NCBI GenBank assembly: GCA_964188305.1
Contig: OZ076894.1
Source: Podarcis bocagei
Lineage: Eukaryota
Direction: 5' to 3' (one strand)
Length of the DNA stretch: 64,000 nt
The notes under the pieces were generated by a model. The model saw only the letters and a program-made list of their open reading frames with translations. It was not told where the DNA came from and searched no databases. How positions within the stretch are numbered: the stretch's first letter is position 1; each line of letters opens with the position of its first letter. A program made the position numbers and the translations under genes. Of the stretch, positions 1 through 64,000 are shown piece by piece.

Positions 1-1861
1 GTTGAAGGTCAATGAAAGGCCGAATCCTCCCTATAGACCACCCTTACTTAGATACACTATAGCTTTTTAAAAACCGCTTCTTAAAAAGTACAAAATAATA
101 CTGAAATTATGCAGGTGTAACTCCCCCCCCCAATACAACATTTAGAGTAGCAACAAAGGCATTGTAAACAAGCAAACAAGCACTGTGTACTTGAAGGAAT
201 TCAACATGTTTCTCTTAGTAGGGTAAAGGCCAAATGTAGCTTGTCAACTAGTTGATTTCATTATCCCAATGAGGTGAAGTGCACGGATTGTGATCAGCGG
301 CAGGGCATGACCCGGTGGTGCCTGGGGTGGGTGGGAGCGTGCCACACAATGGGGAAAGGGCACGCCGTGGGGTGGAGTATGCCGTCGGAATGACTGCGTC
401 CTTCTCAGCCGTCCTTCCTCGGATCTTAATCACAATCAGAGGCGTAGAGTGAGGGGTGCTGGGGGGGTGCATCGCCCCAGGTGCAATTTTGTGAGGGGGG
501 TGCTGGGTGCCAGAGCTGCTGCATCCTTCTCAGCTGCAGGGCATTAACTTCACAGTATTTCACATGCAGGGGAGAGATGTGGCAGCTTCGTGCACCAACC
601 CCACACTGCTTTTGTGGGAATTGTGGGACCTGTAGGGCACTCAAGCCACTGCGTCCCCCTCAGCCACCCTTTGGCTGGAGGGCACCCAGAAGAGATGTGG
701 CAGCTTGGGCACCCTGTAAAAGCAGTGAGAGGCTGCAAGAGCAGTGTGGAGCCAGCGCATGGAGCCGCCACATCTCTCCCTTGCATGTGAAATACTGTGA
801 AGAAATTGTCCTGGCACTTTTCAAACTGTGTTGCTTGAAATGCACAGTTCAGCATTTTCCCCAGCTACCACTGTTGCCGTCTTCCACATCACAGTATCAT
901 TTATATTACAGCTGTATGAGAGGACTAAAAAATTCTAAATAGGCCAAGGCTTTACAACCGAAAGAGGGTATCTCTTCTCCATCATTGAACCAGCCAGAAA
1001 TACACGTCAGCATTTTTCTTAGTTGGGAATCAAAACGTGTACTTCCAACATCTACACGTCACAATGAATAACTGACTGTACTTCCCCAATGCCTGGAAGC
1101 ATTTACAACCTTCCTCAGATCTTAATCACAATTACAGGCGTAGGTTGGGGCATGCTGGGGGGGACATCACCCCAGGTGCAGTCTTGGGAGGGGGCCACAG
1201 GGTGCCAGAGCTGCTGAATCCTTCACAGTTGGAGAGACGCAGCAGCTCCGTGTGCCGGCCCCACACTGCTTTTGAGGGCAGTGCAGGACCTGCAGGGTGC
1301 CCAAGCCACCGCATCTCTTCTGGGTGCCCTTTAGCTGGAGGGTGGCTATGGGGAACACTGAGGGTCCCACGTTGCCTGCAAAAGCAGTGCGGGGCCAGCA
1401 CATAAAGCCACCGCACCCCTCTGGCTGAGAAGGAAGCAGAAGCTCTGGTGCCCTCTGCGCCGCTCCCCCCCCCCCAACAGTTCCCCCTCCACTATACCTC
1501 TGAATGTGATTAAAAACTGCTTCCAGGCATTTGAGAAGTTCAGTCAGTTATTCATTGTGATGCGTAGATGTTGGAAGTTAGAATGGTACTGTGATGTGGC
1601 AGACAGCAACGCTGGGAAACCGCTGCAATGTGCATTTCAAGCAACGCAGTTTGAAAAGAGGCAGGGCAATTTCTTCACAGTATTTCACATGCAAGGGAAG
1701 AAGAGTGCGGGAGGAAGGGGGAGAAGCCCCATGCTGCTTTAAGGCAGGGAAGGAGGCAAACAGGTCCACCATCCTTTAGAGTTCCAAGGCTCCTATACTA
1801 GGGGCGTCGTCTTGTGCTCTCCTTTAAGTTGGCTCACGCAGGATCCAGAAAGCCCCAGTTC
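1..1861 (-). other. RAPGEF2: RAPGEF2 3' UTR (probably continues beyond the window)
   Basis: Follows the stop codon; I did not find a minus-strand AATAAA in this interval; interrupted by the composite insertion at 295-1502. Confidence 0.75.
295..1502. mobile_element. Composite non-autonomous hAT-like element carrying inverted host-gene fragments
   Basis: 8-bp flanking direct repeat ATTGTGAT (287-294) / AATGTGAT (1503-1510); ends CAGCGGC... and ...CTATACCTCTG; inverted copies of the right end at 437 and 1133, each preceded by inverted flank ending TTAATCACAAT. Confidence 0.6.
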
Positions 1862-1887
1862 TTAGACGGCAGAGACTTGCTCATCTT
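1862..1887 (-). CDS. RAPGEF2: RAPGEF2 terminal coding exon 24 (EDEQVSAV*), class I PDZ-binding motif SAV
   Basis: TTTGCAG|AA GAT GAG CAA GTC TCT GCC GTC TAA; the 24 exons sum to 4476 nt (1491 aa plus stop). Confidence 0.95.
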
Positions 1888-2182
1888 CTGCAAACACAAC
1901 AGGATAGGAGGTAAATACATCTCAAGGTATTTAGAACTAAAATAGCCAATGTATTTATATGTTAGGCTTGTTCACTTGTAACACTAAACCCATAGTGTAG
2001 CATGCACATTCGCTCTCCATGCCCTCTCCTGTGCAGCCAGGATCAGGAAAAGGTGGTAAATACCAGCCATGAATTCTGGCTAGTTGGTACATAGGAATCA
2101 GATATTAGAGTTTAACTAACCAAAGTATGTTTTAAAACAAGCCAGTTTCATAACCTAAGGTTTTAAAGTTGGTCTGTTTAGA

Positions 2183-2630
2183 ACAGGGCTGGCAAACCTG
2201 TGGCATACTGACTAATCTTGACCCACAAGGCCATTTCCCACACCCACTTGTCCATCAGCTAGTATCACTGAGTGAAATCAGCTGCTTATTACAAGGGCAA
2301 AGTACCTCCCTCTGTTATCTGTTTCAACAGCATGTTCACCTGGTGAGCAGAGAGTTATAGGATCTGGCTGGTAACAGGCATACTCAGCCAAAGCCCTGCA
2401 GTACACTTTAAACCACTGGTTGGGCTGTTTGCAAAAGGGCTTTCAAATATCTGTTCATGGTGCTCTGAAGTCCCAAAAGTGCAGGCTTCAAAGCACAATG
2501 CTACCTGATGCCCTTATGACATCAGGTGATTGACAAGTGGACAGCACTACGCACATGTTAAATTACACCCTCCAGGGGTGGGGAGATAAAGATTTGGTCT
2601 ACCAGTCAGAAAAATGTCCCCAACCCACTT
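2183..2630. mobile_element. Old hAT-like MITE; related inverted copy near 26400-26560
   Basis: Starts CAGGGCTGGCAAACCTGTGGC; the internal ATCAGGTGATTGACAAGTGGACAG is matched in reverse by CTGTCCACCTGTAAATCACCTG near 26437. Confidence 0.35.
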
Positions 2631-3399
2631 TAGAAATTAGCCAGAGTCTGTTTTGAGCTCTAATCTCTAGTTGATCAGTAATAAGTCAGGTTTCTTTAAC
2701 ACTGGAAGTAAATACTAGCAAAAGCCTTCTCAGGCTGTCCAGCAGAAGCTGAAGGGGTGAAGCAAGAGCCTTTGTTTGAGTTTATGTACATAGTGCTAAA
2801 CCACAATTTTACTTTTGCATGTGAACCAGCTACTGTGTTTACATCTCTCTCAAGTAAATACTGAACCTTATGTTTCTTTCAGCATGGTTCTTCCATTTAC
2901 CCTTTAGATTAAAATACCATTTGGCTGCTTTGCCATCTCCACTTTAATTTTACCAAATCAGACTGTTTTTAACATTCAACTCAGTAAATGTTTACACCTT
3001 TGCTACAAACATTACACGGCCCTGCACTTGACTCAATATTAAGTTAAAATCCTGAGAGCATTGATGTGCTGCAGAGGAAGTGCAAACTTTACAGCTTTTT
3101 AGTCTACAAAGTATTTGAAGACTTCTTGGATTTTACACCAAAAGAAGAATTCTGCCCATGGAAAATCCTCCCTCTTAGAACCAAGATATATAAAAAAATT
3201 AAAAAATCAATAAATGTTTGGATGAGCTGCCAGCACTTCTGTCATAAGAACAAGAAACAAAGCCAGAAACACTTCTGAGCTCAGAGCTGGATAAAAGTAC
3301 ACGCCCTCTCTTGCACCTGCATAAACTCTTCTGGATGCAAAAGAACTTATGGAAACGAACCCTTAACTTATTATTTTCAAAATGTTATAAGATGTTTAC

Positions 3400-3705
3400 C
3401 ATCCTCCTCTGTGGAAAACCCTTGAGACTGATAGTGAACCAGATGTGGGTCTGACTCATTTGGTTTGTGCCACTGAGGTTTGCCCACAGGCCTGCTAGAT
3501 GGAGGACCCTGTGGTTGCTGCTGTGAAGCTGAAGTCCCAGGGGCTTCACTTGACCGTGCCACCATCCTAGACCTCTGAAGTGCCACGTTGTAATCCGGAG
3601 GTTTTCGGGCTGGGTGGGAAACTCCTTCAGCAAAGTCAGCAATAGGTATTCCTACATAACCAGGCGGGGTTGGTGGTGGTTCACGATAGCGGCCCTCTTT
3701 TCGAG
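3400..3705 (-). CDS. RAPGEF2: RAPGEF2 exon 23 ([10 protein letters not shown]...FSTEED), two PY motifs (PPGY, PPDY)
   Basis: ORF 3377..3733; 306 nt; G|GTAAAC donor. Confidence 0.96.
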
Positions 3706-5196
3706 CTGCAGTAAAATAGTGCATCATCAGCAATGATAATCATTTACATATATTTGTTACAACTACTATCTATGCCTGTACTTAGTTCTATTATGTCATA
3801 ATCCTGGTAGCTCTGATGTGCTTCCAAGGGAGTTCAACAACTTGGCATTAAAAACAACCACAGTATGGACATGAGGCAGCCCAAAAGTAAAGGCATTTAC
3901 ATTTCACTGAGTCCAAATGGGAGTTGAGCACATTCTTAAAACTTTCCCATTCAAATCAATGGAATCCAAAACTGCTTAATTCTGGCTGGATTATACAGGC
4001 ACAGCCATACCAAATACCTATACACCTACATATTAATTTTATATATATTATGCAATTAAAAACATAGACATAAGCAAAGCTACAAAGAAAAAGAACAAGT
4101 GAAATAGAAGATAACTAATACAAAACCTGAGCCAATTATAGAAAGCAGCTTGTGATAACACTTAAATTATGTATATAGGGCATGGTGACATCTTGAAAAA
4201 GAATCTCAAACTTAGATTTGTAAAGAACACAGTTGATAAAAAGGCACTGTGAAGCATAGACAATATATGACTGCTTTCATCTTCTAGCAAAAAAAGAGAA
4301 ATAGCACTAACCCACTTTGCATATTGAAGTATATACAGTTCTCTCACTTGAGGTGATATTCTGACAAGATTCATGTTTTGCCTAATTCTCTCAGCACAGT
4401 TAAATAAAAATAAAAAGTATTTATAGTTCAAATAATAAAGCACATATATTGTGCTCAGGTTCGGAGTTCTGTACTCCTTCCTTACGCATCATTAATATAC
4501 TTTTAAATGCCTATATTGTCTTTCCAAAAAGAAGTCATCCAAGATGGTTCACAAAACAATATAAAGAATAAATACATGAATTAGCTGTAATAAGTGAGAA
4601 GGAATCTTAAAATCCAGGAAGTAAAATATTTAAGATAAGCCAAAGAAATGTGCTCCCTATTATGTTGACTGGAGAAGAGGGGGCATGGCAAAAATACTCA
4701 ACAACCTAAGAGTGAGGGCAGGAAGATCATTATGTGATCATGTAATCATGCAGCCCAGGGATGTGAATTTCAGGACAAGGGGCTAAATGCAGTCCTTTGG
4801 ACCATTCTAGTCAACCCTTGGCCACACACCTCACTGGTTCTGCTCCATACCCATCCTCTGAATGCCTTTGCTGATTAACTGTGATAATGTTTCTCGCTTG
4901 CTGCATACATGTATGTGTAAAAATGAAGTAGCCACTGTTGTTGATTACTGAATCATTTTGGTTTGTGGATATAGCTGATGAGTGCTCGAAACGTCAGAGA
5001 GAAAGAATAATGTGAAGTCAAGGGATTACCCATGAAGAATATATCCCAGGGACCACCAGTCTATTTAGCCAGTGTCAGGGGGACATTTCCCTTTTCCCAT
5101 ATTTCTGTTGAAGGTTGTGGGGTTCCCCTTGTCACTCTACACACCAGAATCTGTGACATATGCAAACTGGCAGAAAAAAGTGTGCTGTCAGGAACG

Positions 5197-5383
5197 AAAC
5201 ATAGGAAAAAGCCTGCATTTCCTAAGGCAGGTTATTTGCCCATCCAGTTCAGTTTTATTGCTAACTGGCAGCAGCTCTCCAGGGTTTCAGACAGGAGTCT
5301 TTTGTCAGCCCAGATGCCGACAACTGAACCTGGACCTTTTGCGTGCAATGCAGTGCTCCACTCCAGATCTACAGCCCTTTCCC
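5197..5383 (-). mobile_element. tRNA-derived squamate SINE (Squam3-like), diverged
   Basis: Reverse complement resembles the 14243-14436 copy (GGGAAAGGGCTGTAG head, CCTATGT tail). Confidence 0.6.
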
Positions 5384-5935
5384 ATTTATATCCTGAAATC
5401 CTATAGCAAGATTTATTCAAATCCTTTTATCTCCTGCTCTCTAACACCAGCATCTCCACCTTTTTATATCCCTAGACAAGTTTAAATCTGCATTAGTAAT
5501 TGAGGCATAGAAGGAAATTGTGCTAAACAACAAATTGCAGTTGTTCCTGATGGAGGTATAGGGCAGAGCACACTAGGGCTATATTATTGACATACACAAA
5601 GAGAGAAAACTGTACCCCCATATTATAAGACATTGGACTAAGCATATTAACAAACTAGAAAGGAAAAGAAAACCAGAGTTTATGTTAATGACTGAAATGT
5701 GGGCAGTTCTGAGGCAAGATAAAAAAATAATAACTAAAAAATAACAATGGAATATCTGCAGGAGGAAGCATCACTTCAGCACAAAAGGCTTTACGGAAAA
5801 AGCAAAACACAAGTTAAGACTATGAGCTGGCTATATGTTTTGCTCAAAAAAAGATTAAGGAAAAATATTTGTAAAATAAATTCATATTTATAGCAAATAT
5901 GTAGGATACTTTGTGGTAGACAAAGGTAAACTTAC

Positions 5936-6495
5936 CAATAAGACCCTTTGTATTACTTGTTGACACAGCTATATGAGCTGGCATGGGAACTGGCTTTGAA
6001 TCCTCTGCTGTCATAGATGTTATGCTACTGGTTTCAGCTTCAATTGACACATCCTTCCCACCCCTCCGTTTTATGGTACCTGTATCACCTTCAGAGTCCT
6101 CTCCCCAGTAGCCTGTGGAGGATGCCCAGCTTGCTCTGGACTGTGCTTGATCAAGGCCCTCCCTACCTTGACTCTGCCTGCCATACTTTGTGCCATGATC
6201 GGAGAACATCATCGGGTCCATGTGGCTGCCTGAGGCCCACAGTCCTGCCCCATCGCCTGAACTATCGAAATGAGCATGTCCAAAAGGAAGAATCTCCCAA
6301 CTTCGCTGGTGCTGTATTGTCTGTATGTTGTCATGGGAACCACTTGAACAAGAAGTCCAGCTGCCACGGCCACTATCCGCTGCATCAAGTGATGCTCGAT
6401 CTCCCTGATCCTGTGACAGCTCCTCAGTGCTAGGAGAAGAAAGCATGGTTGCCCCAGCATACAAGCCTCTATTCTCTGACAGTGGTGGGTAGTAG
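5936..6495 (-). CDS. RAPGEF2: RAPGEF2 exon 22 ([10 protein letters not shown]...TKGLI), includes DSGRGS beta-TrCP-type degron
   Basis: ORF 5844..6590; TCTAG acceptor, G|GTAAGT donor; 560 nt. Confidence 0.96.
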
Positions 6496-8038
6496 CTAGA
6501 AGAACACAGGAACAAAATAATTAATAGGCATAAAGCAACAATGTTGCCACTAGCAATTAGAATATCAAACCGCAGTAACAATTTGCACAAAGCATTTTGT
6601 TCAATTTGTAGTACAGATCAGTTAACTCTAAAGATGTCTGTGCTCAAATTCACATGCTTCAATAGCTGCCAAATATACGTCTAATGAAATTATTATGATA
6701 CTTTGTGCACCAACTGAACACTAGATCAGAAGCATCATTGGGTGTTTTTCAAAGATTTTTCAAATTGTGAATCTGGTAAGAGTATTAGGAGCATGCATTT
6801 TCCCCATTCTTCCCCTATTATCTCTTGGAGATGCAGATATATCATCTAATACTTATCAAAACAATTGGGGAAAAGATTTAGGACATTAGTCACTAAACAC
6901 TGTCTGGAATTGGATATGACAAAATGTCCCTCAACAAAAAATCAGTGCACATTTAAATGAAACTTTTTACAAGTTCATTTTTCTTTGGTGCTTAGAGGTC
7001 TCTTGGTATCTTAAATGGTGAATTCAGCCCTTTAATATTTAGTGAAAGAATTTGCATTGTATTCTATCTATGGTAGTTTAAAAACAACTTTTCCCAAATA
7101 TTGATTCCTTAATTTTGAGAATTATATAAATGTAGTCCCCAGCACTAACATTTTCTAGATTTCCAATTTAACATACTAATTTGCACTGTCACCTCCTCTC
7201 TCCTTTCCCCTTATTGACAATAATTTACTTTTCTTTGTTCTTCTTGATGCAGTGCTTCTCGAGTCCCACTTGCTGATTCAAGTTGTATTTATTATCTTCA
7301 TTATTCTGTTTTTATATTTGATAAGTTTAAGTGTTTTCCTTTCCAGTATCTGAACTAAATATTCCTTCCATCTGTTATTATCTTTGATTAGCTAATGTTT
7401 TAACCACAGTTTCTTATTCAACAAGATAAGTAGTTTAAATGAGGTCCCCCATTGATATTTTGTTAATTTTTGCCTAAGAAGTAGTGTGAGAAACTTGAAT
7501 TCCATGATTTTACTTGAAATATCTGGGTGCATATCAGCTAGGATTTTAAACAGATTTCCAATTAAAATAAATTTCCCGCCTGTGCTGCAAGTTGCAGCTT
7601 CTTTTAAACTAATAAATGTAACCAAGATGTCTCTCAAGCATTCACTAAACACCAACTCAAAAACGAGGGACCATTCTATTTTTAGATCCTATTCTAAAAG
7701 ACACCTCAGTCCAAGCTGATCAAAGTTTGTCCAAATGTACATAATTACACAAGCATTCTTTTAAGAAGACTACTAGGTTTCCCCTCTCCATTCCTTCTGG
7801 GAGACCCCTACATTTAAAAATAAATAACAGGATATTTTGGAAAGATTGGGCCAAGAAAGCATTATGCATTATGGGACATGGGTTGGCAGTGTTTTGCTTT
7901 TCCTTTAAAGGCAGAGTCACTCAAGTGATGCCTTGTAACAGAATACATGTTCCTAAAATCTGCTCATGAAAGAAAAAGCATCTACAGCTCTAGAGTAGGC
8001 TTTTAATAAATGTAATTACACTGACATGTACTACCTAC

Positions 8039-8264
8039 CCTATGCTGTACTGATCTGGTTCAATTATGGCTCTTCGGTCAATCCTGCCCACTCCAAGGTT
8101 AGTCTCCACAATGCTGACAGAGTGCCTCTGCCTCCTGTCATCATGTAGTGATACTGGCATGGAGTCAAATGAAGAATTGCTGACAATGCTGGATCTGGAA
8201 GAAATTTCACTGTGACCAGAGTCTGAAAAGTTATCCACGGTACCACTGGGAGCCAGAGTATAAC
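8039..8264 (-). CDS. RAPGEF2: RAPGEF2 exon 21 ([16 protein letters not shown]...PDQYSI)
   Basis: ORF 8035..8352; 226 nt. Confidence 0.96.
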
Positions 8265-9309
8265 CTGTACAGGGAAGAGTGATTATAACAATTTTCATTA
8301 TAAAATTTTCAGCATTTGTATAAATATTCAAATTATGCAGCCCCTGTACCAAAATAACTTTTTAAATTGTTGTTTTAAATCTGAGAACAAATAATTTATA
8401 AGGGGGTATTTATAGTATCATCTTATTTTTAAGATAGAGAATTTGGGGGGAGAAAACATTAACAGATGATAATTTAAAGATCAAAAAAAAAATTTTACTT
8501 GAAGTTTCAATATCTAACTAACATGATTCAAATGGGTTCTACACTGTATGCCTTTGCCATCCATTGGGATAAAATTTGATTAGAGAAAACCAACCATATC
8601 CCTGGAAAAGCCCACAGCAATCCAATTATAGGAATCTAATTTTGCTTAACGTGAAATAAATTTGGGGGGTGGGGCGTGCTGCCACACATATGAACAATGG
8701 TAAACATGCTTGGTTCCACAGCCAGGATTGATGCATAAGGGAAACATAAATGTGGTCTCATTTGTATAGGAAGCTTCATCATAATTCCAAAAAGAAAATA
8801 CTTTGCATGAAGATTTTTATTCCACACAAATTGTCTTCATCGTGATACCCATATACATTTCTACCCATCCCTGATACTGTGGGAGGCTGCATACATGAAT
8901 GGTTTCAGCAAATAGGGGTGAACAACTAATATTCAATATCATTATGGTTCTTGGCACTTGGATATGGGGATCGTTAAGCTGCTTTATCTCCTTTCCCAAC
9001 TGCATCTGAGAAGGCAGGAACATAGGAAGCTGGTTGTGCCGAGTTAGGCTGCGGGTTCATTTAGCTCAGTATGCCTGCACTCAGTATTGACTTGTACTCA
9101 GTATTGACTTGCACCAGGATTTCTGACAGAAAATGTTCTGGCTTGCATACTTAGCATGTGACAACTTTGTGCTTTTAGGAAATGTCTGCCCATGCTAAAC
9201 CACAACTGACTACATATTTGGCATCTTAACTACGTTTAAACAGTTATCACTAACAATTACAAGAGAGGAGAACTTGTGAGAGGTGAGGAGTATTTAGACC
9301 CTGGCATAC

Positions 9310-9462
9310 TTTTCCTTGGAGAGCTCTGTGGTGAGGTGGGAGGAGAAGATAACTGTGAAGACGCATTTGAAATTGTATCCTCTGCTTGTTTCTTATGACG
9401 ATCCAAGCTTCCCTCTTCAGAAAGTGAAAGAATTTTCTTTAAAGCTTGTGGAGAGTTTATGC
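9310..9462 (-). CDS. RAPGEF2: RAPGEF2 exon 20 (INSPQALKK...QSSPRK)
   Basis: ORF 9257..9502; donor AAA|GTATGC; 153 nt. Confidence 0.92.
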
Positions 9463-10613
9463 CTTCAATAAAGAAGAAGTAACACATCTGATATAAATGC
9501 ACGCACTTTTTCTTGCATATTCAAATGAGGCCATTCCATGGACCACTGATACTACCATTACTATGATATTTTAGCCCACCCTTCTTTTGCAGATCTGAGG
9601 GCAGTGTACATTACACACCCACATTTATTATCACAACCCCCCAGTTATACTGAGAGAATATGCTTAAAGGGGATTTCAATCTAAGTCACTCCACTACTCC
9701 ACACCAATGCACAATTTATTCTAAGAAAATTATATGCAATTAATAAAAACAAATTTAAACGTAACTATTCAGCCCAAGTAAAATGTAGGTTAAACCAATG
9801 TTTCTGTTTTACATTCACTTGGAAAATGTTTGGTTCTTCTCAGCCATTCATAGAAAAACATTGACTACAGCTAGTACCCCAGGTTATCCCCTCCCTCAGG
9901 CCTGCAACTGAGACAGAAACCTGCAGCTTAAACATGTCTGAAGTGCCATTAAATTTAAAGGTAAATGGCTACTTCACTGATTCAATGCTGTTATATATAT
10001 AAATGTAAGTATAAATGAAAAATAGAGTTAAAGAAAATATAGACTCAACAGACATTGATCACAAGATCAGGAACCATGGTTAAAATTGGATAGTTGTAAA
10101 AATGTGCAGTGGATGTCATCTGCTTCAGAGTGCTGTCAAGACTGGGCTTGCATTAGCAGGCCCCAACATAGGAAGAAGAGGAAGATTGGTGAGGACTAGA
10201 GTCAGAGGTGGGGGGGAGGGGCTCTCTAGCAACTGTCAGCTCCCTTAGCACACTACAGTTCCCAGGATTCTTTGGGGGAAGAATGACTTTTTAAAGTGGG
10301 ATGATACTGCGTTAAATGCAAACTACAGGTGAGACTTTCATGTGATCTCTTAACATTGATTCTGTTACACTTTTTTACTGAACTTTCCATTTCCAAAACA
10401 CAACAGTAATAACAATTATTAGAACCTGTGTTTTCCCCACCTTTGTTTGCAGTTGCTCAAGATGCATACCTGTCATTTGTGAAAATACAATCCTGAAACA
10501 TGGAACTTCAGCTAGGAATTTGAAAATGTTTTTTTAATGCTCTTGAGAATTTGTTTACCCATTTTTAACATAAAATTATTTTTCTACTGAACAGAACAAT
10601 CCACAATACTTAC

Positions 10614-10799
10614 CAAAGGGTGGAAGGTCTTTGACTGGTACTTTCTTACGAGAGGGATAAAGTGATACAGCAGGGACCTGCAGTGCTTGGTTTGCTTTGT
10701 GCTGCTGTTGCTGCTGCACTTTCTGCTGGATCCCTGACCTATGTGCGACTGGGGATGTTTCAGGTTTTCCAGACCGTTTTTCCCCTGGAGTCTTGGGTA
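10614..10799 (-). CDS. RAPGEF2: RAPGEF2 exon 19 ([11 protein letters not shown]...VKDLPPF)
   Basis: Manual translation ends [23 protein letters not shown]; AAG acceptor, G|GTAAGT donor; 186 nt. Confidence 0.92.
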
Positions 10800-11260
10800 C
10801 TTTAAATAAAAAGTAGAATTAAGATTACAGTTAAGACTACCTCAAGAGTACTTGATTTTATATTAAACGGTGTCCAGAAGAATGATCAATGATGGAAAAG
10901 AGATATCCTCTCTTGGTTGAAAAGCCTTGGAATTTTTTATTCCTCTCATTCAGCTATAATATACTACCACAAACTATAGTAAAATGATGCCCTAATCAGC
11001 AGTTGGAGAGCCAATTAGGTAATGTATGCCATTTAAGAAACAAGTACCACATATGCCAACTGTAATATTGTCTACAATTTGCAATGGCATGGAATAACTT
11101 GTTTTCTAGTGATCAGCTTGATTAGAAACACATACTTCCCTCAATGATGCTGTGGCCAAGCCTAAGCCTGAGGGACAGTTAAGCTGTAGGCTAAATAAAG
11201 ATAAATTAACAGCTCATTTGCCATGACTGAGGTGCACACCCAACTAAGAAAAATGCTCAC

Positions 11261-11484
11261 ATGTATTGCTGGCTGGTTCACATTGTAGAGAGAGTGCCTG
11301 AAGGCTCTCTTCATCCATTTCCAGATCCAAATTGGAGAGATACTGCTTGACTTTCCGAGCCATCTGAGCATCTTCATATAGCTTTTTGGCATTGAGGAAG
11401 GAGCTGCGGCGGACCCGCTTTTTATGTCCACCCGTTTGTGCAACATCAAGGACTGCTGCATTTGTACTGCCTTGACTGAGAGAC
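11261..11484 (-). CDS. RAPGEF2: RAPGEF2 exon 18 ([11 protein letters not shown]...QCEPASNT)
   Basis: Manual translation in a frame other than the listed ORF; CCCCAG acceptor, T|GTGAGC donor; 224 nt. Confidence 0.95.
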
Positions 11485-12776
11485 CTGGGGTGAAGAAAGA
11501 CAAGATGGCATGTAACTTAGCTCATCGCTGCATCCTTCAATGACTTGAAACATGCAAAGGTCTGCATGAATGTCAGTCTATGGTCAAAGCTTACATGCCT
11601 CATTCAAGTAAGTCATACAGCTACAATAGGAAAAGGATAAAAATAAAGAACAACAATCAGTTGCAATTGTGAATATGGATTCATTAAAGTCAGCCCCTGA
11701 GAATTACTCTGCTCCAAGTATGAAATTCCATGTCATTGGGAAAATTGTTAAACTCTCTCCCAGTAGCCTTGAGTATTACAAGGACAGAAATATTAAGGCA
11801 GGCTCATGCAGCAAGGTGTCTCAGACCAGTAAACAGTGGTCAAGCCTCCTGAAACTCAAAATCCACTACTCTCAAAATCAGGCAGGAAATGTCCACTTTG
11901 TACTTTTCAGGTGCCTCTATTAAAACACTTAATTCCATCTGCAATGTGCCAAAAAGTCTACTGCATTTTCATTCCCCACTTCCCTCGCCTTAAACAGGAC
12001 TTCATGTTAAATAAAAACGTTCAATTAGTTAATGAGGAAGCATGCAAATTTGGATGTGTTTATGTATGGGAGCTATTTTGCTTCTAATATGTTAACAGCA
12101 ATAATGAAGGCTGGTTTGTAGAAAGAAAATTTAGTTAGTTGAGCTGTTAAAAATCACAACACTGTAATAAAATCTGTGGATTTGGATGGTTCTATTAACT
12201 TGTGTGACATATAAATTTGCTGCTTATTTTTATCTGAACCACCATCATGTAACCCCATTTTGGTATACTGTTCCCATTGAGACTGGTTATGTATGTACAT
12301 ATGTTAGGGATAATGCAAGCTGAGAGGCTAATCTGCATAACAGCCAGCCGTTGTGCACATTCATCATGACTCATGAAGAATGTGCACTTCAACTGTCCAT
12401 AAAGATAAAATTGTGCATCTTTCCTGACCGATATGCATACTCTCTAAAACATGCATATCTCAGCATCATTTTTTACATTCTTTGAACAATATGCACATTC
12501 TCCTGTCACTAGGCATACTCTACAAGAGTATGCCCTCTTCCATGCCGCTCAGCTGTTTTGCACAACCAACTGACTCTGCAATCTCTTCTCCACAACCCAG
12601 CTGTTTCCTCACTGTTCAGCGATGTTAATGGATACATGGGAGATGAGTGTATGCAAATGGATGAACTGGGAGCTGAGGTATGTATGTGTGAATTCATTCA
12701 CACAGACATTCCCAGTGTCTTCATGCAGGATGGAAAGACAGGTAGAAGTAGAGAGTGTGTGTGTGGGTTTGGGTAG

Positions 12777-12778
<2 letters not shown>

Positions 12779-12825
<47 letters not shown>

Positions 12826-12850
12826 TAGAGAGAGAGAGAGAGAGAGAGAG
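12779..12850. repeat. Compound (GT)n/(AG)n microsatellite
   Basis: Direct inspection. Confidence 0.97.
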
Positions 12851-13407
12851 AACCACCCACACTTTATTCCTCACACCTTACACTCTTATGCATCCAAACG
12901 CATACATTGTTGTATGTATGTAGTGCTTGTGTAGGAATAATGGTGTCCCCTGTGGATTCTGTGTGAATATTGCCCAAAGAATGTGGGGGGAAAACCTGTC
13001 ATGATATGCACATTCCTTGAGGTCTGCTAGAGAATATGTATACTTACTGGATAATGTACAAAATGTTGTTGAGATATGCTCATTCCTTAAGACCACATAG
13101 AAAATTCTTTTGCATGGACAAATTATGTCCACTCAACTCACATTATCCCTAACATATATGAGGCAATTTTATGAATTCTAGATCAAACCAATGAATCTCA
13201 CTGCTTTGCACTTCTTTAAGGTTTCACAGCTCTTGGGTTTATAACCTCAAGCAAAAGCAGCACTGGATTAAATCTGATGCAGGTACAGAAGGGTTAACAA
13301 AAGAAGGGAAATGCCAGAGCACCAGAAAATTAAGGGAAGCAGGTAGGAAACAATGCAGATTTTCAGAAAAGGAAGTTTGTCTGTATGTGTTCTCTCCAAC
13401 CACTTAC

Positions 13408-13431
13408 CCCAAACTCCTCCACTTCTTCTTC
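13408..13431 (-). CDS. RAPGEF2: RAPGEF2 exon 17, 24-nt microexon (KKKWRSL-G)
   Basis: TTGCAG|GAAGAAGAAGTGGAGGAGTTTGGG|GTAAGT; supplies the RKKKWRSLG peptide known between FRT and SLSQG; frame-neutral. Confidence 0.9.
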
Positions 13432-14242
13432 CTGCAAGTGAGAGCCATGAGTATTGAAGCATGGATTTAAGGAAGAGACAGAGAGATTATAAGCTCAGAA
13501 AGAAAGGATCAGACTTCAGGACAAGCAGTACCAGAAAGCCCAGAACAGCCTTCTCTCAATCAGTCAGCATAATACATTAAATAGGTGTCTATAGAGTGCC
13601 CATAAGATTAAAGCTCATTTCACATTAAACTGAATTCACCTTGGATTACTTACACCTTTAGCATAAAATAGTGTTCTAAAATCTGGAGTGAATTTTGTTT
13701 CTGTCTTCTTTCTGCTTTTCTGCTTTCACATAATATAATTTCGTTTTAAAACATTTATTCATTCAATATGCATTTCCTATACATTGAACCAAAGGGGATA
13801 TTTTAACTATCCCAACTAATTCAATGCAAACTCTGCTTATATCTACTTTATCTAAGTAAGAATAAGACTAGTGATTAAATATCTATTATTTCTCTTGTTC
13901 TCCATGACCTTTAAACAATGAACGTAACATAAATTACGCAATGACAGGCAAGAGCCATTTCCATCTGTACTGCCTTTTCCTGATGGGGGCATTTGATTGG
14001 TTGCAACACTTATCCACCCCTGTGAATCAGTTAATTTGCACAACATTATAATTACAGGCCAGACAAGAGGGGAAATGTATTACTTGAATATTTCTTAAAA
14101 CTCAAAACTTGTAAAACAATGGCTTCAGTCTAGCAAGTGTATGCGTCATAATTATTATAATAGTTTAAGTTATACTATGAGATTTCTGAAGCAGTCTTCA
14201 ACACTGAACTCTTGAACTGCTTTTCTTGTTAATTGCTTTTTG

Positions 14243-14436
14243 GGGAAAGGGCTGTAGCTCAGTGGTAGATCATCTGCTTTGCATGCAGAAAGCCCCAGGT
14301 TCAATCCTTGGCACTGACAGGCAGGGTTGGGAAGAGAGCCCTGCCTAAAATACTGGACAGCCACTGCTGGTCAGTGTAGGCAGTTCTAAGCTTGATAGAC
14401 CAATGGTCTAACTCAGTATAAGGCAGCCTCCTATGT
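14243..14436 (+). mobile_element. tRNA-derived squamate SINE (Squam3-like)
   Basis: A box TAGCTCAGTGG, B box GGTTCAATCC, then a non-tRNA body ending GGCAGCCTCCTATGT. Confidence 0.75.
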
Positions 14437-15082
14437 GTTCATATGAGTTTAAAAGGAAACATGGTGATCTTATTTAGAACTCACTATTGGCACAAAAGCC
14501 CAAATAACTTGTAATGCAAGAACAGAATACATATCTAAGATCAAAACAAATCTCATGTATGTTTGTGTCTGAATTCATTTGTGTATTTGTAATATTTGTA
14601 ATATTGTATTTGTAATATTTGTAATAGGAGAATATCCTTCATGAATGCACATATGTAGAAATCAAACAAAACCATTGTAAGAAAAAGTGTTGCGTAGAAT
14701 GGTGAGGAAGAATCAAATTTTGGGTAAAAAGCAAGCAGGGTCTACTTGCTATGATTGGGCAACGCTCATTTTCATGAACATTAGGAAGCTTGGCGTAGAT
14801 ATCAAGAGGACAACACAGATGAAATGTGTTACTCTTCTTGATGAAAAGACAACTGCTTACTTTCAGGCTGATATATAAAGAGAATATCTGATTGCTGTCA
14901 AATAACTTGCAGCTAATTAGCTGGAGAAATAAAGACAATTCTATGTCTTACCCTTGTTCTCTGAATGCAAGCATTAAACACTAGCCAAGTTTAAAGTATG
15001 TATCTGTAACACAAGACAATCTTAGCTCAATGGTTTTTATTTCACACTTCAAGTGCGTTAGTCTTTGGTCAAAAGAACTCAC

Positions 15083-15206
15083 CTAGTCCTGAACATTAAA
15101 GCAGGATCCATGTTAACAGAAGCCATTCGACCCACATGGCGAATTTCTTTTGCGATCATTCGTAATTTCTCAAAATTGACCAAACCTTCCACTTTGGAAT
15201 CATTCC
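15083..15206 (-). CDS. RAPGEF2: RAPGEF2 exon 16 ([13 protein letters not shown]...ALMFRT), GEF domain end
   Basis: ORF 15079..15324; 124 nt; AG|GTGAGT donor. Confidence 0.96.
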
Positions 15207-15328
15207 CTACATTGCCAAAAGAATGATAGGAAATAACTATAGTACTCTGCCTTTGGTCAGTGAAAGTAAAAACACACGTGTTGCCATCACCAAAGGGCCA
15301 ATACAGAAAAAACACTTGCAACATTTAC

Positions 15329-15540
15329 CTTCATGGAGGAACGTAAGGTCCTTTTTGATTACAGGGAACAATGGAATAATAGGAGGCTGTAGATTTTGGC
15401 TATTCAGGACATTGCGATATTTTGCCATGTTCCTAGATGGATCAAATAAATCCTGAAGATCTTGAAACAATTTTTCATATTTGCTTGGAAGTTTTTCCCA
15501 AGTAGTTCGTAGTCTTGCAACTGGAGCTAAGTTTAGGCCA
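15329..15540 (-). CDS. RAPGEF2: RAPGEF2 exon 15 ([10 protein letters not shown]...LTFLHE), GEF domain
   Basis: ORF 15237..15470 plus extension; 212 nt. Confidence 0.96.
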
Positions 15541-18419
15541 CTAAAGAATGAATTTTAAAAGATGTTGAGGGTTTTAATCTCTGTTCAAAATGACACCTGC
15601 ATTTGCAGCATCACAAACATATGTTCCTGTATACAATCTTCTGAAGTAAAACTAAATGCATATCATATCATATTTAGCAACTGACAAATGTTGACACTGG
15701 TAAACAAAAACACTGCTTTCAGAGATTATGCACCATAAAATTGTAGGTCTTTTCTGAACTGCAATGTTCAAGCAATATTTGTGAGTTGAAGAATCATCAA
15801 AAGATTATGGTAGCAGTGGTATGGCTTTCCTGTCTTACCAAAAGTGTTCTCAGATCTATTACAACATTGCTTTCCAAACACTGTTGGAGCAACAGACACT
15901 TCTATAAACAAGGACCATTTTTAGTACAAAGATGTGGCTATGATGATCAGTAAGTGTTTGTTACTGCCAGATGGAAGTATTGTAATGAGTAATACAGTAA
16001 AGTCTATTCAGAAACTGCAGCTGTAAAATGCTGTGAGTCATTCCCTTAGTATACTAGCAAAAGAAGCATGTTATTACCAGAGGTTTAGAAGAGACATAAC
16101 CAGCTCATTTGGATGCACTGGTGATATTGATTATAAAAGCCCTCTGTTGTCCGAGACATAGATATCTGACATTCAGCCTTGCTTTCTGTAGTCAGTTGAA
16201 ATGGTCAACAAAAATGTCTGAATTCAGTGATCCTAACATTAAATGTTTTAGAGCTGCAAACAATTTTTTACAGAGGCCACCAACTGTCAAATCTACTTTT
16301 CTCTCTCAGATGCCCATATCTTCATCCCCTTCACAACAAGTATTAGTTTCCCTTTTCATTAATTATTTTTATCTGGAGAACTGGTGCCTGAGATTATTGA
16401 CCACCTTTGATCCCCAAATCAAGTTTCATCAAGTATATTAGCAGAATAAGTTACAGTAATTTAACACAGAGGCATGAAATTTAACAAGGCATGAAAGTGA
16501 CCAGTATCAAATCCAGGCAGACAGTGTAACTTATTTTACTTAATTTGAGTTGGTGAAAAGAATTCCTGGGTTGGAACTCTATCAATAATGCCCCCAAATC
16601 ACAGTGTTCCATGCCCAGTCTTTTCTAAATATATTTAGCATCAATTTATGTAACTTTCCGAAATCACTGTCACCCATAGTGAAAAGCCAAAGGAGCATCA
16701 ACACTGTAAGAAAAGTGGGCATCCTGAGTGTACTGATTAAAAATCCCTATCTTGCCTATGTTCACATATCAGACTACAGGAAGGTTTAGTAGAAATGGCA
16801 TGAAGTTGTGGAGTGAGGAGTGCTTGAGAGAGGGATTCAGACTGTGAGGATTCTGTCAGGAGGGTTCGTTCTGACACGTGGCAGAGCTGAGGAGAGCCGA
16901 GAACTCTCAGTATATGCTCTAAGGTTCTGAATCGCAGAACACTGTTAAAACAGAAAAGGCACAGTCTCCCACGGTGTTTACAGGAAAAAGGGTCCTCAGA
17001 GGGAATACTCTGACATGAAAGTGATTCCCAGGCCAAAGAGGATTTGGGGGTTTGTAAGAAAACAGTCCAGTTAAAATCCTAAATTCCTGAAGTGTGTGTG
17101 GAAAAGTCTGATCTATGAAAGATATGTAAAAGAAAGTAACCTTAAGCCTCAACAGCATACAGCCTATAACCTGAAACAGTATACATTTTAATAAAAAGCA
17201 ACAGCACTGTGCCATGAACAACCTCACTGTTTGATACATTTCTGTGGAAGAAAAAGAACCAAAAACTCCTTGTTTACATCTGTTATAATGAAGTTTGTTT
17301 GCAACCTGTTTTCCCCAAAGAAAAACCCACTGTCACTCGTGATTCATTCTCTATTGGGGGAATTCACCTGAGGGAAGGGAAACTGAGGGCTGGCACAGCG
17401 GTGCCAGGGAGGGAGAGTGCTGTTGCGTCGTCCCAGAAGTCCCTCTACATCGCCTGCTAGTTGCAAATGGTAATATGTCAAGACCAATGCTATCAATACT
17501 TGCTGAAAATGCTAATAAATGCAACAAAGCAAAGGTTTCCTTACCAAGGAAGCCTTCAAATACAGTCTAGGGACTGTAATTGCATTCAAAAGCTGAATAG
17601 CAGGCTCACATGAGGCCTAAACAACAACCAAATGTGCTTCATACAAAGTGACAATCTGTTTTGAAATGACCCTTTCAAAAGGAAGGTAACCGGAAAAATC
17701 AGAAGTGTACTTTTTGTGGGGGTAGGAAGGAGGAGAACCAAAGATTTAAGGCTGCCTTGTACCACCAACAGTCTAACAATTAGCTTCTACTGCATTAAGT
17801 TAAAAACCTGTGTAACCTATAACTGGGATTTTGCATGCCAACATGCAAACCTTTTAAATAATACTAAATGGATTCATACAGGACTGTGTGCAGTCTTTCA
17901 CACATAAAACATACTCCATGGTTGCATACTAAGTGGAAACAGAGAAAGATAAATGACTTCTTTTGTAATTTTGCTTTTTCCAAGTCTGTTCCAAAGGATA
18001 TTTTGATTTCTAGAGATAACAAATGCTTATAAAAATGACAAACACAACAAAGACTAATACATTTATAATGACACACGTGATCATGGAGTAGAGTCTACTT
18101 TCATCAGATATATCATTATGATGTTAGCAATGACAAGCTTGCAATGCTAATTTAAACAGCTTTTCATGGAAGAATCCTCTAGCCTTTCAACCAGTCTTGC
18201 TCTTTTTGGATTAGGATTTTGTCTAAAGCTGCTGCTGCGGACTGTTAAATTAATGAAATATTACTATTGTAGTATTAAATTACTAATTCATAAAACAGTA
18301 AAATGTACACATAGTATTTTTCTTAAAATTTAGTATCATCATTATGAAGCATCTATTTACACTTTATTTCTTATAAACTGTATGCAAAATCATTGGGGGG
18401 GTGATCTAGTCTTGTTTAC

Positions 18420-18803
18420 CTTATTATTGCAAACATGGAGTTGAAGTTCTTGCATTCCCTGCAGTGCAATGCTATCTTAATGAAGTGCTTAATTATCTTC
18501 ATCCTTTTCAGCTGGTTGGTTTCTCGCAGAATCTCAGATGCCACCCAAAAGGTTTCTTGGTTTATTACTTCTTCAAACTTTTTCAAGTTAGTACAGCTAG
18601 ACTTAGATTTCAGTTTAAACAAGTCATCTATGTATTCTGTAGGTTCAATGTTACGGAACAGTTCAAAGTTACGCATAGAGAGTTGGGTTGCCACCTCAAC
18701 AGTACTGAGTTGCAATAAAGAAATTTGACTCTCTCTCAGCAATTCCTGAGCATCTTCATCTGAACACAAGGTTTCTGTCTCCATGTTGTTCTTCAGATAA
18801 TAC
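18420..18803 (-). CDS. RAPGEF2: RAPGEF2 exon 14 ([11 protein letters not shown]...SMFAII), CDC25-type GEF domain
   Basis: ORF 18416..18784; 384 nt; AG/GT junctions. Confidence 0.97.
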
Positions 18804-18958
18804 CTGGGAGAGGGGGGAAGAGGGAATAAAGTTTTATAGAAATGAAAACACTAATAGTAATGGAAAGCAAAGGTAGCTTGTTTAGAATTTAAAAATCAGT
18901 ATATTTAATAAGTACATTCAATTATATTCTGAAATGGCAGATGATGTATGAGTCTCAC

Positions 18959-19199
18959 CTTCCACTAAGCTGTATTCTGTCAGCAAGCTTGGAAAGTTGA
19001 TCTGGAAGCCTCCTTTGCTTGATTACTCCCTCTGGAGTGACTGAAACTTCACATAAAGAATATGCATCTGGGGTGGTGGTTAGAGCAAACTCTCGGATTG
19101 CTTGAATAACCACTTCCTTTGCAGTTGTGTCCTTACTGATCATAATGTAGCGGCTTTGTTGGTCTGCCTTAAAAACCCTCAGAACCTGGTCTGGTAAAT
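18959..19199 (-). CDS. RAPGEF2: RAPGEF2 exon 13 ([10 protein letters not shown]...RIQLSG), Ras-association domain
   Basis: ORF 18955..19143 plus manual extension; 241 nt. Confidence 0.96.
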
Positions 19200-20830
19200 C
19201 TGTAAGGAGGGGGGAAATCCTATTACAGCATATAAACCATAGAGTAAAATTATTTATTTTTCAGTCAGTATCTGAATAGGAACAGATACACAATTTTCTT
19301 TAGTTGCCATCTTGCTCCTGTGAAACTGTTCTAGTCACTATCCTTCTTTCGGATCATCATTCTTTTTTCTGCCAATGATCAGAAGTCATTTCCAAGCAAA
19401 GCAAAATGGATCAACATGCTGGCTTTGTGCCGTAAACGTTTATAAATTGCTAACCACAAAGTATATAATCAGTGCATTCAGCTTTGATACTACTGACTGC
19501 ATACTGACATGCTACTAAATTGCAGTTTATTCTTAAATGAATGAATCTCAAGCTTGCCCCTCCCTCCATTCCAATGGGGACATGAAAATAGAAAATTACA
19601 AACTGTATTTTTTTATTAACCATAGTATACTGAACCAAGCCAACTTCAAATAGGAGAGGGCATGAGTAGTAACCTTCATTTTAAGTCATTATGAGCTCAT
19701 AAACTAAAGTATGCCTGCCTCAATAGTTGCCTTACAAGACACTCTAAATACTCATTAGTACCTGTATGGCCCCAATTTTTTAGCTTGCTATATAATTTCC
19801 TGATGACTGGGTGGTGATGGACCTTTATTTCTTAGCGCTTATCAAATGTTATTGTTTCAAACTGAAAGAAAGGTTTCCAGGTCAACCAATAACTTTTAAT
19901 GTTTCTTCAAAACTCTGTTTTTTGAAGTAATTATGTAAACAATCAAGAAAAGGTTGTGTCATCAGGTTTTTATCAGTTATTCATCTATCAACAGACAAAA
20001 AAAATCAGTTTCCTTCCTTTCCTTCCTCTTAAAATACTGTATATGTTGAGTGATTGACAACGGCAATCAAGAAAAATGAAACAATTCAAACAAGAAACAA
20101 CAAAAGGGGAGAGGTTTATATTGGAGATATGATGGATGCCATAAGCAAGTTTATTTTTACTTATTGCTGTTAATCTCAAATAAAAAACGTAGCACTAGAA
20201 ATCATAAAAATGTAGTATGATGTAAAGTATGGGTACGGATTTAACCCTCGCCCCAAATAAAGTCCCTTATTCCCCTGCTCTTTCCGGGGGGGGGGGGGGG
20301 GAATCCATGTTTTGCAAAGCCAGACACACACACACACACAAACCCACAGCTGCCTTTTGTTGAAATGAAGCTGGCAGTTTCTGTTGTTTTTGCCTCCTAC
20401 CTATTGTGTGAACGAGAACAGTAGGCTGTATGAAGAGAGCAATGTTCAGCCCTCTCACCCGCTCTTTACTTGCTGGTTTCTGCACTAATAAACAAACCTC
20501 ATCACACAATCAACTCTATTCCCCAGCAACAAGGGATAAAACCACATTGTACCCGTTCACGTCCTTGCCTGCTCTCGCTTATCCTCCCCTACTTCATCTT
20601 CAGTACCTCCCCCATGGTTCTGTAGACATGTTACCAAATCACTGGTTACCATTTCTACCAGTTCTCTCCCCTTTTCTTCCTAACTCCAGATGCATCACAG
20701 CTACATCTCCACCCACTGTGAAATTTAAGTGCAGATTAGGGTATATTTGAGGTCTGCTGGGGATTGCTTTCCTCCAAGTGGCTTCCCTGTAAGACTGAGA
20801 TGGAATAGTTGACATGTATGGTTGCACTGT

Positions 20831-21186
20831 GGGACGCGGGTGGCGCTGTGGGTAAAACCTCAGCGCCTAGGACTTGCCGATCGCTTGGTCGGCGGTTCGA
20901 ATCCCCGCGGCGGGGTGCGCTCCCGCTGCTCGGTTCCAGCGCCTGCCAACCTAGCAGTTCGAAAGCACCCCCGGGTGTAAGTAGATAAATAGGGACCGCT
21001 TACTAGCAGGAAGGTAAACGGCGTTTCCGTGTGCGGCTCTGGCTCACCAGAGCAGCTTCATCACACTGGCCACGTGACCCGGAAGTGTCTGCGGACAGCG
21101 CTGGCTCCCGGCCTCTAGACTGAGAAGAGCGCACAACCCTAGAGTCTGTCAAGACTGGCCCGTACGGACAGGGGTACCTTTACCTT
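20831..21186 (+). mobile_element. Sauria SINE, full length
   Basis: GGGACGCGGGTGGCGCTGTGG head, GGTTCGAATCC B box, (ACCTTT)n tail; target-site duplication TATGGTTGCACT at 20817-20828 and 21187-21198. Confidence 0.92.
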
Positions 21187-22614
21187 TATGGTTGCACTTG
21201 TAGGTGTGTGAACCTCTTTATATCTTAATATATTAAACCTTTGCTCAACTAATTTGTAAAGGCCCTTCTACCTGAACTGCACATTTCCTCTTAACAAATT
21301 CAACTAAGGAAAATGTAACCTCTAGTAAACATCTTACATAAGGTTGCAACCTGAAGCTTACAGCAAGGCTGAAATAAAAAAAGGCAAGGCAGTCATCTAT
21401 TCTCTGGTTTAAAATGCCAGTCTGGCAAGACACTGAAAAGGATATCAAAGCTTGGGTTTGACTTTTTCAACTTACAGAACAATTGCATAGGAAAATGTTA
21501 TTGTAAGTTCATGATCTCTTTTGCCATGAACATCCCCATACTAAAATGTTGATTTACAAATCCACTTAACACAGCAAGCATTTTTTTCCCCTCCCTAAGC
21601 ACTACTCGGCTCCTCCAAGCTCTACGGAACAGCAATTCTGACAGGTTGAATTCTTTCTGCTCTAGTACATTCGATTTCCTGAATGCCTCCCCCATCTCCA
21701 ACACAGTCCAAAGTAACAAGAAAACTATTGAGACTGTACATTTTCTGAAGCTTCAAGTATGCATTGTGGCTTAAGATTATAGCCCAACTTTCTTTAAAGC
21801 CCTCAAGGGAGCATTATACGTTAATGTTAAATAAATAGAGTACAAGAAGCCAATTCAAAAACAAACATCACAAAGAAAAATGCCTAGCAGTGTATACTGG
21901 AAGTGATTTTAATGAGCTTGTACCATTTTATTTGGTTGTAAACTATCCCAGTATGTATATTTTTATGACAGGTGGTATAAAAAGGGTTTTCAATAGATAA
22001 TAATACTAGTATGCAACCATCAACAAAGTAATATCACACAATATAGTTACTTCATTTCTCCTGTTTATAAATAAGCAATACTTTGTATACTGTTCACTAA
22101 TACTGAATCTCTCTGCTTCTGAGAATCTATATGCCCACATATCTTCCAGGCCTTTCATTAAATGTGAAGCTTATTGACCACATGTGTCTCCTTATCGGTC
22201 TCCTAACTCCATGTTTGGAGAAAATCATTTTCCTGTCTTATTATCTACACCCCAAGACATAGTCATTCAGAATTTCTACCTTGAATTGTTCTACTTAGTT
22301 TTGGCTGCTTCTCAGCTATTTTCAGGTTCCAGGGACAACTACATCCATTTCCATTACCCCAGTCCTTTTAACATTGGTTTGCATGCCCTCACTCTTTGCA
22401 CAGTGACAATGATAAATAAGTGCTAACTAATAATAATGGTACAAATGTATTACAGAGTTTTTCAGTAGATCAGACTATTTATGTGTCCTAAAAAAGAAGA
22501 AGTATTTTTATGTAAAGGAGACATGGAAATCCCAACTCGAGGAACATAGTTTTTGTACCCTCTTACACCTATCAGAAGTAGCCCAAAGAACATGCATGAA
22601 AATTTGAGGCTCAC

Positions 22615-22772
22615 CTGGGGTTGTGTTGAAATCTAAGATGCGGTGATGTGACTGCATTAAGTCAGGATTGCTTGAAGACAGAGTTCCACTGACCGGCAGA
22701 GCAGGAGGAATGTGCTTGGTCTGCCTCAATCCCACAATGCTGTCATCCTGAGATTGGCCAATTCCAATATCG
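22615..22772 (-). CDS. RAPGEF2: RAPGEF2 exon 12 ([10 protein letters not shown]...LDFNTTP)
   Basis: ORF 22508..22735 plus manual extension; 158 nt. Confidence 0.95.
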
Positions 22773-23361
22773 CTATGACGATGGGGAAAACAAATTCAGT
22801 GCTTTTATATTATCGTGACCTATATTGCTTTATTTCCCCCTGTATTTCTGATTTCCACATAAGCCATTCATCTTACAGATTTTTAAAGTATAAGCATTGC
22901 TTTGGCAAACTTACTCAACAGGAAGTTTTAACCAAAGCCATATTCACTAGTAAGGTACCAGCAAGATTGGAACTGTTACACCTAAATGTTGATTATAAAT
23001 AAAGCTCAGGATTTTGTTTTTAATGTATGCAGAATACATGAAAGTATGTGATAAAATTTCCAGCAGCCCTGCCCCCCTTTTTTTGGAAAAGAAATGTTGA
23101 TATATTTATTTTATTCTTCATGAACCATTTCTACACAGAGATTCAACTGGCTATTGGGTAATGGTATTATTTATTAAATTTATATCCTGCTCTTCCTCTC
23201 AATGGAGCCTAGGGCAACAAACAACAAGAAATAAAACGATAAAACATCTTAGAAACAATTCTAATACTGATGCAGATTTCAAGGCAATAACCAATACAAT
23301 AAAACTATAGACTGAGTTGACATAATGGAAATCACTCTGCGGTGCTGTGCATCACACTCAC

Positions 23362-23608
23362 TTGTATGGTTTCTGAGGCAGGATACTGATGCGGGTTTTG
23401 TCTAGTATCTTCTTCAGCTTGTTTCGCCCACCAACAGTGTTGGCTTTGCTCTTCTTGGTTACTTTTTCCAATCCTATCACCTGCTCGACGTCAACTCCAA
23501 GATCTGGTATGGAATAACGGCTTGCTTTTTTAATATCACCAATTTTAGGAAGATGAGGAGCGCCGTTTCTTTTCTCCTCTGACAATCTTGTTAGAAGTTC
23601 TTTAAAAA
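23362..23608 (-). CDS. RAPGEF2: RAPGEF2 exon 11 ([11 protein letters not shown]...LPQKPY)
   Basis: ORF 23358..23672; 247 nt; AA|GTGAGT donor. Confidence 0.96.
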
Positions 23609-24665
23609 CTGCACAGAAGATGGAAAACACATAGAAAAATAAACTCAAAAGAAATACATCATACCCTTGCACAGGCTATGAAAAGCAAAGTGGCATTTCA
23701 CATTTGAATAGAATCCATGCTTGGACTTAGCAATACTTCTAAAAATCTATTCCTGGGCATAGAATTAAGCCTCAAAATAAGTTGTTCACTTTATACCTAA
23801 TAAAGAGAGTTTAAAAATCCATAGACAGCTAAAGAGCAAGGGCACGTTTATGTCTGAAACAAGAAAAAAGCTATGGCATATTTCCTTCCAGAAGGTCAAC
23901 TAAAATTCTACAGCAGCAAGTCTAGGAAAGCAATAACAATAGTTATGCAAGTTGTCTCAACATATTCAGAGGAATGCTGCGAGGTACAAGGGCCTCTAAG
24001 AATGATTTTCCACAAACAGTTTTAGTAACTTTACACTGCTTCCAAAATCATTTCACACTAAGGGTCTTGGCTGTAGTTACTTTAGAAACATTATGCAGAC
24101 ATGCATATTATGTTATGTATGAAGTTAAATTTCATTACTGCAATAGTCTTTTCTGACCTTAATCTTTCCTAAACTTCAAAAGGGAACATTTGTAATTTAA
24201 GGTTACAATTCCCACTTAAGGGGAAGTAAACCCCACTGAACTAAGTTGGACAGCAAATAGATTCCATTTCTTATTATGATCTTTTATCAGTTTTTTGAAT
24301 TGTTATAAAATATTATAACATCTGCACATTTTGTTCTTATAAAGCAGTAACTATGAAGACTGAAACATTTATTGCAAGTGTGGATGTCTTGCTTTCTACC
24401 CTCAGTGAATCTTTTTCCACATCGACCTTGCCTGTGGAAATTCTGTTCTGCACAATTTAAAGATGTGTTCTGGAATGCACCGTAAAACATGGTCAATACT
24501 CATCTATGGTTGTGCATTGCAGAAAAAGATGGCAAGTAGTGAACAAGATGTCTTTGTGCTTTTAAGGACATCCTGGTGAGGGTACTCCTGGTCTCATCGC
24601 AACACAATTCTAAAACTATTGCATTATAATAAAAGTTACACTTAAACCTATGGCTTTAAACTTAC

Positions 24666-24774
24666 CAAATAAGTTAGTTTTCACAGTGATAGACAAATGT
24701 GTGTTATTTCGAAGAATTTCCATGGCTTTAGACAGCTGAATGTTTTCAAAATTTTGGCCATTTACCTCCAATAT
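24666..24774 (-). CDS. RAPGEF2: RAPGEF2 exon 10 (ILEVNGQNF...VKTNLF), PDZ domain
   Basis: Manual translation; TTTTAG acceptor, G|GTAAGT donor; 109 nt. Confidence 0.95.
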
Positions 24775-24884
24775 CTAAAAAGAGGAACAAAAGGATTGAA
24801 TCCTGTCAATTCATAATGATGAGGAGTCTCCACTACAACTATTGGCATTCCAAGAAAAACCTGGATGAAATTTAATTTACATAC

Positions 24885-25088
24885 CTGATCACCACGTTTC
24901 AAGCCTGCTTCAGTGGCTTTGCTACCTGAATCAACACTGTCAACAAAGATTCCAAATCCCTTTTCAGATCCTCCCAATAATAAGAAAGGCAAAGGGGCTT
25001 CCCGAGATGGCTTTGTTAATGTTATCATTCTTCGTTTAGCTTTAGCAGCACATGCAATATTTAACAGCCTCAAATGTCCACCCATTTT
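24885..25088 (-). CDS. RAPGEF2: RAPGEF2 exon 9 (KMGGHLRLL...LKRGDQ), PDZ domain
   Basis: ORF 24762..25085; AG/GT junctions; 204 nt. Confidence 0.96.
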
Positions 25089-25177
25089 CTGTAGGGAGAG
25101 AATCCAGAGCCATTTGTTAGATGTAAAGTCACCTCAGTGTAGGACAGCAAGTCTCTTATTTTGCCAACAATCCATAC

Positions 25178-25285
25178 CTCTCTTTCTAAATTGTTCTCAA
25201 ATTCTTCCAGAAAACGAGTCATTGCAGAATCTCCCTCAAAATCATTGAAGTGATTGTTCACCCACAACAATACTACCCGTGTAAC
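25178..25285 (-). CDS. RAPGEF2: RAPGEF2 exon 8 ([13 protein letters not shown]...NLERE), REM domain
   Basis: ORF 25070..25270; 108 nt; followed by an 89-nt intron. Confidence 0.96.
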
Positions 25286-26126
25286 CTGAAAGAAACAATA
25301 TAAATTCTTTATATAAATGCAGTTTAAAAACCCAAGGAAAACTATTTTTCAGCTGCTTTCTTATTTTAGACATTTCCCCAACACCATATACTTCAGTATC
25401 TGATCTAGTGACATCTAAAAAAAAAAATTCTAGAAGTCCACCAGGTTAAAAAAAAGAAAAAGCAAGAAACTGGGTTTTAAACATAAAGCTTCACATTTGT
25501 ACAAAATCCTTCACGTACTTCTTTTCAGAGAAGAGAAACCTGGTATCCTACATTTTTACTGCCGGACTTCTATGCAAATAAGAAACACCACCATATCTCT
25601 TCATGAAACTATAGTGTTGAAATGGTAGCGATTTTAAAAGAATTGCTTCTGAAGCAATAGGCTCCAAACAGTTAACTGTCTTACAAAAATAACGGATTAA
25701 AAAATAAATTTGGGTTACTTTTTCTTCTTTTAAAAAAAGGCCTAAAGGCCATTTCCAATTTTGCATGTTTCTGTAATATGCTTTTTAGCTATGCTACCTT
25801 AGTTCAAAAGGAAAACTTTGCTCCTGCTGTGTCAGCAAACTGAGTCACTATCAGAAGCCACTATTCATTATATAGATTTTAATAACATGGAATCAATACA
25901 ACTACCATTTCTATGCACTAACAAAACACCAGATTCAATGCAGTCTTTCGTTACAGTGAGTTTAAAGAATCCATAAATAGACCTTGACAGGAACTGAAAT
26001 TCCGACAATGTGCTGTTGAGAACCCATTACCCTCCAAGTTTCTAAAATCCCTGTTCTACTACAATGCCACAAATTTGAAAGTAACTGCTTGAATTCTTAG
26101 ACCTAACATGAATTGAGGCATCCAAA

Positions 26127-26205
26127 CATAGAATTCTAGAATTGTAGAGTTGGAAGGGACCACAAGGGTCATCTGGTCCAAGTACCAGCAATGCAGGAAT
26201 ATTTT
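26127..26205 (-). mobile_element. CR1 LINE 3' end fragment
   Basis: Minus strand GGTCCCTTCCAACTCTACAATTCTAGAATTCTATG, typical of the CR1 3' terminus. Confidence 0.7.
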
Positions 26206-26973
26206 GCCTAACATGGAAAGAAAGAAGCAAGGGACTTTGCAGATCACAGAGGTCTGCTGCCTTCTCCCCTGGATAACCCTGTTGGATCTGTCAATAGATC
26301 TTTTATCTTCATAGCCATTAAAGGCTAGAAACAATCTTTCAGGATGCTGAATTCTATGCACCATAAATTTAGTGCACAGCTGAGGAACTGGACCTGTATC
26401 CTTCCTTGCTCCAACCCACTGGCCAAGTGGGCGGGGCTGTCCACCTGTAAATCACCTGGTATCATTATGATGTCTGGTGACAACCTGAAAGGAGCTCACA
26501 AAGCCCCTTTGAAAGCCAGTTTTTGGCACCAATCAGTTTACAAGCTACCCCCTTTAAAGTCCATTTGCTAGTGGTCTGAATATAAGCCGCTTACAAACAT
26601 ATTCCAAAGGGTGACTGTCAGCACCCAACAGCTGATGAGAGCTGAGAGCCCTACCAGCTGCACTAGGGAGTTCCTGATGAAGAACCCCCTAGTAAAGCCA
26701 GCCAATCTCAGTGAAGCTCCCTTTTGGAGCACTGAAGGACAATCCTGTGTGTTTCTGAATGTGGTTGTCAACTCACCACTCTGCTGCTTCCAGCTGGGGC
26801 CTAGGACTGCTCTGCCCATTTCTACTTCCAGTTAAAGCTTTTTAACCTCTTTCACATATCTGGCTAAAATCTACTCAGGCATGAATGTCAAATGTGAAAA
26901 CTTTAATCTGATTAACACAAACAAAAGTTTTTAAAACTGATTTTCAGGTTCAGATGAAGATGGGTAAATTTAA

Positions 26974-27323
26974 CGCTGTGGTCTAAACCACTGAGCCTAG
27001 GGCTTGCTGATCGGAAGGTCAGCGGTTTGAATCCCTGCAACGGGGTGAGCTCCCATTGCTTGGTCCCAGCTCCTGCCAGCCTAGCAGTTCAAAAGCACAT
27101 CAAAGTGCAAATAGATAAATAGGTACCACTCCAGTGGGAAGGTAAACGGCGTTTCCGTGCGCTGCTCTGGTTTCGCCATTAGCAGTTTAGTCATGCTGGC
27201 CACATGACCAGAAAAACTGTCTGTGGACAAACATCAGTTCCCTTGGCCAGTAAAGCGAGATGAGCGCTGCAACCCCAGAGTCATTTGCAACTGGACTTAA
27301 CTGTCAGGGGTCCTTTACCTTTT
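26974..27323 (+). mobile_element. Sauria SINE, older subfamily, 5' clipped
   Basis: Homologous to the 20831 and 57998 copies with CpG decay; CCTTTACCTTT tail. Confidence 0.88.
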
Positions 27324-27543
27324 TTTCATTACATGCATTGCTACAAGTAGTGAAACAGACATAGGTGGCCAATCAGATTATATACATTCTTTTTCTCCTC
27401 CATAGAAATGTTATCTCCAGTGGGGGAGGGGGAATATTGCCTGCTTTGTTGTCCAATTAAACTAACCGATACCACTTTACAATTTATTTAATTAGTGTAT
27501 ATTAAAATATGGTCATATTTTAGAATGTCATTATTAATGCAAC

Positions 27544-27708
27544 CTTATCCCTGAGGCTAGGATCATTGAACCACTCCAATAACTTCTTCCCCACTTCCAT
27601 CGGGCTGGAAAGAAATGTCCTGTAGGTCAACAGGAAATCCTCGATAAATGTTGGATCAACCACTGAATGTTCTTCCACCAAATGCATTGTCAACCTTTCC
27701 GGCGTTCC
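27544..27708 (-). CDS. RAPGEF2: RAPGEF2 exon 7 ([10 protein letters not shown]...PSLRDK), REM domain
   Basis: Manual translation; TATAG acceptor, AAG|GTTGCA donor; 165 nt. Confidence 0.95.
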
Positions 27709-27988
27709 CTATAAAATGTAAATGTTCAAATATCAATACACATGAATGCATCTCAGCTTGAGCCCCCCCCCCTTTTTTTTTTGGTCTCACTGAAGTTAAC
27801 ATACATTTACTGGACCAGATTTACACAAAGTACCATACACAGCAATTAAGAATAGTTCTTTGGTGGTTTTTCTCATTAAAAAGTCTGAAAAAAGACAGCA
27901 TCTGTATAACATTAGGATATAAATAAGACTGTGGTTTGAAAGAAATAGATAAACTGCTATTAGGTATATTATAGTATAAAAAATATAC

Positions 27989-28141
27989 CTTGATAACAAT
28001 GTGACCCTTTCTTGTTCCAGTGCGATCCAATTCCCTATGCTCTTTAACCATAACAATCTCTCCTTCCTCTTCTACCTTCTGCATGTTTTTCTCCACTTGG
28101 TTGAGGATGCGGCAATAATCTTGCTGAGCTATGCACACAAA
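27989..28141 (-). CDS. RAPGEF2: RAPGEF2 exon 6 (FVCIAQQDY...GHIVIK)
   Basis: ORF 27821..28138; AG/GT junctions; 153 nt. Confidence 0.96.
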
Positions 28142-30817
28142 CTAGGGAAAATAGATTGCAAGAGACAAGTTCAAAGGTAATGGTTTCTAAAATGTTAAGA
28201 GTACTTTGTCCAACCTGCCCTGCTGTCTAGAATACCTTAGTCCAAGTGTAAGGGATGCTATAGATTTGCTATCCTCAAATGTAGCAGAAACTATGAAGTC
28301 AGACCTTTAACTTCATGAGATTGATTAATAACCCCCATTAAAGCTCATTATTATTACCTTCTTTTTACTTTTATGGCACATACATATTTTTCTAAATTAG
28401 TTTTCCAGCTAAATGCAGGATAAATGCAGAAGTTGAACTTCTACAGGTTCCACCACTTCTCTGATTTTGGAACTGTTCACTATCACAAGGGCTACCATAA
28501 GCAATTTTTCTGTTATCACTGCAGATATAGTGCTTTATGAAATGAATATCCAAATGTGCCTTATGATCATTTCTGCTACACTAAGTGGTTGAATAAGCCA
28601 GGATGATATATTCTGTTATAATTCTTGCCTTAGGAAAGTGCATGATTAATTGATAAAATATGAATTAATGCCTATCAAAGAAATCTCATATCTCTATCCT
28701 TCTCCTATTGCCCTAAATAAAAGCTAAATCTGAATTGACATTTATTTTAAGGAAATTCCTAATTTCCATCTTGAGGGCATATAAAAAGTAAATGATGAAA
28801 GGAAAATGCCTTTTTAACAGTTGCTTCTACAATTAAAATAAGCAGCTATTTCCCCCTTTTAATCAGAATATTATTGCCAAGCATAATAAAGTAAAATAAA
28901 ATATGTGATTCCTTCCACCTGACAGTCATGTCCTCACCCTTTCACAACATGCAAGTTTTTAACTGAACACACCACACTTGTGCAGTGTCCAGTTTTTATC
29001 ACCCAGGGTTGTTGATGAACTATTTTGGTTCTAGAAATGAATGTACTGGAATGTTTAAAATCACAGCTTTTTATATTCTTGGATACAACTGCAGCTGAGA
29101 TTCTCCCTCTGTCTAACTACCAACTGCTGAGGCCGTCAGAGGGAGAAGCAGCAGCAGCAAGGCACTCCTCTCTCTATCTGTTATGAATATGAATCTAAAT
29201 TATCCTGTATTTAATACAAACTAATTACATTTTGTAAGCCACAATGGGTGGGCTTTACCTTGAAATACAGCATTTAAGAACAAAGAAAGAAATGAATAAA
29301 TATTCATATATTTCAAATTAATATTCTTTCACTTAAAATTCATAAGAATGTGATATTTACTAACAAGTGTTGCAAATAGGTTCATTAACCACAAACACTG
29401 GATATTCATTTTGGTTTTTTGACAGATCAATGAGGCCGCGCTTGAGACACTGAAGTTATATTACAGCCACAAGTTTACATCACTTAATTTTCTCATATTT
29501 ATGGCACATAATGGCTTTGTTCAGCTGCAATACAGTTTAGTGCTATGTGAGTGAGCCTCAGGCTGGCCAGCTCACCTCTCCATATTCCTCCTTTGGCACA
29601 GCGATGGGTAGGAGTGCAGAAGCAGTCACTTCCATTTTTAACTAACTTAAGGTTTTAGTTAACTGAACGACCCCAGTTGGCAGTTGTCCAAACCTGGATA
29701 AACCTTGGCTGTTCTTTTTATGGTTTAGTAAACAACTTCATACTGTGGTTTATTATTGTTGTTGCTACCCTTGTTATATTAATTGCCTTCTAAATTTACA
29801 GTTTCAAGGCGATTTAAATGTAAAATAATTCTTAAAAAAATTAAAACACAAACATATTTAAAACAGGATGAAGACCCTAACAAGTAGTCAGTTGTTAAGA
29901 CCTATTTATCCAGATGGGAAAGCCTGTTGACATTTCCCAAACCCATAGATTAGGCATAGATCTCCAGATCTATGGCGTACGAGCGGCAGGGACTCCTTTA
30001 TGAGACTCCCTCTGCCTTCGCTGGCATGGGTGAGCTACCTCTTTCTGGTTGTATTCCCTTGGAAGACACAGCCCACCCTCACAGGTGAAGGCAGCCAGGC
30101 AGTAGCCAAGTGTGTGCTTTGCCCCAGTACCACCACCAGGCAGCCTCTGCACCACTTCACAAGGTGTACGGTGCAAGCCACCCTATCCAGCCTTGCAGAA
30201 CAGGGCTGCCTGATGCTGCTGGCGAGCGTTGGGCCTGGTATCAGCATCAGGGAGTCTCTGTACCACGAGGCTGCCTTCACGTGGGTGGCTGGGCTCCATC
30301 TTTCCTCCTGGGGTCTATCACTCACAAAGCTGTTTTTCCTCAGCCACACCCAACTGTCCCACAGCTGACACCATATGACAGCAGGTGTGAAGAATGCCAA
30401 GCTGCGGCTGCAAAGACACACTAGAGTAGTGCACTCCTGGTGTGGGACTTACATTTGTTGTCTTTTGCATTTTGTGTCAAATGCAAGCTCTGCTTTGTTC
30501 CACTTAGGAGCTATTCAATTAAATTTAGTGCTGATTGTGCATTGTTGGCGATTGGCTCCACTTAGAACTCCCGACTGGAACTTCTGAATGAAGTTATCTC
30601 TTCTAAGAGTGGCACTTGCATTTTGCACTGAATTTAAATCCACCGCCAAATGCAAGAATCACTCTAGGCATGAATCTTTTCAGCTTGAATTCAAGCTGAG
30701 ACTCTGCAAAGAAAAAGTTCCTTTGCAAGCATAGCTTGAATTCATCCTGAGACCACAAAGGAGGAAGTGGATGCTCTTAAGAGTGGCTCCTGATTCCTTT
30801 GCCAAGGGTTCAAAGTT

Positions 30818-30953
30818 NNNNNNNNNNNNNNNNNNNNNNNNNNNNNNNNNNNNNNNNNNNNNNNNNNNNNNNNNNNNNNNNNNNNNNNNNNNNNNNNNNN
30901 NNNNNNNNNNNNNNNNNNNNNNNNNNNNNNNNNNNNNNNNNNNNNNNNNNNNN
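30818..30953. other. Assembly gap (136 N)
   Basis: Run of N. Confidence 0.99.
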
Positions 30954-31179
30954 GTGGGTGATCCTGACCACCTGTCAAAAGTGGCCTGTGGAGGGTAGGG
31001 GAATTCTGGATCCAACCCACTGGACAGTTTTGTCATAGAGTAACCACATATTCTGATCTCTTCCACACAGCTGTGCTGGAGAAGAGAGGAAAACACACCA
31101 ATAATAATTCAGCATTACATCTGAACCTGTCATATATTTGCATGTTATTCTAACGGGTAATTCAGATTTTATTTTCTAC

Positions 31180-31338
31180 CTGGCAATCATCCACTTTGGT
31201 TCTCATTACTCCTTTCATGTATTCTTTGTCCATGGTAGGGGAAACACCAAAACTGTTTCCCATGCATAATATTTCTGATCTTCCTTCAGGATGGGTTACT
31301 TCCACAGAACCATTCAAAATAACAGACCAGGAGTCCAG
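31180..31338 (-). CDS. RAPGEF2: RAPGEF2 exon 5 ([10 protein letters not shown]...KVDDCQ), cNMP-binding-like domain
   Basis: Manual translation [53 protein letters not shown]; TTTTAG acceptor, CAG|GTAGAA donor; 159 nt. Confidence 0.95.
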
Positions 31339-31832
31339 CTAAAAATGAAACATAGAGTTTGAGACATACAAACATAGGAAAACCATTTCACCTTTTTAGG
31401 TATCATTGTGTGAATTTGTTTTTCAATAAATGCTTGCAAAAGGGAAATGAAAAAAGCGGGAAAGTACACGTATACATAATAAAAAACCACTTCAAGATCC
31501 TGCAGTTTTACCAAGATAAACTTTACACATGTACAGACGTTAAAGGAGATGCAGACATATCTACTGGATATGCTGCCTTATTTATCAGCTACTTTTAAGG
31601 CAAAGAAGATAAAACATTGTATTTGCTTCTGCTATAAGCAGTATGGAACAGGACAGCTAACCTTTTCAGACCCATGGGTCACATTTGAGCTTGCCAAACC
31701 ATCTGAGGGCTGCGTGACACATGGCTCCTGATCTCTCAAGCTCTTTCTTACACTTGCTTGCTCTGCTCTCTCTTCAGGATCTGCACGCAGACAGGTACAC
31801 TTCGAGCACACTTTCCCCATGCCTACAACACT

Positions 31833-32564
31833 CACTGATATCACACACTAAATGCTGATATCGCACACCCAACGCTGATATCACACACCCAACGCTGATA
31901 TCACACACCCAACGCTGATATCACACACCCAATGCTGATATCGCGCACCCAACGCTGTTATCACACACCCAACACTAATATCACACGACCAAACCAGACA
32001 GCACACTATCGCTTTCACTCCTGACTCTCCTCAACTCCTCTGATCAAAAGATGCTCTACGCCAAGCTGGCAGTTTTAGAACACGGAGGGTGGGGCAGTTG
32101 GCAGTTATAGATCACTGCAGTTGCTGCAACTAATTTGCATCTGATGTTATCTGTCAAACGCTGATATCGCACACCCAACGCTGATATCGCAGACCCAACG
32201 CTGATTTCGCACACCCAATGCTGATATCGCACACCCAACGCTGATATCGCACACCCAACGCTGATATCGCACACCCAACGCTGATATCGCACACCCAACG
32301 CTGATATCGCACACCCAACGCTGATATCGCACACCCAGCGCTGATATCGCACACCCAGCGCTGATATCACACACCCAACGCTGATATCACACGACCAAAC
32401 CAGACAGCACTCTATCACTTTCACTCTTGACTCTCCTCAACTCCTCTGATCAAAAGATGCTCTAAGCCAAGCTGGCAGTTTTAGAACACGGAGGGTGGGG
32501 CAGTTGGCAGTTATAGATCACTGCAGTTGCTGCAACTAATTTGCATCTGATGTTATCGGTCAAA
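31833..32564. repeat. Tandemly duplicated cassette: 20-bp minisatellite plus 172-bp tail, two copies
   Basis: Unit ACGCTGATATCGCACACCCA about x8 (31833-31986) and x12 (32158-32392); tails 31987-32158 and 32393-32564 differ at about 5 sites. Confidence 0.93.
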
Positions 32565-32858
32565 CTGAAGCCTTGTGGTTGTAAGGAAGGGCTTGCAAAT
32601 ACAGGAACATAGGAAGCTGCATACATTTAATACCATTTTTCACTGGCATAACATTCAGGCTACATTACACCCATCTGTGATCTACTACAAATGTGAAAGT
32701 GAACTGAAGTCTAAGTCCAAGCTACATTAACAATATTCTGTTCAGCTAATGGTTATCTGTAAGCACCGGTGCAAAAATATTTGGGGGGGGGGGTTAAGAA
32801 CATAAAAAAGAAGTTTTAGATCTCTCAGGAAGGACCACTGAATTATGCAACTACTTAC

Positions 32859-32995
32859 CTCTTCTCCATCATTTAGAACTATGGTCCCCGCCCTTTCTAC
32901 AACTGCAAACACCATCACAGCACAGAGTTCTCTCCTCACTGACATTGTCATATTAGCGAAAGCGGGTAACTGATGCATGAATTCCAGGAGTTGTT
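32859..32995 (-). CDS. RAPGEF2: RAPGEF2 exon 4 (QLLEFMHQL...LNDGEE), cNMP-binding-like domain
   Basis: ORF 32742..32978; AG/GT junctions; 137 nt. Confidence 0.96.
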
Positions 32996-33301
32996 CTAAG
33001 GAATAATGAACTCACTGAGTTAAACATGTATAAGCAATGACAACTACTTGATAATGAGATTTTAGGAATATGCCATGGGATTCTAAGCTTTTATTATTCT
33101 ACAATGTGTTGTTTACTGTATTTTCATTATATTCTACAGGTTTAACATGTCATAAATCTTACGACGTTTCAAGCATTTTACAACTTCCTTTTGTTTATAA
33201 TATTAAAAATCTTTTTTTGTTAAAGTGTCATTTAGTAAAATTTTGGAAAATAAAATACATGTTAAAGAAACTGCAAATGCCACTAACATTGGGTTTCTTA
33301 C

Positions 33302-33479
33302 CAATATCATCATCTGTCCTGTCTATTGGGTCTTTCTCCAGGCAATCTCTAACAATATCCCTGCTCATTAGAGGATCAGAAGCCCTCTCAATATCCTCTT
33401 CATCATCATCATCCTCAGAATCCACTGCTGTCTCTGGTAACCCACTCAGATCCATATCGCCAGCTTCACTCTCTGTGGC
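33302..33479 (-). CDS. RAPGEF2: RAPGEF2 exon 3 ([13 protein letters not shown]...RTDDDI)
   Basis: ORF 33228..33455; TTTCAG acceptor, G|GTAAGA donor; 178 nt. Confidence 0.96.
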
Positions 33480-34865
33480 CTGAAATGATCATTAAGTATT
33501 GAGAAAAAAACATTCAGAGGCCTCTTATAATACTAAACACAACTCAAAACATGTACATGAAGCGAATTTAATATTTACTCCACGGACAAGCCAAGGTTCA
33601 TTTTTTCTCAGCACTTTTCCATTACCTATGGGAAGTATATAACAGGAATTCACTGTATTTTGGGTAAAGTAGACACACCTGGAACATACTTAAATCAAAA
33701 GCAAGATTAATATATTTGTGGGTGCTGCTTAGTCCCATTTTCAAACCCATCTAAAGTATTACATGTTCGCGATGAAACCTAGGACACTGACATCAATTAA
33801 TCACTCACTTCAGTCATGAACTCAGCAGGTGAGCACCACCAAAGGCAAAGCAGAGCTACCAAGAAGCAAATGGGATGCTTCAGCATGCTTTGGGGAGCTC
33901 TTATGTTTTATTATCAGACATTATCAGAATAATGTCTGATTGGGGCAGAAAAATTGGGATGCTGCTGGAATGCAATAGGGTATCCTACAAGAGGACATGG
34001 ATGGAACCATGAATAGAAAAACTCCACGCTGCAGCATCTGGATGCAGGTCACATTTGTATCGTGAAATTGCAAACAGCCAGTCTATCAGATATGAGAGTT
34101 AACTTCCAGACACTGTACGTGTACCAGAGAGGAAGAACACTATCTCCCAATTCTAATCTGCTCTGTCGATCATATGGAAATCAGAAAATCCAGCCAACAC
34201 ATGGCTTAAGGTCATTAATAGGTACCCAGAGGTGAATACATTTTATTGTTTCAGTTCTAAGATGGAACACTTAATAAATCCCAAACATATTTGCCTGCCG
34301 TCTGAAATAAAGCTGCTTTTTCTGCAGAAGTAGATTTAATGCCACAGCATCTGCTAAGCGTCAACTGTTATGATTTGAAGGAGATGAAAACTATTGAGAA
34401 TGCTCTGTAAACCATTGCTTTCCAAACTGATGTTTACTAGACTTGGGGCTAAAATATTAAAGGTCAGATAGCAGTAGAAAAGGTCAAGTATGTTTTTTTT
34501 AAAAAAAAAATTAATTTGAGATATGAGATTATATGAGATGCACATGCTAGACTTTCCACAGATATTCTATCCTTATAGAATTTTAAAAAGTTGTTTTCAA
34601 TGGAGAGCTGGATAAATGCTCTAGCATAAAAATTGTGGATTTGACACTCTAGCCAAGCTATTCCAAGTACTGTACTGAAAAGATTTTTCCTACTGTAACA
34701 AATTTATCTGCCCCCCCATAAACTTTTTGTTTTAGTCTTAACTGATAGTCACTTTTCCCTTATAGACTCAATTTAGAGGTATTAATCGATTAACCACCCA
34801 AATACACTGTGCTTTATTTCAGCCCAATAATGTGGCCTTGCCAGATTTGTTCAGCTAATCTAGTA

Positions 34866-36500
34866 CAGTGGTACCCCGCAAGACGAATGCCTCGCAAGAC
34901 GGAAAACCCGCAAGACGAAAGGGTTTTCTGTTTTGGAGGCGCTTCGCAAGACGAATTTCCCTATGGGCTTGCATCGCAAGACGAAAGCCCATAGGGAAAT
35001 GCTGGCGGTCGGGAGCAAAGACTTTCGCCCACAGCCGGCCTTCAGAAGAGGACCTCTTCTGAAGGCCGGCGGGGGGCAAAAGTCTTTGCTCCCCCCCGCC
35101 TGCCTTCCCCCCCCCCCGCCTGCCCCGGGCGATCTTAAAATGCTGGCGGGCGGGAGCGAAGCGTTCGCTGCCGACCCCCAGCATTTTAAAATCTCCCCGG
35201 GACAGCAGAGAAGTCGGGAGCATTTTAAAATCTCCCCGTGTCCCGGGGAGATTTTAAAATGCTGGGGGGCTGCCGACCCCCAGCATTTTAAAATCTCCCC
35301 GGGACAGCAGAGACTTCTCTGTCCCGGGGAGATTTTAAAATGCTGGGGGTCAGGAGCGAAGCGTTCGCTGCCGACCCCCAGCATTTTAAAATCTCCCCGT
35401 GTCCCGGGGAGATTTTAAAATGCTGGGGGTCGGGAGCGCTTCGCTGCCGACCCCCAGCATTTTAAAACGCTGTTCCGAAGCGGGGGGCGGGAACAGCTGC
35501 CGCAGCCGCCCCGCTTCGGAACGCTGTTCCGAAGCGGGGAGGGGGGGCGGGAACAGCTGCCGCAGCCGCCCCGCTTCGGAACGCTGTTCCGAAGCGGGGA
35601 GGGGGGGCGGGAACATCTGCCCCAGCCGCCCCACTTCGGAACGCTGTTCCGAAGCGGGGAGGGGGGGCGGGAACATCTGCCCCAGCCGCCCCACTTCGGA
35701 ACGCTGTTCCGAAGCGGGGAGGGGGGCGGGAACATCTGCCCCAGCCGCCCCACTTCGGAACGCTGTTCCGAAGCGGGGAGGGGGGGCGGGAACAGCTGCC
35801 CCAGCCGCCCCACTTCGGAACGCTGTTCCGAAGCGGGGAGGGGGGCGGGAACATCTGCCCCAGCCGCCCCACTTCGGAACGCTGTTCCGAAGCGGGGAGG
35901 GGGGGCGGGAACATCTGCCCCAGCCGCCCCACTTCGGAACGCTGTTCCGAAGCGGGGAGGGGGGGCGGGAACATCTGCCCCAGCCGCCCCACTTCGGAAC
36001 GCTGTTCCGAAGCGGGGAGGGGGGGCGGGAACACCTGCCCCAGCCGCCCCACTTCGGAACGCTGTTCCGAAGCGGGGCTGGGGGCGGGAACACCTTCTGA
36101 AGGCGGGCAGGGGGCGAAAGTCTTTGTCCCCCCTGCCTGCCTTCCCAGGGGCTTTTAAATCGCCCCGGACAGCGGAGAAGTCCTCCGCTGTCCGGGGCGA
36201 TTTTAAAATGCCGCCCACCAGCATTTTAAGATCGCCTGGACAGCGGAGAAGTCCTCCGCTGTCCCGGGGTTTTTTAAAATGCTGGGGGTGGGAAGAAAAG
36301 CCCTTGTCCCCCCCCCCCCAGCCTTCAGAAGAGGTCCGGGGACAGACTGTCCCCGGACCTGGTCTGAAGGCGGTTTCCCTAGGAACGCATTAATTGATTT
36401 TCAATGCATTCCTATGGGAAACCGTGCATCGCAAGACGAAAAACTCGCAAGACGAAGAGACTTGCGGAACGAATTAATTTCGTCTTGCGAGGCACCACTG
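34866..36500. mobile_element. Non-autonomous Tc1/mariner (Tigger/pogo-like) DNA transposon
   Basis: TA|CAGTGGTACCCCGCAAGACGAA ... TTCGTCTTGCGAGGCACCACTG|TA; subterminal CGCAAGACG repeats at both ends; no transposase ORF. Confidence 0.88.
35467..36092. repeat. 59-60-bp GC-rich tandem array (about 10.5 units) inside the Tigger-like element
   Basis: Unit ACGCTGTTCCGAAGCGGGGAG(G)nCGGGAACA(T/G/C)CTGCCCCAGCCGCCCCACTTCGGA. Confidence 0.97.
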
Positions 36501-38849
36501 TATCATCTACTCTAACAAGCAACAGGTTTCCAGGACCTCAAGTTTTATCTCTGGTTAAAAGCCATTTTAGCAGAAAATCTAAGGTCTAAAACCTGACCTA
36601 GTATACAGTCACTTTCTATGTTTCTTAAGCAAACAAATTATTAGCCATGTTGAACACAAACTATACTATTTGCATAGACTTTATCTTTAAGGATCATAGA
36701 CCGCATGCTTCTGTAAACCAGGAGGCGGCAGGAGAGGGCTTTTGCACTTGTGAACTTTCTATTGGCACTGGGGCTGGCCACTGTGGGAAACAGGATGCTG
36801 TGCTACAAGGGTGAGAAAACTTTCAGGCCAGAGTCACATTCTTATCTTCCCACCCCTGCTGGGCCAAATATGACAGGTGTGGGGAGCTTCACAGTGCAGA
36901 ATTCTGATCGTAAGGTATTTACAGTGCTCTTTGAAAGCTTTTTTGGCAAATAGCCTTGCACTGCTGTTTAAACCTCTGAAGACTGGAATTCAGAAACACC
37001 TTTCTAGGATGCAACAGGAACACTTGTCTAGATGCACCCTAACTGAAAGCAAATATTCAAAAATTGAAATGAAGCAACAAGACCATGTCAATTGTATAAT
37101 ATTCCCAGTGACAGATTATTATACATGCCTTTGCTTCCTAAGCCTAGGCTTTAATTATCAGCCACTGCTCTGTTTCAAGGAGTTCGTCAGGATTAGCTTT
37201 TACTGTATTTGTGGACTAGTGCAAATGATACACACAACTTCAAACTGAATAAACTATACTGGGGTGGAAGAATTCAAGTTCAAGCAATCTGTTGAGCATC
37301 TAAGTATGTAGTGAAATTATGTCAAATTGGAATATCACTTGTGTTAAATTTGGCTGAATATGATGAAGTTTCTCTTTTTTCTTTTTTTGGGTGTATGAGT
37401 ATACTTAATCAATTGATTAAAAGCTACCTCCACAGAGTGGCCAGGTTATATGGACAGCTGATGATAATGCCATTAGGTCAGACCATGCATCAAAGTCCAA
37501 TAAAAAGTTATGACCACCATATGGATGCATAATTATTCAAAAGTGGTTCATAGCAGCCTCTACATAAAGACCACATTTTTTAAACTGGCACCATAACATC
37601 CATTTATTCTTTTTTTTTTTCAATTGGTAACAAACAAAGAAGGTAAGTGCCCCTTAAATTAGTGTGGCCAGGCACCGTGGTGTACTGGTGTACTGACGAC
37701 TCTTAACATCCAAATTGAAGTCTAAATCATGAGGTATGGTGACTGCAGCCTTTGGGCAATGTGGGGAAGGTATTGGATGTTTCGTTACCTAATATTATCC
37801 ATCCGATCGCCGCTGTCAGTATTTTTGAAGATACAATCTAGCCTTAAAGGCCAGGAATTTGTTATGGACGTGAAATTTGGGATAGCACAACATTCCAAGA
37901 AAAGCTTGAATGCTACACAATACTACTGTTTTGCAGGCAGAGAGCAAACTGCTTACCCTGACCCTGCAAAAGTATTAGAATTTTTCAGTATATTCAAAGG
38001 AACCTCAATGACCTCTTACAAATAGTGATTGTAGGAAATTTCATATTGGCAAGTAATTCTTGTTTTAAATGGATTTGTCTTTTATGTATAACACATGACA
38101 TACAATTTTAGAAACAAACATAAATATTTAAACAGGAATATTCTCAGATTATTGCCGAAAGCATCTCAAGATTCAGCTTCATGATTTATTCAACTCAAAG
38201 GGACGTCTATGAATATATTTTCATTGCACAGTTGCTCTTAAACCTGCAGTATTAAATACTTCATATGAAGCAAATACCGGAAAGAGTTAACTGAGCATAC
38301 AACACCATAAGTAATATTTGCAGCTACTATTTTTTACTCCATAATCAAACATAAGGTGAACCATTACTTCTGGGTATGATTTGTGAATGTCTCCATAAGA
38401 AGGTGCCCAAACAACTAAAGGAAGAAACCACACTAACAAAACCCACAGTGTAGTCAGTAACATTAATATTTACATAATTTACCATTTTAAAAAGAGTAAG
38501 TATAATATATATGGATATCAACCTTCTGAGAACTACAAAAGTCTCTTATCTTCCACAATTCATTTTCTAGTTCATTTATTTGTGTTTACTAGACTATGTT
38601 AAATAACAAATGATGGATAGTAGTTTTTATTAAGTGCTTGTTCAATTCAATAAAGTAACATACTCATCTATTTCCCAACCTATAAACAAAGTCACCTGCA
38701 ACAATGTGAAAACAGAAAGTAGTCTCTAGTACAGCACCACAGAACAAAACATTACAAAGCAAAATATGCATTTTAATTTCTATTGATCACGTCATAAACA
38801 ACTACTAATTCTACATTGGCATAATACCAGCTCTCACAAATACTTTACT

Positions 38850-41100
38850 GACCCCTCCTGACACTGTTGTTGCCCTTTCCTTTCAAATTACTTTCTTCCA
38901 CACACTTCTCACTGGAGGTTACTGTGGTGGTGGCTTTTGCACTTCCAAATTCTCCCTGCTTCTGCTGACCTCTCATTCCACTGCCTCCCAAATTCATTCC
39001 GCAAAAATCTGTTCCCCTTTGCATCTCATCTCTATATTTCTATCCTGTATCACCTCCTGGCCACTCTCAACTTTCCATTCAGACTCCGACAACTTCTGTA
39101 CCTTTCTCTTGTGATTTCAAACTTAACATTCATTGTCTCTGTGACACAGCTGCTTCCCATCTCCTGTCCCTCATTCCTTCTATGTTTGCTTTGGGATGCA
39201 TTCCCTTACATACGACTTTGGGCATTTTCTTGTTCTCTACTTCACTTGGAAATGCTCCGCTTGTGCCACAGAGTTCATCCAATCTGAGCAACACATTCTC
39301 TCCTTCAACATGCACACTCTCTGCCTTCTGTATATTCTACTTCTTGCTCCATTTGCCACCTGCAGTCAAGTGGTGCAAGGCTTTCTTGGGAACATTGCCT
39401 ACTTCTCTGTCATGTCTCCCTTTTGCTCTTCAGGGGTTAAGTATAGTTCATCAACCAACTCTAGATTTGTTTGCCCCAGCTCTCTCAACTAACTATTGAC
39501 CCCTCTAAACACCCCAGCCTTTAGCCAACATCCTCAAGTCAATCTCTTTGAGTCAAACAACACATAATGATGAATACATAGCCTAATGATATGTGGTCAT
39601 TTTTAAAACAGCTGCTGCCAGGAGGAAAGGACAATACAAGTAGGATCTTATTGTTTAGGAGGAAGGTTAACCCTTTCCCCTTGCATTATGTTTCTGACAT
39701 ACATTGCATACCAGTTTACTGTTTCTCACCAAACTAAGGGGAAAGATTTGCTTGGACCAAAATGCAGGTGTAAAGGGTAGATCCACCTCACACACATGGT
39801 CCTGATTTACTCATGTAAATGAGAATTTCTGTTCATCACACAATCATGAACACAGTATCCAAAATGCACATCTTTCATCTCATTTCCAGTTATTTTGCCT
39901 CTTAAACCTACTTCAACCATTTTTTGCTTTCTCTTTGGTTGACTATTATGTTGTCCTTTATTACCTGCCCCATGATCCTGACTCCTGGGTGTCATATCTT
40001 TTTATCACAAATATCCTTCCACATATTAAATTTCTCCCCATCCTCTGGCTCCTTCCTTCCTGCATCTAAACACGCCTCTCTTTTTCACATTCTTAAAAAA
40101 ATGATTAGAGGCTTTACCCTTTGCTTTTGAATCTCTGGACTGTGCCACGTACTTCCCTGTCTTAAATTTCTCTCAATTCCTCTCTTAGTTCCCTGTAATC
40201 TGGCTTCTACCTCGTGAACTCCACTGAAGCTACCCTCATCAAATCACTCCTCAATGCCAAATCCAAAAGGTCTCTATTTATCTTCTTCTTCTTCTCATTG
40301 GTGCCTTTGTTGCCTCTAATACAGTTCATTACTTTTTCTGCTTCGCTCCTTTTACGTACTCTGTTTCTATGGCTCTGTTCTTAGCTGGTTTATTTCCTAT
40401 CAGTCTAATTACTCGATCACTGTTTCCATAGGGAAAGTTCTTCTCTGCTGAACCTCCACAGGGAGTTATTCTCAGCCTTCTGCTATTTTCTCTAACTATA
40501 CTGTCCCTTAGTGACTTCATTAAACTTTGTGGCTTTCAGTACACACTGATGACACCCAACTCTACCTCTCTGTCCAATAACTTTCCTCCTACATCCAATC
40601 CTTCATTACCAACTGCTTTTTGGTTTCCCTGTTTTATGTTTCATTGTTGTCTCAACACATACAGGGCTGAACTTTCCTACTGAACCTTACTGTCTTTGCA
40701 CATGCCCCTTATCCATTGAAAAGATTACTACCCACTTGTTGATCAGACACTTGCTGATCAGCTTTGTGTTTATCTTTAATTCCTCCACTCCATTTTATAC
40801 AATCTGTTAAGTCAAGTTGCTTCTCCCGGTACAACTTTATGAAAATAGCCCCTCTGACTTTTGTGCAGCAGTTTGGTTCATGCTCTAATCATCCCCCAAC
40901 TTGAATTGCTATTCTCTCTAGCTTGCTGTTGTCACATTTAGCCCTCTCTCATCTCCATCCTCTATTTTGCTGCCAAAATCATTCATTGCTCAGACTATAA
41001 AACCACCCTCCCTAAACACCTGCACTGGCTTGCTCTTACCTTAATCATCCTTACCCTCTTTGTTACTGCTTCCATGTTGAACATTAGATTTGTTAGTGCC
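38850..41100 (+). mobile_element. Ancient degenerate L2-type LINE (ORF2 remnants)
   Basis: Pyrimidine-rich; broken RT motifs SGF...STEATLIK (~40195-40245) and TDDTQLYLS (~40545-40572, decayed YADD); many stops and frameshifts. Confidence 0.75.
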
Positions 41101-44018
41101 TCCTGGTAGAGAGTACTTTGTTATCTTGTAAAGCACCATACACATTATGGTACAATAGCATAAAGGAAATTGACTAGATACTTGCAGAATAAGGGGCACA
41201 TGAACCAATCTACTGAGTATGAAGAAAAGACTGAGATGACACAAGACCAATATCCGTAAGCACAACCCTAATGGGATGAAGATACTGTATTCAGGATAAC
41301 TTATTCTGCAAGAAGCCTCCAAATGTAAAAGTACTGAACAATGTTACCTTTCTTTATATCTCAAGATTGTGTATTCTCTTCTTGGTTCAGCTTTTTGATT
41401 TGGTTTGTAATTTTGGATGGTTCACTGCATCAGAAGAGCAAGACTAAGCAAATGCCTGGCTGCTCAATTCTGTTGTAATTCAATGCTTAATAAGGTGATC
41501 CAGATGGAGGGAGTCCCTAAAGGAAACAGGTTAAGCCACAGACCTGTTGGAAACAAGGAAAACACTAGGTACCCCCTTGATTTTGGGGACAATAGGGTAT
41601 AAATAAGTCATGAGATTGCACTAGTTCCCTGAGTTATAGACTGAATATCTTGGATAATCAGTGCTATATTGTAATAGTCACATGATACAGCCAAAGACTG
41701 AAGCCATTATATTAATATTGTTGAATCAATATATGTTTGCTTAGTCTATCACTTACAATGATTTTATCTTCTGGATTTAGTTCGACCAAAGGGCTATCTT
41801 TTGCTTTGTTTTTGGTTATTCCACCTTCAAAACCCCAGTGAAAATTAAGTTGCTCTTTGAATTGCTTATTATTATTTTTAAGAAAAAAAGTATCAAAGAA
41901 GTGAGAAAGTGTGGAGAACTTCTCATGGATAGGTGCACAATTTTGTTGTTACTTTCAAGTTGGCCAAGGCACGTTTCTTAATGTTCTTTCAATCATTCTA
42001 CAAATCATCTCGCTGGTACTCTATCTACCATTCTTCAACCTTCCTGTGTGTTTTCCTTCTCTGGAACCTCCTTAAATTCTCGGCTGGACTCAGCTGTGTA
42101 GTTGACAACTGCTCATTGTTATGGTTTTAAGTGAAGGCCTTTTACTTTTAAATAAATCAGTGTTGAAAGACATTAAAAGGTAAAAGGAAGAACTTCCATT
42201 AAAAAGCAAAATCAGCAAGTGCACCATGCTCAGGAATTCAGTATCCAGCCACCCTTTCCCCCCACACTTCATTTAAAGTTCAGTAGGAAATGTTGTGAGG
42301 TAATCCCTCCTATGGATCAAACATCCCAGGCAGACAGAGAGACTGCGGAGTGCTAATAAATATTTAAAGTATAGAGAAATGTACACCCAACCCATGGACA
42401 CCTTGGAGCAATAAAGTAAATTCTAAACCCTGTGCTCACCAAAAATTTCAAAAGAAATGCAAAAGTGTCCTGAGAATGGGGATGGGGTGCCTTTTCACAG
42501 GTTTTTTTGTGTGTGAAACTGGAAGGCAGCATTTGGCTAATGTGCCTTTGTCTGCATTTTGCAGTAAGCAACTAGGACAGGTGATCCCAAAGGATGTGAT
42601 ATGCACTAATTATTTGATTCATTTTGAGGTTCACCAGTAAAAAACACATTGGCCCTAAAAATACAGTGTTTTGCTTCCAGGAATCCCATTTGCTTCACAC
42701 TCCATTTTGGCTAGTTTCCTGTTGCTGGGAGTTAGCTAGTATAGGGAAGGTTTGATCTGATAGTATATTTAGAACATACTGATCACTGGACACCAAAATT
42801 ACCACTTGACAATTATCAGTTCAATGGAGTTGACCAGCAAACTGGCCCAATGATTTCCAAAACTTTAAACTAACCTACAGACTGATTGAAGCGCCCCACA
42901 GGCACAATATGTCTAGCTGCAGATCTGAAAAGGCAGAGGAGGGAAACCCTGCTTTTTCAGGTTTTGCAGGGGCTTCACTTGAGCTTCAGGAAGTACCAGC
43001 ATCACTCTCTCTGCCTACCATGGGGAGGGGAAAGCCGCTTTGCAAGACCCGAACATAGGTTTTCCTCATCTGGTGTGGGGAAGCAGGGGGGAGGAAGAAG
43101 CCTATTTTACAAGCACCATTAAACTCAAGAGAAGCCTCTTTCACAGCAGATCAGAAAACAGAAGGGAAAACCCTGTTTTTTAATTCCACTGTGAAAAGGG
43201 GTTCTCTCGAAGACACATTGCTTGTAAAATACCAGCATCTGTCTCTCCAGCCCCTGAAATGGCTTAAAGCGGCAAAGTGCTGTTAGAACCAGCCACCTGC
43301 CTCTGTCTAAAGGGAACATGAGGGCTAGCTTAAAGCGGCAAAGTGTCATTTGACCCAGTCTCTCCCATTCTTTAAAGAGCTGTTTCAAACAGCATTTTGC
43401 TCTGCTTCTTTCAGCAGGAGGAAGACAGCAGTGGTACCCTCTCCCCCTCATCCTTAAATAAGAAGGGAAGGGGTTCCAAACCCTGTCCTCTTGCCCAACA
43501 GTTGGTATCACCAGCAACATCAGCTAATGGGTGGATGTAACTTGGGAAAAATGGAACCCCTTAAGTGACCCAGGGGCTGGCAGTTCCATACCCCTGCTCT
43601 ACATTATAGTTCTTCTACAAGACTTGAGCAAACAATCTTCACACAATCATCATAACCATTCAAGATCACATCTTTGTATTCCAATCAATACAAAAGCAGA
43701 GGGGTCAAACTGAGCTACAGACTACGTATCTATAATCAGACCCTTACCTTCTCACAATATTTGTTTTATTGTGGGACAATCAATCCCAACCTTTAGTAAT
43801 TACATCCTACATTTATTCTGAATTCAAACTTTTTCCCCCTTAGGCATTTCTTAATATACAATTTAAGACATAATCATAGAATGAACTTGCAGAAATGCCC
43901 CACCACCATCACCAACGGCTGTTTACTTTGTTCTTCATGACAATGTTTTGGACTCTGAAAGTGTTATGAACCATATCCCTAAATCTACTAATTATTTCCT
44001 GTTACCTTACATACTAGA

Positions 44019-44165
44019 AACATAGGAAGCTGCCTTATACCAGCTCAGACCATTAGTCCATCTACCTCACTACTGTCTATGCTGATTGGCAGTGGCTCTC
44101 CAGAGTTTCATACAGGAGTCTTTCCCAGCCTTATCAGGAATGCCCAGGATTGAAGCTAGGATCAC
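44019..44165 (-). mobile_element. tRNA-derived squamate SINE (Squam3-like), partial
   Basis: ACATAGGAAGCTGCCTTATAC... is the reverse complement of the 14243 copy tail. Confidence 0.7.
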
Positions 44166-44997
44166 TAGCACAACCCTTCTCAAGCTGTATGTAATGTGCT
44201 TACATTGAAACATGTTCAGTCCCAGGCTAGGCTCTTCCTGTTCTACTTCACTTTCTAATCTGAGTTTTAATTATTTTAACCTACTGTTTCTAATCATTTA
44301 TTTGTTTATTTTTTTGTTTCATGTCTGCTCTTACCCTGATTTTGTGTTATAAACTGCACTGGGAACTGTTTGGTTGAAGGGCACTTGATATGTTAAATAA
44401 ACCAGCCAACAAAAAAAGTGGAACAAATAGTAAGATGTCACTTGTAGAAGGTTAGCTATTTCATGTGCGTGCATGCATGCGCAAACTGATTGCGCTGTTC
44501 AAAAGTAAAGACCCTTTTGTAAGAAACAAGTTTTATTTATGACATCTGGATAGTTTGCCTTCTACTTAAATGGATGGCAAGCCATTGTGAAATTGCTATG
44601 ACTGCACTGAAATAACAAAGCATGATGTTCCCATCATTATCTTCATATCATCCAGATTTCTACCAAATTACTAATTACCCAGAGTAAACAAGGTCTTCCT
44701 CCATTAAGCATGCAGGAAAGTGTGTATCTCAACCAGTAGGGCTATAAAGTGTCATTTGCCTCCAAAGGTTCTAACTGGCATTTGCAAATGAATCTGTTTT
44801 CTAATTAAAAAAATTTAAAAAAATACATGAACACAGAATAGGGAAAGGAGATGGGTGGGCGTGGGTATAAGATTCTGTAGACTATGAAACTAACCACTAC
44901 AATTTAACCGAATTCTCCCAATCTCCATGTAGTGATTTTGCTGGTCGCCATTTTTAAAATACTGACTTAGCTCAATTACAACTGTTCACTATCATAC

Positions 44998-45129
44998 CTG
45001 GTAGATATCAGACAGGCTGCTGCTTCCAGAGTCGCTAGTGATACTACATCCTGAATGACTAGATGAAACGTGGGTCACCTGTGGGTGGAGACTGTCAGTA
45101 AGGTGCAGTTTTGTGAAATCTGCAGGAAG
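44998..45129 (-). CDS. RAPGEF2: RAPGEF2 exon 2 ([10 protein letters not shown]...SLSDIYQ)
   Basis: Manual translation (not in the ORF track); CTACAG acceptor, CAG|GTATGA donor; 132 nt, phase 0-0. Confidence 0.95.
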
Positions 45130-46774
45130 CTGTAGACAGAAACAGAAAAGGCATAATTAAATTGTGTACCTAGGCATTCACTTCATAAACATTTGAATGA
45201 TTAACAGTACTCATCAGTACTAAAACCATACAAAATTCATTAAGCAAATCCTTAAGGACAGAAGGGTTGAGAGGGTGTTTCAAATGTATGCTTTGTAAAT
45301 ATGTGACAAACATAAACATTACTATGGCTGTTGCTGTAAATGTAAGAATGGAATATGACTTGCTAAGAACAAACCCTTTAGTGAGCATTTACTCATGATT
45401 CCCACTGGAATCATGTGAACGGTCTCAAAGGAATCAGTGGGAGTTACCATGACTGTATTTAGGATGGTAGTCACTGGCTTTTGTGAGATGAACACCTGTT
45501 AATGCACAAATACTTGTGCCAAGTAGGGTTGAGGGAGCAATGCTTAAATATTGGAATATGTTTCAAACTTGTTTGATTCAGTTTTTAGAAACTAATGAGA
45601 AGTAGGAAAATATTTCTTAATTTGTGAGGCAGAAATGCAAAACTATAGCTATGTATCATGCAACATGTAAGCAACTGAAATTGTGTTAAACAAAGAAAGC
45701 TCTGAAATTTCTATAGTCTGGTTTTTTAAAAAACAAAACATGATGCTCATGGCTAGCATAACCTCTCAACTGCTGTGTTGTTGTTGTTTAAACACAGGTT
45801 GGTTGACAACATAAAATACTTTTTTGGGGGGTTGTACTATTTTTTTCTAAGCAGTAATCTGAAGTAACAAATAAATAGTAAAATTATTTATCTCTCTAAC
45901 CCTTAATTGTTCATTCGGAACCTATGTTGGTCAACTACAATCACCATTCATTTTATGCTTCTCCCATAGTGCACAAATTTCCAGAGGAACCAAAAGATAC
46001 AGACCCCTGTGATGAATGCATACTTAATAAGAATTTAGAGGTAGTTTCCCAAGCTTTAGACATCCTTACCAGTGTTTTTCTGGAAAGTTCCCACACTCCA
46101 GACCCTCTCATTCTATTAGAATGAAAGTGGATTGGGGAGAGAATGGGACAGGAATAATAAACCTGCCTTTGCTATCTGCTCTAGCTACTTTCTTTGTTTC
46201 CAGTTCCCCTATAGGAAATGAACCAGCAGAAGATGGAGCTCAGCTAGATTAGTCTCTATCTGGTTGCCCTCTACCCAAACTACAGCTTTTAAAGAAGTTA
46301 CAAGACACTACTGAAAAGCATGGCTCCAAAGAGCCACACAGTCCTCTTTAAATATTTCCACAGCTGAGCCTGAAGCGATTCAGCTGATATTGACAGTGGG
46401 AGGTTATGGAAGAAGCTACTACTTGTCAGCTAAGCACAGTAATAAGATCATTCCAAAGCAAACCTAGGTCTTCCCCACTACTGGACTCCACTTTCGAAAT
46501 ATTGTTTAACTAAATCATTGCACACACAAAATAACATCCATTAGTACAATGGAACTTCCCTTCTCCTACTCACCCTGCCCCCTCAAACATGCCCCCAGAG
46601 CAGATTTTGGGGTAGCGCAGGGAACAGGCGGTAAGTGAAAAGGAATGGAAAACTATGTTGCCTTTGCAGAAGTCATTCCACACATACACAATAATTTAGT
46701 TGGATACAACTCTAAATATCTGCATGTTAAACTAAGTGCCTAAAACCCCCACTCCTTGAACTGCTCATATGTAG

Positions 46775-47077
46775 ACCTAAGACAAACCATGGCTAAGTGC
46801 AAACATGTGGGTTCCTCAAGAGGAGATTATGGCCACTTTGGTCTTGCATTGGCCCTGCTGCACTGCAGCGAACTAATTCATGGCTTGGCTTCATGCTGCA
46901 AACAAGGTTTGTTATTGGTTTATAACTCGTTGCTTGTCTGGAGAAAATAAACCACAAGCCCTGGTTTAAATGAACACACTTGATAAGTTCACAGCAGTGC
47001 AGCAGGACCAGATGAGCAGCAAATTTGCTACAATCTCCTCTCTGGGAGGCTGAACACACAAAGCCATGGTTTGGCGT
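46775..47077. mobile_element. Degenerate foldback MITE (AAACCATGGTTT family); related fragment near 58975-59115
   Basis: Imperfect inverted arms: CAAACCATGGCT / AGCCATGGTTTG and CCTGCTGCACTGC / GCAGTGCAGCAGG. Confidence 0.55.
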
Positions 47078-47078
47078 A

Positions 47079-47137
<59 letters not shown>

Positions 47138-47210
47138 AGGCTTCACAGGTCAAAACATTTACAGAATACCATCACCATGTATAGAGAACACTTCAATGTA
47201 GAGTTATGAT

Positions 47211-47251
<41 letters not shown>
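47077..47251. repeat. (CA)n(GA)n and (GT)n microsatellites
   Basis: 47077-47133 and 47213-47251, direct inspection. Confidence 0.96.
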
Positions 47252-47252
<1 letters not shown>

Positions 47253-49519
47253 AAGGTGGCCACACCTCCAGTTGGTTTGTAGGCCCCAGAAAGTTGGCCA
47301 AGGTGGAATTAGCCCTACCCTCAAAACAGGCTAGCCACCCTTGCTCTACAAATGTTCTTCTTTTTTCTGGTATTCAGGACTGCTCTTTTGTTCTTTTGTC
47401 TCTATCAAAGCCAGATTCCAAAAACTAAAGCAGAATTACACGGTGCTGTTAAACACTGATCTAGGAAGCACCATTTTGTACTAATTAAAACTAGCATACT
47501 GATGAAGAGTATTACCCAAGAGTCATTTATGGGGTGGGGCAAATGGGGAAAAACAACAGAATACAGAAGTGTTTGTTAAAAGTAGCCTAGAGAATATGGA
47601 TGCAGAAATGTAAATTCGTTATTGTTACTATAGTTCACAGTTACTGTACTTTAGTTTTATTCCACCAAAAAATAGAATAGTCAGTTACAATTCTAAAGTG
47701 ATTGTGATTAAATATTTAGGAAAACAAATTATGACCCATTCTAAAGCAGCAATTTCTCAGTGTTAAAGCTCATCAGTATTTCAATAGGAAATTGTAAGGA
47801 ATAACTGGGTCTCTTACTTAAGGAAAGTATGGAAGGGCCATTGAAATGCTCTGTTAGTCATCATTTCTGAGTGACCTTATAAAGAATCATAACTATGGCT
47901 GACACAGATTAACAAAGTCCAAAGACAAAGGCATTTCAAGGTCCTGTGGTAAATTATTAAAATAGATTTTCTATATTGTTTCAATTCTACAAAGCTAACA
48001 TAAATACATTTTTTAAGTGTACTGTTCTGGAATCTTGACTATACCACAGGGTTGTCATACACTATTCCCTCTCAGACCCTTTCCAGCAACATGATTGTAA
48101 CACTGAGCTACTTTGCAGAGTGGAGGTAACTCACACATTCGCAGCCACATCACCCCCTATAATATGATACAATATTGGACTTTGTTGTGCAGGCCATTTT
48201 TTTCAATCCGCCTTTGCTGCTAACCATTTTGTTTTGGGGTGCCCAGTTACATCACTAAAATCCTTTTTATTGTGAGGATAACATGGTGAGGGAGAAAATA
48301 ATGTATGCCTCATTGAGATCACTACAGTAAAGCTGGGATATAAACTGAATAAACAAAATTAACAAATGTACTTCACCCACCCACCCCCAGTCCATTTCCC
48401 AACAAACTCTCTTTGCCTGTTACTCTCACTCAGCAATCTATTAAACTCCCAGGCTTCTCTCAAAACAGTTTAGTAATGAGTATGTGAAGGGACACCCTTC
48501 TGAATTCCTGTTGCCCAACATTAGCCATAAAAATGCATTTTAAACAAAGATTACAAATATTTTATGCAATTCATGGGTAATAATGACACTTACTAGACAT
48601 TCCTCTTGACCCAACACAACAAACTATTTCCCAAAAGTCACAGTACAGAGATATATTTTCCCCTAAACAACCCCAGCAAAGTCTGTAGAAGAAAAACACA
48701 CATATCTTGCCAACTTTTGAGCATCAAAAGTCAAGTGGTTAACAAAATCAGAACAGTTTCTTATCCTTTCTATCCCCAAATTGGCATGAACCATCCTCAA
48801 GCTTACCTTTCCTATGATGCCAAGTTTCAAATCAATCCATTGAACTATTTTCTAACTGTACTGTCTTCCCTCCCCCCAAAAAATTATCATTATAATGGTA
48901 GGATTCAATATAGCTGGCTCACACTTAACATAGTGTCAATACTGTGGCCCTATAAATCCTGACAAGTGATGGTTAACACTTCATGCATCTGTTTTTTAAA
49001 AAATCTTCTATAATTTATTTTGAACAAATTACATCCTCACAAGAATACAACTAGAAATGCAAAAATGAGGGAGGAGCAGATTTTAAAAGAGAGGGAAAGA
49101 AGAAATGAAATAAAATTACAGACCAAGTAATAATACAAAGGCTTTGCACAATGTACTACAGTAAGCAACATTAGGCACAAGGTTGTCATAACAATACTGT
49201 AAATCAAACAGTAATTTCTTGTTCTTCCAGGTGTGAGGGAGTGTTATCCAATACCTCTTTACTCAGGAAACAATATTACCACATTCAAAGGTATACAAAG
49301 GCTGGGGGTTATCTCTTATTAGCAAAATCAACAAAGTCATGTATCAATTGAAGTGGACTGCAGCCCACAAAAGTACACTGTCATAAAAGCATACTGGTCT
49401 TTATTGGTTTTGCAGCCTCTTTTTTCTTTCTGCTCCTATAGACCAACACAGTGACCTGTCTCAAAATTGTTCACACAGAAATGCCAACACACAGTCAGAA
49501 CTCTTGCTACCAAAATGGT

Positions 49520-49800
49520 TTCCCCTCAAATAGCTACACTGGCATTCTGTCTATCCTTACCTTCAAGTTCCCTTCATAGCCTTGACTCCCATATCTCACA
49601 TTTCTAATATTCCAATACATCCCTCCCCATGATATTCTCTCAAGCTCCACCAACATCCAAAGATCTCCTGCTCCTTCAGTGGCAACCTCCTCTCCTTGCT
49701 GCACTGTATGTTTGGAATTTCCTTCAATGATACCAGCATGATGTCAGCTCTCTGACTTCATAAAAACAACATATGAGGACACCTCATTAGTTACTCCTGT
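49520..49800 (+). mobile_element. Degenerate L2-type LINE 3' fragment
   Basis: CCTTACCTTCAAG...CATAGCCTTG...TGGAATTTCCTTC pattern resembling the L2 ORF2 3' end. Confidence 0.4.
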
Positions 49801-51633
49801 CCTAACTATAGACCAGCCTGTAAGGAAGCCTAAGCACATGTGACCAAAATAATCACATAATGCTTCCCTATTAATTTCTGAAATAATTGAACACTGCCAG
49901 TTGAACAATAAGATCTAGGTTAAAAACAAGGTTTGCAGTTATTCGCCTTATACACTTCTTATTTCAAGGCAATTCATTTTCTTTCCTAACCAAGTGAAAC
50001 ATTGGAGGAAATATTAGTTGTATGGTTCAGTGATTTACAGGGCAGCAGTCAATATACCTAATTACAGAATAATGAACTGATTTCTATTGATTTCATTTAT
50101 AGACATGCTGCACAAGGACATGCCCACCATAGTGTTAAATCTAACAGACAGTTTACACTGGAATGTAACTAATTAATCCTTTATGTTTGTATAGTTTTAG
50201 ACAGCATGGAGTAGTTACTATAATTTCACATATATACCCTTCCACATCTGCTCTACGAACAAACTGTGGGGAAATATGCTACCCGTAAAGATCAGTGGAC
50301 ACACCAACTAAACTGCTCATTTACATAATAAGCATTATTTCATAGATTTTGTTCATATATTATAGAAATAAGGGTAATTTCCAACAACACCTTCATGGGT
50401 CAAGGAAAAACTAGGTTACAAGTCAGGTGTGTGTGCGCGCGCGCATGCACACACACACATTCAAGATTCATAATATATCTGGAAATAGGCAACTTAAGAC
50501 AACAAATCTAGATGATGATTTATTCTCAAAAAAGAGGTATGTGTTAGAATAAAAAACGATTTCAAATACAAAGTATTACAACAACTGCATTAGTATCAAT
50601 TGTTGGTGCCCTATGTGAAATAAGTTAGCAGGGACTAAAACTTTTCCTGTACTTACTCCAACTTTACAGAACAATCTTCTAAAGTGCCCAATGAAATCAA
50701 GGAGTACCTGTTGCTATAGCTGCTTTGACGCTAAACAGGTATGGTTTGATTGATGCTAGGCTGGAAAACCACAGGAAGCCACATTTAAGTTGTTCCAAGC
50801 TTCCAAAATAAGACTGGAACCCATGTAAAGTAAATAGCATGATTGTCAGGCTATGGCTGACAAATAAAATGGCTAATTTTGGGTCTTGACCTCACTGGCT
50901 AAAAAGACCTTCATTATTGTCATTGTACCCTTTACTGGCACCACCACTTGCTTCATACAACCGATTGCCTATGAGAAATGGAACCTATTAACCTTTTAAC
51001 ATATAAGATGCTAAGCAAACATAGAAACCATAGGAACCATAGAATTCTCCTATCATCTACTTCTAGGGTATTAGAGGAGTTCTTATATTCAAGTGCACAT
51101 GTTCAGCTACAATCAAATGGAGTTAAGCAGCTCCCAACCTCTGTGCTGGATTATTGCATCTGAGTTTGTGTATAGTAATCTGTTTCTTGTGATTTATTAT
51201 TCACTGTTTTCCAATTAATCATCTCCCTGGAATCCTGAGATCAAGCAATTGTCTCTATGTATTATTGGGGGGGGGGAATCCTTATTGGCCAGGTATTATA
51301 AAGTCATATTTTACAGTGGGAAACATAAAAATAAATGTTATGAACCACATCTCAAAAAGTCATTAACAGAGCTTTTTTGAGATCCTCCAATGCCTTTACA
51401 AAGAGAAAGTGATGACGTGGGCAGGTATCATAGCATTCTAAAAAGCGACAAGTGAGGTGGAAGCAGTATAATCAGATCTGCTGGGAAAGGGAGTTCCTGG
51501 CCGAAGCTGCTGGACAGTGGAAAGGCATTAAAAAGCTCCAACTGGTATCCCATCGAGTTATTCTATGCAATCCACAGAGGTATTAACAATTAAAATATTA
51601 AATAAATAATGAGCAACTACAAAGGAAAGCTAA

Positions 51634-51747
51634 GGGTGGTATTCAACCAAATTTTACTCAAACCCATTGAAGTTAATGGACCTAACTTAGTTACGTTCAT
51701 TAATTTCAATGGGCTTCATCTGAGTAAAACTTAGTTCAATACCACCC
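51634..51747. mobile_element. Short palindromic MITE with TAA target duplication (PIF/Harbinger-like); decayed relative at ~58745-58860
   Basis: TAA|GGGTGGTATT...AATACCACCC|TAA with internal inverted arms. Confidence 0.65.
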
Positions 51748-54524
51748 TAAAATTGCAGCAAATAACTTATTTTGTAAAACTCACTTTGTTTATCAATAAA
51801 TAGCTCTGCATTTTAAATTCAAAACATACCTGTATTTCTTATCATTAAAAAGTTTCTAAATTTAGATTGCAACAATCTGACTGTGGATGGAAACAGGAAA
51901 GGGCCTCTCTAGACTCTTTTAATTCTTGCACTGTAGGCAGGGCATCCAAGCATGCTATTGCAGCCCAGCCTCAACAGCCTGTGTGAACAGGTACATACAT
52001 TACAGGCTCCACAGGTCACCTGGATCCTACCAAGTTAAAAGCTACAGTACCCCTGATGGCCATCTGTTGTTAATCTGGAGATCCCATAAACACTAGTGTT
52101 TATCAGCCAATTCTTGGCCAACACACCAAAGTTAATTGGGTCCTTTAACCAGGGGTCAAAATTTGCTCATTAGCAACTCAGTTCAATGGGGATTAAACAT
52201 GACCAGTAATAAAGACCACAGATTCAAGTCTAGAACTAAAATGAATCAGTCAGCTTATTGGTGTCCAATGGTTCTTTCAAAGCATATTATTATCTCTATA
52301 TGGAAGATAATGATACTCTGAACTTTGAATCACAGCATAGGAACATAAAAACAATGTAGTACTGCAAAAATAAAATATACTAAGAATTGTATAAGAACAA
52401 CATTAAAATAGCTTTAAGAAAGCAATCCATCAGAGTTTATTTCCTTTCTTAATTGACGATTTGGCCTCCTTTTGACTTATTCCAGCCCATCTAGTTGTGA
52501 AACAGAATTTCTCACATATTAGCATTTTGGAATAAAGTTCAGTTACCCATCCATGGCTGTGAGCCAGGATCCTGTGGGTTTCAGCTGAGTGAAAACACAT
52601 GAAGCAAAGCTGAACAGACAGCAAGTGGAGGGAGTTGGGGAGAACGTTTCTTTGTAAAAATATGATGCTGTTTTTAAATTTACCATCATCTAAGATGCTA
52701 ACATCTCACATGCAGTGTTAGAAACTGAGATATGAAAGCTAAAAGCTAAATGGCACCTTAAGCCTAGATTATGGGTGCAACAATGGAATGTCTAGGCACA
52801 CTTTTTTATAACAAAAAAAGCTGAAAATGAATGAACTGCAGCTAAAATATTAATTTTTCACATGGTCCTTCACCTGCCCACCCCCCTAATATTCTTAAGA
52901 GGGTTTCTTCTCCAGTCTTCAGAGAGTAGTTGGAATTGGGGAGGCAGAAAAAGGTCCTCCTTTCCTTCTAACTCTGCAATTTTAATCTGAAATCTTGCGC
53001 GCAGTACTGCACTCAGAGCTCAGAAACTGCTCACGCTAATGAAATTCCCTGTTGCAAGATACGCCTAGAACAATGGGAGTTTCGAGCACTGCTCACATGA
53101 CTACTGAGAATCAACAAAAGTTCCCAATCAGCAAAAAGCATGTCGAAATGTTGCAAAGCTTATTTTCTTTCATCCATTTTGATCCATCATGGCTGCTCTA
53201 CTGTTTGCTGAAAATTGCTGTAGTTGATGGTTATGTACTTAGTTGGGTTCTGAGTAACATCTGCAGGGTAATTGTACAGAGATATGAGCATCATTTTCCT
53301 CTGTCTGCAAACTACCCAAGTGGTGCAGGGAAGGTACCTAAGCACTGCTGTCAATGTCCCTAATTTGAGATGGATGGTGCCTTAGCATTACCATTGGCTA
53401 TTTGAAAAGGAGCTGTGAATATAGGCATGTTTTTAAGATTATCATTTCTGGCAGAAGTAAAAACTAGGCAAATTTGCTTTAGTTTAAAAATACTATCTCA
53501 CCAAATATTTTTCCTACATCTACAATGAGTTTCCTACTTTCCTGTAGTAGTAAAAGTAGGAGGAACACAAATCTGTTCATTAATGCATTGCATTGCCTGT
53601 TTTCTTTAGTATATGCCTAGCAGAACAACATTGTCTGGCAAACATCCTCTGCCAAGGAAAATGGCAAGAACATTGATTTCCATGTATCTATTTATTTAAA
53701 AACCACCCTTCAAGAGATTCAAGATAGTATAGAAAAGAGCAAATAAAAGCTAATTCAGAAATATATAGATGCAATTGTAAACCAACAAATAAATATAAAG
53801 GACAATAATGCATCAACAACAATTAAAACCTAAAAAGGCAAAGATAATCTAAAATTAAGACATGAGTTTACTGGTATGGGAAGAGACATTCCTTCAAGTA
53901 TTTAGCCCAAACCAGTTAAGACTTTTTAAGGTAAATATAGCATCTTAAGTTGGGTTCAGAAGTAAATAGAGTACCAATGACATAACGCATGGTTGTGATT
54001 CAACATTTGTGTGCACTATAGGGATGTGTTATATTTCTTCAGCATGACAAGTTTTAACTGCCAAATTGATAGCCCAACTCTTATATGGTGTTCAGATTTT
54101 GATTTTGAATTCAAGTGTTGAAAAAGTTTGTTCAAGGCTCTTAAGGGCTATGTTTGGTGTCCCAAACTATGTATCAGCAGCGGCAGTCCTGAGCTTAGAG
54201 ATGAGGTTTGCATTCTAGAGTGAAGAGAGGAGGCAGAGATTAGCTCTGACTAGAAGGTCAGATAATTATTTTCCCCACCCTTCAGGAACCAAATTGCAAA
54301 GGTGAATGGGGACTTCCCATTAGTCAGTCCCGGGCTATCACAATGATGTTGGGTAACTCTTTTTGCCCGCATGGACACCAGTGATCAACTGATTGCTGGG
54401 TCTTGTGAAGCCCCTTGCAAAACACTCAGCAATATCCAACACAGATGATTGTCAAGTCATGCAAACCACTGTGCACAGCACTCTGCACAAAGCTGTGTTG
54501 CTGATTGGTGTTGCATGCAAACAC

Positions 54525-54525
<1 letters not shown>

Positions 54526-54574
<49 letters not shown>

Positions 54575-54696
54575 TACTTACATGCTGCCCATCTGACTGG
54601 GTTGCCCCAGTCACTCTGGGCGGCTCCCAACAAAAAACAGTAAAAAAAACCAACAACATCAAACACTAAAAACTTCCCTGAACAGAGCTGCCTTCC
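54526..54696 (-). mobile_element. (AAT)n microsatellite joined to a LINE 3'-end fragment
   Basis: About 16 AAT units at 54526-54573 followed by GCCCATCTGACTGGGTTGCCCCAGTCACTCTGGGCGGCT, recognised as a common lizard LINE tail. Confidence 0.55.
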
Positions 54697-56469
54697 CATG
54701 AACCAAGTATTTACATACACCACAATCTGATGCCATATTTAACATCAGATGCAGGGCAGGTAGTTGTGTCTTGGTTGAAGTGTCTTCATAGGCTAAATGG
54801 GAAGACCTAGCAGACCCATGTAGGGCCACAAGCCAGAGGTTTCTTGCCCCTGCTACAGAGTCAAATTCAGTGCTACTGTCCCCTATTATCTCACACAGCT
54901 ACCTATCTTCGGTTCATGTAGACCAGTTTGCAAGTACATAGATGAAGTTGCTAAGTAACAAAATGTTACGGTTTCTCTGTCACAGCTTCAAGCTAGATCT
55001 TTTATTAAATAAATAGGCTTCCAAAACCTATTTTCGATAGTCAAGACGACTTGTTCAGCTTTGGTATTTGGCATTTCCAGTACATCTGTTAATTCTCAGA
55101 CAAAATATCCACTGAACTTAAGCATAACAAAATACAGGAGGGCATTCCTATCCTGCATGTTTCAGTGTGATACCTTCAGCTCTTATGGAGAGGATATTTA
55201 GGGTAACACCCTACTCTTATAAGTGATGTCTGTCTTCCTCAGAAGAAATAGAAACCTTCATCCATGTTTTGTAACTTTTATAGAGGTCTCCGGAAAGAGT
55301 TGATTGATTCAGTAACCATTTTGTATCTTTGAAGATTGCCTGCACATTACATTTCTCTTCTCTCTGATACAAATAAGAGTATTACAGGATCTGTAGCTAA
55401 ATTCCTGTCGAGAGAAATGAAGACATGAGGTAATATCTTACCTAAATCAATGTGACCTTACTTTCCATAACATACAATACATCTATTTGACCTTATTTGC
55501 ATGTTAATAGATGCATAAGTTTTATTGTGAGGTCTCTTGACAACTACTCAATGTAGTTGTAGATGGAGTATTAATTCTTTGTCTGTACCCATCAGAATTA
55601 AACCAGCTGAGCTCTGAACTAATCAAAGCTTCTGGGTCATCTTTAATGAGCTAGCCATAAATGTATGCAGACGACTGCAATAAAATTATATGTTGAAAGC
55701 AGTTTGGATTATAGGTGCCCCTAAACTTGCTAATGTGGCTGTGAACTAAATAAGTTAAGAGAAGGCTCCCATGAAACTCCACTCAACAGCAGCTGAATCC
55801 GAAAGAAGCAGCCATCCTGTGGAAACCTAACCTGAAGAGCAGAGAGCTGATAGTCACCCAGAATGACCCCACAGTTGCATCAGTGCTGCATAAATCTATT
55901 TATTTAACAGTTTTAGCCACAACTGAGGACACTGTGACTAGCTGGGTCAATGAAGCTTTCGACTTACTAAACAGATGCCTCACCCTACCTACAACAAACT
56001 ATTTTGGAAGCACACCAGAGTTCAAACACAATGTATAAGGAGGTCTGAAGGCCCGCCATTTATAAGGAATGATGTTAAGAGTAGAAATCCCAATGAACTT
56101 CTCCATGTTTGGGCTCAGAAAGAGATGATAGTTCTTCAAGCCCACATATTTTCCAGTTCAATTAAAATCTGTGCTAAAAAAACCAAGTAAGTTTGTGCAC
56201 CACCTACCCACCTGTCCCCCTTACTACCAAGACATCCTTCCTGTCTGCCCCTCACCCCCAAGATCCAGTAGTAGCAGCCGTACATGGAAAGGGGAATTAG
56301 GTCTGTCCCTCTCTCCATGCTTTCTGTCCACCTAATACTCTGCAACCTCCAAGACAAAAAGCAGTGGCCATGAGGAAGAGATAGCATGCCTTTCTCACTG
56401 CCAAATCAATAAATTATAAGTATGTAAGATTGTATTTTGGACAGAAGAGATGAGTAAATGGGTTGACTA

Positions 56470-56598
56470 ACAGCCTTCCTGCAATTCCCTAAGTGAGTCT
56501 GTTGCCTTCAGGTGCACTGTCCTACTGACATCAACACTGGCAACAGGACAGTGCACCTGAAGGCAACAGACTCACTTAGGGAATTGCAGGAAGGCTGT
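56470..56598. repeat. Perfect 54-bp inverted repeat with 21-nt loop
   Basis: 56470-56523 is the exact reverse complement of 56545-56598. Confidence 0.97.
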
Positions 56599-57743
56599 GA
56601 GGCACACATTGCTTTGTCCTTCAACATGCATTGCTTCTCTCTGCCTCCCATCACCTGCCACCTGAGGCAGTTACCTCACGCTGGTCTGAACTTCCAATAT
56701 TTGTTCTTCCGGGGGGAGGGGGAGTCCCATCCCCTCTGCCACGTAAATGCACATGTTCACAATTTTGCATGCCTAAAAACCCCACCAACATTTTACATCA
56801 TTGCAGATTAGTTCAGCTCACTAACATACAATAGCTTAGTTTTGTATTCCCAAGACAATATAATGCAAATTTACTGAAGCAAACTTGCATGAGCATTAGT
56901 ATATAAACGATAGAAGCATTACGTAAGGCTAAAAAGGGTGAAACCTCAAAAGGTTGTGGAAGGCAAAAAAATAATTATTTTACAGCATACTGTGTCCAGT
57001 GCATTTCAGCTCATCACCCCTGGAACAACATGCATAAAACAATGCATTCTAAGTGAACTGCAATGTGGAATAAGATCTGCTGGCTCCTGAAGAGGCTGAC
57101 ATGCTGAAATGATAGGGAATACTATATTATTTTGTTTCCAGCACTGTTCCGGGTCTTCAGAGATTCCTCTTTGGTGGGACGGGAAGCTTCTTGTCCCTTA
57201 GGTGCCACCCATCTCTTTTTTCTGTTGGCGTTATGAATAAACCAAGTGGCACAATCATTGCAAAGTTGCTTTGAGACAGTTTAACTTGGCCAGTTTGTTT
57301 TAAATCAGGGTGAGGAACCTATGGCCCAAGAGCCAAAGTCTTTCCACAGGCCTGCTTCATGTCCTCCTTGGGTATTTTTGCCTGAAAGGAATGTGTCCTT
57401 GAGCTCTGATAATGCCTCTTACTTCTCTGGATGGAAGATTGTGTGTGTGCACATGTGCGAGCGCATGTGCCTACTGTACAAGGGTAAAATTTGCGTGTAT
57501 TGCTCTGCCCAGTGTTGCCTTTACCTTCCTCTGGCATGAAGTTTGTCTAGAAGAGAATGTGGCCCTCAGAATGAAAGTTTCTCCACCTCTGTTCAAAACG
57601 GAGCTAAACAATTTGATATAAACAAACAAAAAACTCCAAAGAGCTGTGTCACCAAGCTTCTCTCTCTCTCTCTTTGCATCCAAACACCTGCAGGAAAGGC
57701 CCATGAGTGCCACTAATATTTGGGTGCCTGAGGGAAGCTTAAT

Positions 57744-57840
57744 ATCCATATTACCTTCCAAACTACTATAGGACAAAAATTCTTATTTGAAAATCCATAT
57801 TACCTTCCAAACTACTATAGGACAAAAATTCTTATTTGAA
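57744..57840. repeat. 49-bp direct tandem duplication
   Basis: ATCCATATTACCTTCCAAACTACTATAGGACAAAAATTCTTATTTGAA occurs twice, at 57744 and 57793. Confidence 0.95.
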
Positions 57841-57997
57841 TGAGTGTCATGTATGTCACAAATAATGAAAGGGGGAATGTGTTAATTCAGTGCTAGTAGA
57901 CTATTTAAGGGTATTTTACTAGTTTCCCTTAAAGAAGTTCTTACTCCTCCCCTTAGAAAAACAAACTGTTTAGCAACTAACTAACTTAAAGATAAAA

Positions 57998-58358
57998 GGG
58001 ACGCGGGTGGCGCTGTGGGTAAAACCTCAGCGCCTAGGGCTTGCCGATCGCACGGTCGGCGGTTCGAATCCCCGCGGCGGGGTGAGCTCCCGTCTTTCGG
58101 TCCCAGCTCCTGCCTACCTAGCAGTTCGAAACCACTCCTAAGTGCAAGTAGATAAATAGGTACCGCTTTCTAGCGGGAAGGTAAACAGCGTTTCCGTGTG
58201 CTGCGCTGGTGCCGGCTCGCCAGAGCAGCTTCGTCACACTGGCCACATGACCTGGAAGTGTCTCTGGACAGCGCTGGCCCCCGGCCTCTTAAGTGAGATG
58301 GGCACACAACCCTAGAGTCGGACATGACTGGCCCGTACGGGCAGGGGTACCTTTACCT
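57998..58358 (+). mobile_element. Sauria SINE, full length
   Basis: Same head and tail as the 20831 copy; target-site duplication TAACTTAAAGAT at 57982-57993 and 58359-58370. Confidence 0.92.
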
Positions 58359-60324
58359 TAACTTAAAGATTGTTACTACGAACAGACCAACCAACCAGGG
58401 AAAAGGCCACTAACAATGGAAAACATGTTTACAGGATTGCAGGACCTGACCCATCCACTAGCCAACTGGGATAAGGTTAAGGAGATACAAGTAATTGAAG
58501 AATAGTTTACTAGTTTGCTAATTTGGAAAATTAAGCCTACTGTATTTGGGTATACATGACACAGACTCTATGGAGATTCCAAAAATCTGACAAGGCCAGA
58601 GTTTAAATTCTCAACCTAGAGTAGCAATTTACAAATATTCTGGAAGATGAAATAGAGCATTTAGAAAATCAAGAAATAGTAGTATTGCTAATTCCAGTTC
58701 AATAAGTTGCATGGCTATTAATATAGATTCAGACAATAAACACCTAGGTGGTATTCAACTAGGTTTTACACAGAGTAGGCTTATTGAATTTATAGGACCT
58801 AACCTACCCATGGTAATTTATTTCAATGAGACTGATTAAAACTTAGTTGAAGATAGCCAGCTAGCTAGCTAGCTAGGTAACATTTCATTGCTGTCCCTGT
58901 TCAACCATGTCTAAGTTTGAATGAGAAATTGTGCTGGTATATATTTAGAAAATCAATGCAGCCTCAGTCCTTCCCTAGTCTTGCTGGTGCTATGCTCCTG
59001 GGAGCTAAACCATGGTTTGGCTTAGTATTACATCTGAACCTAAGCTTGTGCTTTATCTCATTCCAAACCACAGCTGTTCTCCTCCACTTATTGGCTCTCC
59101 TCCTCAAAATATGAACCTGCAGCAACCAATTTACATGAGGGCAGGGGGAATCAATGCTCCTCAGCTGGCTTCTACTAATGTCCATTTATAGTATTTATTT
59201 CCAATCTCTTTCCGCTTTCAAGAAGCTGATGGCTGACAACAGTAGATAATGCCATGAAACAGAAAACAGTTTATTAAACACATTAAAAACAATACAACTC
59301 AGAAAAAGGAAGTTAAACAGCTGCTTGGACAGAACCAGCAGCAATTATCACACACATGTGTCTAAATAAAAAATGTTTTCACACTTCTAAAATAATAGAG
59401 TTAGAATCTAGCAACTGTTTATTCATGAAGAAGTTCCAAAACAAGGGTGCCATGTTCTTGAAATTTGACTTCACAGATAGATATAATCCAGAGCATGACA
59501 TTTCTCCAGCTCACCTCCATCAGTTCACAGAGGACTGTATAATTTCATTAGGTGGAATCCAAATGGTGCCCATGCACTCGTGCAAAAGCTTTTGATCCAG
59601 TGGGCACCTCCGCTTACTAAAAGAGAGGTGAAGTGATTTGAACCAATTTGCAATTCCCTTTATGGACCTCCATACCACTTTCTACCTTGCTATGGAATGT
59701 TCCTCAACTCCCTCAAGCTGGGGGATGCATGAGATACTGGCAAAAAAGCCCCTCCCCTCTTCTTCCATTAATGGAGGCATCAACTGAATTAAAAGTCCTT
59801 CTGTGAGTGCAAGGGCACCAAATGAATGCCACTCATTAAGTTTTTCACCCTACACTAATATGCTGTGTTTGGGGTGGAATGGTCTTACGACAACTCAGAG
59901 CAGAGAATGATTACCTAAGATCTTGAATAATCTAAATGTTTGTTTTACATATCTAAAGTCACTGTATATTACTTTTGTAATGTTAACAACCACCAGATTC
60001 ATGACCTAAATATTATATTGTATGCACGCACACAAATTTTAATATTCACGTATGTCTCCATCTCACATGTATGAAACTTTCATGCACACTTATGCACATT
60101 CTCACATGTGTCAAAAACTTCTTGCTTCATATAAGTCCCAGTGTGACTTCATGAGGATTAAGAAAAACAAGTAGTTTGAAGAGTGAAGCACGTCTGCACA
60201 CCTTAGTACCCGGGCCTGAGATGTATAGTTTTAGGGCCCACCTTATTTTGTGATTGCAAGTTGTTTTAAGCTCTTTTTAACATTGTGTTTTAATTGTTGC
60301 AACCCACCCTGGGATGATAGAGTG

Positions 60325-60326
<2 letters not shown>

Positions 60327-60375
<49 letters not shown>
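60327..60375. repeat. (AAT)n microsatellite
   Basis: Direct inspection. Confidence 0.96.
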
Positions 60376-61388
60376 TTGCAAAATCCACACTTGCACACTT
60401 CTCAACAACAACAAAAAATTAAACAGAATTCACTGGTAACCATAAATATTTATGTAATAGTAACGCCTGAGGAGTTAGTATACAGTTATATATTTTTTAA
60501 TGGTTTTGTAAGACTTAAAAAACAAATCTAGGCCACAATTCAGACAGCCATGCAAGAAGACTGGCACCACCCAAAGGGGTTTTTGACCTCTATTTCTCAA
60601 GCAGCAGCCTCCTGCACATCATGGCAAACTGCTTTAGAAACTCAGGGGAATTTCCAAAGCAGTTTGATCAATGCGGCATTGGGGGTGGGGCAGGGAAGGG
60701 GGGGAAATCTGCCATTCAAATAAAAAACAAAAAAGACAGATGCCCAGCTGGGTACACCTAACAGCTCTCTAGATCGTGGCCTGAAATCTTTGGCATTCAA
60801 GGCCCACACTTCTAAAGATTTTCTATTTTGCCTATGAATGCTATTTTCACAAACAAGGAACAGTACCTTCCTATGGGATTACAGCATGACAGAGGTGTAG
60901 TTGGCCCGTGGGATTAATTAAAAGGGCTAGCATTTATTGCTTGCGCCTTTTAAATTGTTCCCATTTTCGTTAAACATTACTGCTTTTTAAGTTGGTCATG
61001 GTATGCCAAACCAAAATGACACAGACCTTTCATGCAAATACAGGATAATATTGGTTACAGAAGTATTCGACATCACTATACGCCTTCAAGAAATCTTAAC
61101 TTTGTATTTCTTTTCAAGTCAGAAGTTAGCTGAAACATACTCTATAGAAAGTATAATATTTCAAAGTTCTCTATTTAGAAACAAGCAACTTCCATATTTT
61201 AAAACATGAAATACCAAAGTATTAAATCACAACTGACACCACGGCAGGCATCTGTTTTTCTACTACAATTTAACAGCCCCATTATATTCACAATCAAAGC
61301 AAAATGAGCATGTATACAGGCAGTTACAATTTAAAATGAAATTTAACGAAAGCCTGTTCCCAAAATAAGCAGAATTTGCTATACTTAC

Positions 61389-61448
61389 TGAATGTTTCTC
61401 CTGCTGGCCCATAACTCCATGGTTAGCTGGGATTGCAAGAGGTTTCAT
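61389..61448 (-). CDS. RAPGEF2: RAPGEF2 coding exon 1 (MKPLAIPANHGVMGQQEKHS)
   Basis: Matches the recognised N-terminus of the ~1500-aa RAPGEF2 isoform; ATG 61448-61446; donor TCA|GTAAGT; 60 nt. Confidence 0.93.
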
Positions 61449-62295
61449 AATGAACAAACATATGCTGAACTGAATTTACACATCATGTACCAATTTCTCA
61501 TGGATAGCAAATCATCCTCTACTGCATTAAACTAAACAAACAAAAACCAAGGGAAAAACCAAGCCAAGAGCTCAAAGTGCCGTTCACAAAATCTCTCACA
61601 CTTGTAGTGCAGAAAAGCAATCCAAACAGCAGCAATTGTCTCCATTTTTATAACACTCGAAGTCTTAAGCGTGCAAGGATGTAAAGTGCCTGGCAACACC
61701 ATACATATCCAGCATTCTTCTACAAGAACGAGAGCATTCCCTGAGAGCGAAAGGGAGGAAAAGGGGGGGGGGGAGAGAAAAGCTAAAATGGCTGACTGCA
61801 CACAGACTCCCTCAAAAAAGCTTAATACAGTATTATATTAGTAAGGGTGCGGGAACCAGCTTCCTGCATTCAGCCAAGCATTGTTAATACTCCTGTTTAA
61901 TTTGCAATCACAATAATAAAGAGCCCCTCACCCCCATTAAAAAAATTAAAAATCAGGGCAGAGCATGTGAATAGGGACCTCCCCTCTGGCTGCTAATGAT
62001 GCTGACAGGGTGACCAGTGATCTCTGTTCCACTCAACTAACCAAGTTCGCACAATTAATCCAAGCGGCATGACATTGACGGACATTTAATTTAATGATGC
62101 CTGTCCCTCACATTCAAAGAAACCATGCCTACCATCAAGAGAGTCACTAAGGGGAAAAAACAAAAAAAACCCAAACAAACCAAAAACACCAAAGGCACAT
62201 ACACAGAGAAAAACCTAGAGAATCATGAGTCTGAATGTAATACGCCAATATAATTACGTTATTGTGCTTACTTTGGAAGACCATGGCTGCAGGCA

Positions 62296-62309
62296 GTTGG
62301 CATAGCAAC
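62296..62309. promoter_or_regulatory. Candidate RFX X-box upstream of the MKPL exon
   Basis: GTTGGCATAGCAAC, one mismatch from a palindromic X-box with an intact ATAGCAAC half-site; CCAAT at 62245-62249. Confidence 0.35.
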
Positions 62310-62745
62310 GCACAAGGAAAGCCATTTCCTGGGTAGAAAGAACGCTTCCTTTTCTAAATAAAAAATTCCTCTTAGGATACAAACGGCATTGCTGCTTCCT
62401 GCAGAAAGCAAAGACACTGTAGTCTGTCTCTTAACCTGCACACAGGCACACTCAATGCAGTTCTAATGATGTAAGTGGATCTCTCTCTGCCTCCCTCCCT
62501 CTCCCCCTATACATCGAAATATTCAACTCAAATGGAAGACACATTCCTTGCGGCTTGCCCCCTCGGCTGCTTAACTATTTCACTCATTAAGGTACAGATG
62601 GACAATTCAGATAGAGTAACAAGCGCTTGCCTGTATTATGTCAGCTTCTGTAGGTCAAGCAAATCCCAAAGGGGAAGGAATCCATTGATTGCTGGCTCCA
62701 ATGAATATCACTGAAGGCAGGGTGGGAATAAGGAGAAAGACTTAC

Positions 62746-62772
62746 TTGAACAGGCTCTGAACTAAATATCAT
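62746..62772 (-). CDS. RAPGEF2: Probable alternative first coding exon of RAPGEF2 (MIFSSEPVQ)
   Basis: AAA-ATG-A start, 9 open codons, then a CAA|GTAAGT donor in phase 0, compatible with the phase-0 acceptor of the LPADFTKL exon at 45129. Confidence 0.55.
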
Positions 62773-64000
62773 TTTTCACCAAGGTGAATATAAAGCAATG
62801 GTGTTTGCTGCCACCTCCTCCCCCACCCTCCCCCACCCAAAAATAATGTTGCGGCAAAGCTGTAAATATCTCTATCAACTGCTTAATAATGGCATACTTG
62901 ACAAGCTTTCATGGGCACACAGGTATGATACTGTTCAGGCTTAGGTAACTGAAAGGTGCATAGCTGTGAATTTTCACAATCCTCCGCTGAAATTTGTTTA
63001 AATAAAGTCTGCAGTTTGCCACACAGGTCAAACATGTAGTTTCCATCAAAAGAGGTGTACAGTTCACAGAATATAGCACTGGAATAGGCAGGCAGGCTCT
63101 AAATTTGTACAAATACAACATGTCTCTTGAAGGTAGTATTTCATTTTTAAAATGGAGAAATTAACCTAGCCACTCCCATGTAAAACTAGCTCTGTCACCA
63201 CAGCATTATGGCACATGAACTAAGCTGAAGGGCATACTCCAGCCAAAAAAAGCACAAAGCCCTGCTACATTACAAGCCACACACTTCCACGATGTTTTTA
63301 TGCAAGTCATCAGTGAGAAAAATAAGAAAGACTTTTTGCCATCAATTTTTTATCATGAAAATCTGACCTTTTTACACTTACAATGCATTCCTGGTATTCA
63401 AGCCCATGTGCACACACAACTTGGGAGAGAAAGGCAGGGAAAGAATGCTCATTTCTGCTACTACAGTAACAAAAATCGAACAGACGACAAGAACTTTAAA
63501 CATATATTTATGAACAATATAGAAAAGTGACAGAGACAGAGGCTGCAGCTGTTTCTACCAGACACATGCATTCTCAGTTGGTTAATTTAATCTGTCATAC
63601 AGTAATGCTTTCCTGTAGTGACTGCAGGTCAAAGCTCACTTGGCAGACCAAAAGGTGATTCTCTAAAAGTCTATTTTTATAAAGCCATAGAATTCTTTAA
63701 AAAATAAAAACAAGTACCACCACTAAACCATATTTTAAAGTTTTGGATCATTCGTTTTTAGGCTTGCGTATACCATAATAATCTGTCCTGTATTCTTTTT
63801 AAAACACATTAAAATATGTTTCCTTAGAATGGAAATCTAGAATAAGACTAATATGGGACCGCAGGTTTTTCTGCAGGGTTCAACTATGGAAAAACTGCCT
63901 TTATGCATGTGTATTCACACATGCAAGAGTATTTTTGAAAGCATTTTACAGTATTGTGGGAGCTGATAGCACTCATTTGAAGCAGTGGTCTTCAAATTTA

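Follow-up and report, generated by a model that had tools for sequence, protein, structure and literature searches.

How does a short element that entered the 3' untranslated region (UTR) of a gene come to carry inverted copies of that same UTR, and what might the arrangement do to the mRNA? The question is raised by a 1,208-bp insert (295-1502) in the 3' UTR of RAPGEF2, a conserved Rap1 exchange factor, in Podarcis bocagei, where it lies about 360-380 nt past the stop codon in the 64,000-nucleotide stretch of DNA that we analysed (the window). At the DNA level, the history of this insert is clear. As a whole, the best explanation, and one that we consider likely, is that a MITE inserted and was later enlarged in situ by repair, and that it would be transcribed into an mRNA predicted to fold back on itself.

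Host gene, insertion site and empty site

An earlier reading made from the sequence only (the sequence-only reading) had placed the insertion in the RAPGEF2 3' UTR, and we reached the same assignment. A PDB sequence search with the PDZ exon could not separate RAPGEF2 from RAPGEF6, and the host gene was identified as RAPGEF2 by an exon search with source names, in which the exons were searched singly. The gene is on the minus strand, with its last coding piece (1862-1889, ...EDEQVSAV) closed by the stop codon TAA at 1862-1864 and its 3' UTR running from 1861 down beyond window position 1. On the stop-proximal side of the insert is a native UTR block (1503-1698, minus strand; block U) that is kept in snake and gecko and is the parent of the copies inside the insert, and on the other side is the native distal UTR (1-286, minus strand). 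The proximal RAPGEF2 3' UTR is almost invariant between snake and gecko, and a 64-nt UTR block has a single variable position across four outgroup sequences.

The insertion had been proposed to be lineage-specific, with an hAT-type 8-bp duplication, and squamate UTRs to be the place to look for the empty site. This was found in four other squamate loci, from a snake (L001), a gecko (L002) and two Logan contigs (L003 and L005). In these, window position 1509 is joined straight to 294 with one copy of the 8-mer, 358-380 nt past the stop, and the distal UTR adjoins 1503 onward without interruption. For cross-species comparisons, places 778-823 were masked with N; database searches omitted 778-823, 537-573 and 1651-1698, while the window-only self-alignment, nhmmer and folding included 778-823.

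The 8-bp direct repeat and the CAG...CTG ends that had been described as bounding 295-1502 are both present, as are the other sequence features described, each at the coordinates given. The left copy of the target-site duplication (287-294) reads ATTGTGAT and the right copy (1503-1510) reads AATGTGAT, with one later substitution, such that the two agree at 7/8 positions. Inverted 8-mers inside the insert (429-436 and 1125-1132) are ATCACAAT, which reads ATTGTGAT on the other strand, and so the duplication was originally 8/8. This 8-mer fits nTnnnnAn on either strand (T at position 2, A at position 7), a target preference stated for Hermes (PMC10368747). The element starts with CAGCGG at 295 and ends with CCTCTG at 1502, and its outer termini were compared with the hAT form YARNG: both begin CAGNG (CAGCG, and CAGAG on the other strand). 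Beyond this, the left terminus (295 onward) agrees with the right at just 7/15 bases. At 437 and 1133, the termini of the internal arms resemble the right end more closely (approximately 14/20). The terminus of the MITE family reads CAGAGGCGTAG...

No hAT transposase gene was found in 295-1502, which holds only short spurious frames with no protein relatives, as expected for a MITE. Likewise, nhmmer found no further copies of the family in the 64-kb window, and a protein-word search for other copies with the open frame of the complete MITE (1170-1547) was blank. With no other family copy found in these searches, the element is called a transposon on account of its duplication, its termini and the empty site. 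What landed in the RAPGEF2 3' UTR and duplicated ATCACAAT was a MITE of hAT type, non-autonomous and about 370 bp long, which is an imperfect palindrome and GC-rich. It did so in the lacertid lineage, once this had separated from snakes and geckos.

Sequence with palindromes and GC-rich hairpins is difficult to assemble, which raises the concern that repeats in this region were collapsed or joined chimerically. We regard such an artefact as very improbable, since the copies within the insert are 11-30% different from one another and have indels of their own, and since the antisense copy of block U (U', described below) holds ancestral bases that are missing from the native copy. Also arguing against it, 0.91 of sampled 31-mers were present in an independent sample of the same species (0.91-0.98 across three runs from two samples), and 0.51-0.66 were present in three related species. 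These relatives hold more than half of the 31-mers, which exceeds what the non-insert half alone could supply, and the insert is apparently kept across several wall-lizard species.

A mosaic of MITE arms and host segments

The insert is composed of three copies of the GC-rich palindromic MITE arm, two copies of the MITE inner hairpin, three pieces of stop-proximal flank and two pieces of an exon-intron junction. At its left is a degenerate MITE outer arm (S1, 295-412), which starts CAGCGGC, ends in the motif CTGCGTCCTTCTCAGCC and aligns collinearly to 437-541 with a score that was reached by 0/500 shuffles. It is followed by 24 nt of inverted stop-proximal flank (413-436) that includes one of the inverted 8-mers and matches 1109-1132 at 23/24 positions; as a longer unit, 413-467 is a direct copy of 1109-1163 (85%), made up of these 24 nt and then the MITE end. 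Next comes a partial second MITE (M2, 437-779), whose outer arm corresponds to the MITE left arm (437-536, 80.6% identical to 1133-1230) and whose inner palindrome is itself a hairpin (571-779, 74% identical to 1231-1421). Between the two is a 37-nt direct copy of native 1661-1698 (segment X, 537-573, 89%).

The antisense copy of block U, U', is in two parts. Its distal part (777-901) is an antisense copy of native 1582-1698, and its proximal part (1041-1132) is an antisense copy of native 1503-1578 that ends in the inverted 8-mer adjoining the MITE terminus. In the self-alignment, 777-861 pairs with 1614-1698 (85 nt, 91% complementary), 868-901 with 1582-1615 (85%) and 1041-1104 with 1515-1578 (91%), with BLAST E-values of 2e-34 to 6e-35; this bears out the proposal that 777-900 and 1041-1132 are antisense to the native UTR at 1503-1697. 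The two parts are separated by filler. First, 902-988 is derived from a RAPGEF2 intron (10886-10963, 80%, opposite strand). Second, 986-1027 is derived from an exon end and its 5' splice site (11239-11280, 93%, opposite strand), and the two fillers share TGA at their joint (986-988). These are followed by a 13-nt orphan (1028-1040) with no template found in the window. The parental source of both fillers spans 10886-11280 on the minus strand, where the exon ends in ...CAATACAT and is followed by gtgagc near 11262. Last, a complete, imperfectly palindromic and GC-rich MITE of 370 bp (M3, 1133-1502) adjoins the right target-site copy with its right end. It had been described as an imperfect hairpin and does form one, with arms (1186-1302 and 1351-1467) that are 71% complementary and 134 pairs in the minimum-free-energy fold.

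Three segments had gone unmentioned in the sequence-only reading: the patch of 139 nt that separates the two parts of U' (902-1040), segment X (the 37-nt direct copy, 537-573) and the third MITE arm, which is degenerate (295-412). An Rfam search of 824-1650 returned nothing above chance (MIR1437 at E = 0.17, where 23 bits fall short of the gathering score of 168).

Inverted homology is continuous from the MITE into both flanks, and a weak nhmmer match resembling the MITE occurs at 1657-1826, as might be seen if the whole palindrome (777-1698) were one long-TIR or foldback transposon and its arms of 'host UTR' were transposon-derived. We give this practically no weight and consider it refuted by the outgroups, in which 1503-1917 aligns continuously (79-84%) with the insert-free RAPGEF2 UTRs of snake, gecko and two more squamates. 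It follows from the same alignment that the portion of the weak match extending past 1698 is conserved UTR of the host, and the 'host UTR' is truly host, as had been claimed. A fourth MITE remnant at 1699-1826 was also considered and discarded, this being conserved host UTR in all four outgroups.

Comparison with the outgroups further indicates which copy has changed. Stretches of 7 nt and 17 nt have disappeared from native block U in this lizard, and the block has acquired at least 9 derived substitutions. U' retains ancestral bases as well as the 7-nt and 17-nt stretches since gone from the native copy (the ancestral 17 nt being in its proximal part, 1041-1132), and the polarised substitutions number 9 in the native copy and 4 in U'. 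Other lizard-specific changes are common to both. As judged from these alignments, the internal host-like segments are copies of this lizard's own UTR and of an exon-intron junction of the same gene.

Proposed break repair and template switching

For the growth of the insert, we propose that break repair, in one event or a few, later extended the MITE where it lay to 1,208 bp; the DNA fits one event or several. Once the DNA had broken at the distal end of the MITE, or close to it, the palindromic MITE would have folded back on itself and primed synthesis that crossed to the stop-proximal flank on the other side, yielding an antisense flank copy that exactly abuts the MITE terminus. The growing strand would then have changed template repeatedly, frequently at the inner-hairpin base of the MITE, adding the second partial MITE, two more pieces of flank and two pieces from about 10 kb upstream.

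Several features of the junctions are consistent with this. No nucleotide separates the inverted 8-mer from the MITE terminus. The parents of the flank copies lie 0-0.2 kb from the insert, and those of the fillers lie in the same gene, 9.4-9.8 kb off, their order being permuted and the pieces being joined at TGA and followed by the 13-nt orphan. At 412/413 the MITE motif resembles the flank imperfectly over about 10 nt (CCTTCYTCAG). Microhomology is clear at some junctions only, the others having 0-1 nt or the 13-nt orphan. Taken at the level of sequence, the cis-derived filler pieces in the mosaic support repair with template switching.

Transversion divergence differs among the copies: it is 5.5% for the host copies, 7-8% for M2 against M3 and 12-14% for left against right MITE arms. 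The left and right arms have about twice the transversions of the host copies, which suggests that the copying was primed by a palindrome already in place. The M3 left arm was also considered as a fresh inverted copy of the right arm, and this was rejected on transversion divergence. The sequence-only reading had held that the right end of the element was copied together with adjacent flank by template-switching repair. The repair part of that proposal is supported by the mosaic and its cis fillers, but the MITE arms beside the inverted host segments did not arise as fresh copies of the right end (12-14% against 5.5%).

If M2 (437-779) and M3 (1133-1502) were instead independent insertions of the same family, with host copies added by separate small duplications over a long time, the greater divergence of the MITE copies (74-81% identical, against 88-90% for the host copies) would be accounted for. 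However, the excess divergence is nearly all transitions, with transversions at 7-8% against 5.5% and CpG observed/expected down to 0.20-0.27. M2 also has neither a target-site duplication of its own nor a right arm. Moreover, its left arm carries the 24-nt inverted flank of M3 (23/24), which only copying can yield, and we consider separate insertions improbable.

Transposase activity might have made the inverted flank by another route, either through alternative transposition with ends on sister chromatids or through a hairpin that hAT cleavage formed on the flank and that was then replicated, or opened at a distance from its tip. Such a route would fit the way in which the inverted flank and inverted 8-mer meet the MITE terminus to the base, and excision of the hAT element Tam3 in Antirrhinum reportedly left inverted duplications of flanking DNA. 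Inverted flank duplications, usually of a few to tens of bp, are found in the excision footprints of Tam3 and Ac/Ds after the element departs. These cases resemble ours in having an hAT element, an adjacent flank that is inverted and duplicated, and a hairpin-based explanation; they differ in that here the copy measures about 216 nt and the element has stayed. Formation of hairpins on flanking DNA is, in addition, known for hAT transposases (PMC5499845). We nevertheless think a transposase origin unlikely, given that the element is still in place with a flank copy of just about 200 bp, and that the filler from 10 kb, the TGA-microhomology joint, the orphan 13-mer and the breakpoints inside the MITE are marks of repair synthesis.

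Repair at the MITE has two kinds of precedent. First, the mosaic fits repair of a break in situ, primed by fold-back and continued by template switching, of the gap-filling kind known from single-copy Pack-TIRs. Single-copy Pack-TIRs show a cis bias and breakpoint microhomology, hAT elements are their commonest carrier, and no move is needed after capture (Tan et al, 2021, PMC8277862). As in Pack-TIRs and Pack-hATs, a TIR element here has an interior of copied host DNA with identifiable parents nearby in cis and microhomology at some breakpoints. Unlike in Pack-TIRs, the cargo is mostly the element's own immediate flank, inverted and including a target-site copy, the carrier is partly duplicated and the whole sits in a 3' UTR (PMC8277862). 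The outgroup loci, all of them distant (snake-like and gecko-like), hold no orthologous element free of cargo. Second, fold-back inverted duplications are seeded by a short inverted repeat beside a DNA break, and divergent arms still work in long single-stranded DNA (PMC3834830, PMC10164571). The likeness is that a palindrome at a resected end self-anneals and primes synthesis, leaving a pre-existing inverted repeat at the centre. Known cases give chromosome-scale palindromes or dicentrics, whereas here synthesis would have ended after about 200 nt and been resolved locally by further template switches.

Predicted fold of the mRNA and its possible effects

Neither AATAAA nor ATTAAA occurs on the sense strand from the stop to the start of the window. 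In gecko and in one Logan contig (L003), the first canonical poly(A) signal is at +934 to +948, beyond the insertion site. The insert being upstream of the first likely poly(A) signal, the mRNA is predicted to contain it. The only hint of transcription is that six small runs, guessed to be RNA, contained 0.34-0.37 of the sampled 31-mers, compared to 0.41-0.56 in DNA runs of the same species.

In silico, folding of the minus strand gave the helices that had been described, with a minimum free energy for the sense strand of -720.3 kcal/mol against -502.3 +/- 10.6 for shuffles (z = -20.5). The antisense strand folds at -732 against -720 kcal/mol, such that the sense strand has no advantage. The host arms would form perfect helices of 28, 20 and 17 bp, with the most conserved UTR block within the 28-bp helix. 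The mRNA would thus form a nested stem-loop of about 1.4 kb, with about 170 pairs between the host arms and the 370-nt MITE hairpin at its tip. By analogy with other long inverted repeats in 3' UTRs, the foldback would most likely act as a substrate for ADAR and dsRNA-binding proteins and affect RAPGEF2 output modestly at most. The sequestering of the proximal UTR put forward in the sequence-only reading, like binding by ADAR or Staufen, is likewise a prediction.

Whether this has mattered to the lizard is a separate matter. We lean slightly towards the foldback being a neutral passenger that is transcribed, or bypassed by upstream polyadenylation, and is decaying with no regulatory consequence. 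The host arms are down to 87-90% identity (68-72% for the MITE arms) and the sense fold is no better than the antisense; nothing points to selection for pairing. With 9 polarised substitutions against 4, the native block has also changed no less than U'. Drift would give such a picture. Against neutrality, the surrounding UTR is well conserved, including the 64-nt block with one variable position in four outgroups, the insert is apparently retained in several species, and the best conserved block is in the longest perfect helix, though none of these points tests function.

A stronger reading, in our judgement decidedly unlikely, is that the insertion rewired post-transcriptional control of RAPGEF2 in lacertids, with the conserved block masked in the 28-bp duplex, edited, or part of a switch between alternative pairings. 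The antisense copy would sequester the most conserved proximal block, with a spare sense copy 1.1 kb away, and this would account for the native block now changing no more slowly than its junk copy. A separate part of this reading is that the exact abutment of inverted flank and MITE terminus could record a general route, in which palindromic MITEs, once cleaved, prime themselves and take up the flank on the other side.

Inverted Alu pairs (IRAlus) in human 3' UTRs, which bind Staufen1 and are edited by ADAR (e.g. PMC7566578), are the closest comparison for the RNA. Both have a long imperfect intramolecular dsRNA (here predicted) within one 3' UTR and repeats in opposite orientations. Unlike in IRAlus, which combine two independent repeat insertions, the arms in RAPGEF2 consist in part of conserved UTR belonging to the gene itself and of an antisense copy of that UTR. 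The internal copies are molecular fossils of the ancestral UTR, and the locus is an unusually clear record of repair at a transposon. If the foldback is transcribed, it would be a natural non-mammalian counterpart of 3' UTR inverted Alu pairs, and could be used to ask how long UTR dsRNA is tolerated, edited and exploited.

RAPGEF2 setting and empty insertion sites

RAPGEF2 exons were searched individually by reference. A large upstream exon (5934-6494) matches proteins named by NCBI as rap guanine nucleotide exchange factor 2 from Thamnophis (93%), Tinamus and Gekko, which identifies the gene as RAPGEF2. On the minus strand, a short last coding piece (1862-1889), preceded by an acceptor site, completes the reading frame (...EDEQVSAV) with a TAA stop at 1862-1864; the exon before it runs to 3400, where a gt donor follows. 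From the stop codon to window position 1, the sense strand contains neither AATAAA nor ATTAAA.

Within this 3' UTR, the 8-mers ATTGTGAT (287-294) and AATGTGAT (1503-1510) enclose a segment that starts with CAGCGG and ends with CCTCTG, in line with the sequence-only reading, which had described 295-1502 as bounded by an 8-bp direct repeat and CAG...CTG ends. Two internal inverted 8-mers (429-436 and 1125-1132) both still read ATTGTGAT on the opposite strand, indicating that the duplication was originally perfect; it agrees with nTnnnnAn, the target-site preference of Hermes, a hAT element (PMC10368747). Orthologous loci were obtained via protein matches from Thamnophis sirtalis, Gekko kuhli and two Logan contigs (L003 and L005). 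As L003 has a gecko-like and L005 a snake-like UTR layout, the four loci stand for only two outgroup clades. In every locus, the sequence matching window 1917/1960 to ~1509 joins that matching 294 to ~72 directly, and the alignments contain no counterpart of 295-1502 in any of the four (two clades). The gecko junction reads ...ATCTTAATCACAAT TGTAGCAC..., with the 8-mer present once. This is the empty site that the earlier reading had proposed to seek by aligning squamate RAPGEF2 UTRs. Because the outgroups lack the insert and carry a single 8-mer, the alignments identify 295-1502 as a lineage-specific insertion flanked by a genuine 8-bp target-site duplication. The insertion site lies 358-380 nt past the stop codon in the outgroup loci, and in the gecko and L003 the first canonical poly(A) signal (+934 to +948) is downstream of it.

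Of the sampled 31-mers of window 1-2400, three runs of this species, representing two samples, contained 0.91-0.98, and three related species contained 0.51-0.66. Since the non-insert half could supply only 0.50, the related species carry the insert at least in part.

Anatomy of the insert

Repeat pairs were identified using a repeat finder and self-BLAST (inverted-pair E-values near 1e-34). The inverted pairs join 777-861 with 1614-1698 (91%), 868-901 with 1582-1615 (85%) and 1041-1104 with 1515-1578 (91%), while the direct pairs join 413-467 with 1109-1163 (85%), 462-539 with 1157-1234 (82%), 571-655 with 1231-1315 (78%) and 536-573 with 1661-1698 (89%). An imperfect palindrome with 117-nt arms, 71% complementary, occupies 1133-1502, so that the inverted, nested layout and hairpin noticed earlier are both recovered. 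From left to right on the plus strand, the insert consists of S1, a degenerate copy of a MITE outer arm (295-412); a 24-nt inverted flank that includes an inverted 8-mer (413-436); the outer arm of a second MITE copy, M2 (437-536); X, a direct copy of native 1661-1698 (537-573); the M2 inner palindrome (571-779); the distal part of U', an antisense copy of the proximal UTR (777-901); a three-part patch of 139 nt (902-1040); the proximal part of U' (1041-1132); and M3, a complete MITE (1133-1502). The base of the MITE inner hairpin is a recurrent breakpoint: both S1 and the M2 outer arm end there, and a further break lies at the mirror position 779/780. S1, a short segment that adjoins the left target-site copy, has a CpG observed/expected ratio of 0.73 (0.20-0.27 in the other MITE copies).

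No further copy of the MITE family was found, either by nhmmer in the 64-kb window or by a protein-word search of the MITE frame, which says little about the genome as a whole. Other repeats in the window include an intronic GC-rich tandem array (35482-36092; 60-bp unit, 10.2 copies, 97% matches), whose unit contains a short hairpin (TTCGGAACGCTGTTCCGAA) and which adjoins an 80-bp palindromic repeat (35320-35467); this array may be a hairpin-array MITE. Two intronic arrays of a 20-bp tandem repeat lie at 31835-31986 and 32157-32392 (7.6 and 11.8 copies, 88-95% matches), and 136 consecutive N (30818-30953) mark an assembly gap or masking.

Native 1503-1917 aligns without a break to the outgroup UTRs (79-84%), which confirms the earlier claim that the insert carries an antisense copy of true host UTR and refutes the alternative that the palindrome 777-1698 is a single long-TIR transposon. 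A weak MITE-like match at 1699-1826 falls within UTR conserved in the outgroups and was dismissed as noise. In a six-way alignment, which took in U' as 824-901 plus 1041-1132 and left out 778-823, U' and the native copy have lizard-specific changes in common, and U' retains ancestral bases and stretches of 7 and 17 nt since lost from the native copy. The native losses are of 17 nt adjoining the target-site copy (1503-1530) and 7 nt at ~1600-1615; the outgroups retain both. Polarised by the outgroups, the native copy has 9 derived substitutions against 4 for U' (small numbers), suggesting that a UTR block near-invariant between snake and gecko has evolved in the lizard no slower than its presumably neutral copy. 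A block of ~64 nt just past the stop has 1 variable position across the four outgroup sequences (~13907-13975 in the Thamnophis locus, ~16230-16300 in the Gekko locus) and 3 derived changes in the lizard native copy (1629-1698); the lizard UTR has three copies of parts of it, ordered sense, antisense, sense.

The patch derives largely from RAPGEF2 itself. Its first piece (902-988) is copied from intron sequence at 10886-10963 (80%) and its second (986-1027) from a stretch spanning the end of an exon and its 5' splice site (11239-11280, 93%); the remaining 13 nt are an orphan. Relative to their sources, the copied pieces are in reversed order, and they meet at a common TGA. Since coding exon sequence forms part of one source, it is clear which way the copying went. 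The 42-nt second piece is antisense to the mRNA, covering the last 22 nt of the upstream exon and the first 20 nt of the intron.

Relative ages and a proposed fold-back repair route

Identity among the host-derived copies is 88-90%, and transversions amount to 5.5%. Identity between M2 and M3 is 74-81%, with transversions at only 7-8% and the excess divergence in transitions of CpG-depleted sequence (observed/expected down to 0.20-0.27), for which reason M2 and the flank duplication are probably similar in age. The internal copies differ from one another by 11-13%, several-fold above the 1.3-2.8% divergence that word shares imply for the related species, and from this we infer that the mosaic predates all three.

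The sequence-only reading had the element's right end and adjacent host UTR copied twice in inverted orientation. This stands for the host copies. It probably does not for the M3 left arm: left and right MITE arms are 68-72% identical with 12-14% transversions, more diverged than the host copies, making it unlikely that the M3 left arm is a fresh inverted right-arm copy made together with U'. Arm divergence, together with an inverted 8-mer that adjoins the M3 terminus without a single intervening base, fits fold-back from a pre-existing palindromic MITE. Under this scheme, a hAT-type MITE would have inserted in the RAPGEF2 3' UTR and later been enlarged in place: a freed 3' end of the MITE would fold back onto its other arm and prime synthesis outward into the opposite flank, with several template switches following. 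One event or a few, and a break by transposase cleavage or by hairpin stalling, would all be compatible. Such priming is known for short inverted repeats beside breaks (PMC3834830, PMC10164571), and the proposed switching resembles the way single-copy Pack-TIRs arise by gap filling, a process marked by cis bias and microhomology (PMC8277862). The mosaic and the copy ages support and sharpen, at the DNA level, the earlier suggestion of repair with template switching at a transposon end, and support reading the locus as a hAT-type MITE insertion that grew in place through repair by fold-back and template switching.

Predicted RNA fold

Sense RNA of 287-1697 has a predicted minimum free energy of -720.3 kcal/mol (dinucleotide shuffles -502.3 +/- 10.6; z = -20.5), and the antisense strand -732.4. 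The computed fold reproduces the nested stem-loop proposed earlier, with 103 predicted pairs between 777-901 and 1582-1698, 67 between 1041-1132 and 1503-1578, and 134 inside M3. Perfect host-arm helices would reach 28 bp (781-808 with 1667-1694), 20 bp and 17 bp, the longest containing the most conserved UTR block. By analogy, these duplexes are within the size range of inverted Alu pairs, known ADAR and Staufen substrates (PMC7566578). In addition, UTR segment 986-1027 could pair with the RAPGEF2 pre-mRNA 5' splice site (source 11239-11280). Transcription is hinted at only by six small runs, their type guessed as RNA, which contain 0.34-0.37 of the words.

As read from the sequence, the outcome is a mosaic with antisense copies of RAPGEF2's own UTR and exon-intron junction. 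Its RNA consequences are well-founded predictions, and the locus would join two known kinds, the single-copy Pack-TIR and the inverted-repeat 3' UTR.
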